In this document: positions 1 to 49,184 of the stretch, in pieces
How positions within the stretch are numbered: the stretch's first letter is position 1
Layout of the letters: the number at the start of each line of letters is the position of its first letter
Assembly: GCA_964403725.1 (NCBI GenBank)
Contig: CAYOHI010000004.1
Location: 1,784 to 50,967 of the forward strand
From: an uncultured Candidatus Saccharibacteria bacterium
GTDB lineage: Bacteria; Patescibacteriota; Minisyncoccia; Portnoybacterales; UBA2143
DNA: 49,184 nt
Reading direction: 5' to 3'
The notes under the pieces: model-generated
What the model was told of the DNA's origin: nothing
Databases searched by the model: none
Seen by the model: the letters and a program-made list of their open reading frames with translations, nothing else
Made by a program: the position numbers and the translations under genes

Positions 1-112
1 ACGGATTATTAGAAAGAATTTCTAAAGTGAATAAAATTCTATCGTAATATCTTTTTTCAATCTTATCTAGTTTTCTTTTTATTCTTTTTGGCAGAATGAC
101 TTGATACTTCAT
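1..112 (-). CDS. RelE/ParE-family toxin, N-terminal part (runs off window)
   Basis: Manual translation from ATG at 112: MKYQVILPKRIKRKLDKIEKRYYDRILFTLEILSNNP, a typical RelE N-terminus; overlaps the 3' end of the Phd antitoxin. Confidence 0.8.
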   Translation of the reverse strand, partial: MKYQVILPKRIKRKLDKIEKRYYDRILFTLEILSNNP

Positions 113-416
113 ATTTTGCCTTACTTTTATCTGCTAAAACAAACCCTTCTTCCTTGAGAAGCTCTTCTAAAGTAATATATTCGCCTTTTTTGTAATCTTC
201 CCTAGCTTCTTTAATATCCTTTTTCAAATCAGGAAACATTTCTTGCACTTTTAAAGTTTCCTGCCAAGATTCAAATTCTTCAGCAGACATTATAACTGCC
301 TTTGGCCTTCCTTTTTCAGTAATAGTATAATATGACCCTCTTTTTTCAATTTTATCTACCAATTCAAAAATTCTTCTTCTAAATTCAGTAATTGGCAGAG
401 TTGTTTTTGTATTCAT
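63..416 (-). CDS. Phd/YefM-family antitoxin
   Basis: ITEFRR...YTITEKGRPKAVIMSAEEFESWQETL signature. Confidence 0.9.
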   Translation of the reverse strand: MNTKTTLPITEFRRRIFELVDKIEKRGSYYTITEKGRPKAVIMSAEEFESWQETLKVQEMFPDLKKDIKEAREDYKKGEYITLEELLKEEGFVLADKSKAKYEVSSHSAKKNKKKTR

Positions 417-477
417 AGTTTTATCCCCATTTTTAACTTGACATAATTATATTACATATATATACTTAGGACATATT

Positions 478-520
478 GGGCTTCGGCCTCCGAGACCCCC
501 TTCCCCTGGAAGGGGGACCG
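478..520 (-). other. GC-rich double-hairpin element downstream of PemK gene
   Basis: Minus strand: CCCCCTTC/GAAGGGGG hairpin followed by TCGGA-GGC-CGAA-GCC. Confidence 0.55.
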
Positions 521-525
521 TTTTT

Positions 526-921
526 TTATAAGAGACTTTTAATTTTTGTTTTAACTCTTTTAAAATCGTTTTCAGGAAATGTACGAATTTTCCTGGATAG
601 TCTTTTGCTACTAATCAATCTTATTTGAGATAAAATTATGGAATATTTTTTATTCCTATACTTAAACTGATAATAAAACCTACCAGTCTTATCTTTGCTA
701 GTCATAGGAACAACCCAAAGCGTTTTCCCGCCAAAATTTCTCAATATCAAAACCGGCCTTTCAAACCTGTTATTCTTACCATCCTGTTCAAAGCCAATAT
801 TCATACCCAGGCTCGCCCACCATATTTCCCTTTCTTTGAAATACAGTTTTTCTTCTCTTTTGGATTTATGAAGTCTAACTTTTAATCTAGTCCAATTGTA
901 AAATTTTGAAACTATTGACAT
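526..921 (-). CDS. PemK/MazF-family endoribonuclease toxin
   Basis: EIWWASLGMNIGFEQDGK...RPVLIL...VVPMTS...SQIRLISSKRL; start moved to ATG 921, which follows TTGATT-17-TATACT. Confidence 0.85.
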   Translation of the reverse strand: MSIVSKFYNWTRLKVRLHKSKREEKLYFKEREIWWASLGMNIGFEQDGKNNRFERPVLILRNFGGKTLWVVPMTSKDKTGRFYYQFKYRNKKYSIILSQIRLISSKRLSRKIRTFPENDFKRVKTKIKSLL

Positions 922-949
922 ATACGTACAGTATAACGTACATATCAAA

Positions 950-1633
950 TTAAATCAACTTTTCTTTTTTAAAACTAAACACCTTATTCCTAGCTATAAT
1001 GACATGGTCCAAAACTTCAATCCCCATCATTTCTCCAGCTTTAACTAAAGTATCAGTAATAGATATGTCATTTTCAGAAGGATTCGCATCCCCTGACGGA
1101 TGATTATGAACCAGAATTATGGAAGCGGCATTCTGACGGACTGCTTCAGAAAAAATTTCTCTTGGATGAATCAAACTGGCATCCAAAGTGCCTGTAAACA
1201 TAGGTCTTTTAAAAATCATTTCATTTCTGGCATTTAAGTAAATTACCATTAGATGCTCTCTGACCTTATCCCTCATATATACTGACTGAGCCACCACATC
1301 ATTAACAGATTTAATTATTGGCAAGGTATCATCATCTTTGTGTTCTAATAATCTTTTAACCAGCTCTATAGCCGACAAAACATTACAAGCTTTAGCATCG
1401 CTAATTCCTTTAACTTTCATTAGATCCTCATAAGTCAAATTAATGAATTTTTTCTTAGGATACTTATTCAAGACAAACTTAGCCAATTCCAAAACATTCC
1501 TACCCTGATAACCAGTCCCTAAAAGAACAGCTAAAAGCTCTGCATCTTTTAAATTCTGTGTTCCTTTGATCTTTAATTTCTCCCTAGGCCTTTCAATTAA
1601 AGGAATATCTTTAATTTTAGAATTCTTATCCAT
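950..1633 (-). CDS. radC: RadC (JAB domain) protein
   Basis: ERPREKL, HPREIF and HNHPSG...S..D motifs; ATG 1633 preceded by AGGAGGGG. Confidence 0.95.
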   Translation of the reverse strand: MDKNSKIKDIPLIERPREKLKIKGTQNLKDAELLAVLLGTGYQGRNVLELAKFVLNKYPKKKFINLTYEDLMKVKGISDAKACNVLSAIELVKRLLEHKDDDTLPIIKSVNDVVAQSVYMRDKVREHLMVIYLNARNEMIFKRPMFTGTLDASLIHPREIFSEAVRQNAASIILVHNHPSGDANPSENDISITDTLVKAGEMMGIEVLDHVIIARNKVFSFKKEKLI

Positions 1634-1728
1634 TTCCCCTCCTAGTATAATAATACAATTTTTAAGGTTTAAAAACAAATTAAAAAAACCGCCATAACGC
1701 GGTTTTTAAAAGTCATCAAAACAACTAC

Positions 1729-1908
1729 CTATTTCGTCTCTCTACCTTTCAAAAATTTCTTCAATTCTTTTTCAGAAACTCTGTAAGTAGAACGAGTTAA
1801 TTTAGTTGCTTTGAACTTTTTCTGGCGGATATATCGCCAAACAGTTGCTCGGCTCACACTCAAATATTCGGCAACTTCCTCAGTTGTTAAAAACTTTTCT
1901 TTGTCCAT
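1729..1908 (-). CDS. Excisionase-like HTH DNA-binding protein, 59 aa (not in ORF track)
   Basis: Manual translation MDKEKFLTTEEVAEYLSVSRATVWRYIRQKKFKATKLTRSTYRVSEKELKKFLKGRETK; promoter TTGCAA-17-TAGAAT ends 7 nt before the ATG. Confidence 0.85.
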   Translation of the reverse strand: MDKEKFLTTEEVAEYLSVSRATVWRYIRQKKFKATKLTRSTYRVSEKELKKFLKGRETK

Positions 1909-1973
1909 TAATTTTATTCTAGCAACAATTATTAATTATTGCAAAGTGTTAATCTTATCCACAGTTTCAACAC

Positions 1974-2002
1974 TTGACAACGCTTAACATAGATAATACA
2001 CT
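1974..2002 (+). promoter_or_regulatory. Sigma70-type promoter
   Basis: TTGACA-17-TACACT; perfect DnaA box TTATCCACA at 1955-1963 just upstream. Confidence 0.7.
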
Positions 2003-2167
2003 GAAAAGACTCCTTGTAAGGGTAAATTATCCATTTGTTATAAATTTTTCTTTGTCCATCCTTACACAGGAACCAGTACTCGTCCCGCTTCACTATGCTT
2101 TTAATTATATATCGGTTAATTCTAAGCTAGTGAAGCATTCAGGACGGGAAAAAACCGATTTAAAACT

Positions 2168-2356
2168 ATGTTTAAATTCTTCTGCGGTTGTTGCGGAAAA
2201 GAAATCCAAAAACTTTTTTTTGTCTGTATTGTTGACGATGCAAATATTGATCACTATTTCAAGCTCTGTAAAAAATGCGGCGACCACATTTTAAAAGAAT
2301 TATCAGAAAAGTCTTGCTCTAAAAAAAAGGAAGTTAAAGGGGAAAAAGAAATGTAA
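2168..2356 (+). CDS. Small putative zinc-finger protein
   Basis: CGCC...CKKC (two CxxC); follows the promoter and a structured leader, ends at a hairpin. Confidence 0.55.
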   Translation: MFKFFCGCCGKEIQKLFFVCIVDDANIDHYFKLCKKCGDHILKELSEKSCSKKKEVKGEKEM

Positions 2357-2520
2357 AACCCCGCGAGAGGCTATTTCTTACTCAAGCGGGGTTCGTTTTA
2401 CAGCAAAGGCAGGAAGACTAACGCATAGTTAAAGGGGTACAGAACAAGGAGGTATCAACCATAAAAGACAGGAAGGTCCAACAATGAACTGAAAACTTAC
2501 ACAACCTAATCCTTTGCTAT
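2352..2520 (-). ncRNA. Candidate ~165-nt small RNA
   Basis: Promoter TTGACA(2549-2554)-17-TAAACT(2526-2531); 8-bp closing stem 2511-2518/2402-2409; terminal hairpin AACCCCGC/GCGGGGTT followed by Ts. Confidence 0.6.
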
Positions 2521-2566
2521 TAAGAAGTTTATTATTTAAATACTTTTTTGTCAATGTGGAGAAATA

Positions 2567-2680
2567 AAAAATCCCTTGCCTGGGGATTTTTGACTTTTGG
2601 AGAGAAAAAGGAAGATTTTTTAGAGCGTCGTCACTGCCCACTCCCTTCACCCAGGTAAGGGTTCCAGTTGTCTCTGTCTT
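2567..2680 (-). ncRNA. Candidate small structured RNA
   Basis: TTGACA at 2700-2705 (weak -10); GC-rich rod AGAG/CTCT, ACTG/CAGT, CCCTTAC/GTGAAGGG; terminator 2567-2591. Confidence 0.4.
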
Positions 2681-2746
2681 AATACATTTTAACTTCATTT
2701 GTCAAGAAAAAATGACATTTATACTCTTTTGAGATATAATATAGGC

Positions 2747-2887
2747 ATGAAAGATAACCTAGATCAAATTGAAGAAAAAGTAGAGAAAAAAGCCAAACAG
2801 AGAGAAAAGAAAAAAAAGCCCAAAATGAAAGTTTCGGGCAAAAGCGTTTTTCAATTGCAGAAAGAATTGAAGAGAAACAAAGCTTGA
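2747..2887 (+). CDS. Small Lys-rich hypothetical protein
   Basis: MKDNLDQIEEKVEKK...; ATGACA-17-TATAAT ends 6 nt before the ATG. Confidence 0.6.
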   Translation: MKDNLDQIEEKVEKKAKQREKKKKPKMKVSGKSVFQLQKELKRNKA

Positions 2888-2924
2888 CTTAGACCCTTTT
2901 TTATGATAAATTTAACTGAAATAT

Positions 2925-3272
2925 ATGAGATTTATTGTTCAAATATTAGTTAATGCTTTAGCCATATTCTTGGCTGACTATGTGGTCCCTGGAATCATTT
3001 TCAGCGGCGATATCGTGACTCTCTTTATTGCCGGATTGCTTTTAGGCCTGATAAACTTCTTTGTCAAGCCGATTGTTAAGCTGATTTCAGCACCATTGAT
3101 CATTTTGACCTTAGGTCTCTTCATTATTCTCATTAATATAGCATTACTCTGGCTTTTGCAATACTTCGTCCCAGAATTAACTATTAATGGCTTCTGGTCA
3201 TATTTCTGGGGCGTCATGATAATCAGTCTGGTCAATATGTTTTTTGGAACTGGACGAAAGAAAAAGAATTAA
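2925..3272 (+). CDS. Four-TM membrane protein, YvlD/DUF360 (phage holin 4 superfamily)
   Basis: GLINFFVKPI...PLIILTLGLF..LIN motif. Confidence 0.85.
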   Translation: MRFIVQILVNALAIFLADYVVPGIIFSGDIVTLFIAGLLLGLINFFVKPIVKLISAPLIILTLGLFIILINIALLWLLQYFVPELTINGFWSYFWGVMIISLVNMFFGTGRKKKN

Positions 3273-3281
3273 TATAAAAAT

Positions 3282-3503
3282 ATGGAAAAAATCTTATCAA
3301 TATCACAAGTTGTTATCTCTTTAGCTTTGATTGTTACTATTCTCCTCCAGCAAAGAAATGCTGGTGGCGCTTCTTTCTTGGGTGGCGGCGGCAGCGATAC
3401 AAGCTATTACACCAAAAGAGGTTTTGACAAAATACTTTTCACTAGTACTATTATCCTAGCTGCCCTGTTCTTAATCAGCAGCTTTTTGAATCTACTTATC
3501 TAA
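3282..3503 (+). CDS. secG: Preprotein translocase subunit SecG
   Basis: ILLQQR..GG..FLGG...TKRG pattern, two TM helices. Confidence 0.9.
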   Translation: MEKILSISQVVISLALIVTILLQQRNAGGASFLGGGGSDTSYYTKRGFDKILFTSTIILAALFLISSFLNLLI

Positions 3504-3531
3504 TTACTGCAATTGTGGCCTTTTTGATCGC

Positions 3532-5319
3532 ATGATAAAAAACATTCGTACTTACAAAGACAAATTAATATCGTTTTTTAAGAAAATTAACCTGAAGGGT
3601 CTTTTTTCCATTCCTGGAGGACAATGGCCTAAATGGAAACAATGGCAAAGGTTACCTAAAATACTACCCAATCGTGAACGTTGGATTATGCGTGTCCTTT
3701 TTGCTGTCGTCCTAATCTCAGCCATTACTCTAATCGTTGGAATATATACTAACAAGACCCAGTTAATACCAAAACTAGGCGGTGAATATCAAGAAGGAAT
3801 ATTGGGCCAGCCTAGATTCATCAACCCGGTCCTAGCCCAGACCAATGATACTGACAGGGATCTAGTCCAGATAGTCTATTCCAGCCTATTTAAATACAAC
3901 GGCCAAGGAGAATTGATTCCAGATCTAGCTGAAAGCTATCAAATAGAGGAAGACAATGTAACTTACATCATTAACCTTAAGAAAGACGTATTCTGGCACG
4001 ATGACGAACCTTTGACAGCCAATGATGTCATGTTCACCATCAAAACCATCCAGGACCCAGAATACAAGAGTCCCTTAAGAAGTATTTGGCAAAGCGTCCA
4101 GATTGAAAAAATCGATGAATTTACCATTAAATTCAAGCTAAACAATGTCTATGTATCTTTTCTGCATAATTTGACTGTCGGCATTATGCCTCGTCATTTA
4201 TGGGCCGGCATTTCAGCAGCCAATTTCCCCCTAGCCCAATACAATCTCAAGCCGATCGGATCTGGACCTTACAAGTTTGATGAATTCCATAAAGATGAAA
4301 AAGGACAAGTTGAATCAATGGAATTTATCAGAAATGACAGATATCATCTAACTGAGGGCCCATACATCAAAAAAATTACTATCCGTTTCTACAGCAGCCA
4401 AGACGAGCTGATCCAAGCCTATCAGAAGAGACAGATTGAAGGATTGAGCTTCCTTTCTCCTATCAAACAGGAAAACTTAAGGAATAATCTGAATATCCAT
4501 GAAATCAACCTGCCAATCTATTATTCAGTCTTCTTTAACCAAACTAAAAGCAAGCCTTTAGCTGACAAAAATGTCAGACTAGCCCTTTCATACGCTACCA
4601 ACAAGCAAGAAATCATTGATCAAGTCCTAAAAGGCAAAGGAGAAATTGTTGATTCCCCTCTCTTAAAAGGCTGGCCTAATTACACTTCAGAGACAAAAAT
4701 TTATGAATTCGCCCTAGAACATGCCCAGAATCTTTTAGACTCAAATGGATGGAAAGACACAGATGAAGACGGCATTAGACAGAAAACAGTTAATAATGAA
4801 GATACACCACTAGAATTTGATTTAGTGGCCAGTGATTGGCCTGAATTCAAGCAAACCGCTGAAATATTAAAAGAACAATGGGAGAAATTAGGCATTAAGG
4901 TTAATTTAAAAATCATTAGCGCTACTGACATCCAACAGGAATACCTAAGGCCAAGAAACTACCAAGCCCTATTATTCGGCGAAGTCCTAAGCGCTGATCC
5001 TGATCCATTTGCCTTTTGGCACTCAACCCAGAAGAAAGATCCAGGATTAAACGTAGCATTCTATGACAACAAAAAAGTTGACAAACTCCTAGAAGATGCC
5101 AGGCAAACAGTAGATCAGGAAGAAAGAACTGAAAAGTACGCTGAATTCCAGAAGCTTTTAATTGAAGATGCTCCGGCCATATTCCTTTACAGCCCAACAT
5201 ACCTTTATCCTGTCAACAAAAAGGTGAAAGGCATTGAAATTGGAAAACTTGCCCAGCCTTCCTATAGATTCTCTCAAATAGAAGACTGGTATGTTAAAAC
5301 TAAAAGAATTTGGAGGTAA
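3532..5319 (+). CDS. Membrane-anchored ABC peptide/nickel substrate-binding protein (family 5)
   Basis: PDLAES, FWHDDEPLTANDVMFT, PIGSGPYK motifs; N-terminal TM segment. Confidence 0.9.
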   Translation: MIKNIRTYKDKLISFFKKINLKGLFSIPGGQWPKWKQWQRLPKILPNRERWIMRVLFAVVLISAITLIVGIYTNKTQLIPKLGGEYQEGILGQPRFINPVLAQTNDTDRDLVQIVYSSLFKYNGQGELIPDLAESYQIEEDNVTYIINLKKDVFWHDDEPLTANDVMFTIKTIQDPEYKSPLRSIWQSVQIEKIDEFTIKFKLNNVYVSFLHNLTVGIMPRHLWAGISAANFPLAQYNLKPIGSGPYKFDEFHKDEKGQVESMEFIRNDRYHLTEGPYIKKITIRFYSSQDELIQAYQKRQIEGLSFLSPIKQENLRNNLNIHEINLPIYYSVFFNQTKSKPLADKNVRLALSYATNKQEIIDQVLKGKGEIVDSPLLKGWPNYTSETKIYEFALEHAQNLLDSNGWKDTDEDGIRQKTVNNEDTPLEFDLVASDWPEFKQTAEILKEQWEKLGIKVNLKIISATDIQQEYLRPRNYQALLFGEVLSADPDPFAFWHSTQKKDPGLNVAFYDNKKVDKLLEDARQTVDQEERTEKYAEFQKLLIEDAPAIFLYSPTYLYPVNKKVKGIEIGKLAQPSYRFSQIEDWYVKTKRIWR

Positions 5320-5320
5320 A

Positions 5321-6034
5321 ATGGATATCCAAAAATTAACTCCCAATATCCGCTATCTGGCTGAAATGACAGATGTCCTTTTTGATAAGGAATGGGCTAT
5401 GAATATCTCTGACTTAAAGCTCTATTACATGTACCGCGACCTGGCTATGAATAAGAAAGACAGGGAAAGGATTGAGAAAGCCAAATTAAGATACGACATT
5501 ACTATCATGGTTCCCCTCATGCTGGGAAAGGAATACAACAAGACGGCCGGACATGACCATCCCTTAGTGCCAGATACCAATATTACCTACCCGGAACTCT
5601 ATCAAGTCCTATCAGGTGAAATTATCTTCCTTCTCCAGGACTCAATAAATGACAGCATTAGGGACATCTACGCCATAAAGGCAATAAAGGGAGATAAAGT
5701 AATAGTCCCGCCTAATTACGAGCATATAATGATCAATGCCACGGAGAAGGAAGCTAAAACAGCCAATTGGGTCTGTCGCGATTTTGGATCAAACCTCTAT
5801 AAGCCATTCAGACAAAAGCAAGGGTTCAGCTATTTCGCATTAAAAGGCGAAGATGGCGAGATTAAATGGGAGAAAAACAAGAATTACCAAGATATCCCAG
5901 AATTGAAATTTATTAAACCGAACCAATGGCTGGAGAAATTCAAGATAGACAAGGAAGAAGAAATATATTTTTTGATTAAAGACATTAAAAAACTGGATTT
6001 TCTAAAAAATCCACAAAAATATGAATGGAGATAG
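5321..6034 (+). CDS. Cupin-type glucose-6-phosphate isomerase
   Basis: LYYMYRD, RYDIT, EYNKTAGHDH, YPELY and VPPNYEH motifs; SD GGAGG before ATG 5321. Confidence 0.85.
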   Translation: MDIQKLTPNIRYLAEMTDVLFDKEWAMNISDLKLYYMYRDLAMNKKDRERIEKAKLRYDITIMVPLMLGKEYNKTAGHDHPLVPDTNITYPELYQVLSGEIIFLLQDSINDSIRDIYAIKAIKGDKVIVPPNYEHIMINATEKEAKTANWVCRDFGSNLYKPFRQKQGFSYFALKGEDGEIKWEKNKNYQDIPELKFIKPNQWLEKFKIDKEEEIYFLIKDIKKLDFLKNPQKYEWR

Positions 6035-6062
6035 ATATTATAATAATTCCGATTATTTTTAA

Positions 6063-6689
6063 ATGAAAATTATCAAGAATAATAACATTGATTGGTCATC
6101 TGATACAGCTTATGTTGTTGGATTGATAACTACGGACGGATGTTTGTCAGGCGACGGAAGACATATCGATTTTACATCTAAAGATATCCAATTATTAAAA
6201 ACATTCAAGAAGTGTCTAGGTATTAAAAATAAAATAACACTTAAAAAAAGTTCTTATACTGGTCGAAAAGATTGTTCCCGTATCCAATTTGGGAATGTTA
6301 TATTTTATAGATGGTTGCTTGATATAGGATTAATGACTAATAAAACAAAAAGAATGAAAGAAATCAAAGTGCCAAATAAATTCTTTTTTGATTTTTTACG
6401 CGGATATTTAGACGGCGATGGACATATCAGAAAATACCAAGATCCTGTATATCCTAATAGCCTAAGAATCTATGTATCTTTTTCTTCGTGCAATATAGAA
6501 CATCTTGAATGGTTGAGAAATAGAATTAATAAACTTCTGTTCATTAACGGATTCTTTAAAAAAGGACCCAGAGCGTATAGTTTAACTTTTTCAAAAAAAG
6601 AATCTTTAATTCTATTACCAAGAATTTATCCAAATTCAGAAGTTCCTTGTCTCAAGAGAAAATACAATATTATTAAGAATCTAATATAA
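6063..6689 (+). CDS. Free-standing double-motif LAGLIDADG endonuclease-like protein
   Basis: AYVVGLITTDG and FLRGYLDGDG motifs. Confidence 0.85.
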   Translation: MKIIKNNNIDWSSDTAYVVGLITTDGCLSGDGRHIDFTSKDIQLLKTFKKCLGIKNKITLKKSSYTGRKDCSRIQFGNVIFYRWLLDIGLMTNKTKRMKEIKVPNKFFFDFLRGYLDGDGHIRKYQDPVYPNSLRIYVSFSSCNIEHLEWLRNRINKLLFINGFFKKGPRAYSLTFSKKESLILLPRIYPNSEVPCLKRKYNIIKNLI

Positions 6690-6692
6690 GAA

Positions 6693-6775
6693 GCCGAAGT
6701 GATGAAACTGGCAAACATGCACGGTTCAGAACCGTGTGCCCCTAGGGCTTATGGGTTCAAATCCCATCTTCGGCA
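6693..6775 (+). tRNA. tRNA-Leu (CAG)
   Basis: GCCGAAG/CTTCGGC acceptor stem, CACGG-TTCAGAA-CCGTG anticodon arm, long variable arm, TTCAAAT T-loop; CCA not encoded. Confidence 0.95.
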
Positions 6776-6878
6776 CAGTTAAAAAACTTATCATTTAAAA
6801 GATAAAAAACAATAATATTTTGTTAAACTGCTACTCGGCAAAATATTTTGTTTAGCTTTGAATGAAAAAATAAAATAT

Positions 6879-8561
6879 ATGACAAAAACAACAAAATCAA
6901 AAAGCCTAAGGATTATTCCATTAGGCGGCTTAGAAGGTATTGGACGCAATATGATGGTTCTTGAATACCAAGACGACATTATCATTATTGACGTCGGCCT
7001 ACAGTTCCCTGAGGAAGACATGCCAGGCATTGATTACATCATTCCTAACACAGCTTACCTTAAGGACAAAAAAGACAAAATAAAGGGTGTTATCATAACC
7101 CATGGTCACTTAGACCATATTGGAGCCATTCCTCATTCTATGGGAAGATTAGGCAATCCTCCAATCTATGCTGCACCTTTAACTAAAGGAATCATCTTAA
7201 AAAGACAGATTGATTTCCCGGGATCGCCGAAATTAGATCTCCATGACATAAATAAGACATCTAAAATCAAATTAGGTTGTTTTAAGGTTGAATTCTTTCA
7301 TGTTAATCACAATATCCCAGATGGATTAGGCATAGTTATCGATACCCCTGTCGGAAGAATTGTTCATACTGGCGACTTTAAATTTGACCATACTCCAATT
7401 GGCGATGAACCAGCTGATATTTCAAGAATTACTGAAATAGCTAATGGCGGCGTTCATCTATTGATGTCAGACAGCACTGGCGCTGAAAAACCAGGCCATT
7501 CAATCTCTGAAAGAGATATTCAGGATAACCTGGAAACAATATTCAGGGAATCCCAGGGAAGAATAGTCATTGCTACCTTTGCATCCCTGATCAGCAGAAT
7601 CCAGCAAGTTATTAACTTAGCTGAGAAATATGACAGAAAAGTACTAGTTGACGGGTATAGCATGAAATCTAATGTTGAATTAGCCAAGAAATTAAAGCAT
7701 CTCAAATCGAAACCAGGCACATTGAACAAAATTAGCGCTATTAAGGATTATCCAGACAACAAAGTAGTCATCCTATGCACAGGCAGCCAAGGAGAAAGCA
7801 ATGCCGTACTGATGAGAATCGTCAACAGAGAACATCGCTATGTCCAGACTCAAAAAGGAGATGCAGTTGTCTTTTCATCATCATCTGTGCCAGGCAACGA
7901 AAGATCTGTCCAGAATCTTAAAGATATCCTATGGCAGCAAGGAGCCAGGGTGTATCATTACAAGATGATGGATATCCATGCCGGCGGACACGCCCAAGTT
8001 GAAGATTTGAAAATGATGATTAACCTCATCAGGCCTAAGTTCTTCTTCCCAATCCACGGCAACTATTACATGCTCAAGCTACATGGAGAAATTGCCCAAG
8101 GAGTAGGCATTCCAACTAAAAACATCATGACAGCCAGTAATGGAGATGTAGTTCTCTTAAACAAAAGAAGCATATCCCAAAGCAAAGAAAAAGTACCGGC
8201 CGGGTACGTCATGGTTGACGGCCTAGGCGTTGGCGATGTCGGCCAGGTAGTCCTCAGAGATAGACAAGCTATGGCTAAAGATGGTATGTTTGTAATAATA
8301 ACGCTAATTGATGGAAAAACAGGACAAGTCAGAGGTGAACCAGATATCATTTCTAGAGGATTTGTTTATCTCAGAGAAAATAAGGAATTACTTGATAAAA
8401 CTAGAGAAAAAGTTAGAGATATTGTTAAACATGCTTCTTCAACTAACAATACATCCAACTGGACATACATTAAAGAAAATATTCGTGACAAGGTTGGCCA
8501 ATTCCTGTATACTAAGACACAGAGACGCCCAATGGTCTTACCGGTAGTAATCAAAGTATAG
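6879..8561 (+). CDS. rnj: Ribonuclease J
   Basis: IPLGGLEGIGRNM, THGHLDHIG, HTGDFK, HAGGH, PIHG and RRPMVLPV motifs. Confidence 0.97.
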   Translation: MTKTTKSKSLRIIPLGGLEGIGRNMMVLEYQDDIIIIDVGLQFPEEDMPGIDYIIPNTAYLKDKKDKIKGVIITHGHLDHIGAIPHSMGRLGNPPIYAAPLTKGIILKRQIDFPGSPKLDLHDINKTSKIKLGCFKVEFFHVNHNIPDGLGIVIDTPVGRIVHTGDFKFDHTPIGDEPADISRITEIANGGVHLLMSDSTGAEKPGHSISERDIQDNLETIFRESQGRIVIATFASLISRIQQVINLAEKYDRKVLVDGYSMKSNVELAKKLKHLKSKPGTLNKISAIKDYPDNKVVILCTGSQGESNAVLMRIVNREHRYVQTQKGDAVVFSSSSVPGNERSVQNLKDILWQQGARVYHYKMMDIHAGGHAQVEDLKMMINLIRPKFFFPIHGNYYMLKLHGEIAQGVGIPTKNIMTASNGDVVLLNKRSISQSKEKVPAGYVMVDGLGVGDVGQVVLRDRQAMAKDGMFVIITLIDGKTGQVRGEPDIISRGFVYLRENKELLDKTREKVRDIVKHASSTNNTSNWTYIKENIRDKVGQFLYTKTQRRPMVLPVVIKV

Positions 8562-8624
8562 ACACCTTGATAATTAAATATTTGACGGAGGGAAAGGTCG
8601 ATTAAATTAATCAGAAAACAAGAT

Positions 8625-9326
8625 ATGAACAATCAAGACAAGAAAGTCCAATCAGATCCTTTAAGAGCCAATTCAGGGAATCCTCAATTATTCGGTACAC
8701 CTAACCCCAATGACCCAACACCTATGTCGAGCGGTCCGCAATTCGGTTTAGAGAACACAGACAGCAAAAAAGAAAAATTCAGAGGCTGGATTAACAAATA
8801 CGGCAGCTCTGTAATTTTACCAATCGTTGCCTTGTCCATTTTGGCTGGTGGTATTTATCTTTACACCAATCAAAAAAATGAACAAGCAAAGCTATTTCCA
8901 GAAGATAACTTGGCTGGAATCCAGGAACAATTACCTGGTGCTACTGATGAAGGAGTCGTCGCTGATCCTAATCAGAAAATTAGCCAAGCCCCTAATACAG
9001 ACAAGCCTATTGAAAAGATTATTCCTCAAGGGAGAAAAGAAGGTAAAAACATTATTGAAAAAGCAGCTACTGGAGAAGGCACAACGCATTTAGCTCGTCG
9101 TGCCCTAAAAGATTACCTCAAGGATAATAAACGTGAATTAACTAACGAACATAAAATATATATTGAAGATTACCTTAAAGATGAAATTGGCTCACAACCA
9201 TTAGAAGTTGGTGAAGAAATCACCTTTTCTGAAGATTTAATTAACGAAGCTATAGACGCTTCACTTGAATTAAATCCAGAGCAACTTAAAAACCTGGAAC
9301 AATACAGCGCTTTAGTTGCCTGGTAG
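8625..9326 (+). CDS. Single-TM membrane-anchored hypothetical protein
   Basis: One hydrophobic segment, low-complexity linker, C-terminal domain GEGTTHLARRAL...IYIEDYL. Confidence 0.75.
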   Translation: MNNQDKKVQSDPLRANSGNPQLFGTPNPNDPTPMSSGPQFGLENTDSKKEKFRGWINKYGSSVILPIVALSILAGGIYLYTNQKNEQAKLFPEDNLAGIQEQLPGATDEGVVADPNQKISQAPNTDKPIEKIIPQGRKEGKNIIEKAATGEGTTHLARRALKDYLKDNKRELTNEHKIYIEDYLKDEIGSQPLEVGEEITFSEDLINEAIDASLELNPEQLKNLEQYSALVAW

Positions 9327-9365
9327 CGTATATAAATACGTTTAGTTCTTTCCTTTATATTCAAA

Positions 9366-9394
9366 CATAAAAGCCCCCATTGGGGGCTTTTATG
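9366..9394. terminator. Bidirectional intrinsic terminator
   Basis: CATAAAAGCCCCC/GGGGGCTTTTATG inverted repeat. Confidence 0.85.
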
Positions 9395-9871
9395 ATATAT
9401 TTTGTTCGTAAGAACATTATCTTTCTGTTAAAAACAGATAGATAACAACATTTTCTTGAGCTAGTAACTGAGTCAGACCCAGTTAAAGACTAAAGATAAA
9501 TGCTACCGCTACTAATACAAACTAGCAAGCAGTAGTGTGGGAATCCTTTGGGCACAAGGCCCGTTTCAATAAGGAGGGATTTTGAAACTCTATAAATAGA
9601 TCAAGATTCCCACACTACTACCAACTAATACTTTTATTTTGAAAGGACGATGACGAATCAGTCCTTTTGGTTGTTTTGTGCGACCCTGCGGGGCGCCGTA
9701 GCCTCAAAGGTCCGGTGGCCGGTGGGGCGCATGCTGTATTTATACGATTTAATCGAAGACCGATCAGCTCTGACGGGCGGCCGAGAGGGATATATCCTCG
9801 TATATGGGGTAGCCTCGTAGCCAGATCGGGTATATGATGTTTTGAAGGTTTAAATCCGATTTGTCATCGTT
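9366..9871 (-). ncRNA. Candidate ~500-nt structured non-coding RNA
   Basis: No ORF of 60 aa or more; consensus promoter; stems 9856-9870/9647-9661 (13 of 15) and 9605-9619/9531-9545 (15 of 15); GC-rich core. Confidence 0.65.
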
Positions 9872-9877
9872 GTAACA

Positions 9878-9906
9878 AGCATAGCATACCCTGACAAATT
9901 TGTCAA
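9878..9906 (-). promoter_or_regulatory. Strong sigma70 promoter with extended -10
   Basis: TTGACA-17-TATGCT with TGn immediately before the -10. Confidence 0.8.
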
Positions 9907-9986
9907 GAGTTTTTGCCTATTTTCATAAAAAACAAAAGAACAACAAATTAGTGCTCTTATCTCAAGGGCTTGTCTTATTTAAAAAA

Positions 9987-11288
9987 TTAATCAAAATATT
10001 CTTTTTGAAACTGCGATGCATAGGTCATTGCTCTCTCTGCAACCGATAACAATCCTCGCCAATACTTTCCGCCAACATACATAGCATAAGCTTTTCTTTC
10101 AGCTTCATATGTCTTAGCCGTAGCTCCAGCATCAGCCAACTTAATAGCTGAAGCTGTGAAAGCATCCCTGAAATTCCAAGGGTTAGGAGGATTACTGCCT
10201 GTAACAGAAGCAATTCTATCTTTGTATGACAGCCAAGTGGTTGGCATGAATTGAGCTATGCCCATAGCCCCACCACACCCTCTGTAAGCCGTTGGTTTGG
10301 CTGAAACGGGCTGTGCATCTGGATCTATGCCTAATTCTTCACAAATCTGCAAAAAAGCGTTCTTCATGCTATTACCCATAGTGATATATCCCCGGTTGAT
10401 ATTGCATTGATACATATCATATTTCCAGGTTCCTGTACCGACATTCAATCCAAGACGGGATTCATTCTCTAGAACTCCTAAAAGGAAAGCAGGCCTGATG
10501 CCAGTCTTTGTTCCGGCATAAATGGCATTCTGAACAGCATCATCTAAGGTAATGTCATATTTATCCAGCAAGGTCAGCTGATCTTTGATATAGTTGATCT
10601 CTTGCTCATTGCTCTCGATCATCTGCCTATAACGGGCTTCTTCTCCCTTGGTCTTATCAAGCAAGTCTTCTTTTTGCCATTGCTTTACCTCAACATCCCT
10701 CTTTTGAGATAATTGGACTGTCTTTAGCCTATTCTGAACATCCCTCTGGCCTTCTAACTCATCTTTTTGCAATTGCATTTCATCTTTTAAAGAATGCACA
10801 GCAGCCAGAATCGTATGGATTTGCTCTTGAACAGTCTCTAATGCATTTAATTCATCAAAGAAATCGGAAAACTTCTCATTTTTCAATATTACCTCCAAAA
10901 GGCTTTCCTGGTCATATTGAGCCATTGTCCTTAAGTACTCAGCCAAAAGCTCTTTCTTTTCTTTGATTCTAGTCTCTAAATCATAAATTTGAGAATCTAT
11001 TCCCTGTATATCCAAAGTGCTTCTCTGAATCATTAAATCAACTTGATTGATTTCAGCTCTAATCTGGTCAATCTGGTCTTCTAGAATATTGATATCTGTT
11101 TGAAGTGATTTTGCTTTTTCCTTATTCTGATCAATACTGCCTTGGTACTGGCTAATTTCTTGTTCTTTCTGCTTTATTTGATTCTCTAAATCCTTCTTCA
11201 GATCATCTACGCTGGCCCCGGACACAGAAAAAGGAACCGCCAAGGCGATTAATAGGAGAAAACCAATATATTTGCTTTTTTCAAACAT
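9987..11288 (-). CDS. Secreted coiled-coil protein with C-terminal lytic transglycosylase domain
   Basis: Signal peptide, long heptad region, ENES and GAMGIAQFMPTTW motifs. Confidence 0.9.
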   Translation of the reverse strand: MFEKSKYIGFLLLIALAVPFSVSGASVDDLKKDLENQIKQKEQEISQYQGSIDQNKEKAKSLQTDINILEDQIDQIRAEINQVDLMIQRSTLDIQGIDSQIYDLETRIKEKKELLAEYLRTMAQYDQESLLEVILKNEKFSDFFDELNALETVQEQIHTILAAVHSLKDEMQLQKDELEGQRDVQNRLKTVQLSQKRDVEVKQWQKEDLLDKTKGEEARYRQMIESNEQEINYIKDQLTLLDKYDITLDDAVQNAIYAGTKTGIRPAFLLGVLENESRLGLNVGTGTWKYDMYQCNINRGYITMGNSMKNAFLQICEELGIDPDAQPVSAKPTAYRGCGGAMGIAQFMPTTWLSYKDRIASVTGSNPPNPWNFRDAFTASAIKLADAGATAKTYEAERKAYAMYVGGKYWRGLLSVAERAMTYASQFQKEYFD

Positions 11289-11999
11289 TTATTCCTCCTT
11301 AGGAGATTCTTCCTGTTTAGGAGCCTCAGTTGGCTCGTCAGCTTGTTCAACTTCCTCCTTCTCTTTGCCCTTGTCTTCAACTTCAACATCCTCTACGCCT
11401 TCAACTGGAGCCTCTTCCAAGGCTTCCATTTCTTCTTCGCTTCGAGGCGGAGTTACAGAAGCAATAACTTCTTCTTTATCAGCTGTTAATTTAACAGTAT
11501 CTGGAACTTTAAGGTCCTTAACATAAATATTGTCATCAAAGGTTTCTAATTTAGAAATATCAACTTCAATCTCAGAAATCAAGTCTTGAGGCAATGCTTC
11601 AATCTCAACAGACTGGATACTTTTAACCAAAGTACCGCCTTCAGCTTTAACAGCCTCAGATTCACCGATAAAGTTCAAAGGAACCTCAACATTAATAGCC
11701 TGATCCATTTTAATCTGCTTGAAATCGATATGGACAAAGCGATCAGTTACTGCATCTCTAGTCACGTCATGAATCAGAACAACCCTGTCTTTCTTGCTTT
11801 CCCCATCATCGATCTTTAACTTGATCAATGTAGTTTCTCCAGCTTCTGCATGGGCTTTTTTAAAAGTATTGTAATCGATTAATAGATTTAAATTCTTAAC
11901 GCCTGGACCATATAAAACAGCCGGAATAGAATTACTTTCCCGGACTTTCTCTGCTTGACGGCCTAATTCAGACCGTATTTTAACTACTAGTTCCAACAT
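11289..11999 (-). CDS. rplY: 50S ribosomal protein L25/Ctc
   Basis: IPAVLYG, HIDF, VEVPLNFIGES motifs; acidic tail. Confidence 0.97.
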   Translation of the reverse strand: MLELVVKIRSELGRQAEKVRESNSIPAVLYGPGVKNLNLLIDYNTFKKAHAEAGETTLIKLKIDDGESKKDRVVLIHDVTRDAVTDRFVHIDFKQIKMDQAINVEVPLNFIGESEAVKAEGGTLVKSIQSVEIEALPQDLISEIEVDISKLETFDDNIYVKDLKVPDTVKLTADKEEVIASVTPPRSEEEMEALEEAPVEGVEDVEVEDKGKEKEEVEQADEPTEAPKQEESPKEE

Positions 12000-12044
12000 A
12001 GGTCTATCTTAACTAAAAACACTCTCTTGGTCAAGAGAGGTTGC

Positions 12045-12072
12045 GGGATTGACCAGTTTTCCGGTCAATCCC
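12045..12072. terminator. 10-bp inverted repeat, likely terminator
   Basis: GGGATTGACC/GGTCAATCCC. Confidence 0.6.
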
Positions 12073-12096
12073 TGTTTTGTGTCCCCCCGAGGAATC

Positions 12097-12399
12097 TTAA
12101 GCTGCGGCGGCTTGGGTGATTTCAGCCCATTGAATGAAAGCATCGGTGGCCTCTCTGAGCTTGTCGCCCACAACGCCGTCAGCGATCAGATCATCGCCAA
12201 ATCCCAGGACCTTGAGCGTAAGGACCACGGTATTGATCTCTTCTTCCCGACCCGGCTCGTCATTGACGGCCAAAAGCTCATCAAGCGCAAGTTGGCCTTC
12301 CCGACCGAACTGGCCATCCATCTCGATGTTCTGGTTGAAATTATACAACCCGGCTAATACAAGATTGGTCGTTTCTTCGTGCGACAGTCTGTCACTCAT
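12097..12399 (-). CDS. Hypothetical acidic protein (paralog of 12392-12679)
   Basis: SD AGGAGG; shares RLS.EE..NLVL and LK.LGFGD with the neighbour. Confidence 0.7.
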   Translation of the reverse strand: MSDRLSHEETTNLVLAGLYNFNQNIEMDGQFGREGQLALDELLAVNDEPGREEEINTVVLTLKVLGFGDDLIADGVVGDKLREATDAFIQWAEITQAAAA

Positions 12400-12679
12400 C
12401 AGCTCCTCCTTTTGTTGTGGGTTGATGTTGTTTTGTCCATTGACAAAAAGCCTCTACAGACTCCTCTAATCCATCGCCAAAACCTAAAGCTTTTAAAACG
12501 AGAGTAATCTTCTTAATCTCGTCTCCGAGAATCTCGCTTCTGGCCTCTACTAGAAGCCAATCAAAAGCTTTAAGAGCCTGGTCAGTGAGTCGGCCCTTCA
12601 CTTCAATTTCATCTCCAAAGGGAATCAATTCAAGAAGGACTAAATTAATCATTTCTTCGAGCGACAGTCTATTCTCCAC
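12392..12679 (-). CDS. Hypothetical protein (paralog of 12097-12399)
   Basis: GTG start with GAGGGGAG SD; upstream TTGACA-17-TAGTAT. Confidence 0.7.
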   Translation of the reverse strand: MENRLSLEEMINLVLLELIPFGDEIEVKGRLTDQALKAFDWLLVEARSEILGDEIKKITLVLKALGFGDGLEESVEAFCQWTKQHQPTTKGGADE

Positions 12680-12824
12680 TCGATCCTCCCCTCTTACAGG
12701 ATTAACAGCAAAAGACCCTATTCAATTTACTAAAATACTATTCTACCAGCGACATATTGTCAATATCCTTGACAAAATATATAATATGCTATTATCTAAA
12801 ACGTGAACATTTAATTTTAAAAAT

Positions 12825-13136
12825 ATGAATACAATTATCTCAACCCTTTCAGCTTTGCTGATCGGATCAGTTCTAGTCATTAACGGTGCAAACATTAACG
12901 CTGAAGACATCCTTGCTGATGCAGTTTCAGTCGTAAATGAAGCTAATGTTCATCAATTAGCCACCGCTCTAGAAATGTATTACCTTAGAAACGATAGTTA
13001 CCCTATCGCAAGTGATGGTACGACTATGATCAACACCCTATACAATGATGGCGTTGTCACAAGACTACCAATGGATTCTAGTATCTTTGACTACCAGTCA
13101 ACAGATGGCCAGAATTATACTCTAGAGTTGAAATAG
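12825..13136 (+). CDS. Pilin/GspG-like protein without a class III signal
   Basis: QLATALEMYY..NDSYP matches the pilin alpha1-C region; no G/FTLIE. Confidence 0.65.
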   Translation: MNTIISTLSALLIGSVLVINGANINAEDILADAVSVVNEANVHQLATALEMYYLRNDSYPIASDGTTMINTLYNDGVVTRLPMDSSIFDYQSTDGQNYTLELK

Positions 13137-13147
13137 AATTGAACTCA

Positions 13148-13180
13148 CTAAAAAATCCTCCTGCCTGGAGGGTTTTTTAG
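13148..13180. terminator. Bidirectional terminator
   Basis: CTAAAAAATCCTCC/GGAGGGTTTTTTAG between convergent genes. Confidence 0.8.
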
Positions 13181-13194
13181 TTTTCAAAATGAGA

Positions 13195-13413
13195 TTACTC
13201 TTCAACTTCAATAACCTGGACTGGGCAAATATCCGCTGCTTCCTTGGCGCATTGATTATCAGTCTCGCCCTCATTTGACCCATCCTTATTCTCATCGGTC
13301 ATGGTGCCTTTAATAATAGCCTTGTTTTTGTTATTTATTTCAAAAACTTCACCACATACAGCCATACAGCTACCACAACCAATGCATTCTTCTTGGTTAA
13401 TTTTTACCTTCAT
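13195..13413 (-). CDS. Single-cluster ferredoxin
   Basis: CIGCGSC...CP. Confidence 0.9.
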   Translation of the reverse strand: MKVKINQEECIGCGSCMAVCGEVFEINNKNKAIIKGTMTDENKDGSNEGETDNQCAKEAADICPVQVIEVEE

Positions 13414-14264
13414 AGTTTATTATCACTGCCAAATAACTTAATTTTCTCTTCGACCGCTTTTTGCACCGCTTCTACAACTGGCGGCATTATTTTGTAAGGG
13501 GTAACCCTATTGGGATTCTCTTTTAAAGATTTCTTTAAACTCTTTGTGTAAACAATTCTTAATCTTGTATTAACATTAATTTTAACGATACCTAATTCAA
13601 TAGCTTTTTCAATATCACTTTCTGGCGTTCCTGAGCTACCATGCAGAACTAAGCCAGCATCGACTGATTTATCAATCTCTTTTAATCTATCCAAAAACAA
13701 AGGAGGGTTTTCACCTGATTTAGAAATTCCATGAATATTGCCAACAGCTACAGCTAAAATATCCACACCAGTGCGTTCAACAAATTCTTGAGCTTGCGCT
13801 GCATCAGTTAAATCTTCCGGCTTTATCTCTACTTTTTCAGAATGAATTGTTGAACCACCTCTCAAATATCCTAGTTCCCCTTCAACATTCTCAATTCCTT
13901 TTTCCTTGGCTAATTCAACAACTTGTTTGGTCACCCTGATATTCTCTTCAAAATCTAAGGCTGAACCGTCAAAATGTATTGAATCATACCCAGCTTCAAC
14001 CGCTTCTTGGATAATTTCTAGAGATTTACCATGATCCATATTTAAAATTAGAGGCAATCCAGTCTCTTTCTTATACACATCAATTAACGACTTTAATTGC
14101 TTCTTACCGATAAATTCGCTTTCACCTTGCGAGGTTGATATGATAGCCGGGCTTTTTAAATTCTGGCAGGCTAAAACTATAGCCTTTAATTGTTCTAAAT
14201 TAGAAACATTAAAGGACCCTACTGCATATTTCCCTTCTTTTGCTTTTTTAAAAATATCTAACAT
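13410..14264 (-). CDS. fba: Class II fructose-bisphosphate aldolase
   Basis: DHG, EGELG, GNIHG, VLHGSSG and KINVNT motifs. Confidence 0.92.
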   Translation of the reverse strand: MLDIFKKAKEGKYAVGSFNVSNLEQLKAIVLACQNLKSPAIISTSQGESEFIGKKQLKSLIDVYKKETGLPLILNMDHGKSLEIIQEAVEAGYDSIHFDGSALDFEENIRVTKQVVELAKEKGIENVEGELGYLRGGSTIHSEKVEIKPEDLTDAAQAQEFVERTGVDILAVAVGNIHGISKSGENPPLFLDRLKEIDKSVDAGLVLHGSSGTPESDIEKAIELGIVKINVNTRLRIVYTKSLKKSLKENPNRVTPYKIMPPVVEAVQKAVEEKIKLFGSDNKL

Positions 14265-14282
14265 AAATCTTAATATATCTTA

Positions 14283-14810
14283 TTACCAATTTTTAGCTCC
14301 TGGACTATATACTGCAATAGTTGGCTGAGTACAGCAAACTCTATCTAATTGCCTAATATGTGATGGATTACATGAATTTGATGGATCTCCGCCGCAAATT
14401 GTTTCCATAGCAACATGAGCTATGATGATATAGTCAGTTCCATTGGATCTGTATAGATAACCATATGACCCAGTATCCCATTTTGGATCTATCGGTAGAG
14501 TTCCAATATATGTCGGCGATATACCTACTATATAGTTTGAGTCACAATTCCCATAATTTGGGCAATGTCCGCCCCAATTGCCTGAGCCCCGACAAGACAA
14601 AGGATAACTATTATTGTCGTCATAATACATCTCTACAGCAACCTGTAATTGTTTTAAAGAAGCAATTCTAGTAGTATCCCTTGATTTTGCTCGAGCCGTA
14701 TTCAAGCTAACCAGGACAATAGTAGCCAGCAGGCCGATAATGGCGATAACTACCAATAATTCGATTAATGTAAAACCACTTCTTTTTTTATTATAAAGAT
14801 AAACTAACAT
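14283..14810 (-). CDS. Type IV pilin-like protein A
   Basis: G/FTLIELLVVIAIIGLLATIVLVSL class III signal; Cys-rich C-terminus. Confidence 0.9.
   Translation of the reverse strand: MLVYLYNKKRSGFTLIELLVVIAIIGLLATIVLVSLNTARAKSRDTTRIASLKQLQVAVEMYYDDNNSYPLSCRGSGNWGGHCPNYGNCDSNYIVGISPTYIGTLPIDPKWDTGSYGYLYRSNGTDYIIIAHVAMETICGGDPSNSCNPSHIRQLDRVCCTQPTIAVYSPGAKNW
14695..14777. repeat. 83-nt pilin N-terminal repeat, copy 1
   Basis: 2 mismatches to 16999-17081. Confidence 0.9.
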
Positions 14811-16050
14811 ATCCCTTATGTAAATTATCTATCATTAATTCTTCCATTTTATCCTGGCCCATATATTGACTAAAGATTTCATTCCATAAGGCCTCTTGCT
14901 GATGATAGAGATATTTGGCATTAAAATCAGTCTGGCCCTGTTGTAAGTATACACCATTATCAAACAAATCAAAACTGATTAAAATCTCCGATTCATCGGA
15001 TTTAAAATATTCTCCGGTAATATCCATATTTTTCCAAAAATCAAATCCGATTTCTGGAAAGCGACCAGCAAACTTTTGAATCACATCAGCAGTTTGGGCA
15101 AAAAACAAAGCCTCTGGATTGATATGCGGCTCAGCTAATCTCGGATCCTTCTTATCTTTCTTAGCTAAATATGAGGGAATAATCCGCCAGCTTATCTGAT
15201 TATCATTAGGTAAAGGATCATTAGTTGCCTTAACTTTCAAGGTCTCTATCATTTTTTTGGCAAAATCTTCATCCTGACTATATTTTTCAAAAAGCTTTGA
15301 ATACCAGTCTGTTTCGTGGATATAGTGGAGAATCATGAAGAAAAGATAAGTAATCTCTCCGGGATGCTGCTGATCGACAGGGATAATGAAGGCTAAACCC
15401 ATTTCTTTTAGATGGCTCATATGATGCAATTTCTTACCTAAAAACTTTTTGCCAATACTAGTCCATTTTTCAGGCAAGACCATTACTTTCAGATCCCTTT
15501 TTTCAAAATCATTTACTGTCAAATCCTCATATGGCTTAAAAAAAACATTATTCATCCAATCACTCTCCTCAGCAAATCTTAAAGAAGCAAAAAGTTCAAA
15601 AATATTTTCACGCTCCAGCATCTTATCCACATCATTGCCATAGCCCAAGGCAGCCATAACTTGACGTGGAGGATTTAACCTGAATAATTCCTTGGCCTTT
15701 TCTTCTTTTAAATAGAAGCCATTTAAATCACCGACTAATTCTTTAGTGGTGTTAATCAGGCTACGACAGCCCTTTTCAGTAGAAATTTCAGGTTTATGGA
15801 ATTTATTATATAAATTATTATCAACTTCCCTGGCTTTTTCAAGTAAGCCTTTGAAAACATCTTTTGCTTCAGATTCCAAAGTCAATCCCATCTCTTCCAA
15901 CCTCTCTTTTACGCGCTTATCATTTTTAGAAATAATATCCTTAATAACTCCTTTTTTACCGCTAGCTTTTTCCATTTTCTCTTTCAAACCCAAAACAACC
16001 TCGTCCGAGGTCCTTAGCAACCTGGCTAATTTACTAATTTCTGGAATCAT
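14791..16050 (-). CDS. Hypothetical protein, 419 aa
   Basis: Long ORF inside the operon; HHMSHLKE and LHYIHE motifs; no family recognised. Confidence 0.8.
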   Translation of the reverse strand: MIPEISKLARLLRTSDEVVLGLKEKMEKASGKKGVIKDIISKNDKRVKERLEEMGLTLESEAKDVFKGLLEKAREVDNNLYNKFHKPEISTEKGCRSLINTTKELVGDLNGFYLKEEKAKELFRLNPPRQVMAALGYGNDVDKMLERENIFELFASLRFAEESDWMNNVFFKPYEDLTVNDFEKRDLKVMVLPEKWTSIGKKFLGKKLHHMSHLKEMGLAFIIPVDQQHPGEITYLFFMILHYIHETDWYSKLFEKYSQDEDFAKKMIETLKVKATNDPLPNDNQISWRIIPSYLAKKDKKDPRLAEPHINPEALFFAQTADVIQKFAGRFPEIGFDFWKNMDITGEYFKSDESEILISFDLFDNGVYLQQGQTDFNAKYLYHQQEALWNEIFSQYMGQDKMEELMIDNLHKGYVSLSL

Positions 16051-16546
16051 ATATTCTAGTCACCCCACCAGTTTCTACTTGGCGCATCATAGGCTGGCTC
16101 TGGACCAACCTCGTAATAGCAGCATTACCATTGTAATATCCGCCATCATTTTTAACCAAATGGAAATTTCCCGAGTGTTCGAACCGACACATCAATCCAT
16201 AGCCATAATCATCACTTTCGCCTCCATCATAGTAGTAGTGATAACCACTTGTTGAATCATACGGCAAGGTTCCAATATATGGAGATAAGTCGCTAGCTAA
16301 TCCATTCCATCCTGAAGTATGGCTTCCACTGGAATTAGTATATCCATGCCTGTTAGGATATGCATTATTATCATCATAATACATTTCCAAGGCTAATTGG
16401 ATCTGCTTTAAGTCAGCCATTCTCTTAACATCTCTTGCTTTCCCTCGTGCCGTATTCAAGCTGACCAGAACAATAGTAGCCAGCAGGCCGATAATGGCGA
16501 TAACTACCAGTAATTCAATTAATGTAAAACCTTTTTGTTTTTGCAT
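16034..16546 (-). CDS. Type IV pilin-like protein B (probable frameshift near 16120)
   Basis: G/FTLIE signal; alternative frame gives CYYEVGPEPAYDAPSRNWWGD, stop at 16056-16058. Confidence 0.85.
   Translation of the reverse strand: MQKQKGFTLIELLVVIAIIGLLATIVLVSLNTARGKARDVKRMADLKQIQLALEMYYDDNNAYPNRHGYTNSSGSHTSGWNGLASDLSPYIGTLPYDSTSGYHYYYDGGESDDYGYGLMCRFEHSGNFHLVKNDGGYYNGNAAITRLVQSQPMMRQVETGGVTRIYDSRN
16449..16531. repeat. 83-nt pilin N-terminal repeat, copy 2
   Basis: 2 mismatches to 16999-17081. Confidence 0.9.
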
Positions 16547-16589
16547 AACAAATATTTATTATCCTCGACCTTTTAAATATTAATAAACT

Positions 16590-17096
16590 TTACCAATTTT
16601 GAGCGTTCTTAGAATAAACCGCGATTGTCTCTTGTGTCTGGGAAACTCTGTCTAATTGCTGAATATGAGCTGGATTACATGAATCTGATGGATCCCCGCC
16701 ACAAATCGTTTCCATGCTTTGGTGAACCATGATCATATAGTCATTTCCATCTGAAGTATAGAGATAGCCGAAATAAGCCGTATCATTTGGATCTATAGGC
16801 AACGTTCCCATAAAGTCCGGTGCCAAGCCAGTAATATAGTTTGAATCGCAATTACCATAATCTGGCGAATGTCCGCTCCAAGTGCTCCATCCCTGGCATG
16901 GCTGCGGATAGGAATCATTTTCATCATAATACATCTCTACTGCCAACTGAAGCTGCGTTAAATCACTGATTCTCTTAGCATCCCTTGATTTTGCCCGTGC
17001 CGTATTCAAGCTGACCAGGACAATAGTAGCCAGCAGGCCGATAATGGCGATAACTACCAGTAATTCGATTAATGTAAAACCCCTATTCTTTTTCAT
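16590..17096 (-). CDS. Type IV pilin-like protein C (close paralog of A)
   Basis: G/FTLIE signal; shares METICGGDPS.SCNP.HI.QLDRV with A. Confidence 0.92.
   Translation of the reverse strand: MKKNRGFTLIELLVVIAIIGLLATIVLVSLNTARAKSRDAKRISDLTQLQLAVEMYYDENDSYPQPCQGWSTWSGHSPDYGNCDSNYITGLAPDFMGTLPIDPNDTAYFGYLYTSDGNDYMIMVHQSMETICGGDPSDSCNPAHIQQLDRVSQTQETIAVYSKNAQNW
16999..17081. repeat. 83-nt pilin N-terminal repeat, copy 3
   Basis: Reference copy; a more diverged fourth copy lies at 23000-23082. Confidence 0.9.
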
Positions 17097-17100
17097 AAAG

Positions 17101-18090
17101 TTAAATTTTTTCCTTTTTAACTTCGACCTTTTCCCAGGAACCCCACTCCCCTTTTTTTAATAATCCATTAGCCGCTCCCATCTTTTGCAAGACAGAAGTA
17201 GCATTGGCTGTAGCTAATTGAATAGCATGGATAATATCCTCATTTTCCATATATCCAGCTAAAAATGCAGAAGAAAAAGCATCGCCAGCCCCAGTCCTAT
17301 CAACCAGATCAGATTCTGGAATACCAGCTGAATATCTATGCTTCCCGTCAGAGACAACTACCCCTTCTGGCCCCTTGGTCATAACAATAATGCCATTTAC
17401 CCATTCTTCGAGCTTTTTAATCATCTCTTCTTCATGATTAAAATCCATCTGAGTTAATCTGGCTGCTTCTTCCTGATTAACAATCAGAATATTGACCTTA
17501 TCAAGCAGCCCTCTAGTTCTTTCTAATCCTTCACCCAATTGACTTTGTCCGACTGGACTAGCTGCAACCTTAATGCCATTCTTAACAGCAAAATCAAATA
17601 ATTTATCTAGAGACTTATACGCTTCTCCAGATAGAGAACCGGCATAAATCCATTTGGCATCAATCTTATCAAAAGGAATATCTTCATCAGTCATTTCATG
17701 GCAAGCTCCTAATCTCTTTAAAATACTCCTACCAGTATCAGGAACAGAAAGAATCACTGAAAAAGCTGTTGAATGCTTATCTGATTCAATTAATAGATCA
17801 GAAGAAACACCTTGTTTATTCAATTCATCTTTAACGGTTACTCCAAAAACATCCTTGCCGATCATGCCTAAATAGGCAACCTTCAATTCCTGGCGGGCGA
17901 AAGTAACAGCCGCGTTAGTCCCGCACCCTCCCATAGCAAGGCGCGTATCCTTCATTTTCATCTTAGACCCCAAGGGAACACATAGGCCTTTTTTAGTAAT
18001 GAAACACTCATTTTCAAGCACCTGAAAATCAGGACTGCTCATAAAGATATCTTGGGTGGCTGATCCTAATGTAATAACATCGTATTTCAT
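17101..18090 (-). CDS. PfkB-family carbohydrate kinase
   Basis: GGCGTNAA, NQEEA, TKGPEG and DRTGAGDAF motifs. Confidence 0.95.
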   Translation of the reverse strand: MKYDVITLGSATQDIFMSSPDFQVLENECFITKKGLCVPLGSKMKMKDTRLAMGGCGTNAAVTFARQELKVAYLGMIGKDVFGVTVKDELNKQGVSSDLLIESDKHSTAFSVILSVPDTGRSILKRLGACHEMTDEDIPFDKIDAKWIYAGSLSGEAYKSLDKLFDFAVKNGIKVAASPVGQSQLGEGLERTRGLLDKVNILIVNQEEAARLTQMDFNHEEEMIKKLEEWVNGIIVMTKGPEGVVVSDGKHRYSAGIPESDLVDRTGAGDAFSSAFLAGYMENEDIIHAIQLATANATSVLQKMGAANGLLKKGEWGSWEKVEVKKEKI

Positions 18091-18091
18091 A

Positions 18092-18319
18092 TTATTCTAT
18101 AAATTCAAAGTGAGGCATAACTTTACCGTCAACTTTGACTTCATCAATAAATATTTTCTTGGGCCTAACCCACAAGGCATTTGAACCGAATTTCTCTGAA
18201 TCGTATAAGGCCCTGTAAACAACTAACTCTTCTAAAGTTTCGCTATGATGAGCCAATCCTATAACTTCATAGAATTTTCCTTTGTAATGCCTGTACTTTC
18301 CTAATTTCACCTCATCCAT
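18092..18319 (-). CDS. DUF1653-family protein
   Basis: YRHYKG..YEV...A.HSET.E.LVVYRALY...WVRP. Confidence 0.9.
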   Translation of the reverse strand: MDEVKLGKYRHYKGKFYEVIGLAHHSETLEELVVYRALYDSEKFGSNALWVRPKKIFIDEVKVDGKVMPHFEFIE

Positions 18320-18320
18320 A

Positions 18321-19292
18321 CTATTTCCTCTTAATTACCTTCTTAACAGCACCTTTAATATCTTCTGAAGTTAAGCCAAATTTCTTCATTAATTCATCTT
18401 GCTGGCCTGATTCGCCAAATCTATCTTGAACTGCTACCATCTCCATAGGAACCGGGCTATTCTTTCCTAAAACTTCAGCTACAGCACTTCCTAAACCGCC
18501 CATCATTTGATGATCTTCACCGGTAACAATAGCACCAGTTTGTTCAGCAGCTTCAATAATTTTTTCTTCATCAATTGGCTTGATACTAGGATTATCAATG
18601 ACCCGAACATCAATCCCTTCTTTAGATAATTCTTCAGCTGCCACTAAGGCCTCATAGACTATTGGACCACAGGCAATGACCGTGACATCTTTGCCTTTCC
18701 TAAAAACTTGGGCTTCACCGATTTTAAATGGCGTCTTGTCAGTAGTAAATACAGGAGTAGCCTCTCTGGCGAAACGCAAATATACTGGCCCTTCCATTTC
18801 TCCGGCAGCAATGGTTGCTTTTTGTGTCTCAACGCTATCACAAGGCGCTAAGACCGTCATATTAGGCAGACAACGCATAATAGCCATATCTTCCAAGCCT
18901 TGATGAGTAGCTCCATCTGGACCAACTGAGATACCAGCATGAGCTCCAGTAAATTTAACATTAGCTTTGTTATAGGCTACAGAAATTCTAATCTGATCCC
19001 AATTGCGTCCTGGACAAAAAACTGAATAAGTCGAGGCAAAAGGAACCTTGCCGACCAAAGACAAACCAGCAGCAATGCCCATCATGTTTTGTTCAGCAAT
19101 TCCAGTTTGGATAAATCTATCTGGAAATTCATCTCTGAACCAATTACATCTTGTTGATCCTGTCAGATCAGCACCCAAGACAACAACATTTTCATTTTTC
19201 TTGCCTAATTCAACCAATCCATGGCCATAGCCATCTCTGGTTGGTAATTGCTCTAATTTATCTCTTTGGTATAAATTTTTTGCTAAATCCAT
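18321..19292 (-). CDS. Transketolase, C-terminal subunit
   Basis: GIAEQNM, GPDGATHQ and GGLGSAVAE motifs. Confidence 0.95.
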   Translation of the reverse strand: MDLAKNLYQRDKLEQLPTRDGYGHGLVELGKKNENVVVLGADLTGSTRCNWFRDEFPDRFIQTGIAEQNMMGIAAGLSLVGKVPFASTYSVFCPGRNWDQIRISVAYNKANVKFTGAHAGISVGPDGATHQGLEDMAIMRCLPNMTVLAPCDSVETQKATIAAGEMEGPVYLRFAREATPVFTTDKTPFKIGEAQVFRKGKDVTVIACGPIVYEALVAAEELSKEGIDVRVIDNPSIKPIDEEKIIEAAEQTGAIVTGEDHQMMGGLGSAVAEVLGKNSPVPMEMVAVQDRFGESGQQDELMKKFGLTSEDIKGAVKKVIKRK

Positions 19293-19314
19293 AATTTTAT
19301 ATATTTTTAATTAT

Positions 19315-20163
19315 TTACTCGTGCTCACTTTTAATCTTCCCACCTAAAGTTCTCAAGCAATCCATAGCTTTCTTGGCTTCTTCATCACATGGCGTTTTAC
19401 CATGCCATGAATACTTCCATTCCATGAAATCAACTCCTTTACCAGGAATAGTATGAGCGATAATTAGGCTTGGCTTTTCAAATATAGTCTTTGACTTATT
19501 GCAAGCATCAATGATTTCATCGATATTATGGCCATCTACATCCATGACGTGCCAGCCAAAAGCCTCATATTTATCCTTAATCGGCTCAAGTGGCATAACA
19601 TCTTCAGTATACCCGTCAATCTGAATATTATTCCTATCCATGATTTGAGTAATATTGAATAATCTGTTTTTCCCAGCAAACATAGCTGCTTCCCACATCT
19701 GGCCCTCATCATGCTCTCCATCAGAAGTCAAAGCCCAAACCCAATTATTTGCTTTATCTAACTGCTGGAAGGAATAGGCCATGCCACAGGCAATGGATAA
19801 TCCTTGGCCCAATGAACCACCTGAAGTTTCAATACCAGGTACAGATTGGCGGTGCGGATGACCCTGAAGCATTGATCCTAACTTTCTCAAAGTTTTTAAT
19901 TCTTTCTTATCAAAAAATCCAGCATGAGCCATAGTAGCATACCAAACTGGACAAATATGGGCATTGGAAAGCACTAGCATATCCCTTTCTGGCCATTCTG
20001 GCTTTTTAGCATCATATTTCATAACATCGCCGAAATACAAAGCGGTAAAAACATCAACCATACCCAGAGACCCAGCTGAATGGCCTGATTTGGCTTCAGT
20101 CAACATCTCAATAATATCTTCCCTAATGGAATTAGCTTTTTTATCTAAACTTTTCAGATCCAT
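19315..20163 (-). CDS. Transketolase, N-terminal subunit
   Basis: SGH, LQGHP, GSLGQG, SDGEHDEG and TIPGKG motifs. Confidence 0.95.
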   Translation of the reverse strand: MDLKSLDKKANSIREDIIEMLTEAKSGHSAGSLGMVDVFTALYFGDVMKYDAKKPEWPERDMLVLSNAHICPVWYATMAHAGFFDKKELKTLRKLGSMLQGHPHRQSVPGIETSGGSLGQGLSIACGMAYSFQQLDKANNWVWALTSDGEHDEGQMWEAAMFAGKNRLFNITQIMDRNNIQIDGYTEDVMPLEPIKDKYEAFGWHVMDVDGHNIDEIIDACNKSKTIFEKPSLIIAHTIPGKGVDFMEWKYSWHGKTPCDEEAKKAMDCLRTLGGKIKSEHE

Positions 20164-20167
20164 AAGA

Positions 20168-20797
20168 TTAATCTCCTTTTAATTTTTTAATTGTTTTTTT
20201 AATATCCTTACTTTTAAAAACAGCTGAACCGCTAACTAACATATTAGCTCCAACCTTAATGACATCTGGCGCAGTTTTTAAATTAACTCCACCATCTACC
20301 TGTATATTAACATCTTCATACTTTTCCCGTAAACCCTGTATTTTCCCCAGGGTCTCTTTCAAAATCTTTTGACCACCAAAACCAGGATTTACTGTCATAA
20401 TCAGAACTAAATCCAAATCTCCAATAAATTGATCAATCACATCTATAGGGGTTTCTGGATTAATAGCTAAACCTGCCTCTAGTCCAGCATCTTTAATTTT
20501 TTTAATAATATTCTCCCATTTCTTAGTTGCTTCAAAATGGAAAATTATCCTCTGTACTCCTGACTTAATCCATTTATCAATATGTTTCTCCGGCTCTCTA
20601 ATCATTAAATGAGCTTCCAAATTCAAATCAGTCTTAAAATCCTCTAAATCACTTGGATTATTCCAAGTCATATTATCAACAAAGACACCATCCATTACAT
20701 CCAACTGAAGCCAATCAGTGTGTTTCTCAACTAATTTGGCTTTTTCTTTTAACTCATCGAAATCTTTAGCAATAATTGTTGGGATAATTTCGATCAT
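20168..20797 (-). CDS. rpe: Ribulose-phosphate 3-epimerase
   Basis: DVMDGVFV, HLM, MTVNPGFGGQ and VDGG motifs. Confidence 0.96.
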   Translation of the reverse strand: MIEIIPTIIAKDFDELKEKAKLVEKHTDWLQLDVMDGVFVDNMTWNNPSDLEDFKTDLNLEAHLMIREPEKHIDKWIKSGVQRIIFHFEATKKWENIIKKIKDAGLEAGLAINPETPIDVIDQFIGDLDLVLIMTVNPGFGGQKILKETLGKIQGLREKYEDVNIQVDGGVNLKTAPDVIKVGANMLVSGSAVFKSKDIKKTIKKLKGD

Positions 20798-21210
20798 TTA
20801 TTTAAATAGCTTTCAAAAACAGGATTAAGATTACCTATTAGATTATGTTTTTTGTAATCACTGGGATCAATCCATTTAAATACATCATGATCTTCACTTA
20901 AAACAACTTTATCTGAATCAACAGAACACTCAAAAAATATTCTGACAATTTGCCATTGCTCATTTCGCACATTAGGCCATGATTCATTAACAAAAAAGGG
21001 ATTTCCGATTTTAACTTCCAGGCCAGTTTCTTCCTTCACCTCTCTAATTAAACTCTCATCAAATTTCTGACCCGACTCAACCCGACCGCCAGGCACATCA
21101 AATTGACCAACATTGACTCCATCTTCATAATTTGAAGATTCCCTTATAATCAACAACTTGTCATTGTGGATAATAAGGGCCTTGGTGGCAGCAAAAAGTT
21201 TAACTTCCAT
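20794..21210 (-). CDS. NUDIX hydrolase
   Basis: PGGRVESGQ...REVKEETGL Nudix box. Confidence 0.92.
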   Translation of the reverse strand: MEVKLFAATKALIIHNDKLLIIRESSNYEDGVNVGQFDVPGGRVESGQKFDESLIREVKEETGLEVKIGNPFFVNESWPNVRNEQWQIVRIFFECSVDSDKVVLSEDHDVFKWIDPSDYKKHNLIGNLNPVFESYLNK

Positions 21211-21649
21211 GATTATTTTCTATTTCTTTCATTTTATCCAATCTGCGCACGTGTCTTTCTTCTTCGGTGAATTTAGTTTCTACATATATCCTGACAACTT
21301 TTTTAGCCGTTTCTAGGTCTATAATCTTACCAGGAAGACAAATGACATTAGCATCATTATCCTCTTTGGCATGCAAGGCAGTAAATTCATCCCAGACGAC
21401 GCTTCCTCTAATTCCCTTCACCTTATTAGCCGTAAAGCACATTCCTGCTCCTGTAGCACAGATCAAAATACCCAGACCTTCAGTCTCAACGACTTTTTTT
21501 GATACTAAAGCGGCATAATCAGGATAGTCATCTTTGGGCTCTAAATCATGAGCTCCCATATCTTCAAATTCATGCCCTAATTCCCTAAGATAAGCTTTCA
21601 GCTCCTCTTTTAAATGGAAACCTGCGTGATCAGCTCCTAAATATATCAT
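21200..21649 (-). CDS. rpiB: Ribose-5-phosphate isomerase B
   Basis: GADHAG, DDYPD, CATGAG, ANKVKGIR and RHVRR motifs. Confidence 0.95.
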   Translation of the reverse strand: MIYLGADHAGFHLKEELKAYLRELGHEFEDMGAHDLEPKDDYPDYAALVSKKVVETEGLGILICATGAGMCFTANKVKGIRGSVVWDEFTALHAKEDNDANVICLPGKIIDLETAKKVVRIYVETKFTEEERHVRRLDKMKEIENNHGS

Positions 21650-22617
21650 AGTTTTTTACCGACAAAACTTGCCATTTCAGCTAGTTTTGAGGCATAGCCA
21701 AATTCATTGTCATACCAAGATACAATCTTAATCAAATCATCGCTGTATTCTGTCAACAATGAATCAAAAATTGATGAATATGTTGATCCAACGATATCAG
21801 ATGATACAATCGGATCAGTCTCATATTTCAAAATACCCTTGTATTCCTTTTCGCTAGCTTCTTTCATTATCTTATTAACCTCATCAGGAGAAGGCTTTTT
21901 CTTCAAGTCATAAATAGCGTAAATGACAGACCCTGTCCTGATAGGAACCCTCATAGCCATAGCGTGTAATTTGCCTTTTAATTCAGGGATAACTTCAGTA
22001 GTCGCCTTATCTGATCCACTAGTTGTTGGGATAATGTTATCCAAAACTGCCCTAGCCCTTCTCAGATCTTTATGGGGCGAATCTAAAACCTTCTGATTAT
22101 TAGTGGCCGCATGAGAAGTGACCATGAATCCACGCTCAACTTCAAAGCTTTCATGTAAAATTTTGGTGACAGGTACATAGCAGTTGGTCGTACAAGAACC
22201 CATAGAAATGACATGATCTTTCTCTGAATCATATTTCTCTTCATTGCCGCCTAGAACGTACGTTGGCGCATCGCCACCCTTACAAGGCGCTGAAATGATA
22301 ACTTTCTTAGCCCCAGCTTCAATGTGCTTACTAGCCCCTTCTAAGTCAGTGAAAAAACCAGTACATTCCAAAACAACATCAACTTCTAATTCTTTCCAGG
22401 GCAGCTTAGAAGGATCTTTTTCAGATAGAACCTTAGTTTTTAATGGCTCATCATAGATTCCATAAACAGAATCATACTTAAGCAGATGGGTTAAGGTTTT
22501 AAGATCAGTCAGATCATTAATAGCCATAATCTCTAAATTTTCATGGCTATCCATAATTCTTTTAAAAGCCGAACGGCCAATCCGACCAAAACCATTAATT
22601 GCAATTTTAGTACTCAT
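21646..22617 (-). CDS. gap: Type I glyceraldehyde-3-phosphate dehydrogenase
   Basis: INGFGRIGR, SCTTNC and WYDNE motifs. Confidence 0.97.
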   Translation of the reverse strand: MSTKIAINGFGRIGRSAFKRIMDSHENLEIMAINDLTDLKTLTHLLKYDSVYGIYDEPLKTKVLSEKDPSKLPWKELEVDVVLECTGFFTDLEGASKHIEAGAKKVIISAPCKGGDAPTYVLGGNEEKYDSEKDHVISMGSCTTNCYVPVTKILHESFEVERGFMVTSHAATNNQKVLDSPHKDLRRARAVLDNIIPTTSGSDKATTEVIPELKGKLHAMAMRVPIRTGSVIYAIYDLKKKPSPDEVNKIMKEASEKEYKGILKYETDPIVSSDIVGSTYSSIFDSLLTEYSDDLIKIVSWYDNEFGYASKLAEMASFVGKKL

Positions 22618-22638
22618 AAAAAATCTCCTTAATATTTA

Positions 22639-23109
22639 CTATTGTGAAATACAATAATTTTTACCATAGCCTGTATCATAGTTACTATGGTAACAACTAT
22701 CTAATGTTGAAGATCCTTCTAGCGTCGCCCACAGAGTAACATGATCACCGCCACTGCAGATTATCATATATCCCCGGTTGCCCTGGGTCGGATCCTCTGC
22801 TTCTCCGCTGATATATCCTAAATTAACTAATTGTTCAGCAACTGAATAAGTACTGGAATAATTGTGATTCAGCCAGCCATTGCCGCCAGAACCAGCATTA
22901 TGGACGCAAAACGTTCCATAATCATCATAGTACAAACTCAAAGCCAACATGACCGCTTTCATATCACTCAATCTTCTAGCATCTCTAGCTTTAGCCCTAG
23001 CCGTATTTAAAGAAACCAAAACAATAGTAGCTAACAGGCCAATAATGGCGATAACTACTAACAATTCAATTAATGTAAAACCCTTATTCTTTGATTTCCA
23101 ATAATTCAT
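22639..23109 (-). CDS. Type IV pilin-like protein D
   Basis: MNYWKSKNKG/FTLIE; start moved to ATG 23109. Confidence 0.88.
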   Translation of the reverse strand: MNYWKSKNKGFTLIELLVVIAIIGLLATIVLVSLNTARAKARDARRLSDMKAVMLALSLYYDDYGTFCVHNAGSGGNGWLNHNYSSTYSVAEQLVNLGYISGEAEDPTQGNRGYMIICSGGDHVTLWATLEGSSTLDSCYHSNYDTGYGKNYCISQ

Positions 23110-23338
23110 TGATCTTTGGTTTATCAAAGCCAATAATAATCTCGCCATTAATATCTGTCACAGGCACGCCCATCTGTCCTGATTTTTCAATCATTTCCTT
23201 GGCAGCTTCCTTATCTTCGCCAACATCAATATATTCATACTTAACACCTTTTTCATCCAAATACTCTTTTAAATTAACACAATATGGACAAGTCTTGGTT
23301 GAATAAACTTTGATACTTTGTTTTTTTTCTTCAGTCAT
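23084..23338 (-). CDS. Glutaredoxin-like protein (NrdH/YruB type)
   Basis: CPYC, GQMGVPV and IIGFD motifs. Confidence 0.93.
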   Translation of the reverse strand: MTEEKKQSIKVYSTKTCPYCVNLKEYLDEKGVKYEYIDVGEDKEAAKEMIEKSGQMGVPVTDINGEIIIGFDKPKINELLEIKE

Positions 23339-23342
23339 ATTT

Positions 23343-24257
23343 TTATTTTAACCCCTTAAGATAATCGTAAGCATTTAAAGCTGCTTTGGCACCCTCTCCA
23401 GCGGCAATAATAATCTGCTTATGCGATACATCTGTAACATCACCAGCAGCAAAGATATTCGGCTGTGATGTCATATTTTTTGAATCGACTTTTATTTCCC
23501 CACTTTCATTTAATTCTACCACATTTTTAACTAAATTTGAATTAGCCAAAGAGCCAATGGCTAAAAAAATACCAGCTACTGATAATTCCTTAAACTTCCC
23601 TTGGGTTCCGTTACTATAGACCAAGCCGGAAACGAATTTATCACCTTTAATTTCAGTGACTTTAGCGCTGGTAATGACCTCTATCTTATCGATTTCTTTA
23701 ATCTTTTCCTGAAGCAGCTCATCAGCCTGAAGCTTTGGCGTGGTCTCCATGAGATATATCTTTGAAGCGTATTCAGCCAACTCTAAAGCGGTACTCACCC
23801 CAGCATTGGCCCCGCCGATAACAGCCACGGCTCTGTCTTGGAATAAAGGGGCGTCACATGTCGCGCAATGAGTGATTCCTTTGCCGAATAGCTCTTCTTC
23901 TCCAGGTACGCCTAACTTGCGGGCAACCCGGCCAGTAGTGATTATGACTGTTTTAGCCTTAAAGGATTCTTTTTCTGTCTTGACTTCCGCTTCCACATCG
24001 CTTATTGCTTTAATCTCCTTAATGCTTTCGCCCTCTTTAATCTCAATCTCATTTTTTTTCAAATGATCTGTAAACTTATTAGACAGATCCATGCCTGTAA
24101 CGCTGGTTAGTCCAGGATAGTTCTGGATTAAAGGAGCATAGCTCATCTGCCCGCCCCAATCCTTGGTGATTAAAAGCACTTTAATTCTTTTCCTAGCTGC
24201 ATAAATGCCAGCACTAACAGAAGCCGGTCCTCCGCCGACAATTATTAAATCATACAT
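23343..24257 (-). CDS. trxB: Thioredoxin-disulfide reductase-like protein
   Basis: GGGPA, CATCD and FAAGDVT motifs. Confidence 0.9.
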   Translation of the reverse strand: MYDLIIVGGGPASVSAGIYAARKRIKVLLITKDWGGQMSYAPLIQNYPGLTSVTGMDLSNKFTDHLKKNEIEIKEGESIKEIKAISDVEAEVKTEKESFKAKTVIITTGRVARKLGVPGEEELFGKGITHCATCDAPLFQDRAVAVIGGANAGVSTALELAEYASKIYLMETTPKLQADELLQEKIKEIDKIEVITSAKVTEIKGDKFVSGLVYSNGTQGKFKELSVAGIFLAIGSLANSNLVKNVVELNESGEIKVDSKNMTSQPNIFAAGDVTDVSHKQIIIAAGEGAKAALNAYDYLKGLK

Positions 24258-24352
24258 ATTTTTATATTTCTTTAATTATTCACTATCTATTCTAACACAA
24301 ACAAAACAAAAAAGAGAAATTAAATTCCCCCTGTTTTAAATTAACTAAATTT

Positions 24353-25117
24353 TCAAACGCTAGTATTTGACAAATCAATGCTCTCTAACGTATATTTCTT
24401 CAGATTAGCTACTTGCCAATCACTCAGCACCTCGCAAGCGAATCCCCAATGCATTGAGATCCAATCGCCAATTTCCGGTTTTTTAATAAAGCCCTTGTCG
24501 TTAATCTTGTAATTAACCTCATAATCAACCAACTGGCCTAAATCTAATCTATCATTCCTCAAGACTATCGGCTGGTACTCGACTTTTAGAGATGAATCAT
24601 TAACTTCTTTAACTTTCCCCCAGCTAATCCGGCAAAGATCCATACTGGATAAGATCTGCATTGAATCAATTTCATCAATATTCTTCCAAACGCTCAAGAC
24701 ATGGAAATTGTGATGTGCTCTGGCTCCCAGTCCTATCTTATCCTTCAGCTTATTCATCCCTTGAATGCTTAATTTCTTCTTCATCTTCAGATTATCAACC
24801 AGATGGTTATGAAGTTCTGACTTATTGATATTCTCCAGTAAGTGGTTGCCGATCCAATATGCTTCAACTACGCTTTCGCTAAAGGGATCCCTGATTCTGT
24901 TGTGTCTGGCAATAATTTTCAAATATGGATAAAGAGTTTGAAATTCCTCTAGAATATTCTTTAAGCCTTGGTCAACATCAGAACTGTGACAATAGTGGAA
25001 AAGATCTGTATTTTTATCGGGGCCGCAAAAAGTCAATCGATTGGGCATAAAACCGTATCGCGCACACCTGATTATCCCATCTGAATCAAATTGTGCTAAC
25101 TGATTTGTCTTTAGCAT
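24353..25117 (-). CDS. DUF6390-like protein with HypC-like C-terminal domain
   Basis: ARYGFMPN.L.FCGP, VVEAYWIGN, AHHNFHV, CRISWG and GDWISMHWG motifs. Confidence 0.75.
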   Translation of the reverse strand: MLKTNQLAQFDSDGIIRCARYGFMPNRLTFCGPDKNTDLFHYCHSSDVDQGLKNILEEFQTLYPYLKIIARHNRIRDPFSESVVEAYWIGNHLLENINKSELHNHLVDNLKMKKKLSIQGMNKLKDKIGLGARAHHNFHVLSVWKNIDEIDSMQILSSMDLCRISWGKVKEVNDSSLKVEYQPIVLRNDRLDLGQLVDYEVNYKINDKGFIKKPEIGDWISMHWGFACEVLSDWQVANLKKYTLESIDLSNTSV

Positions 25118-25985
25118 ATTTCATAGATCGGTAAATAGAGCCAGTAGCTACCAACGCCAACATTATACCAAAAAACTGGCTAGACAACAAAGCTTCATCT
25201 AAGAGTATCCATGATAGAATCATTGTTACTGGGGTAGCTAACAAAAGAATCACAGCGGCTTCAGAAACTTTTACATATTTCAACCCCATATACCATGTTG
25301 AAATATATCCAAAAAGCAATACGCTGGTAATCATAACCCAGCCCAATTGATGAAAGCTTATCGTACTGGCCAAGCTTAATTGATTAGTAAATAACAGGAA
25401 TATAATGATAAAGGCAGAGCCAAAAAACATTCTCGCTCCAGCAATAATCCTAAAAGATAAATCCTTCAGCATGTATTTACTCAAGACACTTTCTCCAGCC
25501 CAAAACAAAGTAGCTGTTAAAATTAACGAATCTCCAAAACCAAAGTTATGCGGAGTTGCCTTTAACAAAAGGATATTGGCTAAAAACAGAATCAGTCCGG
25601 CAATTAGGAAATTCCTGCTCATCTTTTCCTTCAAAAAAACAATCGCCAATAGAGCGATATATATGAACATTGTCTTATGAATAAAGGCAGCCTGAATTCC
25701 AGTTGTTAGGGTTAACCCTTTGAAAAACAACAAAAAAGGAATTGATCCGCCAATCAGTCCAATTCCTAACAAAAGAAACCATTGTTTAATATTTAAATTC
25801 TTTAAAATCTTCCAATCTCTCATCATCAATAGCCAACTGACAAGCAGCAAGGCAACAATGACATTTTTCAATCCGGTAAAGATGTATGGATTAATCACTG
25901 CCACTCCAAACTTGTTAATAAAGACAGACAAGCCCGAAATGAGAGCTGTTGATAAGATTAATAGGTATCCTTTGTTTTTATTCAT
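25086..25985 (-). CDS. DMT/EamA-family transporter
   Basis: About 10 TM segments in two EamA-like repeats. Confidence 0.88.
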   Translation of the reverse strand: MNKNKGYLLILSTALISGLSVFINKFGVAVINPYIFTGLKNVIVALLLVSWLLMMRDWKILKNLNIKQWFLLLGIGLIGGSIPFLLFFKGLTLTTGIQAAFIHKTMFIYIALLAIVFLKEKMSRNFLIAGLILFLANILLLKATPHNFGFGDSLILTATLFWAGESVLSKYMLKDLSFRIIAGARMFFGSAFIIIFLLFTNQLSLASTISFHQLGWVMITSVLLFGYISTWYMGLKYVKVSEAAVILLLATPVTMILSWILLDEALLSSQFFGIMLALVATGSIYRSMKYAKDKSVSTI

Positions 25986-26009
25986 AATATGGTATATACT
26001 TAAATTAAT

Positions 26010-26234
26010 ATGTGCCTAGCAACTCCATCAAAAGTAATAAAGATAGAAGATAACCAAGCAGTGGTTCAATCTGGCGATCACACACACCAGGTCAGTTTAG
26101 ATTTGATTAAAGATATTAAGATTGGAGATTATTTATTAATTCACGGCGAATTAGCAATCCAGAAAGTCCCTGAAGCTGAAGCGAAAAAAATCATCAAGAT
26201 GATTGAAAAGCATTCTAATGAACTGAACAAGTAA
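26010..26234 (+). CDS. hypC: Hydrogenase maturation chaperone HypC/HupF
   Basis: MCLATP N-terminus, GDYLLIHG. Confidence 0.93.
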   Translation: MCLATPSKVIKIEDNQAVVQSGDHTHQVSLDLIKDIKIGDYLLIHGELAIQKVPEAEAKKIIKMIEKHSNELNK

Positions 26235-27429
26235 TACAAGGATCGTATGCTCTGACCAGCATAGTAATCAACCGTTCTAATTCTTCTTGGGAACGGTTTT
26301 TTGTTTGTTTGATTAAATTCTCTGAGCTCTTTTCAATCGAAGTCAGATTCTGGACTGTTGGGGTAATGATATTTGCCTCCTTGATAATCCCATCCTTATT
26401 CAAATGGACCTCATGGTAAAGGCTGCCCCTGGGAGCTTCGACATATCCTATGCCTTTCAAAGAAGCATCTTTACCAGGCTTAACCACCTTATTCTTCAAA
26501 TCACCTTTTAAGAGATTCTCGATAATCTCCATGGCTTGATTATGGAAAATTCCAACTTCAATGGCTTGAGCCAAATTATTATGAAATGGGTTCTCAAAAT
26601 CAACTTTGTATTTTGTCTCATCATAATTTCTGAAAACAGCAAGTCTGGCTAAGGATCCAACCAGCATTTCTTCTCCTTTGTATTTGCCAAATTTGGCAGT
26701 TGAATAATCTCTCAATTCTTCATCAATAGTTTCTTTGTATTTCTTGGGTGATGTTTCTTTCCTGCCCCGAATATTGTTTGAAGAAACAGCCACAATCTTA
26801 TCCTCATACAGAGCAACCAATTGCAAATTGACTTTCAGTTCAGGGAATTCTATGCCATTAACCAAATCCATCGTATCCTTGGCAGCTTTTTTGGTATTCT
26901 CTAATTTTTTAAGCAATTCCTCTAATTCTTTTTTAGTCGGAACCTTATGAAAACCGCCAATCCTGGTCCTGGTCGGATGAACGATTCTTCCACCAACAAT
27001 TCTGACAATTTCATCTGAAACTTCTTTTAAAGATAAGGCCTTTTTAAATACTTCAGGATTTTTCTTGGCCAATTCAGTTCCCCTGTCAATTCCCAAGTAG
27101 TCTGGCAAGGATAAGAAGAAAAGATGCAAAGCATGAGATTGAAGCATTTGCCCGCAATTCATCAAATCACGAAGAGACTCTGTCACCTGACTGACTTCAA
27201 TGCCATAGGCGTCTTCTACAGCTCTTAGAGATGCCAGATTATGGGCTGTTGGACAGACTCCGCAGATACGAGGAGTAATCCAATGCATTTCCTCAGCCGT
27301 TCGATCAACTAGCAAACCTTCAAAAAGGCGCTCGCCTTCATGAACATTTAATTCAACCTTGTTTTTCTTCCAATCAATATCTAAAGTTCCGTGTCCTTCA
27401 ATTTTTGCAATAAATTGTTTATCTAACAT
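26215..27429 (-). CDS. NiFe hydrogenase large (alpha) subunit, group 3b-like
   Basis: KIEGHG, L1 RICGVCPTAH, EAPRGSLYH, L2 DPCITCSVH-stop. Confidence 0.93.
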   Translation of the reverse strand: MLDKQFIAKIEGHGTLDIDWKKNKVELNVHEGERLFEGLLVDRTAEEMHWITPRICGVCPTAHNLASLRAVEDAYGIEVSQVTESLRDLMNCGQMLQSHALHLFFLSLPDYLGIDRGTELAKKNPEVFKKALSLKEVSDEIVRIVGGRIVHPTRTRIGGFHKVPTKKELEELLKKLENTKKAAKDTMDLVNGIEFPELKVNLQLVALYEDKIVAVSSNNIRGRKETSPKKYKETIDEELRDYSTAKFGKYKGEEMLVGSLARLAVFRNYDETKYKVDFENPFHNNLAQAIEVGIFHNQAMEIIENLLKGDLKNKVVKPGKDASLKGIGYVEAPRGSLYHEVHLNKDGIIKEANIITPTVQNLTSIEKSSENLIKQTKNRSQEELERLITMLVRAYDPCITCSVH

Positions 27430-28165
27430 TTTTGTATTCCTCTCTTTTTTTCAAAAACATACTAAAATACCTTTCAATTTCTTTTTTATCCGTTATGTCA
27501 TTTAAAATCTTTAATAAATTCCTAACTTCAGCTCCTTCGCGCGGACCAAAGCAGCCGTAGCATGGTGATCCGCTGGAAACGCAAATCGCATCGCATCCGC
27601 CTTGCGTTATCGGACCCAAACAAGGCTTCTTATCAAGCAGCCGACAGTCATTGCCAGCCTGCTTGCATTCAAAACAAACCGAATAGCCGCGATACTTTGG
27701 AGTCTTGCCTGATAACAATTCTTCCAAGATCCTAACCAGTTCATCGCCGTTTACAGGACAACCATGGATTAGAAAATCCACTTGGACATGAGCTGACAGA
27801 GGCAAGGCGTCGATTCCACGAGGCTTGTACTTATCCCCATAGATCTTCTTGTACCATTTCTTTCTCTTGTCCTTATTCATAATTCCAGGAATACCGCCAA
27901 GGCAAGCACAAGCTCCTAATCCAATCAAAATCCCTGATTCTTCCCTTAATTTTTTCAAAGTATCCACTTCATGCTGGGTTATGGGCGTGCCTTCAATAAT
28001 GGTCACGTCATACGGACCCGGCTTGTTATCTTCCTGACCCAAGCGCCAATTGACAATATTAATCCTTTTTTCCAAAGTTAAAATCTTTTCCCTTAGGGAA
28101 ACCAGAGCTACTTCACATCCTTCACAATCTGTAAATTCAAATATGGCTACTTTTGGCTTAGGCAT
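27419..28165 (-). CDS. NiFe hydrogenase small (delta) subunit
   Basis: DCEGC, GACACLGG, GCP, CFEC, PCLGP and CYGC motifs. Confidence 0.92.
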   Translation of the reverse strand: MPKPKVAIFEFTDCEGCEVALVSLREKILTLEKRINIVNWRLGQEDNKPGPYDVTIIEGTPITQHEVDTLKKLREESGILIGLGACACLGGIPGIMNKDKRKKWYKKIYGDKYKPRGIDALPLSAHVQVDFLIHGCPVNGDELVRILEELLSGKTPKYRGYSVCFECKQAGNDCRLLDKKPCLGPITQGGCDAICVSSGSPCYGCFGPREGAEVRNLLKILNDITDKKEIERYFSMFLKKREEYKNVR

Positions 28166-28168
28166 AGT

Positions 28169-28993
28169 CTAATCCCAACTTTTATCTATTTCATCAAAAT
28201 GGAAAACTGGTCCATCTTGGCAAACAAATTTGTCACCCACCGTACAATGCTGGCACTTACCAACTCCACATTGCATTTTTCTTTCCATATTAACAAAAAT
28301 TCTCCGATCAGAAATTCCTAAAGGCCTTAAGATTCTTTCCAAGGCATCCATCATCGGCCCGGGACCGCACATGGCTGAGACTGCATCCAATGGGTCTATC
28401 TTAATATCGCTAATAAGAGCTGAAACTATGCCCACATGTCCTTTCCATGCCTTATCTGGATTATCCACAGTCAGCATAACCTTTATATCACGCTCCCATT
28501 TCTTCAGATTATCCTTCATTAATAGGTCTTTGGGAGTCCTGGCCCCATAGACTAGATATGTCCTGCCGAATTTTTTCCTGTATTCAATAATGTATTCTAT
28601 TAAAGATGCGATTGGCGGAATACCGCAGCCGCCTGTAACCATAACTACATCCTTGCCAGACATGAAATCTACCGGGAAGCCATTGCCATATGGACCGCGC
28701 ATAAAGATCTGATCGCCTTTTTCCAACTGATGCATAGCTTTGGTCAGGCATCCAGCGCGCCTTACCACAATATCTACATATTTAGTCTCAAAAGGCGAAG
28801 AAGCGATACCAAAAGGCGCTTCGCCATAACCGAAATGACTAACTAGAATGAATTGTCCCGGGTTAAAGACAATGCCTTTTTCATTGACTGGAAAGCTGCC
28901 CTTTTCTTTTTGCAATCTAAAAAGCTTAACACTGCCTGAATGCTCTTCAACTTTTACAATATTTACCTTTGTTGGCTCATAAATATTCTTCAT
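28169..28993 (-). CDS. Hydrogenase gamma subunit (FAD/NAD(P)-binding, 2Fe-2S)
   Basis: PGQF, RGPYGNGF, GGCGIPP, CGPGPMM and CGVGKCQHC...C motifs. Confidence 0.92.
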   Translation of the reverse strand: MKNIYEPTKVNIVKVEEHSGSVKLFRLQKEKGSFPVNEKGIVFNPGQFILVSHFGYGEAPFGIASSPFETKYVDIVVRRAGCLTKAMHQLEKGDQIFMRGPYGNGFPVDFMSGKDVVMVTGGCGIPPIASLIEYIIEYRKKFGRTYLVYGARTPKDLLMKDNLKKWERDIKVMLTVDNPDKAWKGHVGIVSALISDIKIDPLDAVSAMCGPGPMMDALERILRPLGISDRRIFVNMERKMQCGVGKCQHCTVGDKFVCQDGPVFHFDEIDKSWD

Positions 28994-29907
28994 TGTTTTT
29001 TAAAATCTTTGACAATTTCTCCCAAAACTTCGCCAATCTTAATTCCTGCCGGGCAATTCTTGCCGCAACTGCCGCAAGCCACGCATTGGGCCTTGCCGAA
29101 TTGCTTGTAGGCTCTGACAAACTTATGGTAATACCAGTTATAGTATCGTTCTTTGATAGTTTTATGGAAATTATGATTGCCAACCACTTGGGAGAATTTA
29201 GGCAGAGTGCAAGCATCCCACTCTCGACAACGCTCGCATTGAGAATCATCTAAAGTGACCCTGTCATCAATTGAAAAACAATGACAAATCGGACAGACAT
29301 AAGTGCAAATTCCACACCCCAGGCACCTATCAGCCAATTCATCCCAAATCTTGTGATTAGCTTTCCAAGACCATTCTACTACATCAGCTAGTAATTCTGA
29401 ATCCAAAAGCATTTCTTTAAATGGATTTGGTTTTGATGGATAATTAACAGTCTTTGGCTTTAAAACTTTTTTAAAGAATTTATCCTTTACCAATCTTCTT
29501 CCTTTATCATTCAATATCCAAGTCCTGTATTCCTTGTCATTAATCTTTTCTAAAATTAGGTCTCCGCCTTTTGGAACCTTAAATGAGTTATTAACAATGC
29601 CAATCAAAACCGATTTGTCTCTTTTCTGCCAATAGAAGAAATCTTTTTCTGGCTTCTCCATAATCTCATCTAGCTGAGTAATGGCTTCCAGTTCACTCAA
29701 ATACCCAATCAACAGCAAAAGATCCTTTGAGTTATCCACAGTCTTCAACTTGCCAGTTTTTTTGTCAAAATTAAAAAGACCCTCCTTAGGTGGAAAAAAG
29801 TATTGCTTGACTGGCAGGAGCTTTTTGCGGGTATCAGTAACTTTAAAATCTTTTTTCAATCCTGCCAACCAATCTTTAATTTTATCTTTTTTGATGATCA
29901 GTTCCAT
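28990..29907 (-). CDS. Hydrogenase beta subunit (4Fe-4S dicluster, AsrA-like)
   Basis: CLGCGICTYVCPICHC and CVACGSCGKNCP. Confidence 0.9.
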   Translation of the reverse strand: MELIIKKDKIKDWLAGLKKDFKVTDTRKKLLPVKQYFFPPKEGLFNFDKKTGKLKTVDNSKDLLLLIGYLSELEAITQLDEIMEKPEKDFFYWQKRDKSVLIGIVNNSFKVPKGGDLILEKINDKEYRTWILNDKGRRLVKDKFFKKVLKPKTVNYPSKPNPFKEMLLDSELLADVVEWSWKANHKIWDELADRCLGCGICTYVCPICHCFSIDDRVTLDDSQCERCREWDACTLPKFSQVVGNHNFHKTIKERYYNWYYHKFVRAYKQFGKAQCVACGSCGKNCPAGIKIGEVLGEIVKDFKKQ

Positions 29908-29983
29908 CGGGTTTATTGTATCACAAATTGAGGAAAACGAAAAATCCTGATCCTTTTTCGCTATTACGAAAAATATTTATGGA

Positions 29984-30376
29984 TCAGGATATTCCCATTT
30001 GTTGCTTGAGTTTGTGAGTAAGAGTAAAAAGAGTGTCATGCTCGTTTGAGACCAATACAACATCAGCCGTTTCTCCTTCCGTTCTATTCCGGTGGTATTT
30101 AGCTACGCCCCTATAGGAACTTTTAACCTCGATTGTTAGTGGCACCTTTTTCTTTTTTTTCTTGATTCTCCTTTCAATCCAGACGACGAAATCTTTGCCG
30201 CCGCCGTCGTGGAAATAGAAGCCCAGAATTTTCCTCTCTGCTTTCAATAAATCTAAAGCACCTTCAACCAGGCTTTCTGACATTCTGCCACGCAACACCC
30301 CTGCTTTGCCGCCACCCCTCCCAGATGGCATTTTTCGTGCTCTAAAAGGAGACCTCTTAGCCCTCTTATGAGCCAT
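29984..30376 (-). CDS. Small basic protein, possible PD-(D/E)XK nuclease fold
   Basis: SE..V helix, KDFVV, IEVKSS; SD GAGGAGG. Confidence 0.55.
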   Translation of the reverse strand: MAHKRAKRSPFRARKMPSGRGGGKAGVLRGRMSESLVEGALDLLKAERKILGFYFHDGGGKDFVVWIERRIKKKKKKVPLTIEVKSSYRGVAKYHRNRTEGETADVVLVSNEHDTLFTLTHKLKQQMGIS

Positions 30377-30408
30377 ACATCCTCCTCTCTTAAGTAGTTG
30401 TTAAGGAA

Positions 30409-31068
30409 TTATTCTTCAGCCTGCAAGGCTTTTTCAATCAGCTTTTCAAATTCAATAACAGGTTGATTACCTGTAATCTTTTCTCCGTTTATGAAAAATG
30501 ACGGCGTTCCTGTAACTCCAGCTTCACTAGCAGAATTAAACCATTCTTCTACCTTGTCTCCATATTTCTTAGAGTCATAGCACATTTCAAAATTATCTTT
30601 ATCCGAGGCAACTTCTAAGCCCATTTTCTTAACATCTTCAACCGTCTTTATATCCTCAATATTCTTAAAGAAATGATCACTCATCTCTGTAAACTTATCC
30701 TCTTCCTGAGCACAGAGGATAGCCAACCCTATTTCAGGAGGCGAAATAAATCTTGAAATTAATTTAACTTTGCCTGTTTTAATATATTTATCAATCAAAA
30801 CTGGCAGAGTTCCTTCATGAAAATCAACACAGTGACCACAAAAATGACTGGAATATTCTATCATTGTTACAGGCGCTTCTGGGCTACCTATGACATGTTC
30901 GCCCACTTTTTGCGTTGAAACAATGGCAGATTTAGATTCTTCCTGGCTAGTACTTAAAATGGAAGAGATCTGATCGTTTTTTTGTTCTTGATTGCGGTCT
31001 GCATGCCAAACGATTCCTCCTAAAAGCGCTATGGCAATGAAACCTAAAATGTATGTTTTTTTATTCAT
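30409..31068 (-). CDS. DsbA-family thiol-disulfide oxidoreductase
   Basis: IGSPEAPVTMIEYS..FCGHC, GVTGTPSFFING; N-terminal anchor. Confidence 0.92.
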   Translation of the reverse strand: MNKKTYILGFIAIALLGGIVWHADRNQEQKNDQISSILSTSQEESKSAIVSTQKVGEHVIGSPEAPVTMIEYSSHFCGHCVDFHEGTLPVLIDKYIKTGKVKLISRFISPPEIGLAILCAQEEDKFTEMSDHFFKNIEDIKTVEDVKKMGLEVASDKDNFEMCYDSKKYGDKVEEWFNSASEAGVTGTPSFFINGEKITGNQPVIEFEKLIEKALQAEE

Positions 31069-31159
31069 ATATTCCATTATATTACTTTTTGAAATAAAAG
31101 CAATGCTTTAAATGCGAAAGCCGGAGCAGTTGAGCCGCCCCGGCTTTACGTTGTTAAAC

Positions 31160-31567
31160 TTACACAGCCTTTGTCTCTTTCATGAAGAGAGCGGACATCG
31201 CCTTGAAGAAGTCTGAAGTAATGGCCACCTGATTCTTGTCGGCGGGATCGTATTTCTGATTCAGGCATTTTTCCAGAATCATATAGATCAGACCGAGCAA
31301 AGCGATACGGTCTACCCGATCCTCGTCCGATATCCGGGTATATATATCGGCCGGAACCCTCATCATCAGAGCGAAAAACAGATCATCCGACCCCTCATAC
31401 AACTCGGGGTCGGCGAGGATGTCGCCGATAATGACACGCATCTCGCCAATAGCTTCAACATAGCTCTTCTCCACCTTACCCAGTCTTGGGTAGAAGGACA
31501 TAGCCAAAGCGACATTCGTGCACAAAAACCCATACCTAATTAAATAATCATCCTTCATTCCCGACAT
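31160..31567 (-). CDS. Hypothetical protein
   Basis: Own promoter TTTACA-17-TATAGT, SD AAGGAG, downstream hairpin 31117-31147. Confidence 0.7.
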   Translation of the reverse strand: MSGMKDDYLIRYGFLCTNVALAMSFYPRLGKVEKSYVEAIGEMRVIIGDILADPELYEGSDDLFFALMMRVPADIYTRISDEDRVDRIALLGLIYMILEKCLNQKYDPADKNQVAITSDFFKAMSALFMKETKAV

Positions 31568-31656
31568 TAACTTCTCCTTTCCTGTAGGTTATGTTGTTAA
31601 ACTACAAACCCCCTTAACTGATAAAACTATACTACATATTCATTGAAATGTAAAGA

Positions 31657-32514
31657 TTAGAATGTTACTCCCTCTCTTTTCAATATCTCTTCTTTTCTTT
31701 TGCTTCCACTGGCAAAACCGCCGATTTGTCCGTTTGATTTGATCACCCTATGGCAAGGCACCCACTTATTCCTGTTCTTATTCAAAGCATTGCCTACTGC
31801 CCTGAAGGATTTAGGATTACCAATATTTTCAGCCACTTGCTTGTAAGTCATGGTTTGTCCTTTGGGTATTTTACTAACAAAATAGTAAACTTTGTCTGTA
31901 AAAGATAAATTATTAAAAACAGGCTGGAAGCTTTTGCGATGAATTTGAGTTGGTCCGAATTTATTCAATTTTTCTAAATGTAATTTAGTACCGTAGCCTT
32001 TGTGCAGATCAAATCCATATTCAGGATATTTCTTATTCATCTTTCCCATTAGTCTGTCTCTTGATACTTTAGCTATGATTGAAGCTAAAGATATGGACCA
32101 AATCTTGCTGTCTCCGCCAATTACAGTCTCTTGATTGATTTTGGTCTTTAATCCTTGGTTGCCATCAATAAAAATATATTCTGGCTTTTTACTTAATTTA
32201 TTCAAACATCTTCGCCAGGACAATTTGGTAGCTTCTAAGATATTGATCTTATCTATTACTTGAGGATTAACAAAACTGACTGCGTATTCAATATCTTTTT
32301 CATATTTGGCAATTTCAAAAATTTCTTCCCTTTGTTTTTCTGAAAGCTTTTTTGAATCCTTAATCTTTAACTTAATTAAAGATTTGGGAATTTCATTCTT
32401 AACAGCAACTACAGCGGAAGTCACAGGGCCGGCTAACGGGCCACGGCCCACTTCATCAATCCCAGCTATGGTTCTATATTTTTTAAATATTTGTTTTTCA
32501 GAATTGGAGAACAT
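31657..32514 (-). CDS. rnhB: RNase HII fused to an O6-alkylguanine alkyltransferase (Ogt/MGMT) domain
   Basis: GIDEVGRGPLAGPV, ASIIAKVSRD, HKGYGT, then IPKGQTMTY...RAVGNAL...VPCHRV in one frame. Confidence 0.92.
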   Translation of the reverse strand: MFSNSEKQIFKKYRTIAGIDEVGRGPLAGPVTSAVVAVKNEIPKSLIKLKIKDSKKLSEKQREEIFEIAKYEKDIEYAVSFVNPQVIDKINILEATKLSWRRCLNKLSKKPEYIFIDGNQGLKTKINQETVIGGDSKIWSISLASIIAKVSRDRLMGKMNKKYPEYGFDLHKGYGTKLHLEKLNKFGPTQIHRKSFQPVFNNLSFTDKVYYFVSKIPKGQTMTYKQVAENIGNPKSFRAVGNALNKNRNKWVPCHRVIKSNGQIGGFASGSKRKEEILKREGVTF

Positions 32515-32571
32515 AAAATTCAAAGGAGTCCAAACCCTCCTGGACTCCTTTACTAACACATTTCAATAAAT

Positions 32572-33531
32572 CTACTTAACCGGATTAACTGGATCCTCGC
32601 CAGCCAGAACTGCAATGACATTGCTGGCTGCCATTTCTGACATCTTATTCCTTGTCCCTTCAGTCCCAGATGCTGTGTGAGGCGTTAAAATGACATTATC
32701 CAGCTCATTTAGACCTGGCATTAATTCAGGCTCTTTTTCAAATACATCTAAAGCTGCTCCAGCAATTTTCTTTTCTTTTAGGGTTTCTACTAGAGCTGCT
32801 TCATCTACTACTGGGCCCCGAGAAGTATTGATCAAATATGCTGTTGGCTTCATTAAAGCCAACTTTTCAGCATTAATTAAGTGAGTTGTTTCTTCAGTCA
32901 AAGCAGTATGCAGAGTGATATAGTCTGCTTCTTTCATCAGATCATCCAGTTCTTTGTACTCAGCATTTAATTTACCGGCAATCTCATCGTTCTTTTTAAC
33001 ATCATGATAAACAACTTTCATGCCAAATCCCTTATACATCCTTTCAGCTACAGCAAAGCCGATTCTACCCAAGCCAACCACCCCTAATGTCTTGTCTTTA
33101 ATATCTCCGCCTAAAAGCAGCTTAGGACCCCAAGCCTTGTATTTGCCGGCCCTGGTATATTTATCTGATTCAACAATTCTTCGAGCTATTGCCAGAATCA
33201 AGGCAGCACCATGATCAGCTACCGTATCAGTTAATACGCCAGGCGTATTGGTGACAGTAATATTTCTTTTTTTGGCTTCTTCAACATCAATATTATTGTA
33301 CCCCACTGCATAGTTAGCCACTATTTTTAATTGTTCACCGGCTGAATCCATAACTTCACCATCAATCTTTTCAGTTAAGACTGAGAGAATAGCATCAGCT
33401 CCTTTGACTTTCTCAAGCAGCTCTTCTCTTGAGATGCTTCCTTCTGGACCAATTTCTACTTCATGGCCTTTTTCCTTTAACATTTCGATTCCTACTTCCG
33501 GAATCTGTCTTGTGACAAATACTTTTGACAT
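32572..33531 (-). CDS. D-2-hydroxyacid dehydrogenase (glyoxylate reductase/D-glycerate dehydrogenase)
   Basis: VGYNNID, NTPGVLT, GLGRIG, NTSRG, LDVFEKEP and TPH motifs. Confidence 0.95.
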   Translation of the reverse strand: MSKVFVTRQIPEVGIEMLKEKGHEVEIGPEGSISREELLEKVKGADAILSVLTEKIDGEVMDSAGEQLKIVANYAVGYNNIDVEEAKKRNITVTNTPGVLTDTVADHGAALILAIARRIVESDKYTRAGKYKAWGPKLLLGGDIKDKTLGVVGLGRIGFAVAERMYKGFGMKVVYHDVKKNDEIAGKLNAEYKELDDLMKEADYITLHTALTEETTHLINAEKLALMKPTAYLINTSRGPVVDEAALVETLKEKKIAGAALDVFEKEPELMPGLNELDNVILTPHTASGTEGTRNKMSEMAASNVIAVLAGEDPVNPVK

Positions 33532-33542
33532 ATTTTTTCTCC

Positions 33543-33827
33543 TTATTTAAATTTAATATTATGCACTTTCTCTAATAACCTTAAAGTTGCCTGGACTGAA
33601 GGATTTTCTGTGTTTTTTAAAAACAATCTATCTTTAAATCTTTCAAGTAAAGGACTTAAAAATTCATCTCCCCAGGAGGGCGTAAATGTTATAACCCCTT
33701 CAAAATCAACCTCAATCTTTTCATCTTCCTTAACATCTCTTAACGAAGATTCAAAAGCAGCAAAGGATTCTTTGCCGAATTGTCGACCAGTTAAAGTTGT
33801 TCCAAATTTTTTTAGAAAAATAGTCAT
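33543..33827 (-). CDS. STAS-like (DUF4325-type) protein
   Basis: FGTTLTGR..G, VDFEGV...TPSWGDE. Confidence 0.8.
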   Translation of the reverse strand: MTIFLKKFGTTLTGRQFGKESFAAFESSLRDVKEDEKIEVDFEGVITFTPSWGDEFLSPLLERFKDRLFLKNTENPSVQATLRLLEKVHNIKFK

Positions 33828-33829
33828 AT

Positions 33830-34567
33830 TTAGAATTTAATTGAAACCAAACAGCCACGTAAATTAATTTTTGATTTTCTAATTCTCAAATCAGAATCAC
33901 CTTTTTGAATTCTTAACTGAGCATCGCCTGTCTGGAAAAACAAATCTATCTCATTATTGATAACAACATCTTTTACAAACTTTAATCCATTACCTCTTGA
34001 TTCTGGAGCCCGAGCTGAAATTATTTCTGTAAAAGCAATTTTCAAAGCCTTCTCATGATCTTTTAATTCTGGCTTAACTCTCTTCAAAGTTTTTAAAACT
34101 CCTTGTCCTCTGTCAGCTAAAACTATCTTTTTATCTTTTAAGCTATGCGCGAAGAATATTCCAGGAATATCTGGCCAATTCCCTAAATTATGATCAAAAG
34201 AATTATTGCCAATTTCTCCAGTGATTGCCAAAATTAAAGGAAATATATTACTTAACTCTTTAATATCTCCCAACTCATTTTGAAGCTTGGGCAATCTTGC
34301 CTGAAATACAGAACTATCAGAACAATATAATTCGGGACGAGGCTCGCTGCCTGGATTACTAATAATCCAGCTTCTTGCTAATTTAAATATGTTTTTAACA
34401 TTGCTCTCAATATATTCTTCAACACTATCCCAGCTATAATATCTGTGTCCTGATGGTTTTTTTCTTACTGAAACCAGTTTACCAGATTTATCCCAACGAC
34501 GCAAAGTTTGAATAGAAACACCAATTATCTCAGAAACTTGTTTAATTGTTAATAGGTCAGAATTCAT
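33830..34567 (-). CDS. MerR/BldC-type HTH fused to a GHKL ATPase (anti-sigma kinase-like) domain
   Basis: GVSIQTLRRWD...GHRYY; EIGNNSFDH (N box), DRGQG (G1), RGNGL (G2). Confidence 0.85.
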   Translation of the reverse strand: MNSDLLTIKQVSEIIGVSIQTLRRWDKSGKLVSVRKKPSGHRYYSWDSVEEYIESNVKNIFKLARSWIISNPGSEPRPELYCSDSSVFQARLPKLQNELGDIKELSNIFPLILAITGEIGNNSFDHNLGNWPDIPGIFFAHSLKDKKIVLADRGQGVLKTLKRVKPELKDHEKALKIAFTEIISARAPESRGNGLKFVKDVVINNEIDLFFQTGDAQLRIQKGDSDLRIRKSKINLRGCLVSIKF

Positions 34568-34578
34568 ATTTTTAAGCT

Positions 34579-34644
34579 AAAACTATACAAAAATCACTCA
34601 AAACTATACATTTTTAGTATATATTCATTAAAATTCCTTGTCAA
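34579..34644 (-). promoter_or_regulatory. Promoter with tandem direct-repeat operator
   Basis: TTGACA-17-TATACT; AAAACTATACA at 34579-34589 and 34600-34610. Confidence 0.75.
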
Positions 34645-34647
34645 TCC

Positions 34648-36855
34648 CTACTTCCTCCCCACTGGCAATTCAAAGAAAAACGTACTTCCTTTTCCTTTTC
34701 CTTCTGACTCAACCCATATCTTTCCATCATGAGCATTAATCATTTTAGCGCCTAGGTATAGGCCAAGACCAGTTCCTTCAGTATGCATTTTGCCAACTTC
34801 TTTTCCTCTGGAGAATTTTTCAAAAAGGGTAACTTTTTCTTTAGCTGATATGCCAATACCAGTATCTTTAATGCTAAACCTAATTTTCTTCTTATCCTCT
34901 TCTAGATTGATTGTAATCCCGCCTTTTTTGGTATAGTGCAAGGCATTATCGATTAGATTCTGGACTACTTGCCTAATTTTCAATGAATCAATCTTAATCT
35001 TAGGCAAAGGCTTTTCAGGCTTGTTAAGCTTCAAATACAGATTCTTTTCTTTAGCCACCTGGCTGAATTCAGTCACTGCACTTTCAACCATTTCTTCCAG
35101 TGATATCATTTCCCATTCAAATTCCAATCTGCCTGATTCAATCCTTGAAACGGTTAATAAGTCTTCAACTAGGTTAATCAATCTATCATTACTCTTATAC
35201 ACCTTATCCAATTGCTCTGCTTGTTTAGAAGGAACTTTTCCCCAGGTGCCTTCCACCATCATAGAGATATATCCTTTAATAATGGTCAAAGGAGTTCTTA
35301 ATTGATGAGAAGCCAGTGAAATGAATTCAGTCTTAGCCGTATCTAATTGCTGCAACCTAACATTGGCATCTCTTAATTCTTTGGTCTGGCGATCAACTTC
35401 CACTTGAAGAGTTTTTGAAAAATCTTTCATTTCTTCATATAGCCTAGCATTTTCAATGGCGATTCCGGCCTGGGCAGCAATTGTCTCCAATGTCTTAATA
35501 TCTTCATTGGTAAACATGTCGCCAGATTTCTTGTTTTTCAAGAGAAACAGGCCAACCAGTTTTTCCTTAATCAGCAAAGGAACTATTAAGGATGTCTTTA
35601 AATCGCCAATTTCACTTATTAATGATTCATCTTCATCTAAATCAGGATTCTCTAAATATTTTCTTTTCAATTCTTCTAGAACCAAAACTTCTCTTTGTTT
35701 TTTGAAGTATTTAACAATTTTACTTAAAGCTTTTCTTTTCTTGGATGTCATTACAAAATCGCCTTTAGAAACAGACAATTCTGATTTCTTGTTTTCTAAA
35801 ATGACAATCTCCATTTTACTCACTCTCAAAGCCTTGGTAATTTCATGCTTTAGAGTATCGATAACTATATCTAAATCTAAAGTCCGAGAAACAATATCTG
35901 AAATATTAGCCATTAGTTCCTGGGGCTTGTATTCCCCGGCAAACAAGAATGAATCTGTTGTTTTTCTCAGCCATTCATACAAAGGCCTGAATCCGACAGC
36001 AACCAGTAAAGCGACAATCAAGCCAGTAATAACTTGTCCTTTTAAGGTATATGTCCCTTCTGAGAAAACCAATCCTAAAAGGAAAGCTGACATGGCATAG
36101 GCTGCAGTGATGGTAATGACAACTAAGGAAAAAATTGTGCTTCTTTTGACAATCAAGCGAATATCCATCAGGCGGTATCGCAAAATGGCGTAAGCGGTAA
36201 AACCAACCATAGAAAGAGTTAAGAATTGACCTAACCAGTTAAACTCAGTTCTGCCAAACCAAGGCATGAATAAATTAGTAACAAAAGCTGAGTTAGCAGC
36301 AATGGCATAACCTGATAACAAATACATTATCTGGCTTCTAGCAATACCTTGAGATTGAATATATTTTTTAAATAACCTCAAAAAACCGTAAGAGAAGTAT
36401 AGGGCTGTATAAATCACATAAATAACGTATCCAGATCCAAAGACAATAACTTTCTCCGATCCAGATTTAACGATTACTTCCTTAATAATAAAGTCCGGAA
36501 TCAAGACCAGAATAATAATAATAAAATTACCTAAGAATATCAGCCACTTTTTGTAAGATGACATTTTCTTAGACTGAGTAGGAAAGATATATGTAAAATA
36601 TAAAAAACTACTAGCAATAAATGTTGGAGAAATATACAAAACAAGACACCAAAAAAGACTGGTCTCTATACCAACCAACCTATAAATAATCATAGCTAAA
36701 GTCCAACCGACTATTGCTATTACATTCAAACTATAAATAACATTAACTCTCTTTTCTCTACCTCTGAAATATATTAACAAGCCTAAAATTAAATTTAGGA
36801 AAACAGTAATAAATAAAGCAATACTTATCTTATCAAACAATAAGGTTTCCATCAT
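34648..36855 (-). CDS. Multi-TM GAF sensor histidine kinase
   Basis: Multi-TM N-terminus, GAF (AIENARLY), SHQLRTPL H-box, NLIDNA, DTGIG and GTGLGL. Confidence 0.95.
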   Translation of the reverse strand: MMETLLFDKISIALFITVFLNLILGLLIYFRGREKRVNVIYSLNVIAIVGWTLAMIIYRLVGIETSLFWCLVLYISPTFIASSFLYFTYIFPTQSKKMSSYKKWLIFLGNFIIIILVLIPDFIIKEVIVKSGSEKVIVFGSGYVIYVIYTALYFSYGFLRLFKKYIQSQGIARSQIMYLLSGYAIAANSAFVTNLFMPWFGRTEFNWLGQFLTLSMVGFTAYAILRYRLMDIRLIVKRSTIFSLVVITITAAYAMSAFLLGLVFSEGTYTLKGQVITGLIVALLVAVGFRPLYEWLRKTTDSFLFAGEYKPQELMANISDIVSRTLDLDIVIDTLKHEITKALRVSKMEIVILENKKSELSVSKGDFVMTSKKRKALSKIVKYFKKQREVLVLEELKRKYLENPDLDEDESLISEIGDLKTSLIVPLLIKEKLVGLFLLKNKKSGDMFTNEDIKTLETIAAQAGIAIENARLYEEMKDFSKTLQVEVDRQTKELRDANVRLQQLDTAKTEFISLASHQLRTPLTIIKGYISMMVEGTWGKVPSKQAEQLDKVYKSNDRLINLVEDLLTVSRIESGRLEFEWEMISLEEMVESAVTEFSQVAKEKNLYLKLNKPEKPLPKIKIDSLKIRQVVQNLIDNALHYTKKGGITINLEEDKKKIRFSIKDTGIGISAKEKVTLFEKFSRGKEVGKMHTEGTGLGLYLGAKMINAHDGKIWVESEGKGKGSTFFFELPVGRK

Positions 36856-36962
36856 TAAAAAGCATACTTTAATATAATTTTACCACATTTTATTAAAAAA
36901 GAGAAAGAGCCCGTCAGTGTTCCACCAACAGGCTCTTTTCGTTATCAGATCAGAAAGAATCA

Positions 36963-37976
36963 TTAATTCAACCTTTTCACGATGACTTCCATGTCATCGG
37001 TTAACCGCCCAGCACAACACGGAATTCCACCCTGATACGCCCTTGGCAATTTTGGGTAAGACCTCGCTTTGAGGCCGACAATGTGAAAGGCCGCGGAGCC
37101 CCTGGCAGTCAACTCTTGAATTTCACCCGGCTTTGGCTCCGGGTAAACTTCGTTCACGAGAACGAGTTCCGGCCAAAACAAATGAAGATAATTGGCCAAG
37201 ACCGCCTTCCGAGTGAGATTGACTAATATGGCTTTTTGACCTTTCAGATGAGAAGGCCAAGCACCCATATTAGCTTTGTTGCCGTCGCCGTTGGCATCGA
37301 CACAATAAGCTTTGCGACCATTCAGGGATCTCAGTAAGGATTTACCGATAAAACCTCTGCCACCAAGAATAATCAGCGGCACATCACTTGGGTAATCAAT
37401 CTGGGATTTCAATTCACGTTCAACCTGCAAAACAGCCTGAACGGTAACCTCAGCTTCGACCGACTTACGAATCAGACGCTTCATGTACATAACACCAGGC
37501 AAAATTCCTGCAAAGGTTTTTTGCTTAGCGCCAAGCAGTTGGCGAATCCGTTCGGTCCGATTCAGTAAGGTCTTTAGGTTTTCAACGTTGCCTGGATCCG
37601 TAAAGTCATCCTCAAGGGACGAAATCACGGTCATAAGACCCCACTTGCCATTTTGCCGGAAGATTCCGGCTGGCCATGGCAGCCAGGCCATCCAGTGACG
37701 ATGTCTTTTGTAGACATATGCTAATGCATACTTTTCGTTGGCCGGATAGGCCACGAACACCGTCTCCAAGAAGTGAAATCTCTTATTAAACCACCCTACG
37801 ATTGCGAAAATGAAATCATAGTTGAAAAAAGCGTTGAGGATTAAGAGAGCGATCTTGCGCGTATGTCCGATCACCCACTTGTTAAATCCCATCTTTGCCT
37901 TCTTCTTCCTCGGCCTCAGGATCATCGACTTGTCGAAGATCGCATCTGTTGCAGTGATTAAGATCATTCTCTTCAC
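36963..37976 (-). CDS. Hypothetical protein with a Rossmann-like motif
   Basis: IILGGRGFIG; C-terminal PCCAG; visibly more GC-rich than neighbours; terminator 36903-36939. Confidence 0.7.
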   Translation of the reverse strand: MKRMILITATDAIFDKSMILRPRKKKAKMGFNKWVIGHTRKIALLILNAFFNYDFIFAIVGWFNKRFHFLETVFVAYPANEKYALAYVYKRHRHWMAWLPWPAGIFRQNGKWGLMTVISSLEDDFTDPGNVENLKTLLNRTERIRQLLGAKQKTFAGILPGVMYMKRLIRKSVEAEVTVQAVLQVERELKSQIDYPSDVPLIILGGRGFIGKSLLRSLNGRKAYCVDANGDGNKANMGAWPSHLKGQKAILVNLTRKAVLANYLHLFWPELVLVNEVYPEPKPGEIQELTARGSAAFHIVGLKARSYPKLPRAYQGGIPCCAGRLTDDMEVIVKRLN

Positions 37977-38107
37977 CCCCTCTCGGCGTAAGTTTCGATT
38001 ATAGAGTTTGCTACTTGGTTAGGAATATCAAGATACCAGCTATAGGCAATTGCAAAGCCAATAACTAGTACAGCAGCAGCCACAACTACCACTATCTTGT
38101 TAAGCAT
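37973..38107 (-). CDS. 44-aa single-TM protein (not in ORF track)
   Basis: MLNKIVVVVAAAVLVIGFAIAYSWYLDIPNQVANSIIETYAERG; SD AAGGAGG; GTGA overlap with the next gene. Confidence 0.7.
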   Translation of the reverse strand: MLNKIVVVVAAAVLVIGFAIAYSWYLDIPNQVANSIIETYAERG

Positions 38108-38198
38108 ATTGCCTCCTTTTTTTTGATTCTTTCAATTATTATTTTTTCAAGGAACCGTTCGGTTCTTTGAGTTTCAACCTCTTAGAACTAACGGTAAT

Positions 38199-38238
38199 AA
38201 ACCGAATGAAAAAGATTTTATAAATCTTCTTTATTCGA
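38199..38238. repeat. 40-bp hairpin-forming direct repeat, copy 1
   Basis: AAACCGAATGAAAAAGATTT-TAT-AAATCTTCTTTATTCGA. Confidence 0.9.
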
Positions 38239-38242
38239 CTTA

Positions 38243-38494
38243 CTAGCTAATCATTTTAGTAATCATTCCTTTTGGTATAAAGAAAAAATTAGCTTTTCTT
38301 TTTAAAATGAATTTTCTCTTTATTTTATCAAAAACAAATTGATGACAGTTTTTTAAAATAACAAAATCTTTATCTTTTTTAATAACTTCTCCTTTGCATT
38401 TAGTAGATGTTAATGAGATTCTCCGTCCCTTCTTATAATCATAAATCTTAGCATCTTTCCATAAAATGGTAATAATTTCTAATTCTTTATTCAT
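38243..38494 (-). CDS. Small basic WxDA...IPK protein
   Basis: ILWKDA...KGEV...FFIPKGMI; paralog of 38487-38753. Confidence 0.7.
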   Translation of the reverse strand: MNKELEIITILWKDAKIYDYKKGRRISLTSTKCKGEVIKKDKDFVILKNCHQFVFDKIKRKFILKRKANFFFIPKGMITKMIS

Positions 38495-38753
38495 TTAATT
38501 TGCTAATAATCTTAATATTTTTAATTACTTTTTTAGGAATAAGAAAGGCATCTCTACATTCAATAATCTTACCATTTGAATCCAAGTGACAATTCATACC
38601 GATATTTATAGCATCTCTGTTTTCGCTTATAAATAATCCAAAAGTAATTTGCATTGGAGGATTCTTTTTGGGTAATTTAGCTCGATTTGAAAAAGCAGCA
38701 TCCTGCCAAACAATCATTAAAACATCTTTGTTTTTCCTAAATTTTTTCACCAT
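38487..38753 (-). CDS. Small basic WxDA...IPK protein
   Basis: IVWQDA...FGLF...FLIPKKVI. Confidence 0.7.
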   Translation of the reverse strand: MVKKFRKNKDVLMIVWQDAAFSNRAKLPKKNPPMQITFGLFISENRDAINIGMNCHLDSNGKIIECRDAFLIPKKVIKNIKIISKLNE

Positions 38754-38774
38754 TATTATATATTTAAAAAAAGA

Positions 38775-38814
38775 TTTTGAGAGGGTAAAAAATTAAGCGA
38801 TTACCCTCTCAAAA
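38775..38814. terminator. 14-bp perfect inverted repeat
   Basis: TTTTGAGAGGGTAA/TTACCCTCTCAAAA. Confidence 0.7.
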
Positions 38815-38827
38815 GCATGAAGGGTTT

Positions 38828-39010
38828 CTACTTCTTTTTGCTCTTGCCGCCAGAATGACGATTCTTAGGAACACCCCATCCACGACTCTTTGATGCGTCG
38901 TCTCGAGCATCATGCCAAGCCTGTTTGGTCTGACCAGTTGTGGCACCGGTGTCCTGTTTCGCATCTTTCTGAGAATAACCACCACCATAAGAACTCTTTC
39001 CCTTACTCAA
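38828..39010 (-). CDS. Small Gly/Lys-rich hydrophilic protein
   Basis: Strong SD GGAGGTGA before TTG 39010; YSQKDAKQDT...AWHDARDD. Confidence 0.7.
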   Translation of the reverse strand: MSKGKSSYGGGYSQKDAKQDTGATTGQTKQAWHDARDDASKSRGWGVPKNRHSGGKSKKK

Positions 39011-39082
39011 TCTTCTCACCTCCTCCTGGCCGATAAATTGAATATTAACTCACGGCAAATCTTTTTTTAAAAAACTACTAAC

Positions 39083-39122
39083 AAACCGAATGAAAAAGAT
39101 TTCACAAATCTTCTTTATTCGA
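39083..39122. repeat. 40-bp hairpin-forming direct repeat, copy 2
   Basis: 38 of 40 identical to copy 1; both differences are in the loop (CAC vs TAT). Confidence 0.9.
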
Positions 39123-39139
39123 TCTACTAAATAAACAAC

Positions 39140-39241
39140 CTACTTCTTGTTTTTGTAGTATTTTCCCAACACCCAGATAAATAATGTTAATATTATCGGT
39201 ATCGCTAATATAGTAATGGTGAGATAAAACTTGTTATCCAT
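39140..39241 (-). CDS. 33-aa single-TM peptide (not in ORF track)
   Basis: MDNKFYLTITILAIPIILTLFIWVLGKYYKNKK; downstream of TTGACA-18-TATAAT. Confidence 0.5.
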   Translation of the reverse strand: MDNKFYLTITILAIPIILTLFIWVLGKYYKNKK

Positions 39242-39474
39242 ATCTTTGTAATAGACCACCTATTTGACAAAAGCGATTTTAGAGACTTTGATTCAATTAT
39301 ATTAATTTATATAGCAATCTGTCAAGTTTTTTTGACACTAACCTGTGGATAACTCGAATTAATTAAAAAATACCGCTTTATAATGCGATATATCTTAATC
39401 AATACTTGTAAAGTAAATGCTGACAGATTGAAATTATCTTGACTTATCCTATTAAATAACACATACTAGACCAT

Positions 39475-40191
39475 ATGGAATTAGAAATCCTACAACTTGA
39501 ATTAAGAAAATTAGGTTTAACTGAAAAAGAAACTCAGGTGTATTTAGCTGCCCTAGAACTAGGACATACCACTGTTTTAAAAATATCCCAGCAGGCTAAG
39601 ATAACCAGGCCAACAGCTTATGTCATCATTAAGTCCCTTAAGAACAAAGGATTAATAACGGAATCAAAGAATAATGGGAAAAAATACTTTACCGCTGAAT
39701 CCCCTGACAAGCTATTAAGCATCTTAAAAAGAGAAAAGAAAGAAATCGAGGAAAAAGAAAGAGAATTCATCAGGATCATTTCAATCCTTAAGGATAAGTA
39801 CCAATTGGGAGACAAGAGGGAAATAAAGACGTATAAGGGCAAAAACGGACTAGAAATCCTATTCAATGATTTCCTAACCACTCAATCAAAGAATATATAT
39901 ATCATCGCCAAGGACGAAAAAATCTGGCCAAGCAAAGCCAGACAGAATATTTACAGAAAAATTAAGAAAAGATTAGGCCAGATTAAAATCAAAGAATTAT
40001 CAACAATCAAAGAAACAAAGAAAGACTATTTAGAAAGAAAAAAAATCAAACCTAACGTATCGCTTCCTGGAACAGTGATTATATATGATAAGATAATCAT
40101 CCTGCCAGATAAGACAAAAGGATCAATTATTGAAAATAAGATAATTATAGATCTGATAAAATCGACATTCAAATGTCTCTGGAATATTTAA
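39475..40191 (+). CDS. TrmB-family transcriptional regulator
   Basis: LGLTEKETQVYLAALELG...ITRPTAY..I.SL..KGLI; TTGACT-17-CATACT promoter. Confidence 0.9.
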   Translation: MELEILQLELRKLGLTEKETQVYLAALELGHTTVLKISQQAKITRPTAYVIIKSLKNKGLITESKNNGKKYFTAESPDKLLSILKREKKEIEEKEREFIRIISILKDKYQLGDKREIKTYKGKNGLEILFNDFLTTQSKNIYIIAKDEKIWPSKARQNIYRKIKKRLGQIKIKELSTIKETKKDYLERKKIKPNVSLPGTVIIYDKIIILPDKTKGSIIENKIIIDLIKSTFKCLWNI

Positions 40192-40215
40192 AAGCCCCAT
40201 CAAGGGGCTTTTAAA
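40187..40215. terminator. Bidirectional terminator
   Basis: TTTAAAAGCCCC/GGGGCTTTTAAA. Confidence 0.85.
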
Positions 40216-41955
40216 CTACTTAACAATGGTTGTCTGTAGCTTATTCAATTTCCTATAAACTCCACCTTTATCAATTAATTCTTGATGATCTCCTTCTTCA
40301 ATAATTTTTCCTTTTTCCAAAACTAATATCAAATCAGCTTTTTGAATAGTGCTCAATCTGTGAGCAATGACAAAAGTTGTCCTGCCCTTGATCAATTTAG
40401 CCAAAGCATCTTGGACTAATTTCTCAGTAGCCGAATCAAGACTTGAAGTAGCTTCATCTAAAATTAGAATCCTAGGATTTCTTAAAATAGCCCTGGCAAT
40501 GGCAACGCGTTGTTTCTGTCCTGTAGATAACTTAATTCCTCTCTCACCTACCAACTGATTATACTTCTTGTCAAACTTAGAAACAAAGTTGTGAACATGA
40601 GCTGCTTTGGCAGCCTTAACTACATCTTCATCAGTTGCCTTTTGTCTGCCATACTTCAAGTTATTCTTAATCGTATCATTGAATAAGGTTACTTCCTGGG
40701 GAACAATGGCAATTTGTTTTCTTAATGATTCCAGATTAATTTTTGAAATATCAATACTATCCACTAAAATTTTCCCTTTTTTAGGGATATAGTAGCGGGA
40801 AATCAGATCAACTAAAGTTGTCTTCCCCACTCCACTTTCACCAACCAAAGCAACCATCTGACCTGGTTTAACTTTAAAATTAATATCTCTTAAAACATTC
40901 TTGTTTTTCTGATAACCAAAGTTAATATCTTTAAATTCCACTGAACCCTTTATATTTTTTAATTCTTTCTTGTCCTCCTGATATGGCTCTGCCTTGATCT
41001 TTAAAAGTTTTCTTGCTCTTTTAATAACTATTATCCCTGTCTTAATTCTTCTGTAATGCATGGATAGCATATAGAAAGGAGCATAAGCCAAATATACATA
41101 ACCAACAAAGGTAATTAGCTGACCAGGAGTAATTTCATTACTTCTTAATAACATTACTGCCCCAGCAAAAACAAAAACAAATCCTATGTTAAATATTGAA
41201 TTTTGCCAAGCAGCAAGACTCTTCCATAAATCTCTCATTAATTTATCCAGTGACCCAGCTATACTATAGAATTTACTATATAGCTTCTTTTTTTCTGAAT
41301 TCTCATTAGTAAAAGATTTAACTGTTTGAATATTTAGAACAGCATCATAGAGATTACCAAAGGCTTTTTCATACGCCTTGTTCATCTTTTTTTGAGCCTT
41401 AAACATCGGCTTTGTTTTCCAAATCGTAGCTAAAGAATAGAAGACTAAAACGAATAAAAGCAATAAGGCAAGCCGCCATTCAATAATGCTCATAATTATT
41501 AGAGAAACAACAACTGTTAAAAGATTAGGACCTACATTGAAAACAACCTGATCTATAATCATTTCTAAATTACCAGCACCCCTAGAAACCCTTTGAACAA
41601 TCTCACCCATTTTCTTATTCTTATGGAAACTCAAAGGCAAGTTCAAAATATGATTGACAATTTCAAGAAAAAAATCATTAAACAAATCAATCGTTATATA
41701 TCCACTCTTATTCCTAAAAAGCCTCTTAAGCCAATCCTTTATTAAAACCAAAACCAGCCACAATAAAAGAATACTACCAATTAATTGAAATGTACCGGAC
41801 TCTGAAACAGCAATATCAACTAACCTTCCATAAATATATGGAATGATAGCCGCAATAAAAGAACCTAACAATGCGATGAAGGCTATAAAAAAAACTTTGG
41901 CTTTGTATTTCCTTAAATACCGCCAAATTATCCTAGAATCTTTAAATATTTTCAT
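40216..41955 (-). CDS. ABC exporter, fused permease and ATPase
   Basis: Six-TM domain, GESGVGKT, LSTGQKQR and LILDEATS. Confidence 0.95.
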   Translation of the reverse strand: MKIFKDSRIIWRYLRKYKAKVFFIAFIALLGSFIAAIIPYIYGRLVDIAVSESGTFQLIGSILLLWLVLVLIKDWLKRLFRNKSGYITIDLFNDFFLEIVNHILNLPLSFHKNKKMGEIVQRVSRGAGNLEMIIDQVVFNVGPNLLTVVVSLIIMSIIEWRLALLLLFVLVFYSLATIWKTKPMFKAQKKMNKAYEKAFGNLYDAVLNIQTVKSFTNENSEKKKLYSKFYSIAGSLDKLMRDLWKSLAAWQNSIFNIGFVFVFAGAVMLLRSNEITPGQLITFVGYVYLAYAPFYMLSMHYRRIKTGIIVIKRARKLLKIKAEPYQEDKKELKNIKGSVEFKDINFGYQKNKNVLRDINFKVKPGQMVALVGESGVGKTTLVDLISRYYIPKKGKILVDSIDISKINLESLRKQIAIVPQEVTLFNDTIKNNLKYGRQKATDEDVVKAAKAAHVHNFVSKFDKKYNQLVGERGIKLSTGQKQRVAIARAILRNPRILILDEATSSLDSATEKLVQDALAKLIKGRTTFVIAHRLSTIQKADLILVLEKGKIIEEGDHQELIDKGGVYRKLNKLQTTIVK

Positions 41956-41977
41956 AATTAACCCTATTATACCACAT

Positions 41978-43108
41978 TTAAATTCTTTTGTCTTCCTTTA
42001 TTTTCTCCCTAATCCCCTCCATAAATCTAGCCATAAACCACAAGTTATGGTAAGTCGCCAATCTAGCAGCTAACATTTCTTTAGCTTTGAAAAGATGGTG
42101 GATATAGCTTCTCGTATAATTCCTACAAGTATAGCACTGACAATTATTCATGATTGGCTTCTTATCATCCTTGTACTTCGCATTTAAAATATTAATTTCA
42201 CCCTTGCCTGTCAGCAAAGTGCCATGTCTGGCAATTCTTGTTGGATAAACGCAATCAAACAGATCAATTCCACATTTAACGCTACTTTTAATGTCATCCA
42301 GATATCCAATACCCAATAGATGCCTTGGCTTGCTGTCTGGCAAATGTGGAATAATCCAATTCAAAGCATTCTTCATTTCTTGCTTTCCAAAGGACCCGCC
42401 AATGCCAAATCCGTCAAAAGGCAGACTGCCAATAAACTTGGCGCTTTCCTTCCTTAAATCCTCAAATAGCCCGCCTTGAACGATACCAAATAGTGCCTGG
42501 TCTTTTCTTTTTTTAGCCTTTAGGCATCTCTTGGCCCAGCGATGTGTTCTTTCCATAGATTTCTTAGTATAATCATAGTCATCCAAAGGCGAAGTACATT
42601 CATCAAAAGCAAAGATAATGTCAGCTCCTAAATTCTCTTGAATCTTAATTGAAGCTTCAGGAGTAAAACGATGCTTTGATCCATCAATATGCGAAGTGAA
42701 AGTGACTCCGTCTTCATCCACTTTGCTCAACTTATTAGCCCTAGAACTTTTAGATGTCAGACCCTCTTCTCCTTTAAATAGCTTGCCAATGCTAGTCCCT
42801 AGGGCTGCACCCAAGCTAAAGACCTGGAACCCGCCGCTATCTGTACTGATCGGCCCAGGCCAATTCATGAACTTATGAAGACCACCCATCTTTTTAATTA
42901 ACTTAGATCCAGGCTGCAGATACAAATGATATGTATTGGCTAAAATAGCCTCAAAGCCAATATCCTTAACATCTTCTGGAGTCAAGCTTTTAACAGTTGC
43001 CTTAATAGCCACAGGAAAAAGAGCAGGAGTGTGAATATTTCCATGCGGTGTTTTAACTAGACCTAGTCTAGCTTTTGATTTCTTATCTTTTTTTAAAATT
43101 TTTATCAT
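41978..43108 (-). CDS. tgt: tRNA-guanine transglycosylase
   Basis: ANTYHL, DSGGFQ, FDEC, VQGG, FDCVYPTR and CQCYTC...H zinc site. Confidence 0.97.
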   Translation of the reverse strand: MIKILKKDKKSKARLGLVKTPHGNIHTPALFPVAIKATVKSLTPEDVKDIGFEAILANTYHLYLQPGSKLIKKMGGLHKFMNWPGPISTDSGGFQVFSLGAALGTSIGKLFKGEEGLTSKSSRANKLSKVDEDGVTFTSHIDGSKHRFTPEASIKIQENLGADIIFAFDECTSPLDDYDYTKKSMERTHRWAKRCLKAKKRKDQALFGIVQGGLFEDLRKESAKFIGSLPFDGFGIGGSFGKQEMKNALNWIIPHLPDSKPRHLLGIGYLDDIKSSVKCGIDLFDCVYPTRIARHGTLLTGKGEINILNAKYKDDKKPIMNNCQCYTCRNYTRSYIHHLFKAKEMLAARLATYHNLWFMARFMEGIREKIKEDKRI

Positions 43109-43569
43109 TTTTTAAATTGGTTTAAATAGTATCCAGCTATCCCGAAAGAAACTGAAACATTCAATGATTCTTTAATTCCTAACATCGGCAGATGAATAAC
43201 ACTGCCAGACCTATCTAAAGATGATTTGGAGACACCCTTGACTTCATTGCCAATCACTAGAGCCAGAGGAAACTTCGGCTTAAAATCATCATACTCAATA
43301 CTTTTCTTTGTTTGTTCTAAAGAAACAATATTTACCCCACGTCTCTTAAGCTTATCAATTATTCGCCAAGTTTGCCACTGATGTTCCCATAAGACATTTT
43401 CTTCAGCGCCTAAAGCAGTCTTAGAAATCTTGTGATGAGGAGGCTTTCCGCAAATTCCACCTAAAAAAATCTTATCCACGCCCAAAGCATCGGCTGTTCT
43501 GAAAATGGAGCCGATGTTTTCCAAGCTTCGAATATTGTCGCAAATTACATAAAAATTATGCTTTTTCAT
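43105..43569 (-). CDS. SpoU/TrmH-family RNA methyltransferase
   Basis: NIGSIFRTAD, GNEVKG and ESLNVS motifs. Confidence 0.93.
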   Translation of the reverse strand: MKKHNFYVICDNIRSLENIGSIFRTADALGVDKIFLGGICGKPPHHKISKTALGAEENVLWEHQWQTWRIIDKLKRRGVNIVSLEQTKKSIEYDDFKPKFPLALVIGNEVKGVSKSSLDRSGSVIHLPMLGIKESLNVSVSFGIAGYYLNQFKK

Positions 43570-43661
43570 TAATTCAATACTAACCGTTTGTATATATATT
43601 AGCAACCTAAAAGGCCGTCAAATTCTGCATGACGGCCTTTTGGCTTACTTTTTGAGGCTTA

Positions 43662-44030
43662 CTAATCACCATTAGGAATAGTTTTGGTAAGGCGATTTTC
43701 ATGTCTTGCCGCACTGGCCAACACAGATTTCGTTACCCAAGATCCCTTTTTGACTTGTCCTTCAGTTAAGTGCCTTTGAACGATCTCTGACTCCATATTC
43801 ACCGGTTCTTTTAAGTCCCACAAGACTTGGATAAAGATCCTGGTAAAAAAGTCATAAACGTCCGATCGAACACCAACTCCAGGTTTCAGCTGCGGAATAC
43901 CCCTTCTAAAGCCATTAAAAATGGCAATGAAGGAAGCCTGAGGAAGCCTCGGGTTGTACTTACCCGTATTAACACCCCTCATAACCGCTTCTCTGAAATC
44001 AGCCTCATACGTCTCTAGCCCGTTTATCAT
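43662..44030 (-). CDS. Hypothetical protein
   Basis: Own promoter TTGACA-17-TACTGT, AAGGGGG SD, terminator 43609-43641. Confidence 0.65.
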   Translation of the reverse strand: MINGLETYEADFREAVMRGVNTGKYNPRLPQASFIAIFNGFRRGIPQLKPGVGVRSDVYDFFTRIFIQVLWDLKEPVNMESEIVQRHLTEGQVKKGSWVTKSVLASAARHENRLTKTIPNGD

Positions 44031-44158
44031 TCTTGACCCCCTTTAAGTCAAAAAATAAAACGTGAAAAGAAGTATATATGTTAAGACCTCTGGGGACCCC
44101 AGAGATCATTATTAAATTACTATCCAAACAGTACCAGAAAAATACTCATTTGTCAATA

Positions 44159-45151
44159 CTAAAACAGCTTTTGAGCCTCAATCCAAAATTCATCAATATC
44201 ATATTTTTCCCTTAGCCAATACCACCATTCAACACCCCAGAGATAAGCTTCATCAAAGCCAGTCCTTTTAGTGTACTCAATGATATCTCTAAACCTATCC
44301 ATATCCATGGTTTTGGATTGCTCTTCAGGCGTAGTTTCCCAAATCATCAAATGATTCCAAGGCTCAGCTTGCAATTCAATGATCATAGTCCTTTCAATGC
44401 CTGTTAATAACTTAACCAACTGAGCTCGCTTATGATAAAAAACAGCTGGAATCGGATACTCAACATGTCTTTCTAAAGTATCGCTCCAGACAATCCTGTA
44501 AAGCGTTGTTCCAAAAACATCAGCTCTCCTGGCCGGCTGGATCCAGCTACTCAATTCTCCGCTAGCCGTTAATAGAACTGGGCGATCATCTAATTCTTTG
44601 ACTAAATCTATTTCTTTCTGTAAAAATTCCTTGTCTAGTTTAGGACACTCGCCAAATTTCATCAAAAACGGCTCGTTTTCCACCTGCCACATTTCAATAC
44701 CCTCTTTATCCTTGTATCTTTCAACTATTTTTTCAATTAAAACAAGTAATTGATTGTCATAATCTTCCTTGCTCAAATCCCTAGCCCAATCAGGAATATG
44801 GCATTCTGGCCAACGAGGCACTTTCTGTCCCATAGTCAGAATGATTTCAACATCTCTTTTTTCTGCTTCATTAATCTGCCAATCCAGATCATCAAAAGAA
44901 TATCTATCCATTTCCGGCTCAACTTTCTGCCAATAAGCAACAAGGTGTATTTTCTTAACACCCAATTCATCTAAGATTGATAAGTACATCTTCTTCCAAT
45001 CATCTGTCATATATTCGGCAAAGTACTGGGAAAAAGTAACGCCAAAACTTACATTTTCATTTACCGGCGCCTTGCCTGTGAACATATATACTCCAAAAAG
45101 GATTAGGATAACCAATACTATTAAGATTGTTTTCAAGATATATTTAAACAT
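44159..45151 (-). CDS. Membrane-anchored clan GH-A glycoside hydrolase (GH5/GH42-like)
   Basis: WQVENEP acid/base motif and IELQAEPW; N-terminal TM. Confidence 0.75.
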   Translation of the reverse strand: MFKYILKTILIVLVILILFGVYMFTGKAPVNENVSFGVTFSQYFAEYMTDDWKKMYLSILDELGVKKIHLVAYWQKVEPEMDRYSFDDLDWQINEAEKRDVEIILTMGQKVPRWPECHIPDWARDLSKEDYDNQLLVLIEKIVERYKDKEGIEMWQVENEPFLMKFGECPKLDKEFLQKEIDLVKELDDRPVLLTASGELSSWIQPARRADVFGTTLYRIVWSDTLERHVEYPIPAVFYHKRAQLVKLLTGIERTMIIELQAEPWNHLMIWETTPEEQSKTMDMDRFRDIIEYTKRTGFDEAYLWGVEWWYWLREKYDIDEFWIEAQKLF

Positions 45152-45153
45152 AT

Positions 45154-46068
45154 TTAAAAGACTAGAATTCCAAGTCCTGTGACAATGAAAATGATAGCAA
45201 TAGTTTTTTGCATAACTGCACTTTGATTGATTTGTTCTCTAATAATAGAAGGAAATTTTTTAGATAAAAACAAGGCTATGATAAAAAGGAAAATATATTG
45301 GATGCCTTGCAAAGCATTAATCAAGGTAACGCTCCCTAAGAAAATTGCATAATTGAGCATAATGAAGGCCAAGCCAGACAACCCCTTGTTAACAACAGCC
45401 AATCCCCCGGTTTTTAATTTAACCTTATCTGATGTTCTAATAATAGCCCGACGGCTAAATGGAAGAATGAATAATATCAAGGCCCCAATAACCCCTCCTA
45501 AACGAATCCAGATAAAACCGTTAATGAACGGATGATAAGAATAAATATATTTGCTTAAAACATATGATCCGGCAAAGAACAATGCGGCTAAAATGGCCAA
45601 AGGCAGTCTCTTGATTAAGGATGTTTTAACCAATCCTGAAATAAATCTGGCTTGTTTTCGAGGCCAAGCCATAACTATCCCGCCAAAGACAAGCAGACTG
45701 AAAGCAATTATCTGATTAATCAGCAATTTCTCATCTAAGGCAAAATATGCAAAGATAAAAGTAAATAAAGGAATTAATCCGCCAATAATCGGGGTGATTC
45801 TGGAAACCTCACCCAACTGGACTGATTTATAGAAAAAGAAAATCGCTAAAACAAAACAAATGCCAGCTACAAAACTAATCAACATATGATCCCTAGACAA
45901 GATATCAAAGCCGAAAGGAAATAGCAGAATAGCTATGCCGCCAAATATGCCAACATAAAAAGCATAGGCAGCCGGCCGTAGCTGGGTATGTGAAAACAAG
46001 TATTTATCTACTATAAAAACCAAAGAAAAAACAAAGTGAGCAACAATAACAATAATTAACCAATTCAT
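45154..46068 (-). CDS. EamA/DMT-family transporter
   Basis: About 10 TM segments, GEVSRITP. Confidence 0.8.
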   Translation of the reverse strand: MNWLIIVIVAHFVFSLVFIVDKYLFSHTQLRPAAYAFYVGIFGGIAILLFPFGFDILSRDHMLISFVAGICFVLAIFFFYKSVQLGEVSRITPIIGGLIPLFTFIFAYFALDEKLLINQIIAFSLLVFGGIVMAWPRKQARFISGLVKTSLIKRLPLAILAALFFAGSYVLSKYIYSYHPFINGFIWIRLGGVIGALILFILPFSRRAIIRTSDKVKLKTGGLAVVNKGLSGLAFIMLNYAIFLGSVTLINALQGIQYIFLFIIALFLSKKFPSIIREQINQSAVMQKTIAIIFIVTGLGILVF

Positions 46069-47261
46069 AATTTATTCTCCTTACAAATCTTTGCATACTC
46101 AAATGCGCTTTTCCTAATCTTTCTTTTAAATTTCTTGAAATCAACTTCAACCAAGCCAAACCTAGGCCAAAAACCCTTATCCCATTCAAAATTATCAAGT
46201 AATGACCAATGAAAATATCCTCTAACATCAATTCCTTCTTGTATGGCCTTATGAATCCAAATTAAATGATCCTTTATGAATTTCTCTCGCTTTTCATCAT
46301 CTCTATCAGCCAAGCCATTTTCAGTGATATATATCGGCTTACCATACTTCTTTAAATCCTTTAAAATATGATATATCCCTTCTGGATATATTTCCCAGCC
46401 CATATCTGTTACAGACACATTTTTGTTTTTAGGAAATTTACAGTGGAAATAGTAATTAAGGCCTATGAAATCCTGGTAATTCCTAATCTTATTCAAAAAA
46501 CGATTATTGTAAAAATATTTAATAAATGGAATGTTTTCAAAATATACATTATTCTTAGAAATTCCCACCTGACAACCAATGTCAATTAATTTTAAAGAAT
46601 TGTATGCTAACTTATGAGCCTTAGCTAAAACATTCAAAACTCTAAGATATTTAAAAATACTTTTTTCTTGAGGTGGCCACTGACCTTTTAAGTATGATGC
46701 CCCGGAATAAATATTTGGCTCATTGATAGTTATCCAGAAATTAACATAATCAAATAAGTTTTCACTGATAATTTTTACATATCGATCAAAATATTCTACA
46801 GCTTTAGGATTCAACCAACCGCCTTTTTCAGAAAACCATAAAGGCAGAGGCCAATGATACAAGGTAACAAAAGGTTCCAGTCCTCTTTTTCTTAAAGCAG
46901 CTAAAACCTCTCTGTAATGATCAATTGCTTTCTGGTCAAACTTTCCTTCCTTGGGTTCGATTCTAGACCATTCGATAGAAAGGCGATGGGCGCTATGATT
47001 CAATTCTTTAGCAATATCAAAGTCACTTTCAAACCCATGATAATGATCAGCTGCCCGGCCTGAGATATAGTTTCTTGATTGTAACATTTCAGGAAATTTT
47101 TCTTTTTGCCAAGGTTGCCAATATTTTTCAGATTTTTTAGCTAAATCCTCAGCTATACCTTTTTCCCATTCTGACCAATCATTAACAAGCCCACCTTCTA
47201 CCTGATGAGCTGAAGTAGCAGCACCCCATAAAAAACCTTTTGGAAATTTTATTTCTGACAT
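46065..47261 (-). CDS. Glycoside hydrolase family 1
   Basis: FPKGFLWGAATSAHQVEG, TINEP, YITENG and DNFEW motifs. Confidence 0.96.
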   Translation of the reverse strand: MSEIKFPKGFLWGAATSAHQVEGGLVNDWSEWEKGIAEDLAKKSEKYWQPWQKEKFPEMLQSRNYISGRAADHYHGFESDFDIAKELNHSAHRLSIEWSRIEPKEGKFDQKAIDHYREVLAALRKRGLEPFVTLYHWPLPLWFSEKGGWLNPKAVEYFDRYVKIISENLFDYVNFWITINEPNIYSGASYLKGQWPPQEKSIFKYLRVLNVLAKAHKLAYNSLKLIDIGCQVGISKNNVYFENIPFIKYFYNNRFLNKIRNYQDFIGLNYYFHCKFPKNKNVSVTDMGWEIYPEGIYHILKDLKKYGKPIYITENGLADRDDEKREKFIKDHLIWIHKAIQEGIDVRGYFHWSLLDNFEWDKGFWPRFGLVEVDFKKFKRKIRKSAFEYAKICKENKL

Positions 47262-48064
47262 TTTGGACAAAAATGAGCAGATCGCCCTCCCATTTTAATT
47301 CTTTTAACCTTGCCTTTGCACTTAAAACATTTTTCACCTTCACGCTGATAGACTTTTTGCAAAGGGGCAAAAAACCCCTTTTTGCCATTAGCGTCAAAGT
47401 AATCCCTATTAGAGCTGCCTTTTTTCTTAGTAGCCAAAGTTAAAACTCTAATAATCTCTTTGTAAATTGATTCAATTTCCTTTATTCTCAAACTCCCTGC
47501 TCTTCTGGTCGGCCTAACGCCTGCGCCAAACAAAATCTCATCTGAATAAATATTGCCAATCCCAGCTACAAACTTGGGATCCATTAGCAAAATCTTAATC
47601 TTGCCCTTCTTTCTTTTCTTTAGTAATTCTCTAAATAATTCTGGAGTAAATTCTCTGCTCAAAGGTTCAGGTCCAAATCTCTCGCTTTCAAAGTATTCCT
47701 CCAGCTTATCTTTCTCTACCACCTTAACAAAGCCGAACTGACGCATATCATTATGAAGCAAGTAGCTTTTATCAGCGAAATGATAAATTACATGAGTATG
47801 TTTGTTTTCTTCTCCGTTAAAGATCAATTGACCGGTTAATTTTAGATGGATTATTAAACAATATCCATTAGATAATTCAATAACAATTAGTTTAGCTCGT
47901 CGGGTAACTTTTTCAATTTCAGATCCAATAATTAAATCCTTAAACTTCTTTAAAGGATATTTAACAAGCTTTTTAAGATTAACCTTAACTTCCTTGATTT
48001 TCTTTCCTTTAATCTTTAAATGAAGCTGTTTTTTAATTGTTTCTACTTCAGGTAATTCAGGCAT
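47249..48064 (-). CDS. mutM: Formamidopyrimidine-DNA glycosylase
   Basis: MPELPEVE, GIGNIYSDE, C-terminal CxxC..CPKCQ. Confidence 0.97.
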   Translation of the reverse strand: MPELPEVETIKKQLHLKIKGKKIKEVKVNLKKLVKYPLKKFKDLIIGSEIEKVTRRAKLIVIELSNGYCLIIHLKLTGQLIFNGEENKHTHVIYHFADKSYLLHNDMRQFGFVKVVEKDKLEEYFESERFGPEPLSREFTPELFRELLKKRKKGKIKILLMDPKFVAGIGNIYSDEILFGAGVRPTRRAGSLRIKEIESIYKEIIRVLTLATKKKGSSNRDYFDANGKKGFFAPLQKVYQREGEKCFKCKGKVKRIKMGGRSAHFCPKCQK

Positions 48065-48066
48065 AA

Positions 48067-49119
48067 TTACTTAGGCGGTTCGGCATATTGAGTGCTGACC
48101 AAGACATCCTTTAGGCCATCGACATCCTCTAGAACAATACCTGTTCCCCTTACCACAGCTGTTAGAGGATCTTCAACAAGCTTAACAGGCATCTCAGTCT
48201 GTTCAGTGACCAATTGATCCAAACCACGCAACAGACCGCCGCCACCGACTAAATAGATGCCGCGACGCATAATATCAGCCACCAATTCAGGCGGCGTCTC
48301 TTCAATTGTTCCTTTAATTGAATTAACTAAAGATTTTACGCTGCGATGCAAGGCTTTTCTAATTTGAGTATCATCAACTGCTACTTCCTTAGGCAAACCG
48401 GTAACGATATCACGGCCCCTCATAGTCGTCTCTATTTTCTCTTCCAAAGGATAGGCTGAGCCAACCGCTAATTTAATATCCTCCGCAGTTTTCTCACCTA
48501 ACAAGAGATTAAACTCCTCTCTGGCATAATGGATAATATCTTCATTTAGCCTGTCACCAGCAATCCTTAAGCTCCTTGAAACGACAATACCGCCCAGAGA
48601 AATGATAGCCACTTCTGTAGTCCCTCCGCCAATATCAACGATCATATTGCCAGCTGCTTCCTGAACCGGCATGCGGATTCCAATAGCAGCAGCCATGGGC
48701 TCTTCAATCAGATATACTTCTCTGCCACCAGCGCTACGAGTTGCATCCTCTACTGCTCTTTTTTCAACCTCAGTTACTCCAGATGGAATACCGACAACCA
48801 CACGAGGGCGGGGAAGGATAGAAAAGCTTTCTCGATGGACTTTATCAATAAAGAATTTGAGCATTTGCTCAGTCACTTCAAAATCAGAAACAACACCGGC
48901 TACTAAAGGACGGGAAGCAACAATATGGGCTGGCGTCCGGCCAACCATTTTTTTAGCTTCTTGGCCAATAGCCAAAATCTGACCAGTTTTCTGGTTAATA
49001 GCTACGACAGACGGTTCATTGATGACAATACCTCTTCCTTTGACATAGACCAGGGTATTAGCTGTACCCAAATCTATACCAATATCTTTGGAAAAAATAC
49101 CAAACAGCTTATTTAGCAT
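48067..49119 (-). CDS. mreB: Rod shape-determining protein MreB
   Basis: IDLGTANT, EPMAAAIG and DIGGGTTE motifs. Confidence 0.98.
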   Translation of the reverse strand: MLNKLFGIFSKDIGIDLGTANTLVYVKGRGIVINEPSVVAINQKTGQILAIGQEAKKMVGRTPAHIVASRPLVAGVVSDFEVTEQMLKFFIDKVHRESFSILPRPRVVVGIPSGVTEVEKRAVEDATRSAGGREVYLIEEPMAAAIGIRMPVQEAAGNMIVDIGGGTTEVAIISLGGIVVSRSLRIAGDRLNEDIIHYAREEFNLLLGEKTAEDIKLAVGSAYPLEEKIETTMRGRDIVTGLPKEVAVDDTQIRKALHRSVKSLVNSIKGTIEETPPELVADIMRRGIYLVGGGGLLRGLDQLVTEQTEMPVKLVEDPLTAVVRGTGIVLEDVDGLKDVLVSTQYAEPPK

Positions 49120-49184
49120 AAAATTACTTTAATTTAGCAACTATTTCGTTAATTTTTACTAATTTTTCTTCCTTACTATCTCTG

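Follow-up and report, generated by a model that had tools for sequence, protein, structure and literature searches.

A predicted structured RNA gene with a conserved anti-Shine-Dalgarno-like loop in a Saccharibacteria-labelled lineage

Patescibacteria (CPR) have tiny genomes and very few known regulators. What does the interval between positions 9366 and 9906 of the window (the whole 49,184-nt stretch of DNA analyzed here, from the genome designated G000) encode, given that it holds no credible ORF? The sequence-only reading had proposed a new large ncRNA, and this proposal is now supported by a promoter-to-terminator unit, the absence of an Rfam match, conservation in relatives and strong compensatory covariation. 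On sequence evidence, the minus strand at 9366–9871 holds an independent gene whose product is a structured ncRNA of approximately 505 nt from an undescribed family, with both start and end predicted. Its parts are the following:

9878..9906, minus strand: sigma-70-type promoter TTGACA-17-TGnTATGCT, predicted start near 9871
9647..9871, minus strand: V1, a lineage-variable GC-rich 5′ domain with the closing helix 9856-9870 / 9647-9661
9642..9667, minus strand: alternative hairpin AAAGGAC/GUCCUUU, which would sequester the 3′ strand of the V1 closing helix
9636..9648, minus strand: boxA-like element GUCCUUUCAAAAU, between V1 and module A
9522..9630, minus strand: module A, in which helix P1 (25 bp) carries hairpins P2, P3 and P4 at its tip
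9615-9629 and 9522-9534, minus strand: strands X and Y, respectively, of the P1 base in module A
9564..9587, minus strand: hairpin P3, whose loop AAUCCCUCCUUA at 9570-9581 resembles an anti-Shine-Dalgarno sequence
9447..9534, minus strand: module B, made of the Y/X′ hairpin, a closing helix CAUUUAU/AAAAUGU and a hairpin tipped by GGGUCUGACUC
9522-9534 and 9505-9515, minus strand: strands Y and X′, respectively, of the Y/X′ hairpin in module B
9416..9446, minus strand: hairpin C, a variable 3′ hairpin taken from the predicted fold of the G000 RNA
9366..9394, minus strand: bidirectional intrinsic terminator of 13 pairs with a T run, also serving the convergent 233-aa ORF

The minus-strand promoter first noticed in the letters is indeed present (9906..9878), with 10 of 12 consensus matches and a TG before TATGCT. 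As judged from its sequence it is credible and not exceptional: 107 sites across the G000 genome combine a perfect TTGACA with at least four of six matches in the −10 element, and because TTGACA promoters of similar quality are that common, the idea of an exceptional, rRNA-like promoter was rejected. The terminator, said to lie some 500 nt away, is found ~505 nt downstream of the promoter as a 13-pair hairpin that includes seven G-C pairs and precedes a T run, and the same hairpin, AAAAGCCCC...GGGGCUUUU, recurs in relatives by reading of their sequences. ORFs within the interval span 21–56 aa, which agrees with its description as ORF-free; the two that reach 56 aa run along the other strand and match nothing in Pfam. 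The predicted transcript of 516 nt has a folding energy of −173.3 kcal/mol, compared with −121.4 ± 6.0 for shuffled sequences (z = −8.6), and none of 100 shuffles folded as well. The gene does lie near RNase J, as had been remarked; the part of that remark that stands is the proximity, and no link beyond it emerged.

No known RNA family accounts for the interval. Among 4227 models of Rfam 15, none reached its gathering score there, the only such match in the 49-kb window being a tRNA at 6693-6775. At E ≤ 10 the interval gave weak, terminator-driven matches only, with Phe_leader as the best (29.7 bits, gathering score 55). The models of RsaE, RNAIII, 6S, SRP, tmRNA, RNase P, T-box, OLE, GOLLD, ROOL and raiA all stayed under their thresholds in the interval, and ARAGORN found neither tRNA nor tmRNA within 9000–10300. 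RNase P RNA and tmRNA are located elsewhere in the G000 genome. In the titles and abstract openings of the literature retrieved, no such RNA is described, and almost no Patescibacteria ncRNAs appear beyond the housekeeping set.

The family is conserved, as the earlier reading supposed, and its distribution is narrow. DNA-level matches were found in 19 of 41 relatives, and in the family of the window 27 of 36 genomes carry the RNA, in single copy: 20 with modules A and B, 5 with A only and 2 with B only. None of 23 genomes from six sister families carries it and occurrences are sparse elsewhere in the class. Since nine of the 36 family genomes lack both modules, and since at the syntenic site of one of the relatives (G023) the two flanking genes abut, the RNA is dispensable. 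All 25 family loci with module A have a TTGACA promoter with extended −10 located 0–253 nt upstream of the module (for G018 it was assigned by reading the sequence, the scan having chosen a neighboring site), and the same promoter type precedes all five distant copies read. Weak class- or phylum-level matches (33–39 bits; G198, G182, G267) were not counted as members, and that of G182 has no CCUCC loop. A phage origin was dropped after a pattern scan of viral contigs returned no match. A metagenome scan added 24 loci of the same types and nothing new.

Such a distribution reveals a modular family, with an obligatory core of A, B or both, and V1, the boxA-like element and extra 3′ hairpins as options. 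The A-only forms run for ~110–150 nt from their own promoter to a terminator and are predicted sRNAs. The tip of P2, 4 nt at its shortest, exceeds 60 nt in G049 and G010, and the site of hairpin C holds a hairpin of different sequence in relatives. Together with a 5′ domain exchanged from one congener to the next, the A, B and A+B cores and the expandable tips amount to a natural experiment on the functional parts of a large RNA.

Covariation, whose absence in relatives had been named as a test of the proposal, is plentiful. Compensatory changes were found in 28 of 58 pairs in alignment A1 and, for module A, in 29 of 38 pairs in an independent MAFFT alignment of 27 sequences. In module A, 93.7% of cells are paired, against 36–51% in slid controls, and none of 500 shuffles reached the observed values. 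A covariance model covering this module (R1) gives 112.8 bits, and scores are strand-specific, the complement strand reaching only 43.9 bits. The P1 segment GUGRGAAUC/GAUUCYCAC is highly conserved, with five invariant pairs.

Module B scores 93.9 bits with its own model (R2). Its helices, numbered 5–7 in alignment A1, comprise 21 pairs, and 11 of these show compensatory changes; the Y/X′ hairpin contributes 11 pairs, five compensatory, and 95.5% of its cells are paired against 20–50% in slid controls. Strand Y has two conserved and mutually exclusive partners, X′ and, at the base of P1, X, and we hypothesize that the exchange may serve as a conformational switch by which the 5′ end would be freed or buried. 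The two states lie within 2 kcal/mol of each other in 5 of 12 RNAs. In the remaining seven the full-P1 state is favored by 6–11.5 kcal/mol, so switching might require help.

The loop of P3 in module A is a conserved C-rich motif, unpaired in the model and complementary to the Shine-Dalgarno sequence. CCUCC is present in this loop in 26 of the 27 aligned sequences, the exception being CCUUC (G014), and all six pairs of the P3 stem show compensatory changes. In the distant copies G080a, G080b, G092 and G079 the loop is kept while the P1 sequences differ almost completely. Because it is so nearly invariant and survives where the sequence of P1 has nearly all changed, the loop is, as far as sequence comparison can tell, the selected feature of module A. 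In relatives, the 3′ end of 16S rRNA reads GGAUCACCUCCUUUCU and terminates in ...CACCUCCUUUCU. What emerges is an RNA family that covariation supports and that is specific to a single lineage labelled Saccharibacteria, with the mRNA-binding sequence of the ribosome as its top conserved feature.

The 5′ half of the RNA is a different matter. It had been read as one of two domains, and both are present; of these, the GC-rich 5′ domain is not conserved, and the conserved gene corresponds to the “second domain” in the 3′ half. What was noticed within V1 is real in the G000 sequence: GC content is 0.51–0.56 across ~9650–9850 against 0.25–0.45 in the flanks, the first nucleotides (9856-9870) pair with 9647-9661 at −18.8 kcal/mol by RNAduplex (shuffled, −6.5 ± 2.0; 0 of 200 reach it), the CCGATC/GATCGG and GCGCC/GGCGC helices are in the minimum-energy fold, and the repeat GAGGCTAC occurs twice. 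However, V1 has no DNA match in 40 relatives. Across the 25 RNAs with module A its position is taken by 0–253 nt with unrelated interiors; 11 have leaders of 79–253 nt and the other 14 have no V1. Interiors are unrelated even inside the genus, at lengths of 89, 115, 192 and 241 nt. What recurs is the closure: 9 of the 11 long leaders are closed by a helix between their 5′ and 3′ ends, of the GAUGGUGAAU/AUUCACCAUC type and semi-conserved in sequence. Two further readings of V1, as mobile or repeated DNA and as an antisense RNA against one of the organism's other genes, were rejected, as its matches in the G000 genome (blastn-short) do not exceed 16 nt and are at chance level. Four DNA sequencing runs yielded short low-depth contigs and one contig of a close relative, and nothing on V1 polymorphism.

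What could such an RNA do? It probably controls translation in these tiny bacteria. We tentatively favor, by analogy with the C-rich-loop sRNAs of Firmicutes and at somewhat less than even likelihood, a trans-acting regulator that pairs with Shine-Dalgarno sites: the exposed CCUCCU loop would pair with the Shine-Dalgarno sequences of mRNAs and block 30S binding, and RNase III, for which the genome has a gene, may then cleave long RNA–mRNA duplexes. GGAGG precedes 69 of 707 ORFs in G000 and 364 have no Shine-Dalgarno sequence; with only about a tenth of the ORFs offering a GGAGG site, the RNA would act on a subset of genes. If this reading is true, the strategy of C-rich-loop sRNAs extends outside Firmicutes, possibly in a global rather than target-specific form.

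No specific mRNA target emerged from the antisense matches to the loop in G000. The best is the ribosome-binding site of nusB, a perfect 13-nt complement, a length that is chance expectation (E about 4). As a conserved target nusB was rejected because a Shine-Dalgarno sequence precedes it in just 2 of 30 family genomes (G000, G001). The gene belongs to an rpmF-nusB-rnc operon in G000, in which it adjoins the RNase III gene, and that neighbor, together with the boxA-like element, had made nusB attractive as a target. The upstream hydrolase gene was also rejected as a specific target, with complementarity confined to the Shine-Dalgarno core in all four genomes with a visible start, and pairing with 16S rRNA or its leader (G003) gave chance matches of at most 10 nt. 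CCUCC cannot discriminate among targets, since its complementarity is common to every Shine-Dalgarno site. Moreover, a model of Shine-Dalgarno pairing alone leaves module B, the 25-bp P1 helix and V1 unexplained.

The lack of a specific target in the mRNA search is one of the observations that favor an RNA made for proteins, which we regard as somewhat unlikely: a sponge, decoy or RNP scaffold whose modules are separate protein-binding platforms. The CCUCCU hairpin would mimic the 3′ tail of 16S rRNA and titrate a protein that recognizes it or, alternatively, the thrice-repeated UUAGC element would be the one bound by protein (the G003 RNA has three copies of UAUUAGC). Optional and expandable parts, from the growing P2 tip to the A-only and B-only forms, are scaffold-like, and regions outside the loop, such as the invariant pairs of P1, are highly conserved. 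Nevertheless, the analysis yielded no candidate partner, the RNA has no constant protein-gene neighbor across the class, as distant copies adjoin unrelated genes (patatin-like, L31, ClpP and others), and the neighboring 233-aa gene (8625-9326, plus strand), itself of unknown family, shows no recognizable RNA-binding family in Pfam. This convergent gene and an upstream PcsB/SLT-like hydrolase gene flank the RNA in most family genomes, a constancy that could speak for action in cis. If transcription continued past the shared terminator, its product would overlap the 3′ end of the 233-aa gene in antisense, and a conserved AAAGAACUA does follow immediately past the terminator; alternatively, the RNA would extend the hydrolase mRNA at its 3′ end or regulate that mRNA, whose gene has a strong Shine-Dalgarno sequence (UAAGGAGGAAUAA) wherever its start is visible. 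We consider cis action very unlikely, however: every copy examined has a predicted promoter of its own, the upstream gene is a different one in genus g2 (G048, G049), the distant copies have quite different neighbors, and complementarity to the hydrolase site goes no further than the core already mentioned.

A riboswitch-like sensor, formed by V1 and the alternative hairpin, is just as improbable. A ligand or factor would stabilize the V1 closing helix, the AAAGGAC/GUCCUUU hairpin would form otherwise, and the choice would control read-through into modules A and B or their folding. The arrangement does resemble an aptamer closing helix with a competing hairpin, and the helix is retained in most long leaders. 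Yet the unconserved interior of V1 is the opposite of a conserved aptamer: nothing in it is kept across species in both sequence and structure, the domain is often missing altogether, and no riboswitch model of Rfam matches the interval. The competing hairpin (9661-9667 with 9642-9648) is chosen by the single-sequence fold, as the sequence-only reading had drawn it, but among the nine relatives with a closed 5′ domain it was recognized by eye in three (G000, G002, G055), and it is A-U rich and has no proper U tail. What covariation supports is another set of mutually exclusive helices, formed by strand Y in the core. Still less probable, and already largely refuted, is a divergent housekeeping RNA such as 6S or SRP RNA. 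Both roles looked vacant in G000, since neither RNA was detected anywhere in the genome: RF00013 has no match, nor does RF01854, and RF00169 has none even at E ≤ 10. However, SRP RNA would have nothing to bind in G000, because the SRP54-type GTPase and the Ffh M domain are absent (no match to PF00448 or PF02978). The fold is unlike 6S, which is a long irregular hairpin with a large central bubble and paired ends. The consensus here instead puts three hairpins on a 25-bp helix, adds a 3′ domain apart from it, and leaves the 5′ and 3′ ends unpaired. The distribution is also unlike that of a housekeeping RNA, since a quarter of the family genomes (9/36) and nearly the whole class do without it.

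The boxA-like element between V1 and module A adds a layer to the regulator proposed above. In rRNA operon leaders, boxA is the NusB/NusE antitermination site, with the consensus UGCUCUUUAACAA / UGUUCUUUGAAAACU. The likeness pointed out before holds, in a comparison that rests on the rRNA leaders of relatives, the rRNA operon of G000 being absent from the assembly: these leaders carry GUCCUUUUAUAAU in G003, of the same genus, UGUUCUUUGAAAAUAG in G015, GCGUUCUUUAAAAAAAG in G023 and GUACUUUGAUAAUU in G007, positioned 8–12 nt past the rRNA promoter. The G000 element resembles the G003 leader, and the G007 RNA, with GUAAUUUGAUAAUU in a 26-nt leader, shares an unusual variant with the rRNA leader of its own genome. 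The copies of G080 have CUCUUUGACAAC / CACUUUGACAAC. Unlike the boxA of rRNA leaders, this candidate site is in a non-ribosomal RNA and in some members only: it is clear in ~5 of the 11 long-leader RNAs and in that of G007, and most RNAs with short leaders lack it. G000 has a NusB gene (PF01029, E = 2.7e-35), and the element may work as it does in rRNA operons, bringing NusB/NusE to the polymerase during transcription. A search of G000 for a Rho gene found none, which takes away the usual reason for antitermination.

A bolder version, which we judge unlikely, joins these elements into a “ribosome mimic”: a stable RNA peculiar to this lineage, which would be made in the manner of rRNA by a boxA/Nus-modified polymerase and whose rigid 25-bp stalk would hold out an anti-Shine-Dalgarno sequence. 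By competing with 30S for the minority of mRNAs led by a Shine-Dalgarno sequence, it would set a global translation program in SD-poor ultra-small episymbionts. The X/Y/X′ strand exchange would turn the RNA on and off, or else make its 5′ end accessible to RNase J, and the hypervariable, helix-closed V1 would be a fast-evolving specificity or sensor module.

Several known RNAs offer points of comparison for Shine-Dalgarno pairing in trans. The C-rich-loop sRNAs of Firmicutes that use this mechanism include RoxS/RsaE, RNAIII and RsaC; RNAIII, a many-hairpin RNA of ~500 nt, directs its C-rich loops at ribosome-binding sites and acts in concert with RNase III. OLE, GOLLD, ROOL, HEARO and raiA are likewise large, highly structured bacterial RNAs of unknown biochemistry with clear covariation, but the G000 RNA differs from them, and from 6S and SRP, in fold and taxonomic range. 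RsaC from Staphylococcus aureus is reported to have the same layout as V1 with modules A and B, with the difference that its variation comes from repeats whereas V1 is non-repetitive, GC-rich and helix-closed (PMC6765141, PMC2837412). Neither RsaC nor RNAIII is homologous to the G000 RNA, which has no evident encoded peptide and no known tie to quorum sensing or metal response. The family offers a concrete, testable handle on post-transcriptional control in Patescibacteria.

Closest in mechanism are RoxS/RsaE and FsrA of Bacillus and Staphylococcus, which are reported to be independently transcribed sRNAs with C-rich single-stranded loops complementary to Shine-Dalgarno sequences (PMC8216469, PMC2790875). 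The G000 RNA is 2–5 times longer and has one C-rich loop against two to four. It also differs in its 25-bp closing helix, second conserved module, alternative pairings and boxA-like element; it shares no sequence or structure match with them, belongs to Patescibacteria and not to Firmicutes, and its target pairing is a prediction in silico. Several such RNAs exist per genome in those bacteria, and G000 resembles them in this respect: at least two of its RNAs have a AUCCCUCCU loop, the second being an unrelated promoter-driven RNA predicted to expose AUCCCUCCUAA at the tip of a long hairpin.

The interval singled out by the sequence-only reading holds both a promoter and the terminator it was said to point at, and the only ORFs inside it are 21–56 aa in length. 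Window positions of the unit and its neighbors are as follows:

9906..9878, minus: promoter, TTGACA-17 nt-TATGCT with TG before the -10, facing the terminator
9366-9871, minus: predicted RNA gene (~505 nt)
9647-9871: V1, the GC-rich 5′ domain
9636-9648, minus: boxA-like element, GUCCUUUCAAAAU, between V1 and module A
9522-9630: module A
9570-9581, minus: loop of hairpin P3 in module A, AAUCCCUCCUUA
9447-9534: module B
9366-9394, minus: terminator hairpin of 13 pairs, common to the convergent 233-aa gene
9987-11288, minus: flanking gene for a PcsB/SLT-like cell-wall hydrolase, 433 aa
8625-9326, plus: flanking convergent ORF, 233 aa, with no family match in Pfam or NCBIfam
6858-8561: RNase J gene, one gene beyond the 233-aa ORF

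The predicted 516-nt transcript is far more stable than its shuffles (fold z = -8.6). GC content is 0.51–0.56 across about 9650–9850 against 0.25–0.45 in the surrounding region, and the helix proposed to close this GC-rich part proved exact (9856-9870 with 9647-9661; -18.8 kcal/mol, reached by 0/200 shuffles). At gathering level, a tRNA is the sole Rfam 15 match in the whole window; over the RNA interval, a permissive scan gave terminator-driven noise only and ARAGORN no match. The family is matched by none of the 4227 models in Rfam 15, and full-text literature searches returned no description of the RNA in titles and abstract starts. The earlier suggestion of a new large ncRNA is supported: the gene encodes a conserved, covarying, strand-specific and structured RNA.

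The conserved core consists of two modules. Module A (106 nt) folds into a 25-bp helix, P1, topped by hairpins P2, P3 and P4. Module B (87 nt) is closed by a separate helix and includes a hairpin with GGGUCUGACUC at its tip; 11 of the 21 pairs in its three helices show compensatory changes. RNAalifold predicted 58 pairs from 12 sequences carrying both modules, 28 of which show compensatory changes; paired cells make up 94.4%, versus 35–52% when partners are slid by 1–3 columns, and none of 500 shuffles attains this covariation. Independently, 27 module A sequences aligned with MAFFT, four of them from other families, gave compensatory changes in 29/38 pairs and 93.7% of cells paired (slid controls, 36–51%), which bears out the conservation and covariation looked for in relatives. 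P2 can expand at its tip, which measures 4–8 nt in most copies and forms a long additional hairpin in two (G049 and G010). CCUCCU in the P3 loop is the most conserved single-stranded element of the RNA: CCUCC occurs in 26/27 copies, the exception (G014) reading CCUUC. Since the 16S rRNA 3′ end of relatives is GGAUCACCUCCUUUCU, the loop presents the core anti-Shine–Dalgarno sequence.

The switch-like behavior proposed earlier needs to be relocated. The AAAGGAC/GUCCUUU hairpin recurs, by eye, only in two other genomes (G002 and G055), and covariation backs another pairing instead. Strand Y (9522-9534), which forms the 3′ side of the P1 base, can pair either with X (9615-9629), the 5′ end of the module, or with X′ (9505-9515) in the next segment. 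Of the 11 pairs in the Y/X′ hairpin, 5 show compensatory changes, and 95.5% of the hairpin's cells are paired versus 20–50% in slid controls; the X/Y pairs likewise covary. RNAs with module A alone retain X/Y, and those with module B alone (G017, G020) retain Y/X′. When each state was enforced in 12 RNAs, full P1 was favored by -0.4 to +11.5 kcal/mol, the states lying within 2 kcal/mol in five RNAs and full P1 being favored by at least about 6 in seven. Comparison of sequences therefore supports this mutually exclusive pair as a putative switch.

The 5′ part of the gene behaves differently from its 3′ part. A DNA search with the RNA gene matched 18 of 40 relatives, always limited to the 3′ half and the promoter; the GC-rich domain is present as described, but it has no DNA match anywhere among the 40. 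From 5′ to 3′, the gene comprises the promoter, an optional V1, in some members the boxA-like element, module A and module B, followed by optional extra hairpins or domains and the terminator that also serves the convergent 233-aa gene. The leader from predicted start to module A measures 0–26 nt in 14 and 79–253 nt in 11 of 25 module A RNAs. In 9/11 long leaders the ends pair (-19 to -37 kcal/mol, reached by 0/200 shuffles) through a semi-conserved helix, GAUGGUGAAU/AUUCACCAUC, around interiors unrelated between RNAs. Because of these interiors and of leader lengths that differ even among four species of the window's genus (241, 115, 192 and 89 nt), V1 reads as a rapidly replaced, helix-closed insert and not as a conserved domain.

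The assembly of the congener G001 is broken exactly at the RNA gene promoter, at the end of contig C7 and the start of C2, with the same 31-nt promoter piece at both contig ends; strain heterogeneity around V1 may be the cause. Genus g13 has a separate small unit with its own promoter and terminator directly upstream of the main RNA gene (RNA-sense strand; L016 of G015, about 1100-1290; L045 of G057, about 1290-1440). The unit is made up of a minimal V1-type hairpin (GGUAGAUGA...UCAUCUUCC) and, after it, CCACCUCCUUU, which matches the anti-SD tail of 16S rRNA exactly.

Covariance models run over 59 genomes of the order found module A in 25 and module B in 22, all within the window's family. 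Of its 36 genomes, 20 have both modules, 5 A alone, 2 B alone and 9 neither; six other families, represented by 23 genomes, yielded neither module. In G023, the flanking genes abut at the syntenic site, with nothing but terminators between. An even sample of the class (151 genomes) has module A in nine, five of them in the window's family, the clear cases outside it being G080 (two copies), G092 and G079; a phylum sample of 150 genomes gave one weak match. In 185,579 species genomes, a pattern scan returned 17 loci; it gave 24 in metagenome contigs and no match in viral ones. Records that have this RNA are MAGs labelled Candidatus Saccharibacteria or Patescibacteria/Parcubacteria group. Distant copies retain P4, the CCUCCU loop, a TTGACA promoter of their own and P1, whose pairs have nearly all changed. 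G079, and G198, which scores weakly and is not counted as a member, have minimal sRNAs, about 110 nt long, whose terminator is formed by P1 together with a U run. Both G080 copies precede, by 50–110 nt, ORFs that have strong SD sites, and a cis role is therefore possible for them.

The boxA-like element resembles rRNA-leader elements of relatives, which lie 8–12 nt past the promoter: GUCCUUUUAUAAU in G003 (same genus), UGUUCUUUGAAAAUAG in G015, GCGUUCUUUAAAAAAAG in G023 and GUACUUUGAUAAUU in G007. The comparison was made with relatives as the rRNA operon of G000, the window's genome, is absent from its assembly. The short leader of the G007 RNA carries GUAAUUUGAUAAUU, an unusual variant that it shares with the rRNA leader of G007; similar elements follow V1 in G001, G002 and G049, and the G080 copies carry CUCUUUGACAAC. 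G000 encodes NusB; a Rho gene was not found. The element is likely a Nus-factor site in some members, but it is not a defining family feature. The 16S rRNA genes on contigs C4 of G015 and C4 of G007 (L100-L103) are interrupted, the Rfam SSU model matching as two pieces (9-546 and the remainder) about 700–760 nt apart; such insertions are common in CPR rRNA genes.

We infer that the RNA would pair in trans with Shine–Dalgarno sequences through its CCUCCU loop. In favor of this, SD sites occur at only a minority of G000 ORFs, with GGAGG upstream of 69/707 and nothing SD-like in 364/707, in a count whose start-codon choice is biased towards SD, and just 2 of the family's 30 nusB genes have an SD; G000 also encodes RNase III. 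A second RNA with a C-rich tip points the same way. This putative ncRNA of ~280 nt (contig C1, L174:974-1286, minus, between a 172-aa ORF and dprA) has a promoter with 11/12 matches (TTGACA-16-TGGTATAGT), and a long hairpin with AUCCCUCCUAA at its tip takes up the first 100 nt (fold z = -4.4). It is unrelated to the main family and poorly conserved in sequence (5′ hairpin only, 4/41 genomes by blastn). Among specific targets, the nusB ribosome-binding site, AAUAAGGAGGGAU, in the rpmF (L32)–nusB–rnc (RNase III) operon (C12, L118:76-1200) is complementary to the P3 loop over 13 nt, a match limited to G000 and G001; the other 28 of 30 family genomes have no SD upstream of nusB, and it fails as a conserved target. 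The hydrolase site, complementary to the SD core only, was also rejected, so neither comparison yielded a conserved specific target. The trans SD-pairing model leaves module B, P1 and V1 without a role; its main rival is that the RNA would bind a protein or act as a scaffold. C-rich-loop sRNAs are a known kind of RNA; this variant is unusual in its size, modularity, conserved alternative pairing and boxA-like element.

Housekeeping RNAs were also considered. RNase P RNA and tmRNA of G000 (675 kb, 99% complete) lie on contigs other than the window's, and 6S RNA was not found. A divergent SRP RNA is rejected because neither the Ffh M domain (PF02978) nor the SRP54-type GTPase domain (PF00448; Ffh, FtsY) was found in G000. 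Large SRP RNA was not found there either, and small SRP RNA (RF00169) was found in none of 41 genomes of the order, G000 giving no match even at E<=10. PF00448 has one real match among 59 genomes of the order, on a small contig of G018 and possibly contamination, and none in 81 sampled class genomes at E<=1e-10; the search controls were positive in 14/14 known genomes. If true, a whole class of bacteria would live without SRP, of which we found no statement in the titles, abstract starts and passages covered.

Elsewhere in the window, a motif in 9327-9365, after the stop codon of the 233-aa gene and ahead of the shared terminator, is conserved at the same place in nearly every relative read (plus strand, UAGUUCUUU; RNA-sense strand, AAAGAACUA). 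A PemK/MazF-like toxin ORF adjoins a RadC-like gene (526-948 and 950-1678, both minus), and a LAGLIDADG-domain ORF (6063-6689, plus) stops 4 nt ahead of the tRNA gene at 6693-6775.

Follow-up and report, generated by a model that had tools for sequence, protein, structure and literature searches.

This locus raises the question of what is encoded by a cloverleaf-like structure at positions 9531-9619 of the window, that is, of the whole 49,184-nt stretch of DNA analyzed. The original prediction had described a 15-bp stem enclosing three hairpins, and had read it either as an RNA that sequesters Shine-Dalgarno (SD) sequences or as a mimic of the joined termini of pre-16S rRNA. The stem was present exactly as claimed: in the window sequence, inverted copies of a 15-nt word, at 9531-9545 and 9605-9619, pair without a mismatch and surround hairpins at 9550-9562 (GGGC/GCCC), 9563-9588 (GTTTCAA/TTGAAAC), and 9589-9600, and the central hairpin has a 12-nt loop (9570-9581), which is UAAGGAGGGAUU in plus-strand letters and AAUCCCUCCUUA in minus-strand letters. 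The latter string and UUUAUAGAGUUUCA, both of which had been pointed out, were present as described. A 101-nt stretch was folded as either strand and gave the same cloverleaf, at -38.4 kcal/mol (z -5.9) for the plus strand and at -45.3 kcal/mol (z -7.6) for the minus strand; none of 200 dinucleotide shuffles was as good in either case. The closing helix proved to be longer than 15 bp and comprises 22 pairs (9523-9546 with 9604-9627), and the junction linkers are approximately 3, 0, 0, and 3 nt in the MFE fold, or 4, 0, 0, and 4 nt with the 15-bp helix.

The cloverleaf occurs once in the source genome (G000; 675 kb, 16 contigs, 99% complete) and lies within a 660-nt gap that separates convergent genes. 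On the plus strand it is preceded by genes for RNase J (6858-8561) and for a 233-aa membrane-anchored protein without a Pfam match (8625-9326), and on the minus strand the neighbors are a PcsB/SLT-like gene (9987-11288) and the gene for L25 (11289-11999). Because the structure is conserved in relatives with compensatory changes, it is much more than a chance fold, and the cloverleaf at 9531-9619 is the core of a conserved minus-strand small RNA (sRNA) gene of ultra-small Patescibacteria.

The conservation was assessed in several ways. Of 60 relatives searched with BLAST, 20 contained the stretch; 19 of these belong to the family, which was represented by 35 genomes besides the source genome. 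The alignment of these relatives contained compensatory changes in every stem and an almost invariant loop. A 25-sequence alignment, which was model-fitted to the cloverleaf and hence favors that structure, had 97.8% of its cells paired and double-sided changes in 22 of 36 pairs. None of 500 shuffles reached any of the observed values, and sliding the partners by 1-3 columns reduced pairing to 34-53%. Double changes were also found in 13 of 29 predicted pairs of an unfitted MAFFT alignment. When the 900 paired cells were read as the minus strand, 89 were G-U and 15 were A-C or C-A, and the plus-strand reading swaps these numbers; the minus strand is therefore the functional one, as had originally been proposed. 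A minus-strand promoter of the form TTGACA-N17-TATRMT, usually TG-extended, was located just beyond the cloverleaf in all 19 homologs. The strand, structure, conservation, and loop motif of the sRNA gene are established by these comparisons.

Two readings that dispense with a minus-strand RNA were weighed against the same data. It is barely credible that the plus strand is functional, either as the leader of an mRNA in which an SD (UAAGGAGGGAU) is exposed and a tiny ORF is encoded, or as a CsrA-type sponge with a GGA loop. The plus strand also folds well, and in the window its loop AAGGAGG is followed by TTG AAA CTC TAT AAA TAG; however, the 89 minus-strand G-U cells would become A-C mismatches (compared with 15 the other way), the 5-codon ORF is not kept in relatives, no plus-strand promoter was found, and the plus-strand gene upstream has its terminator ahead of the element. 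A sponge of the CsrB/RsmZ type would be expected to have several GGA loops, whereas only one is present. Just as hard to credit is an element that acts as DNA rather than RNA, such as a site of recombination or replication or a miniature transposon bounded by terminal inverted repeats; the perfect 15-bp inverted repeat and the position at a switch in gene orientation would suit it, but the element is single-copy in each genome and has fixed synteny within the family, its G-U pattern is strand-asymmetric, its internal hairpins carry compensatory changes, and it has its own promoter and terminator.

Comparison with known RNA families gave no assignment. A search of the whole window with Rfam 15 at gathering score returned only the tRNA-Leu at 6693-6775, and a search of 9300-10000 at E values up to 10 covered the cloverleaf only with chance miRNA, BTnc049, and fstAT rows (at most 17.4 bits, far below their cut-offs). 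ARAGORN likewise reported the tRNA-Leu only and did not call the cloverleaf as tRNA or tmRNA. The tmRNA of the source genome is located elsewhere, on contig C1, and the junction linkers and the 22-bp "acceptor" helix of the cloverleaf are unlike those of a tRNA. RNase P RNA is encoded on contig C6 and not at this locus. The 6S, small SRP, and large SRP models had no match anywhere in the source genome, the cloverleaf locus included, and the architecture of the sRNA, as judged by eye, is dissimilar to those of 6S and SRP RNA. For Y RNA/YrlA, there was no Rfam match, and TROVE was not found in the source genome (99% complete).

The predicted transcription unit begins at a sigma-70 promoter on the minus strand (9878-9906), which consists of a -35 element TTGACA (9906-9901), a 17-nt spacer, and a TG-extended -10 element TATGCT (9883-9878); in a promoter scan, 10 of 12 positions matched the consensus and the TG was present. 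Transcription would start at about 9871-9873, and the transcript would extend from about 9872 to about 9362, giving an RNA of roughly 510 nt in three parts. The first is a variable, GC-rich 5' domain (9647-9870) with a closing 15-bp helix (9856-9870 with 9647-9661), the 3' strand of which is overlapped by a local hairpin, AAAGGAC...GUCCUUU (9642-9668). A 5' domain was found in 8 of 19 homologs; by eye, its interior (approximately 80-250 nt) is unrelated among them, the closing helix (GAUGGUGAAUCGG/CCGAUUCACCAUC) is kept, and the wobbles in this helix fit the minus strand. The GC-rich domain was neither a repeat within the genome nor similar to other loci, and it had no Rfam match. A riboswitch-like reading, in which the closing helix would alternate with the local terminator-like hairpin, was considered and is unsupported, the interior not being conserved.

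The second part, the core cloverleaf module (9520-9636, minus strand), scored 123 bits with the covariance model R1. The 5' strand of its closing helix (9604-9627) pairs with the 3' strand (9523-9546), and 10 of the 22 pairs have changed on both sides, with 97.6% of cells paired. Within the junction, hairpin 1 (UCUA-UUUA-UAGA, 9589-9600) is variable in sequence, covaries in 3 of 3 modeled pairs, and tolerates insertions, of approximately 30 nt at locus L051 and 65 nt at L054 (match lengths of 145 and 181 nt, compared with approximately 115 nt). The central hairpin (9563-9588) has a 7-bp stem, with compensatory changes in 6 of the 7 pairs, and presents the 12-nt loop (9581-9570) containing the anti-SD-like CCUCCU. 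Hairpin 3 (GGGC-CUUGU-GCCC, 9550-9562) covaries in 3 of 4 pairs with 100% of cells paired, and a counterpart (GGGC...GCCC) precedes the 3' strand in 8 of 9 copies from distant genomes.

The third part is a 3' module that spans 9401-9535 on the minus strand. Its first hairpin, P5 (9503-9535), pairs CUACUGC with GCGGUAG and contains an inner UGCUA/UAGUA, which covaries among relatives as ACTA/TAGT, GCTA/TAGC, and GTTA/TAAC. Since the sequence of the P5 3' strand recurs in the 5' strand of the closing helix, the outer part of the helix 3' strand may alternatively pair downstream to form P5, and the two structures, as read by eye, are mutually exclusive because they compete for one strand. The module continues with a long hairpin (9449-9502) that has a conserved apical loop, GGGUCUGACUC, a hairpin UUAUCUAUCUG...CAGAAAGAUAA (9417-9445), and a hairpin UGUUC-UUAC-GAACA (9401-9416), which includes a boxA-like UGUUCUU motif ahead of the terminator. 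The terminator itself is a GC-rich hairpin (9366-9394) common to the convergent 233-aa gene on the plus strand and the sRNA on the minus strand. It has U-runs on both strands; the terminator scan flagged the plus strand only, and its use by the sRNA is a manual reading of a shorter stem, GCCCCC/GGGGGC, followed by UUUUAUGUUU.

The distribution of the RNA was determined with covariance models. Of the 36 family genomes, 25 had a single strong R1 match each (83-124 bits), and one further match was weak and partial. R1 had no match in 23 genomes from other families of the order, and outside the family it detected the RNA in 5 genomes of a 146-genome sample of the class. A broader model, R2, raised the last figure to 6 of 146, with two copies in one genome, and a sample of 150 genomes from the phylum contained one weak match (32.8 bits), which has the same plan. 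All nine distant copies self-fold into a 20-25-bp closing helix that encloses two or three hairpins; the anti-SD hairpin is the first arm, instead of the second, in some of them. By eye, a TTGACA/TATAAT promoter was present in 6 of 8 distant copies examined, and a terminator-like hairpin was present in 4 of the 8 (L248, L247, L257, and L258). A loose pattern scan of public contigs yielded at least 119 stretches, and 14 of 80 loci were true by the covariance model, although this is no census; the contigs with true matches were titled Patescibacteria group, Parcubacteria group, Candidatus Portnoybacteria, or Candidatus Yanofskybacteria. Some third-party assemblies with true matches were labeled Saccharibacteria.

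Within the family, the gene order is kept wherever contigs reach, with the RNase J and 233-aa genes on one strand and the sRNA, PcsB-like, and L25 genes on the opposite strand. The neighborhoods of the distant copies differ and include genes for release factor 1 and L31, a PilB-type ATPase, an ABC-auxiliary protein, a DUF4340 protein, ClpP, and, once, L25; no common partner gene and no mobile-element genes were found among them. The parts of the RNA also combine differently. Short forms of approximately 135-160 nt, in which the cloverleaf is followed by the terminator directly or after a short remnant, were found in five genomes (three of genus g9, G018, and G021), and a promoter and 3' module without the cloverleaf, with P5 retained, were found in two (L021 and L104). 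At L103 and L106 the gap holds terminators only.

The most conserved feature of the RNA is its central loop. CCUCCU was present in 24 of 25 family copies (the exception having CCUUCU) and in all nine distant copies, always in an apical loop and on stems that differ, so that the loop motif is conserved in homologs while the stems covary. These letters are shared with the 3' end of 16S rRNA, which in the family is GGAUCACCUCCUUUCUA (6 of 8 rrn loci, those whose 3' end was reached), and it was the likeness to both 16S termini, together with a boxA and a processing stalk, that had led to the suggestion of a pre-16S mimic.

A mimic or remnant of pre-16S rRNA, with the body deleted and the boxA, stalk, and joined termini serving as a decoy for RNase III, RNase J, or Nus factors, is highly improbable and was rejected; the likeness to the anti-SD was all that was kept of it. 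Several features had made it attractive: the long helix could be cut by RNase III, for which a gene (rnc) is present in the source genome; the anti-SD letters are there; RNase J is encoded two genes away with conserved synteny; and in several genera a boxA-like UGUUCUU(A)...AAAAUAU follows a hairpin of the 3' module. However, when six sRNA loci were compared by BLAST with 12 rrn loci of the family (those of relatives, since the source assembly has no 16S contig), the only matches were AT-rich words of at most 17 nt (best E value 0.076, over 14 nt), and the rrn stalk of the family (UGCAAUUUUGUGCAGUUGUCCCA/UGGGACAACUGCACAAGAUUGCA) is unrelated to the helix of the sRNA. The AGAGUUU that had been taken for the start of 16S rRNA falls within covarying stems, and none of the relatives shares it with the window, so this part of the claim is unsupported; neither the 16S 5' start (AGAGUUUGAUC) nor the 3' end (GAUCACCUCCUU) is conserved among the sRNA copies, and GAUCACCUCC is present in 0 of 34. 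The anti-SD is located in a central closed loop and not at a 3' end beside a stalk. As for the boxA, the UGUUCUU of some genera does resemble the rrn boxA of relatives (AUGUUCUUUGAAAA), but it belongs to an optional 3' module beside the terminator and is missing from the short forms and from all nine distant copies.

A less extensive imitation of 16S rRNA was also considered, in which the loop titrates not mRNA but a protein that reads the 16S tail, such as Era, YbeY, KsgA, an rRNase, or another 30S assembly factor. The window loop differs from the family 16S tail, GAUCACCUCCUUU, mainly by one absent A, in 13 of 25 family copies C/CCUCC comes after AUC, and a scaffold this elaborate would be in keeping with protein binding. 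Era is described as binding GAUCA plus CCUCC on the single-stranded 16S tail, with two adenines of GAUCA being needed (PMC10582724). This reading is nevertheless unlikely, given that GAUCA, with the adenines that Era requires, precedes CCUCC in 0 of 34 copies and that CCUCCU alone is kept. Of the 36 family genomes, 10-11 have no copy of the RNA and yet keep this 16S tail, and the loop does not track the tail in the carrier G092, where the 16S tail (GGAUUAUUUCCUUUCU) has lost CCUCC and the sRNA loop (UUCCUCCUA) has retained it. Another carrier has a canonical 16S tail behind a 16S insertion of approximately 440 nt. The sRNA has in common with the 16S 3' tail, the natural anti-SD, the string CCUCCU(U) and, in many copies, the preceding AUC, but its motif is held in the closed hairpin loop of a separate RNA that has no likeness to h45, the stalk, or the rrn flanks.

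In a published survey, the CCTCCT motif is reported for only 48% of Parcubacteria 16S genes (PMC9297842). Given this figure and the tail of G092, the loop is not simply shadowing the ribosome's own anti-SD. The partner of the loop may, in some hosts, be something other than a classical SD, and in G092 it is hardly a classical SD.

The reading that we prefer is that the RNA is an Hfq-independent base-pairing sRNA that occludes AGGAGG ribosome-binding sites (RBSs), like alpha-r14/NfeR1 or SprX; we assign it a probability of roughly 0.45, and by analogy with those systems the sRNA probably blocks the RBSs of some mRNAs. The near-consensus sigma-70 promoter would drive a trans-acting minus-strand transcript that folds into the four-way junction, and the long helix (22 pairs here, 20-25 elsewhere), which would join its 5' and 3' sides, probably serves to protect or delimit the mature RNA. 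The central 12-nt loop would display the invariant CCUCCU, whose letters are those of the 16S anti-SD core, and would most likely pair with (A)AGGAGG in the initiation regions of a minority of strong-SD mRNAs; this pairing would shut out the 30S subunit without Hfq, a gene for which was not found in the source genome. In the family, a variable 5' domain and a 3' hairpin module adjoin the core within one predicted transcript; cleavage of the 22-bp and 15-bp helices by RNase III could separate these modules and release them. Transcription, processing, pairing with SD sites, and repression are what we infer. Of 14 sequencing runs listed with all or part of the stretch, none is recorded as RNA.

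Known RBS-occluding sRNAs have the same pattern of an independent gene, variable stems, and an invariant unpaired complement of the SD, and the predicted transcription unit, loop motif, and covarying stems found here are the sequence features of an anti-SD or C-rich-loop base-pairing sRNA. The closest parallel is alpha-r14/NfeR1, which is described as having three hairpins, each with an ultraconserved unpaired CCUCCUCCC, the three being redundant and the stems variable, and as silencing mRNAs at RBSs or initiation regions independently of Hfq (PMC10746234); the related AbcR1 is mentioned elsewhere (PMC6234868). Like the present RNA as predicted, the alpha-r14 ("cuckoo") RNAs of alpha-rhizobia, with NfeR1 and the related AbcR1/2, are described as trans-acting sRNAs with their own promoters, variable stems, and an unpaired CCUCC-type motif. 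The Patescibacteria sRNA differs in that it has a single CCUCCU loop, set within a junction that a 20-25-bp helix closes, the other two loops being U-rich; the phylum is unrelated, there was no Rfam match at E values up to 10, and the function of the present RNA is predicted. The C-rich loop of SprX is reported to pair with the spoVG RBS and to block initiation (PMC4005690). The two RNAs have in common a pyrimidine-rich apical loop directed at the SD/RBS, with the pairing being predicted for the Patescibacteria sRNA. The SprX, RsaE/RoxS, LhrC, and csRNA families were all absent from the Rfam scan of the locus. SprX, RsaE/RoxS, LhrC, and the csRNAs are C-rich-loop sRNAs of low-GC Gram-positive bacteria for which Hfq is dispensable; their loops are UCCC or CCCC, compared with the full CCUCCU here, and they differ in architecture, taxon, and sequence.

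Candidate targets were examined in the source genome. With a crude gene call based on first ATGs, 19 of 447 ORFs had GGAGG between -15 and -6, compared with approximately 3 per 5-nt bin elsewhere upstream; the usual form of the SD was AAGGAGG, and GGAGGU was favored over GGAGGG. Since SD-led genes are few, the sRNA could address a limited set of mRNAs. The top-ranked site among 1,912 ORF starts was the RBS of nusB, to which 11 of the 12 loop nucleotides would pair (-20.4 kcal/mol, compared with -17.4 kcal/mol for the next site, both as predicted duplexes). In this genome, nusB precedes rnc. As a conserved target nusB was rejected, an SD being present in only 2 of the 26 family genomes read and the rest having plain AT-rich leaders. 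Among the carriers read, about half have a strong SD before the PcsB-like gene and others (G003, G008, G012, and G028) lack it, as does a genome without the cloverleaf; this SD lies within the end of the L25 reading frame and results partly from the Lys-Glu-Glu codons there. Comparison of these two sites, the nusB RBS and the PcsB-like SD, across the family genomes thus gave no conserved mRNA target. The proposal of an SD-sequestering RNA accordingly fared well with regard to the minus strand, the anti-SD-like loop as the most conserved element, and the covarying stems, but not with regard to a conserved target.

Further points count against base pairing: SD use in the source genome is weak, a seed of 6-7 nt is short, and the elaborate junction with its 20-25-bp helix exceeds the needs of a simple seed-presenting sRNA. 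Alternatively, the RNA could have some other job, with CCUCCU serving as a protein-binding or tertiary-contact element and its likeness to the anti-SD being incidental; it might, for example, scaffold a ribonucleoprotein, be cut by RNase III into several small RNAs, or regulate a neighboring function. We regard this as doubtful, though it deserves serious consideration. The four-way junction, the 20-25-bp helix, and the second GGGC...GCCC hairpin recur in distant copies, the modules occur separately as well as together (the cloverleaf or the 3' module can stand alone), the search for targets gave no conserved mRNA, and the 16S rRNA of one carrier is without CCUCC, all of which would be consistent with such a role. 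However, no partner protein is indicated, as the neighborhoods vary by lineage and neither Hfq nor Ro/TROVE was found, and the sole invariant single-stranded element is the exact complement of the SD, which is the known seed of several sRNA families.

A role broader than pairing with individual mRNAs can also be envisaged, in which the RNA would be a free-standing anti-SD that decides the fate of the remaining AGGAGG mRNAs as a class, either by sequestering them or by supplying an anti-SD in trans. Sequestration would shift translation towards SD-less mRNAs, and where a ribosome is without its own anti-SD, the sRNA could supply the pairing. The setting envisaged for this role is a lineage that is abandoning SD-led initiation (few SD genes, the G092 tail, and the loss of the motif reported for about half of Parcubacteria 16S genes). 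We consider such a role very unlikely.

A full-text search of a literature library for anti-SD, small, or noncoding RNAs in Patescibacteria, Parcubacteria, or the Candidate Phyla Radiation (CPR) turned up no account of such an RNA, and by comparison with the systems above it would represent an sRNA with an anti-SD seed in a new architecture and a new phylum. The combination of a long closing helix and modular fusion with other RNA domains is unusual among bacterial sRNAs. To our knowledge, the regulatory RNAs of the CPR are almost unknown, because the organisms are uncultured and their genomes are tiny. Here, a structurally well-supported RNA gene has been kept in a genome of 0.6-0.7 Mb under a near-perfect promoter. 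If the proposed function is true, post-transcriptional control at the level of the RBS would exist even in minimal cells, and the RNA would provide a handle on translation initiation in lineages where SDs are sparse and the anti-SD of 16S rRNA is sometimes missing.

The part of the predicted minus-strand small RNA (sRNA) gene lying between its promoter and the cloverleaf is a variable, GC-rich domain (9647-9870, minus strand; GC about 55%). Such a domain was present in 8 of the 19 homologs (family relatives with an aligned sRNA locus), where the closing helix, of the GAUGGUGAAUCGG/CCGAUUCACCAUC type, was the conserved part and the interior consisted of unrelated sequence of 80-250 nt. The 3' strand of the closing helix overlaps a terminator-like local hairpin at 9642-9668, and since the two elements share sequence, they may represent alternative structures. 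Within the cloverleaf, extra hairpin insertions in hairpin 1 are tolerated at two loci, L051 of genome G025 (about 30 nt) and L054 of genome G010 (about 65 nt), which argues that the tip of this hairpin is unconstrained.

The 3' hairpin module (9401-9535, minus strand) is composed of a hairpin with the loop GGGUCUGACUC followed by a hairpin and a boxA-like UGUUCUU. In two family genomes without the cloverleaf (loci L021 and L104), this module was found alone under the same promoter as the sRNA gene, and therefore it may be a second, separate small RNA that is fused to the cloverleaf RNA. A gene for a 233-aa protein (8625-9326, plus strand) is convergent with the sRNA gene and adjoins the RNase J gene, an arrangement that is kept throughout the family. 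No Pfam match was found for the protein, whose N-terminus is disordered and which contains a single predicted membrane helix. Elsewhere in the window (6063-6776), a 208-aa ORF ends 4 nt upstream of tRNA-Leu(CAG); it contains a LAGLIDADG domain and is a free-standing homing-endonuclease-like gene, and no intron was recognised.

The assembly of the window's own genome (G000) does not contain 16S rRNA. RNase P RNA and tmRNA were present. For 6S RNA and for bacterial SRP RNA, in both its small and its large form, the Rfam models produced zero matches in the whole genome, even though it is 99% complete. Large insertions were observed in the 16S genes of three relatives, namely G079 (L261; about 440 nt, before helix 45), G004 (L072; the 16S match spans 2.15 kb), and G002 (L071). 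In another genome, G092 (L263), the 3' tail of the 16S rRNA is GGAUUAUUUCCUUUCU, which is without the CCUCC anti-Shine-Dalgarno core, and despite this the genome carries the sRNA with its CCUCCU loop.

Across the whole G000 genome, the top complement of the sRNA loop was the ribosome-binding site of nusB, UAAGGAGGGAUA; it lies in a region of contig C12 (about 10157-11125) in which nusB is directly followed by rnc (RNase III). Among the 26 family genomes read, this match was observed only in G000 and one relative, G001. Most family genomes do not have a Shine-Dalgarno sequence before nusB and contain AT-rich spacers instead, which agrees with the weak Shine-Dalgarno use measured in G000.

Follow-up and report, generated by a model that had tools for sequence, protein, structure and literature searches.

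How is the iron centre of a [NiFe]-hydrogenase assembled in a genome where hypC is the only maturation gene found? According to reviews of the field, the cofactor of every [NiFe]-hydrogenase requires six Hyp proteins, HypA to HypF (PMC12134894). An intact four-subunit hydrogenase coded by a 99% complete genome of 675 kb with HypC alone is at odds with this rule. The enzyme is encoded in the window (the whole stretch of 49,184 nucleotides analysed), in the neighbourhood of a permease gene and of a gene for a protein of the DUF6390 family. The preliminary description of this DNA proposed that DUF6390 and the permease are part of a minimal maturation module, DUF6390 being an alternative scaffold served by a metal or cofactor transporter which possibly scavenges from a host. 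In the literature searched, DUF6390 is an unstudied protein family that is not mentioned by name. The same searches returned nothing relevant on hypD-less hydrogenase maturation and nothing on topic concerning NiFe maturation in the Candidate Phyla Radiation, HydG, HydE and HypC included. Jaffe et al. 2020 described the hyd1 and hyd2 clades, whose genomic surroundings include a hypC-like family (PMC7304191); the word "maturation" is absent from the main text of that paper, of which Fig. 4b or the additional files may show the genes as unnamed families.

The DUF6390 gene (24353 to 25117, minus strand) codes for a protein of 254 residues. Since the homologues keep residues 13 to 23, its start was placed at 25117 and not at Met24. 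On the same strand, the gene of an EamA/DMT permease of 299 residues (25086 to 25985) shares the 32 nucleotides of its 3' end with the start of DUF6390. The permease is made of two EamA repeats and matches PF00892 with an E-value of 3.7e-37 (128.1 bits for a gathering cut-off of 28.2). Its start is 24 bp away from hypC, which is carried by the opposite strand (26010 to 26234, plus strand) and codes for a protein of 74 residues in which Cys2 and His45 are kept (PF01455, E = 4.9e-21); it is the sole HypC of the whole genome. The positions of these three genes, the overlap and the divergence from hypC were thus as first described. Beyond hypC, four intact genes of the minus strand code for the large subunit (26215 to 27429, 404 residues), the small (delta) subunit (27419 to 28165; PF01058; NF040831, E = 4.5e-52), the FAD/NAD and Fe-S gamma subunit (28169 to 28993) and the 4Fe-4S beta subunit (28990 to 29907). 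With its group-3b-like large subunit and its delta, gamma and beta partners, the enzyme has the make-up of a group 3b [NiFe]-hydrogenase, the best NCBIfam matches of the subunits being sulfhydrogenase subunits, all under the equivalog cut-offs. The large subunit contains both CxxC metal motifs, RICGVC and DPCITCSVH, and ends with the second one, without C-terminal extension. Its metal-binding residues Cys56, Cys59, Cys398 and Cys401 are invariant among 26 sequences, as are many further residues. On the other side of the locus, a thioredoxin-reductase-like flavoprotein (23343 to 24257, minus strand; PF07992, E = 1.5e-43) is encoded 95 nt 3' of DUF6390, and such a gene also lies at most 15 nt behind DUF6390 in loci L007, L008, L011 and L012; it is a possible source of reducing power. 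Among the sequencing runs listed, eight DNA runs from two studies contain this stretch and no RNA run does.

The preliminary description had noticed that the window contains none of the hypABDEF genes, and the search of the whole 675-kb genome extended this absence: no complete hypA-F set exists elsewhere. No match to HypD, HypE, HypA or HypB was obtained at E ≤ 0.001, and the only HypF matches were below the cut-off and corresponded to TsaC/TsaD-type genes. A tblastn search with HypF, HypD and HypE from one HypD-positive relative, and with HypD from another, detected no HypD or HypE, and the HypF query matched only the two TsaC-like genes. HydG, the maker of an Fe-CO/CN synthon, was considered as a supplier of CN and CO and dropped, tblastn having revealed none in this genome. 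More generally, the 675 kb yielded no enzyme that forms CN or CO, and no recognised nickel or iron importer family was present among the 74 multi-pass membrane ORFs. In this HypABDEF-less genome, no hydrogenase-linked candidate for the job of scaffold is left besides the DUF6390/EamA pair.

The identification as a DUF6390-like protein is firm: residues 12 to 252 cover positions 3 to 239 of the 244 of PF19927 with 193.7 bits, for a cut-off of 25. Apart from PF19927 and a weak TIGR00074, no Pfam or NCBIfam match was observed. In particular, the sequence is outside the HypA (PF01155), HypB (TIGR00073) and NikR families, although its working mode may still be similar. DUF6390 is a two-domain protein, made of a helical N-terminal domain (residues 1 to 160; 24638 to 25117, minus strand) and of a HypC-type OB domain followed by a C-terminal helix (residues 161 to 254; 24353 to 24637, minus strand). 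In the AlphaFold model (pLDDT 88.9), the strands extend from residue 165 to 231 and the helix from 233 to 251. The N-terminal domain is predicted as all-helical in the whole-protein model as well as when modelled alone (pLDDT 79.2). Its best VIA-align match (Z 6.3 over 62 residues) was a designed helical protein, followed by helical fragments, and the ESM Atlas search gave no usable match. The modelled domain thus resembles no known fold convincingly, which does not prove that its fold is new. A likeness to the E2 domain of the amyloid precursor, given by the profile of 37 DUF6390 sequences against PDB sequences (E = 0.023), is limited to a short HHxF stretch and was taken as chance.

The C-terminal domain had been aligned by eye with the adjacent HypC, with conservation of the cysteine and the histidine. 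Profile comparison of 37 DUF6390 with 36 HypC sequences by hhalign (E = 3.2e-4, probability 38.6, 66 columns) led to the identical pairing, Cys162 facing HypC Cys2 and His223 facing HypC His45, the conserved histidine of the G-D-x-[VIL]-x-x-H strand of HypC. TIGR00074 (hypC) is the sole NCBIfam match of the protein besides its own family, at E = 0.0016 and 18.2 bits for a cut-off of 48. The fold comparisons are in agreement with the profiles. HypC came on top of the Foldseek search of the DUF6390 model (2z1c_B, E = 6.6e-3, TM to target 0.67), and VIA-align superimposed all 71 of 71 residues of 2z1c_A, the Thermococcus kodakarensis HypC, with Z 5.8, an rmsd of 1.9 Å and 28% identity, before 2ot2 (Z 4.5); 2z1c, 3vyr and 2ot2 are all HypC structures among the top fold matches. 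The model displays the OB barrel and the ensuing C-terminal helix of HypC, and the OB-fold similarity expected from the preliminary description is therefore present. The likeness is genuine and beyond chance, though weak for any single sequence. DUF6390 stays below both HypC family cut-offs, with no PF01455 match at all; of 56 diverse representatives of the family, just 4 have a TIGR00074 match of their own at E ≤ 0.01; the 37-sequence profile reached HypC among PDB sequences only at E = 1.1; and pairwise BLASTP between DUF6390 and the adjacent HypC yielded no alignment at E ≤ 100, so that the kinship is visible only with profiles and folds. In HypC the cysteine is residue 2 and lies at a free N-terminus once Met is removed; the aligned Cys162 is internal, and this absence of a free N-terminus speaks against a function as scaffold.

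Five cysteines are found in DUF6390 (18, 31, 43, 162 and 228). Two of them, Cys31 (codon 25025-25027) and Cys162 (24632-24634), together with His136 (24710-24712) and His223 (24449-24451), all on the minus strand, are invariant across the 12 sequences compared, which cover every gene context, and across 56 diverse representatives. Cys31 belongs to FCGP, in which the C-G pair is invariant, and His136 is the second histidine of AHHNFH, where His135 and His139 are nearly invariant. Both motifs had been pointed out as potential ligands of the N-terminal part, and Cys31 and His136 hold as candidate ligands. The four residues most likely come together in a single metal site between the two domains, to which the helical domain would contribute Cys31 and His136 and the OB domain Cys162 and His223. 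In HypCD, two thiolates hold Fe(CN)2CO, that of HypC Cys2 and that of HypD Cys41, which belongs to a C-G-G-H motif, and histidine residues hydrogen-bond the cyanides (PMC11565642). The association of Cys162, the C-G cysteine Cys31 and two histidines was therefore counted in favour of a HypCD-like holding of the iron centre.

On this basis we tentatively propose, with somewhat less than even confidence, that DUF6390 is the iron-centre carrier or scaffold of a HypDEF-independent [NiFe] maturation route. DUF6390 would be a dedicated maturation factor whose interdomain site holds iron, rather than nickel, and then Fe(CN)2CO, between its two thiolates. Together with the free-standing HypC, this single-chain carrier would load the large subunit. 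Co-translation with the overlapping EamA gene is probable, and the permease would supply metal or precursor. It is doubtful, though quite conceivable, that DUF6390, its dedicated transporter and HypC make up the core of a HypD/E/F-independent assembly of Fe(CN)2CO. DUF6390 and the permease give no explanation for the origin of CN and CO, HydG being detected in just 2 of 39 DUF6390 genomes; as a protein of 254 residues and a permease do not account for these ligands, the minimal maturation module of the preliminary description stands as a proposal. Structure prediction of the complex between the large subunit and DUF6390 returned a score of 0.00 in two runs with the verdict "no answer", which counts neither way.

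The distribution of DUF6390 was compared with that of hydrogenase and Hyp genes. Among 301 Patescibacteria genomes, DUF6390 was detected in 27, the large subunit in 64 and HypD in 17. The co-occurrence with hydrogenase anticipated in the preliminary description is complete: the large subunit is present in 27 of the 27 DUF6390 Patescibacteria, at most 12 kb away on the same contig in 25, and in none of the 27 was HypD found. Likewise, among 121 Chloroflexota genomes, 13 contain DUF6390, 56 HypD and 73 the large subunit. Each of the 13 DUF6390 genomes carries a hydrogenase, and HypD occurs in none of them. The 73 hydrogenase genomes divide into 55 with HypD, 13 with DUF6390 and 5 with neither, the last having weak large-subunit matches only. 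DUF6390 and HypD never occur together in the 422 genomes searched, and their distributions are complementary in the two phyla. Related genomes are not independent, so that part of this sharp division may be due to gene packages inherited as a whole. HypE over its cut-off and HypF at E ≤ 1e-20 are absent from all 39 DUF6390 genomes examined. Two sub-cut-off "HypE" matches in Chloroflexota (120.7 and 100.9 bits) were rejected; they are generic genes of the AIR-synthase type and lie outside the hydrogenase clusters, where one has ThiN and a NifS-like gene as neighbours. A divergent second Kae1-like and YrdC-like gene pair, which adjoins a glycosyltransferase in locus L004, was also considered as a split HypF-like carbamoyltransferase. 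In 33 of 80 Patescibacteria the Kae1-like protein has a single match per genome, of only about 27-36% identity, i.e. in 14 of 26 with DUF6390, 10 of 17 with HypD, 6 of 12 with neither and 3 of 25 without hydrogenase, and this candidate was set aside as showing no clear enrichment beyond kinship.

The free-standing HypC proteins provide two observations in favour of the scaffold. For HypD-positive Patescibacteria, 2 of 10 stretches gave no ORF, and all 8 readable HypC proteins keep the canonical histidine. This histidine is lost in 8 of 11 HypC from DUF6390 Patescibacteria and in 4 of 6 from Chloroflexota or Dehalococcoidales; DUF6390 keeps its own HypC-type histidine throughout these genomes. 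In addition, a separate HypC is lacking altogether in 5 of the 27 DUF6390 Patescibacteria.

The gene contexts extend the picture to at least three phyla, in which the DUF6390 module is conserved. Of 80 related loci, 55 carry DUF6390 beside hydrogenase genes and 55 have EamA next to DUF6390. The permease is coupled to DUF6390 without exception in the source lineage, and the two are fused in P0192 and L025. Within maturation operons, free-standing DUF6390 is placed behind hypC, hypD or hypB. On a plasmid of Mycobacterium intracellulare it comes directly after hypD, and on a plasmid of Sulfobacillus acidophilus after hypF-C-D-E, the full hypF, C, D and E sharing its operon in both. On these two plasmid records, in which DUF6390 was seen to coexist with HypDEF, DUF6390 is not simply a substitute of HypD. 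The alternative scaffold of the preliminary description consequently remains a candidate role in HypDEF-less genomes and fails as a general role. In one relative, a DUF6390-like gene stands directly behind HydG within a [NiFe] operon, which also favours the scaffold, and a few HypDEF-less Patescibacteria contain HydG and a HypC::HydE fusion inside the [NiFe] operon; these other Patescibacteria appear to have a second HypDEF-free route.

Other contexts bring nickel into consideration. SBP_bac_5 ABC transporters are encoded behind DUF6390 in Chloroflexota and Dormibacterota, and the three binding proteins scanned all had NikA as best match, then CntA/DppA, at 131-152 bits and thus far under the family cut-off of 393. 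Among 8 longer-than-usual representatives out of 150 listed, one is fused to EamA and five to a DNA-binding domain of the PadR, XRE, GntR or ArsR kind, all four invariant residues being retained. In those proteins DUF6390 should be the sensing domain, and in locus L074 a PadR::DUF6390 gene is directly upstream of the SBP_bac_5-type transporter. These fusions and the NikA-like neighbours would point to nickel sensing or handling as much as to an iron scaffold. As for the transporter of the preliminary description, the linkage of DUF6390 to an EamA permease is upheld.

DUF6390 could accordingly be a nickel sensor or chaperone, whose Cys2His2 site binds Ni(II) taken from the partner transporter (EamA here, a NikA-type ABC transporter elsewhere) and hands it to the large subunit via HypC-like docking, or reports the nickel status, the HTH fusions being nickel-responsive regulators of transporter genes. 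Besides the frequent adjacency and the fusions of EamA, this explanation would account for the HypA-HypB-DUF6390 operon of G346, for the coexistence with HypDEF in Mycobacterium and Sulfobacillus and for a source genome devoid of HypA, HypB and a recognised nickel or iron importer. It is also consistent with HypB over its cut-off in only 3 of 13 DUF6390 Chloroflexota versus 16 of 20 HypD-positive ones tested. In Patescibacteria, however, HypB is rare regardless of HypD (0 of 26 with DUF6390 versus 3 of 17 with HypD), HypA adjoins DUF6390 in several Chloroflexota loci, where a nickel-insertion factor is thus already present, and the NikA matches are distant. The histidine of HypC is tied to the binding of the iron centre, as is its cysteine, so that both ligands inherited from HypC argue for iron. 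Nickel handling also leaves the absence of HypD, HypE and HypF from the 40 DUF6390 genomes examined in two phyla unexplained. We regard it as the main competing explanation, though a rather unlikely one.

It is improbable that DUF6390 is a pure sensor or gate, which would perceive metal, redox state or the loading of the cofactor pool, pass nothing to the enzyme and control the coupled permease or, when fused to a DNA-binding domain, transcription. Among the longer representatives, the EamA fusion and the five fusions to four kinds of HTH domain, with their intact ligands, are compatible with such a role, which would suit HypDEF-bearing and HypDEF-less genomes alike. Most family members are nevertheless free-standing, without DNA-binding domain, and their location after hypC, hypD or hypB, as well as the lack of a separate HypC in some Patescibacteria, fits HypC-like work better than sensing alone.

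The scavenging from a host put forward in the preliminary description would have the iron-cyanide-carbonyl precursor, or its ligands, imported through EamA from the host or surroundings, with DUF6390 as cytoplasmic acceptor. The lack of CN- or CO-forming enzymes and the constant coupling of the permease in the source lineage are in its favour, and exogenous free CO or CN- doubled the in vitro activation of [FeFe] hydrogenase in the absence of HydG (PMC9431212). DUF6390 Chloroflexota with genomes of 2.1 to 7.3 Mb, for which dependence on a host is unlikely, show the same HypDEF-less arrangement, and the claim does not fit them. Moreover, we are aware of no reservoir in nature from which the precursor could be drawn, and EamA-family proteins are mostly metabolite exporters; this import is very improbable. 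Finally, that hypC is the only maturation gene found because no pathway operates, the hydrogenase being unmatured or a relic and DUF6390 having an unrelated role, is hardly credible in view of the intact subunit genes, the invariant cysteines and other residues of the large subunit and the conservation of the module beside hydrogenase genes.

The iron-centre carrier reading matters beyond this locus. DUF6390 is a function-unknown gene that travels with the enzyme in all 40 DUF6390 genomes of two phyla. If the HypDEF-independent route is true, the rule that every [NiFe]-hydrogenase depends on six Hyp proteins would break down, and the core proposed above would serve 27 of the 64 hydrogenase Patescibacteria and 13 of the 73 hydrogenase Chloroflexota sampled. 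Either DUF6390 is part of an unknown way to make or obtain Fe(CN)2CO, or it is a new nickel-handling or sensing protein and the missing pathway lies elsewhere. Both outcomes would alter the genome-based reading of hydrogen metabolism in ultra-small bacteria and in soil hydrogen oxidisers.

With HypC, HybG and HupF, DUF6390 shares the OB barrel and C-terminal helix, the cysteine at the start of the barrel, the histidine after the G-D-[YW] strand and the location in hydrogenase maturation operons. It differs from them in that the HypC part is the rear domain of a larger protein, with an internal Cys162, and in the added helical domain with its invariant cysteine and histidine. Like HypD (PF01924), DUF6390 may supply a second thiolate, the C-G cysteine, and histidines around the iron centre, and it occupies the equivalent slot behind hypC. 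It is however unrelated to HypD in sequence and fold, about 100 residues shorter and without PF01924 match, and HypD coexists with it in Mycobacterium and Sulfobacillus; the absence of a [4Fe-4S] motif and of HypD-like Rossmann-type domains weighs against a scaffold. The HTH::DUF6390 proteins recall the NikR-type regulators, whose metal site relies on Cys/His chemistry, by their own Cys/His site and the vicinity of NikA-like ABC transporter genes, but no homology links the two and most DUF6390 proteins have no DNA-binding domain. With respect to the HydF/HydG/HydE system, which is not in the source genome and of which HydG is rare alongside DUF6390, the DUF6390-like gene of one HypDEF-less relative stands in the position expected for a scaffold. 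HoxV and HupK are additional Fe(CN)2CO carriers that act alongside HypCD and a HypC-type protein in O2-tolerant hydrogenases (PMC12134894). They resemble the large subunit, which DUF6390 does not, and the parallel is one of analogy only; by that analogy, a HoxV/HupK-like role as carrier would fit the DUF6390 copies found beside hypFCDE.

The window belongs to a genome of 675 kb in 16 contigs (99% complete), and public records list its close homologues as Parcubacteria or Portnoybacteria. On the minus strand, the genes for the beta (28990-29907), gamma (28169-28993), delta (27419-28165) and alpha, or large (26215-27429), subunits of a group-3b-like [NiFe]-hydrogenase are followed by an EamA/DMT permease gene (25086-25985), the last 32 nt of which are shared with the start of the DUF6390 gene (24353-25117), and by a thioredoxin-reductase-like gene (23343-24257, 304 aa). 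The hypC gene (26010-26234, plus strand) is located between the large-subunit gene and EamA; the gap to the EamA start codon is 24 bp, and at its own 3' end it shares 20 nt with the 3' end of the large-subunit gene. This layout, with hypC opposite to an otherwise one-directional row (25986-26234), recurs in loci L007-L012 and L017, and the promoters must be located within neighbouring genes. The large subunit carries both metal motifs (RICGVC and DPCITCSVH), and none of its four metal-binding Cys varies in an alignment of 26 sequences. Because its chain stops at His, no maturation protease is required. Among the 80 related loci examined in species genomes, a good many truncated by contig ends, 37 have a gene of about 125 codons directly after DUF6390 (e.g. 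L021:8730-9107 and L024:8729-9115). Its product, with the motifs G-N-x-D, D-T-V and H-D-F-D, is by eye presumably a minimal HycI/HybD-type maturation protease; two members (L093:5516-5905 and L094:6896-7279) gave no Pfam match, and the family is missing from the window, where the large subunit ends without extension.

Several redox genes were also observed. A CPYC glutaredoxin-like gene (84 aa) accompanies the thioredoxin-reductase-like gene downstream of DUF6390 (23084-24257), the latter lies at most 15 nt 3' of DUF6390 in four close relatives, and hyd2-type loci contain a ferredoxin and a Pyr_redox_2 flavoprotein upstream of EamA-DUF6390. They may supply reducing power for maturation or merely be the partner of the hydrogenase. 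A 169-aa ORF (22639-23148) with a K-G-F-T-L-I-E-L-L-V-V motif close to its N-terminus encodes what we take to be a type IV pilin-like protein.

The PF19927 (DUF6390) match spans residues 12-252 of the 254-residue product. An identical database entry (P0001, 231 aa, 100% identity) apparently starts at Met24 (window 25048-25117); such a start would remove the conserved stretch Gly14 to Phe23, and the 254-aa ORF overlapping EamA agrees with the family alignment. In the AlphaFold model (pLDDT 88.9), helices extend to residue 162 and are followed by a beta barrel (165-231) and a helix (233-251). The preliminary description had proposed a HypC-like C-terminus with its Cys and His conserved, and profile and structure comparisons bear this out: hhalign of 37 DUF6390 against 36 HypC sequences gave an E-value of 3.2e-4 over 66 columns, pairing Cys162 with HypC Cys2 and His223 with HypC His45, the best Foldseek matches were HypC structures (2z1c_B, E 6.6e-3), and VIA-align placed 2z1c_A first (Z 5.8, rmsd 1.9 A, 71/71 residues, 28% identity) and 2ot2 next (Z 4.5). 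The sole NCBIfam match was TIGR00074 (E 0.0016), a profile reached individually by only 4 of 56 family members, and pairwise BLASTP with the neighbouring HypC gave no alignment. The rear domain is thus a HypC relative whose signal is weak for single sequences. For the front domain, fold searches returned nothing convincing, either within the whole model or modelled alone. Cys31, His136, Cys162 and His223, two per domain, were conserved without exception in 56 diverse family members and also in 12 sequences covering every genomic context, the simplest reading being one predicted inter-domain Cys2His2 site.

The window's genome encodes one HypC and one DUF6390. The lack of hypA, B, D, E and F, first noted for the window, extends to the whole genome: profile searches gave no match for HypA, HypB, HypD or HypE, and for HypF only sub-cut-off matches, all to TsaC- and TsaD-type genes. 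By tblastn with HypF, HypD and HypE of one HypD-positive relative and HypD of a second, no HypD or HypE was detected, and HypF matched two TsaC-like genes and nothing else. In addition to its standard tsaD and tsaC, the genome has another pair of overlapping genes 3' of a GT2 glycosyltransferase gene (G000:C2, L004:80-2624). One member of this second pair is a divergent Kae1/TsaD-like gene, scoring 153 bits, under the TsaD cut-off; the other is TsaC/YrdC-like. The pair may act as a surface-sugar carbamoyltransferase and is not enriched in DUF6390 genomes.

Among 301 Patescibacteria genomes, DUF6390 was found in 27, the large subunit in 64, HypC in 59 and HypD in 17. As the preliminary description had anticipated, DUF6390 co-occurs with hydrogenase: the large subunit is present in 27/27 DUF6390 Patescibacteria (on the same contig within 12 kb in 25) and in 13/13 DUF6390 Chloroflexota. 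HypD was detected in 0/27 of these Patescibacteria, five of which have no separate HypC; the 64 hydrogenase-bearing genomes divide into 15 with HypD, 27 with DUF6390 and 22 with neither. In 121 Chloroflexota genomes (DUF6390 13, HypD 56, large subunit 73), DUF6390 and HypD do not overlap; 55 of the 73 hydrogenase bearers have HypD, 13 have DUF6390, and the 5 with neither have weak large-subunit matches only. Leaving out the unpublished genome G343, positive for HypD and hydrogenase (HypD 55, large subunit 72, of 120), does not change the conclusion. In 39 DUF6390 genomes, neither HypE above cut-off nor HypF at E <= 1e-20 was found. HypB above cut-off occurred in 0/26 DUF6390 and 3/17 HypD-positive Patescibacteria, and in 3/13 DUF6390 and 16/20 tested HypD-positive Chloroflexota; all these counts are patterns and not probabilities, since related genomes are not independent.

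DUF6390 is very probably a hydrogenase maturation accessory with a predicted Cys/His metal site. It is possible, short of probable, that it acts as an iron-centre carrier or scaffold. Its Cys and His are inherited from HypC, and a further Cys that never varies, part of a C-G motif, recalls Cys41 of HypD, which together with HypC Cys2 holds Fe(CN)2CO according to part of a published account (PMC11565642). DUF6390 and HypDEF are cleanly complementary in their distribution across the two phyla, DUF6390 occupies the slot that follows hypC, and in one [NiFe] operon a DUF6390-like gene is found directly 3' of HydG; these points favour the same reading, as does the free-standing HypC. Comparing hypC of L109-L118, L054, L063, L072, L075, L081 and L030 with that of L099-L108, the canonical His had given way to Q, N, D or Y in 8/11 HypC of DUF6390 Patescibacteria and in 4/6 HypC of Chloroflexota or Dehalococcoidales, whereas HypD-positive Patescibacteria kept it (V-H-[AT]-G-F-A) in 8/8 readable sequences. 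The window's own HypC retains His45.

A nickel sensor or chaperone, which we consider somewhat less likely, would fit the transporter partners: within the 80 loci, which include the large subunit in 55, the small subunit in 48 and HypC in 28, EamA adjoins DUF6390 in 55. In Chloroflexia (L072, L075, L054) the order is large subunit, HycI, HypA, HypC, DUF6390 and an SBP_bac_5 ABC transporter, and in Dehalococcoidales (L030) a Mvh-type hydrogenase, HycI, HypA, HypC, EamA and DUF6390. All three scanned SBP_bac_5 binding proteins had NikA as best match, far under its cut-off, and such NikA-like neighbours argue for nickel, as do the HypA-HypB-DUF6390 order of genome G346 and the fusions to DNA-binding domains. 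Eight longer-than-usual representatives comprised five such fusions (PadR, two XRE, GntR and ArsR), one EamA::DUF6390, one hypC/DUF6390 read-through and one without extra domain. The window's genome also lacks a recognised nickel or iron importer family among 74 membrane ORFs (at least 150 aa and at least 4 predicted spans): none belonged to NiCoT, CbiM, HupE/UreJ, Nik/Opp permease, Feo, NRAMP or ZIP. Of 73 ORFs scanned, about 18 were without a Pfam match. The metal-related genes found in this genome encode two P-type ATPases, an RND pump, a Na/Ca exchanger and a DsbD-like protein carrying an HMA domain, and a further, weaker EamA gene is located at window 45154-46068. A nickel role leaves the source of the CN and CO ligands in this genome unaccounted for, and so does the iron carrier or scaffold.

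Coexistence with HypDEF, which likewise suits nickel, was seen in a plasmid collection, where both DUF6390 matches lie within full hyp operons: hypF, hypC, hypC-like, SIS, hypE, hypC, hypD, DUF6390 in Mycobacterium intracellulare, and hypF, hypC, hypD, hypE, tatA, DUF6390, then hydrogenase, hypA, hypB in Sulfobacillus acidophilus. DUF6390 is therefore not a general HypD substitute, and the alternative scaffold first proposed does not hold as a general role; complementarity with HypD is real in two phyla and not universal. RuBisCO genes neighbour DUF6390 in two unrelated carriers, a Dormibacterota locus (L074:4554-12227: phosphoribulokinase, RuBisCO large and small subunits, PadR::DUF6390, NikA-like SBP_bac_5 ABC transporter) and a Mycobacterium plasmid (L097, cbbX and RuBisCO beside hypD-DUF6390), consistent with hydrogen-driven CO2 fixation clusters.

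No mention of DUF6390 was found in the literature searched. HypA-F are treated as necessary in the accessible part of a 2025 review (PMC12134894), and the accessible part of Jaffe et al. 2020 (PMC7304191) describes the hydrogenase clades of Patescibacteria, with a hypC-like gene nearby, and does not cover maturation. In Patescibacteria without HypDEF, HydG (TIGR03955, 573-613 bits, cut-off 312) and HypC::HydE fusions with the HypC domain at the N-terminus (TIGR03956, 269-281 bits, cut-off 255) occur in or beside group-3b [NiFe]-hydrogenase operons (L088:4264-6922 of genome G153, L087:5308-6609, L089:1703-4356, L091:2642-3943 and L092:3033-6781), an arrangement for which our literature search found no paper. 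Maturases of the [FeFe] type are here physically linked with a [NiFe] chaperone, which suggests that a [NiFe] enzyme could obtain its CO and CN ligands by a radical-SAM route.
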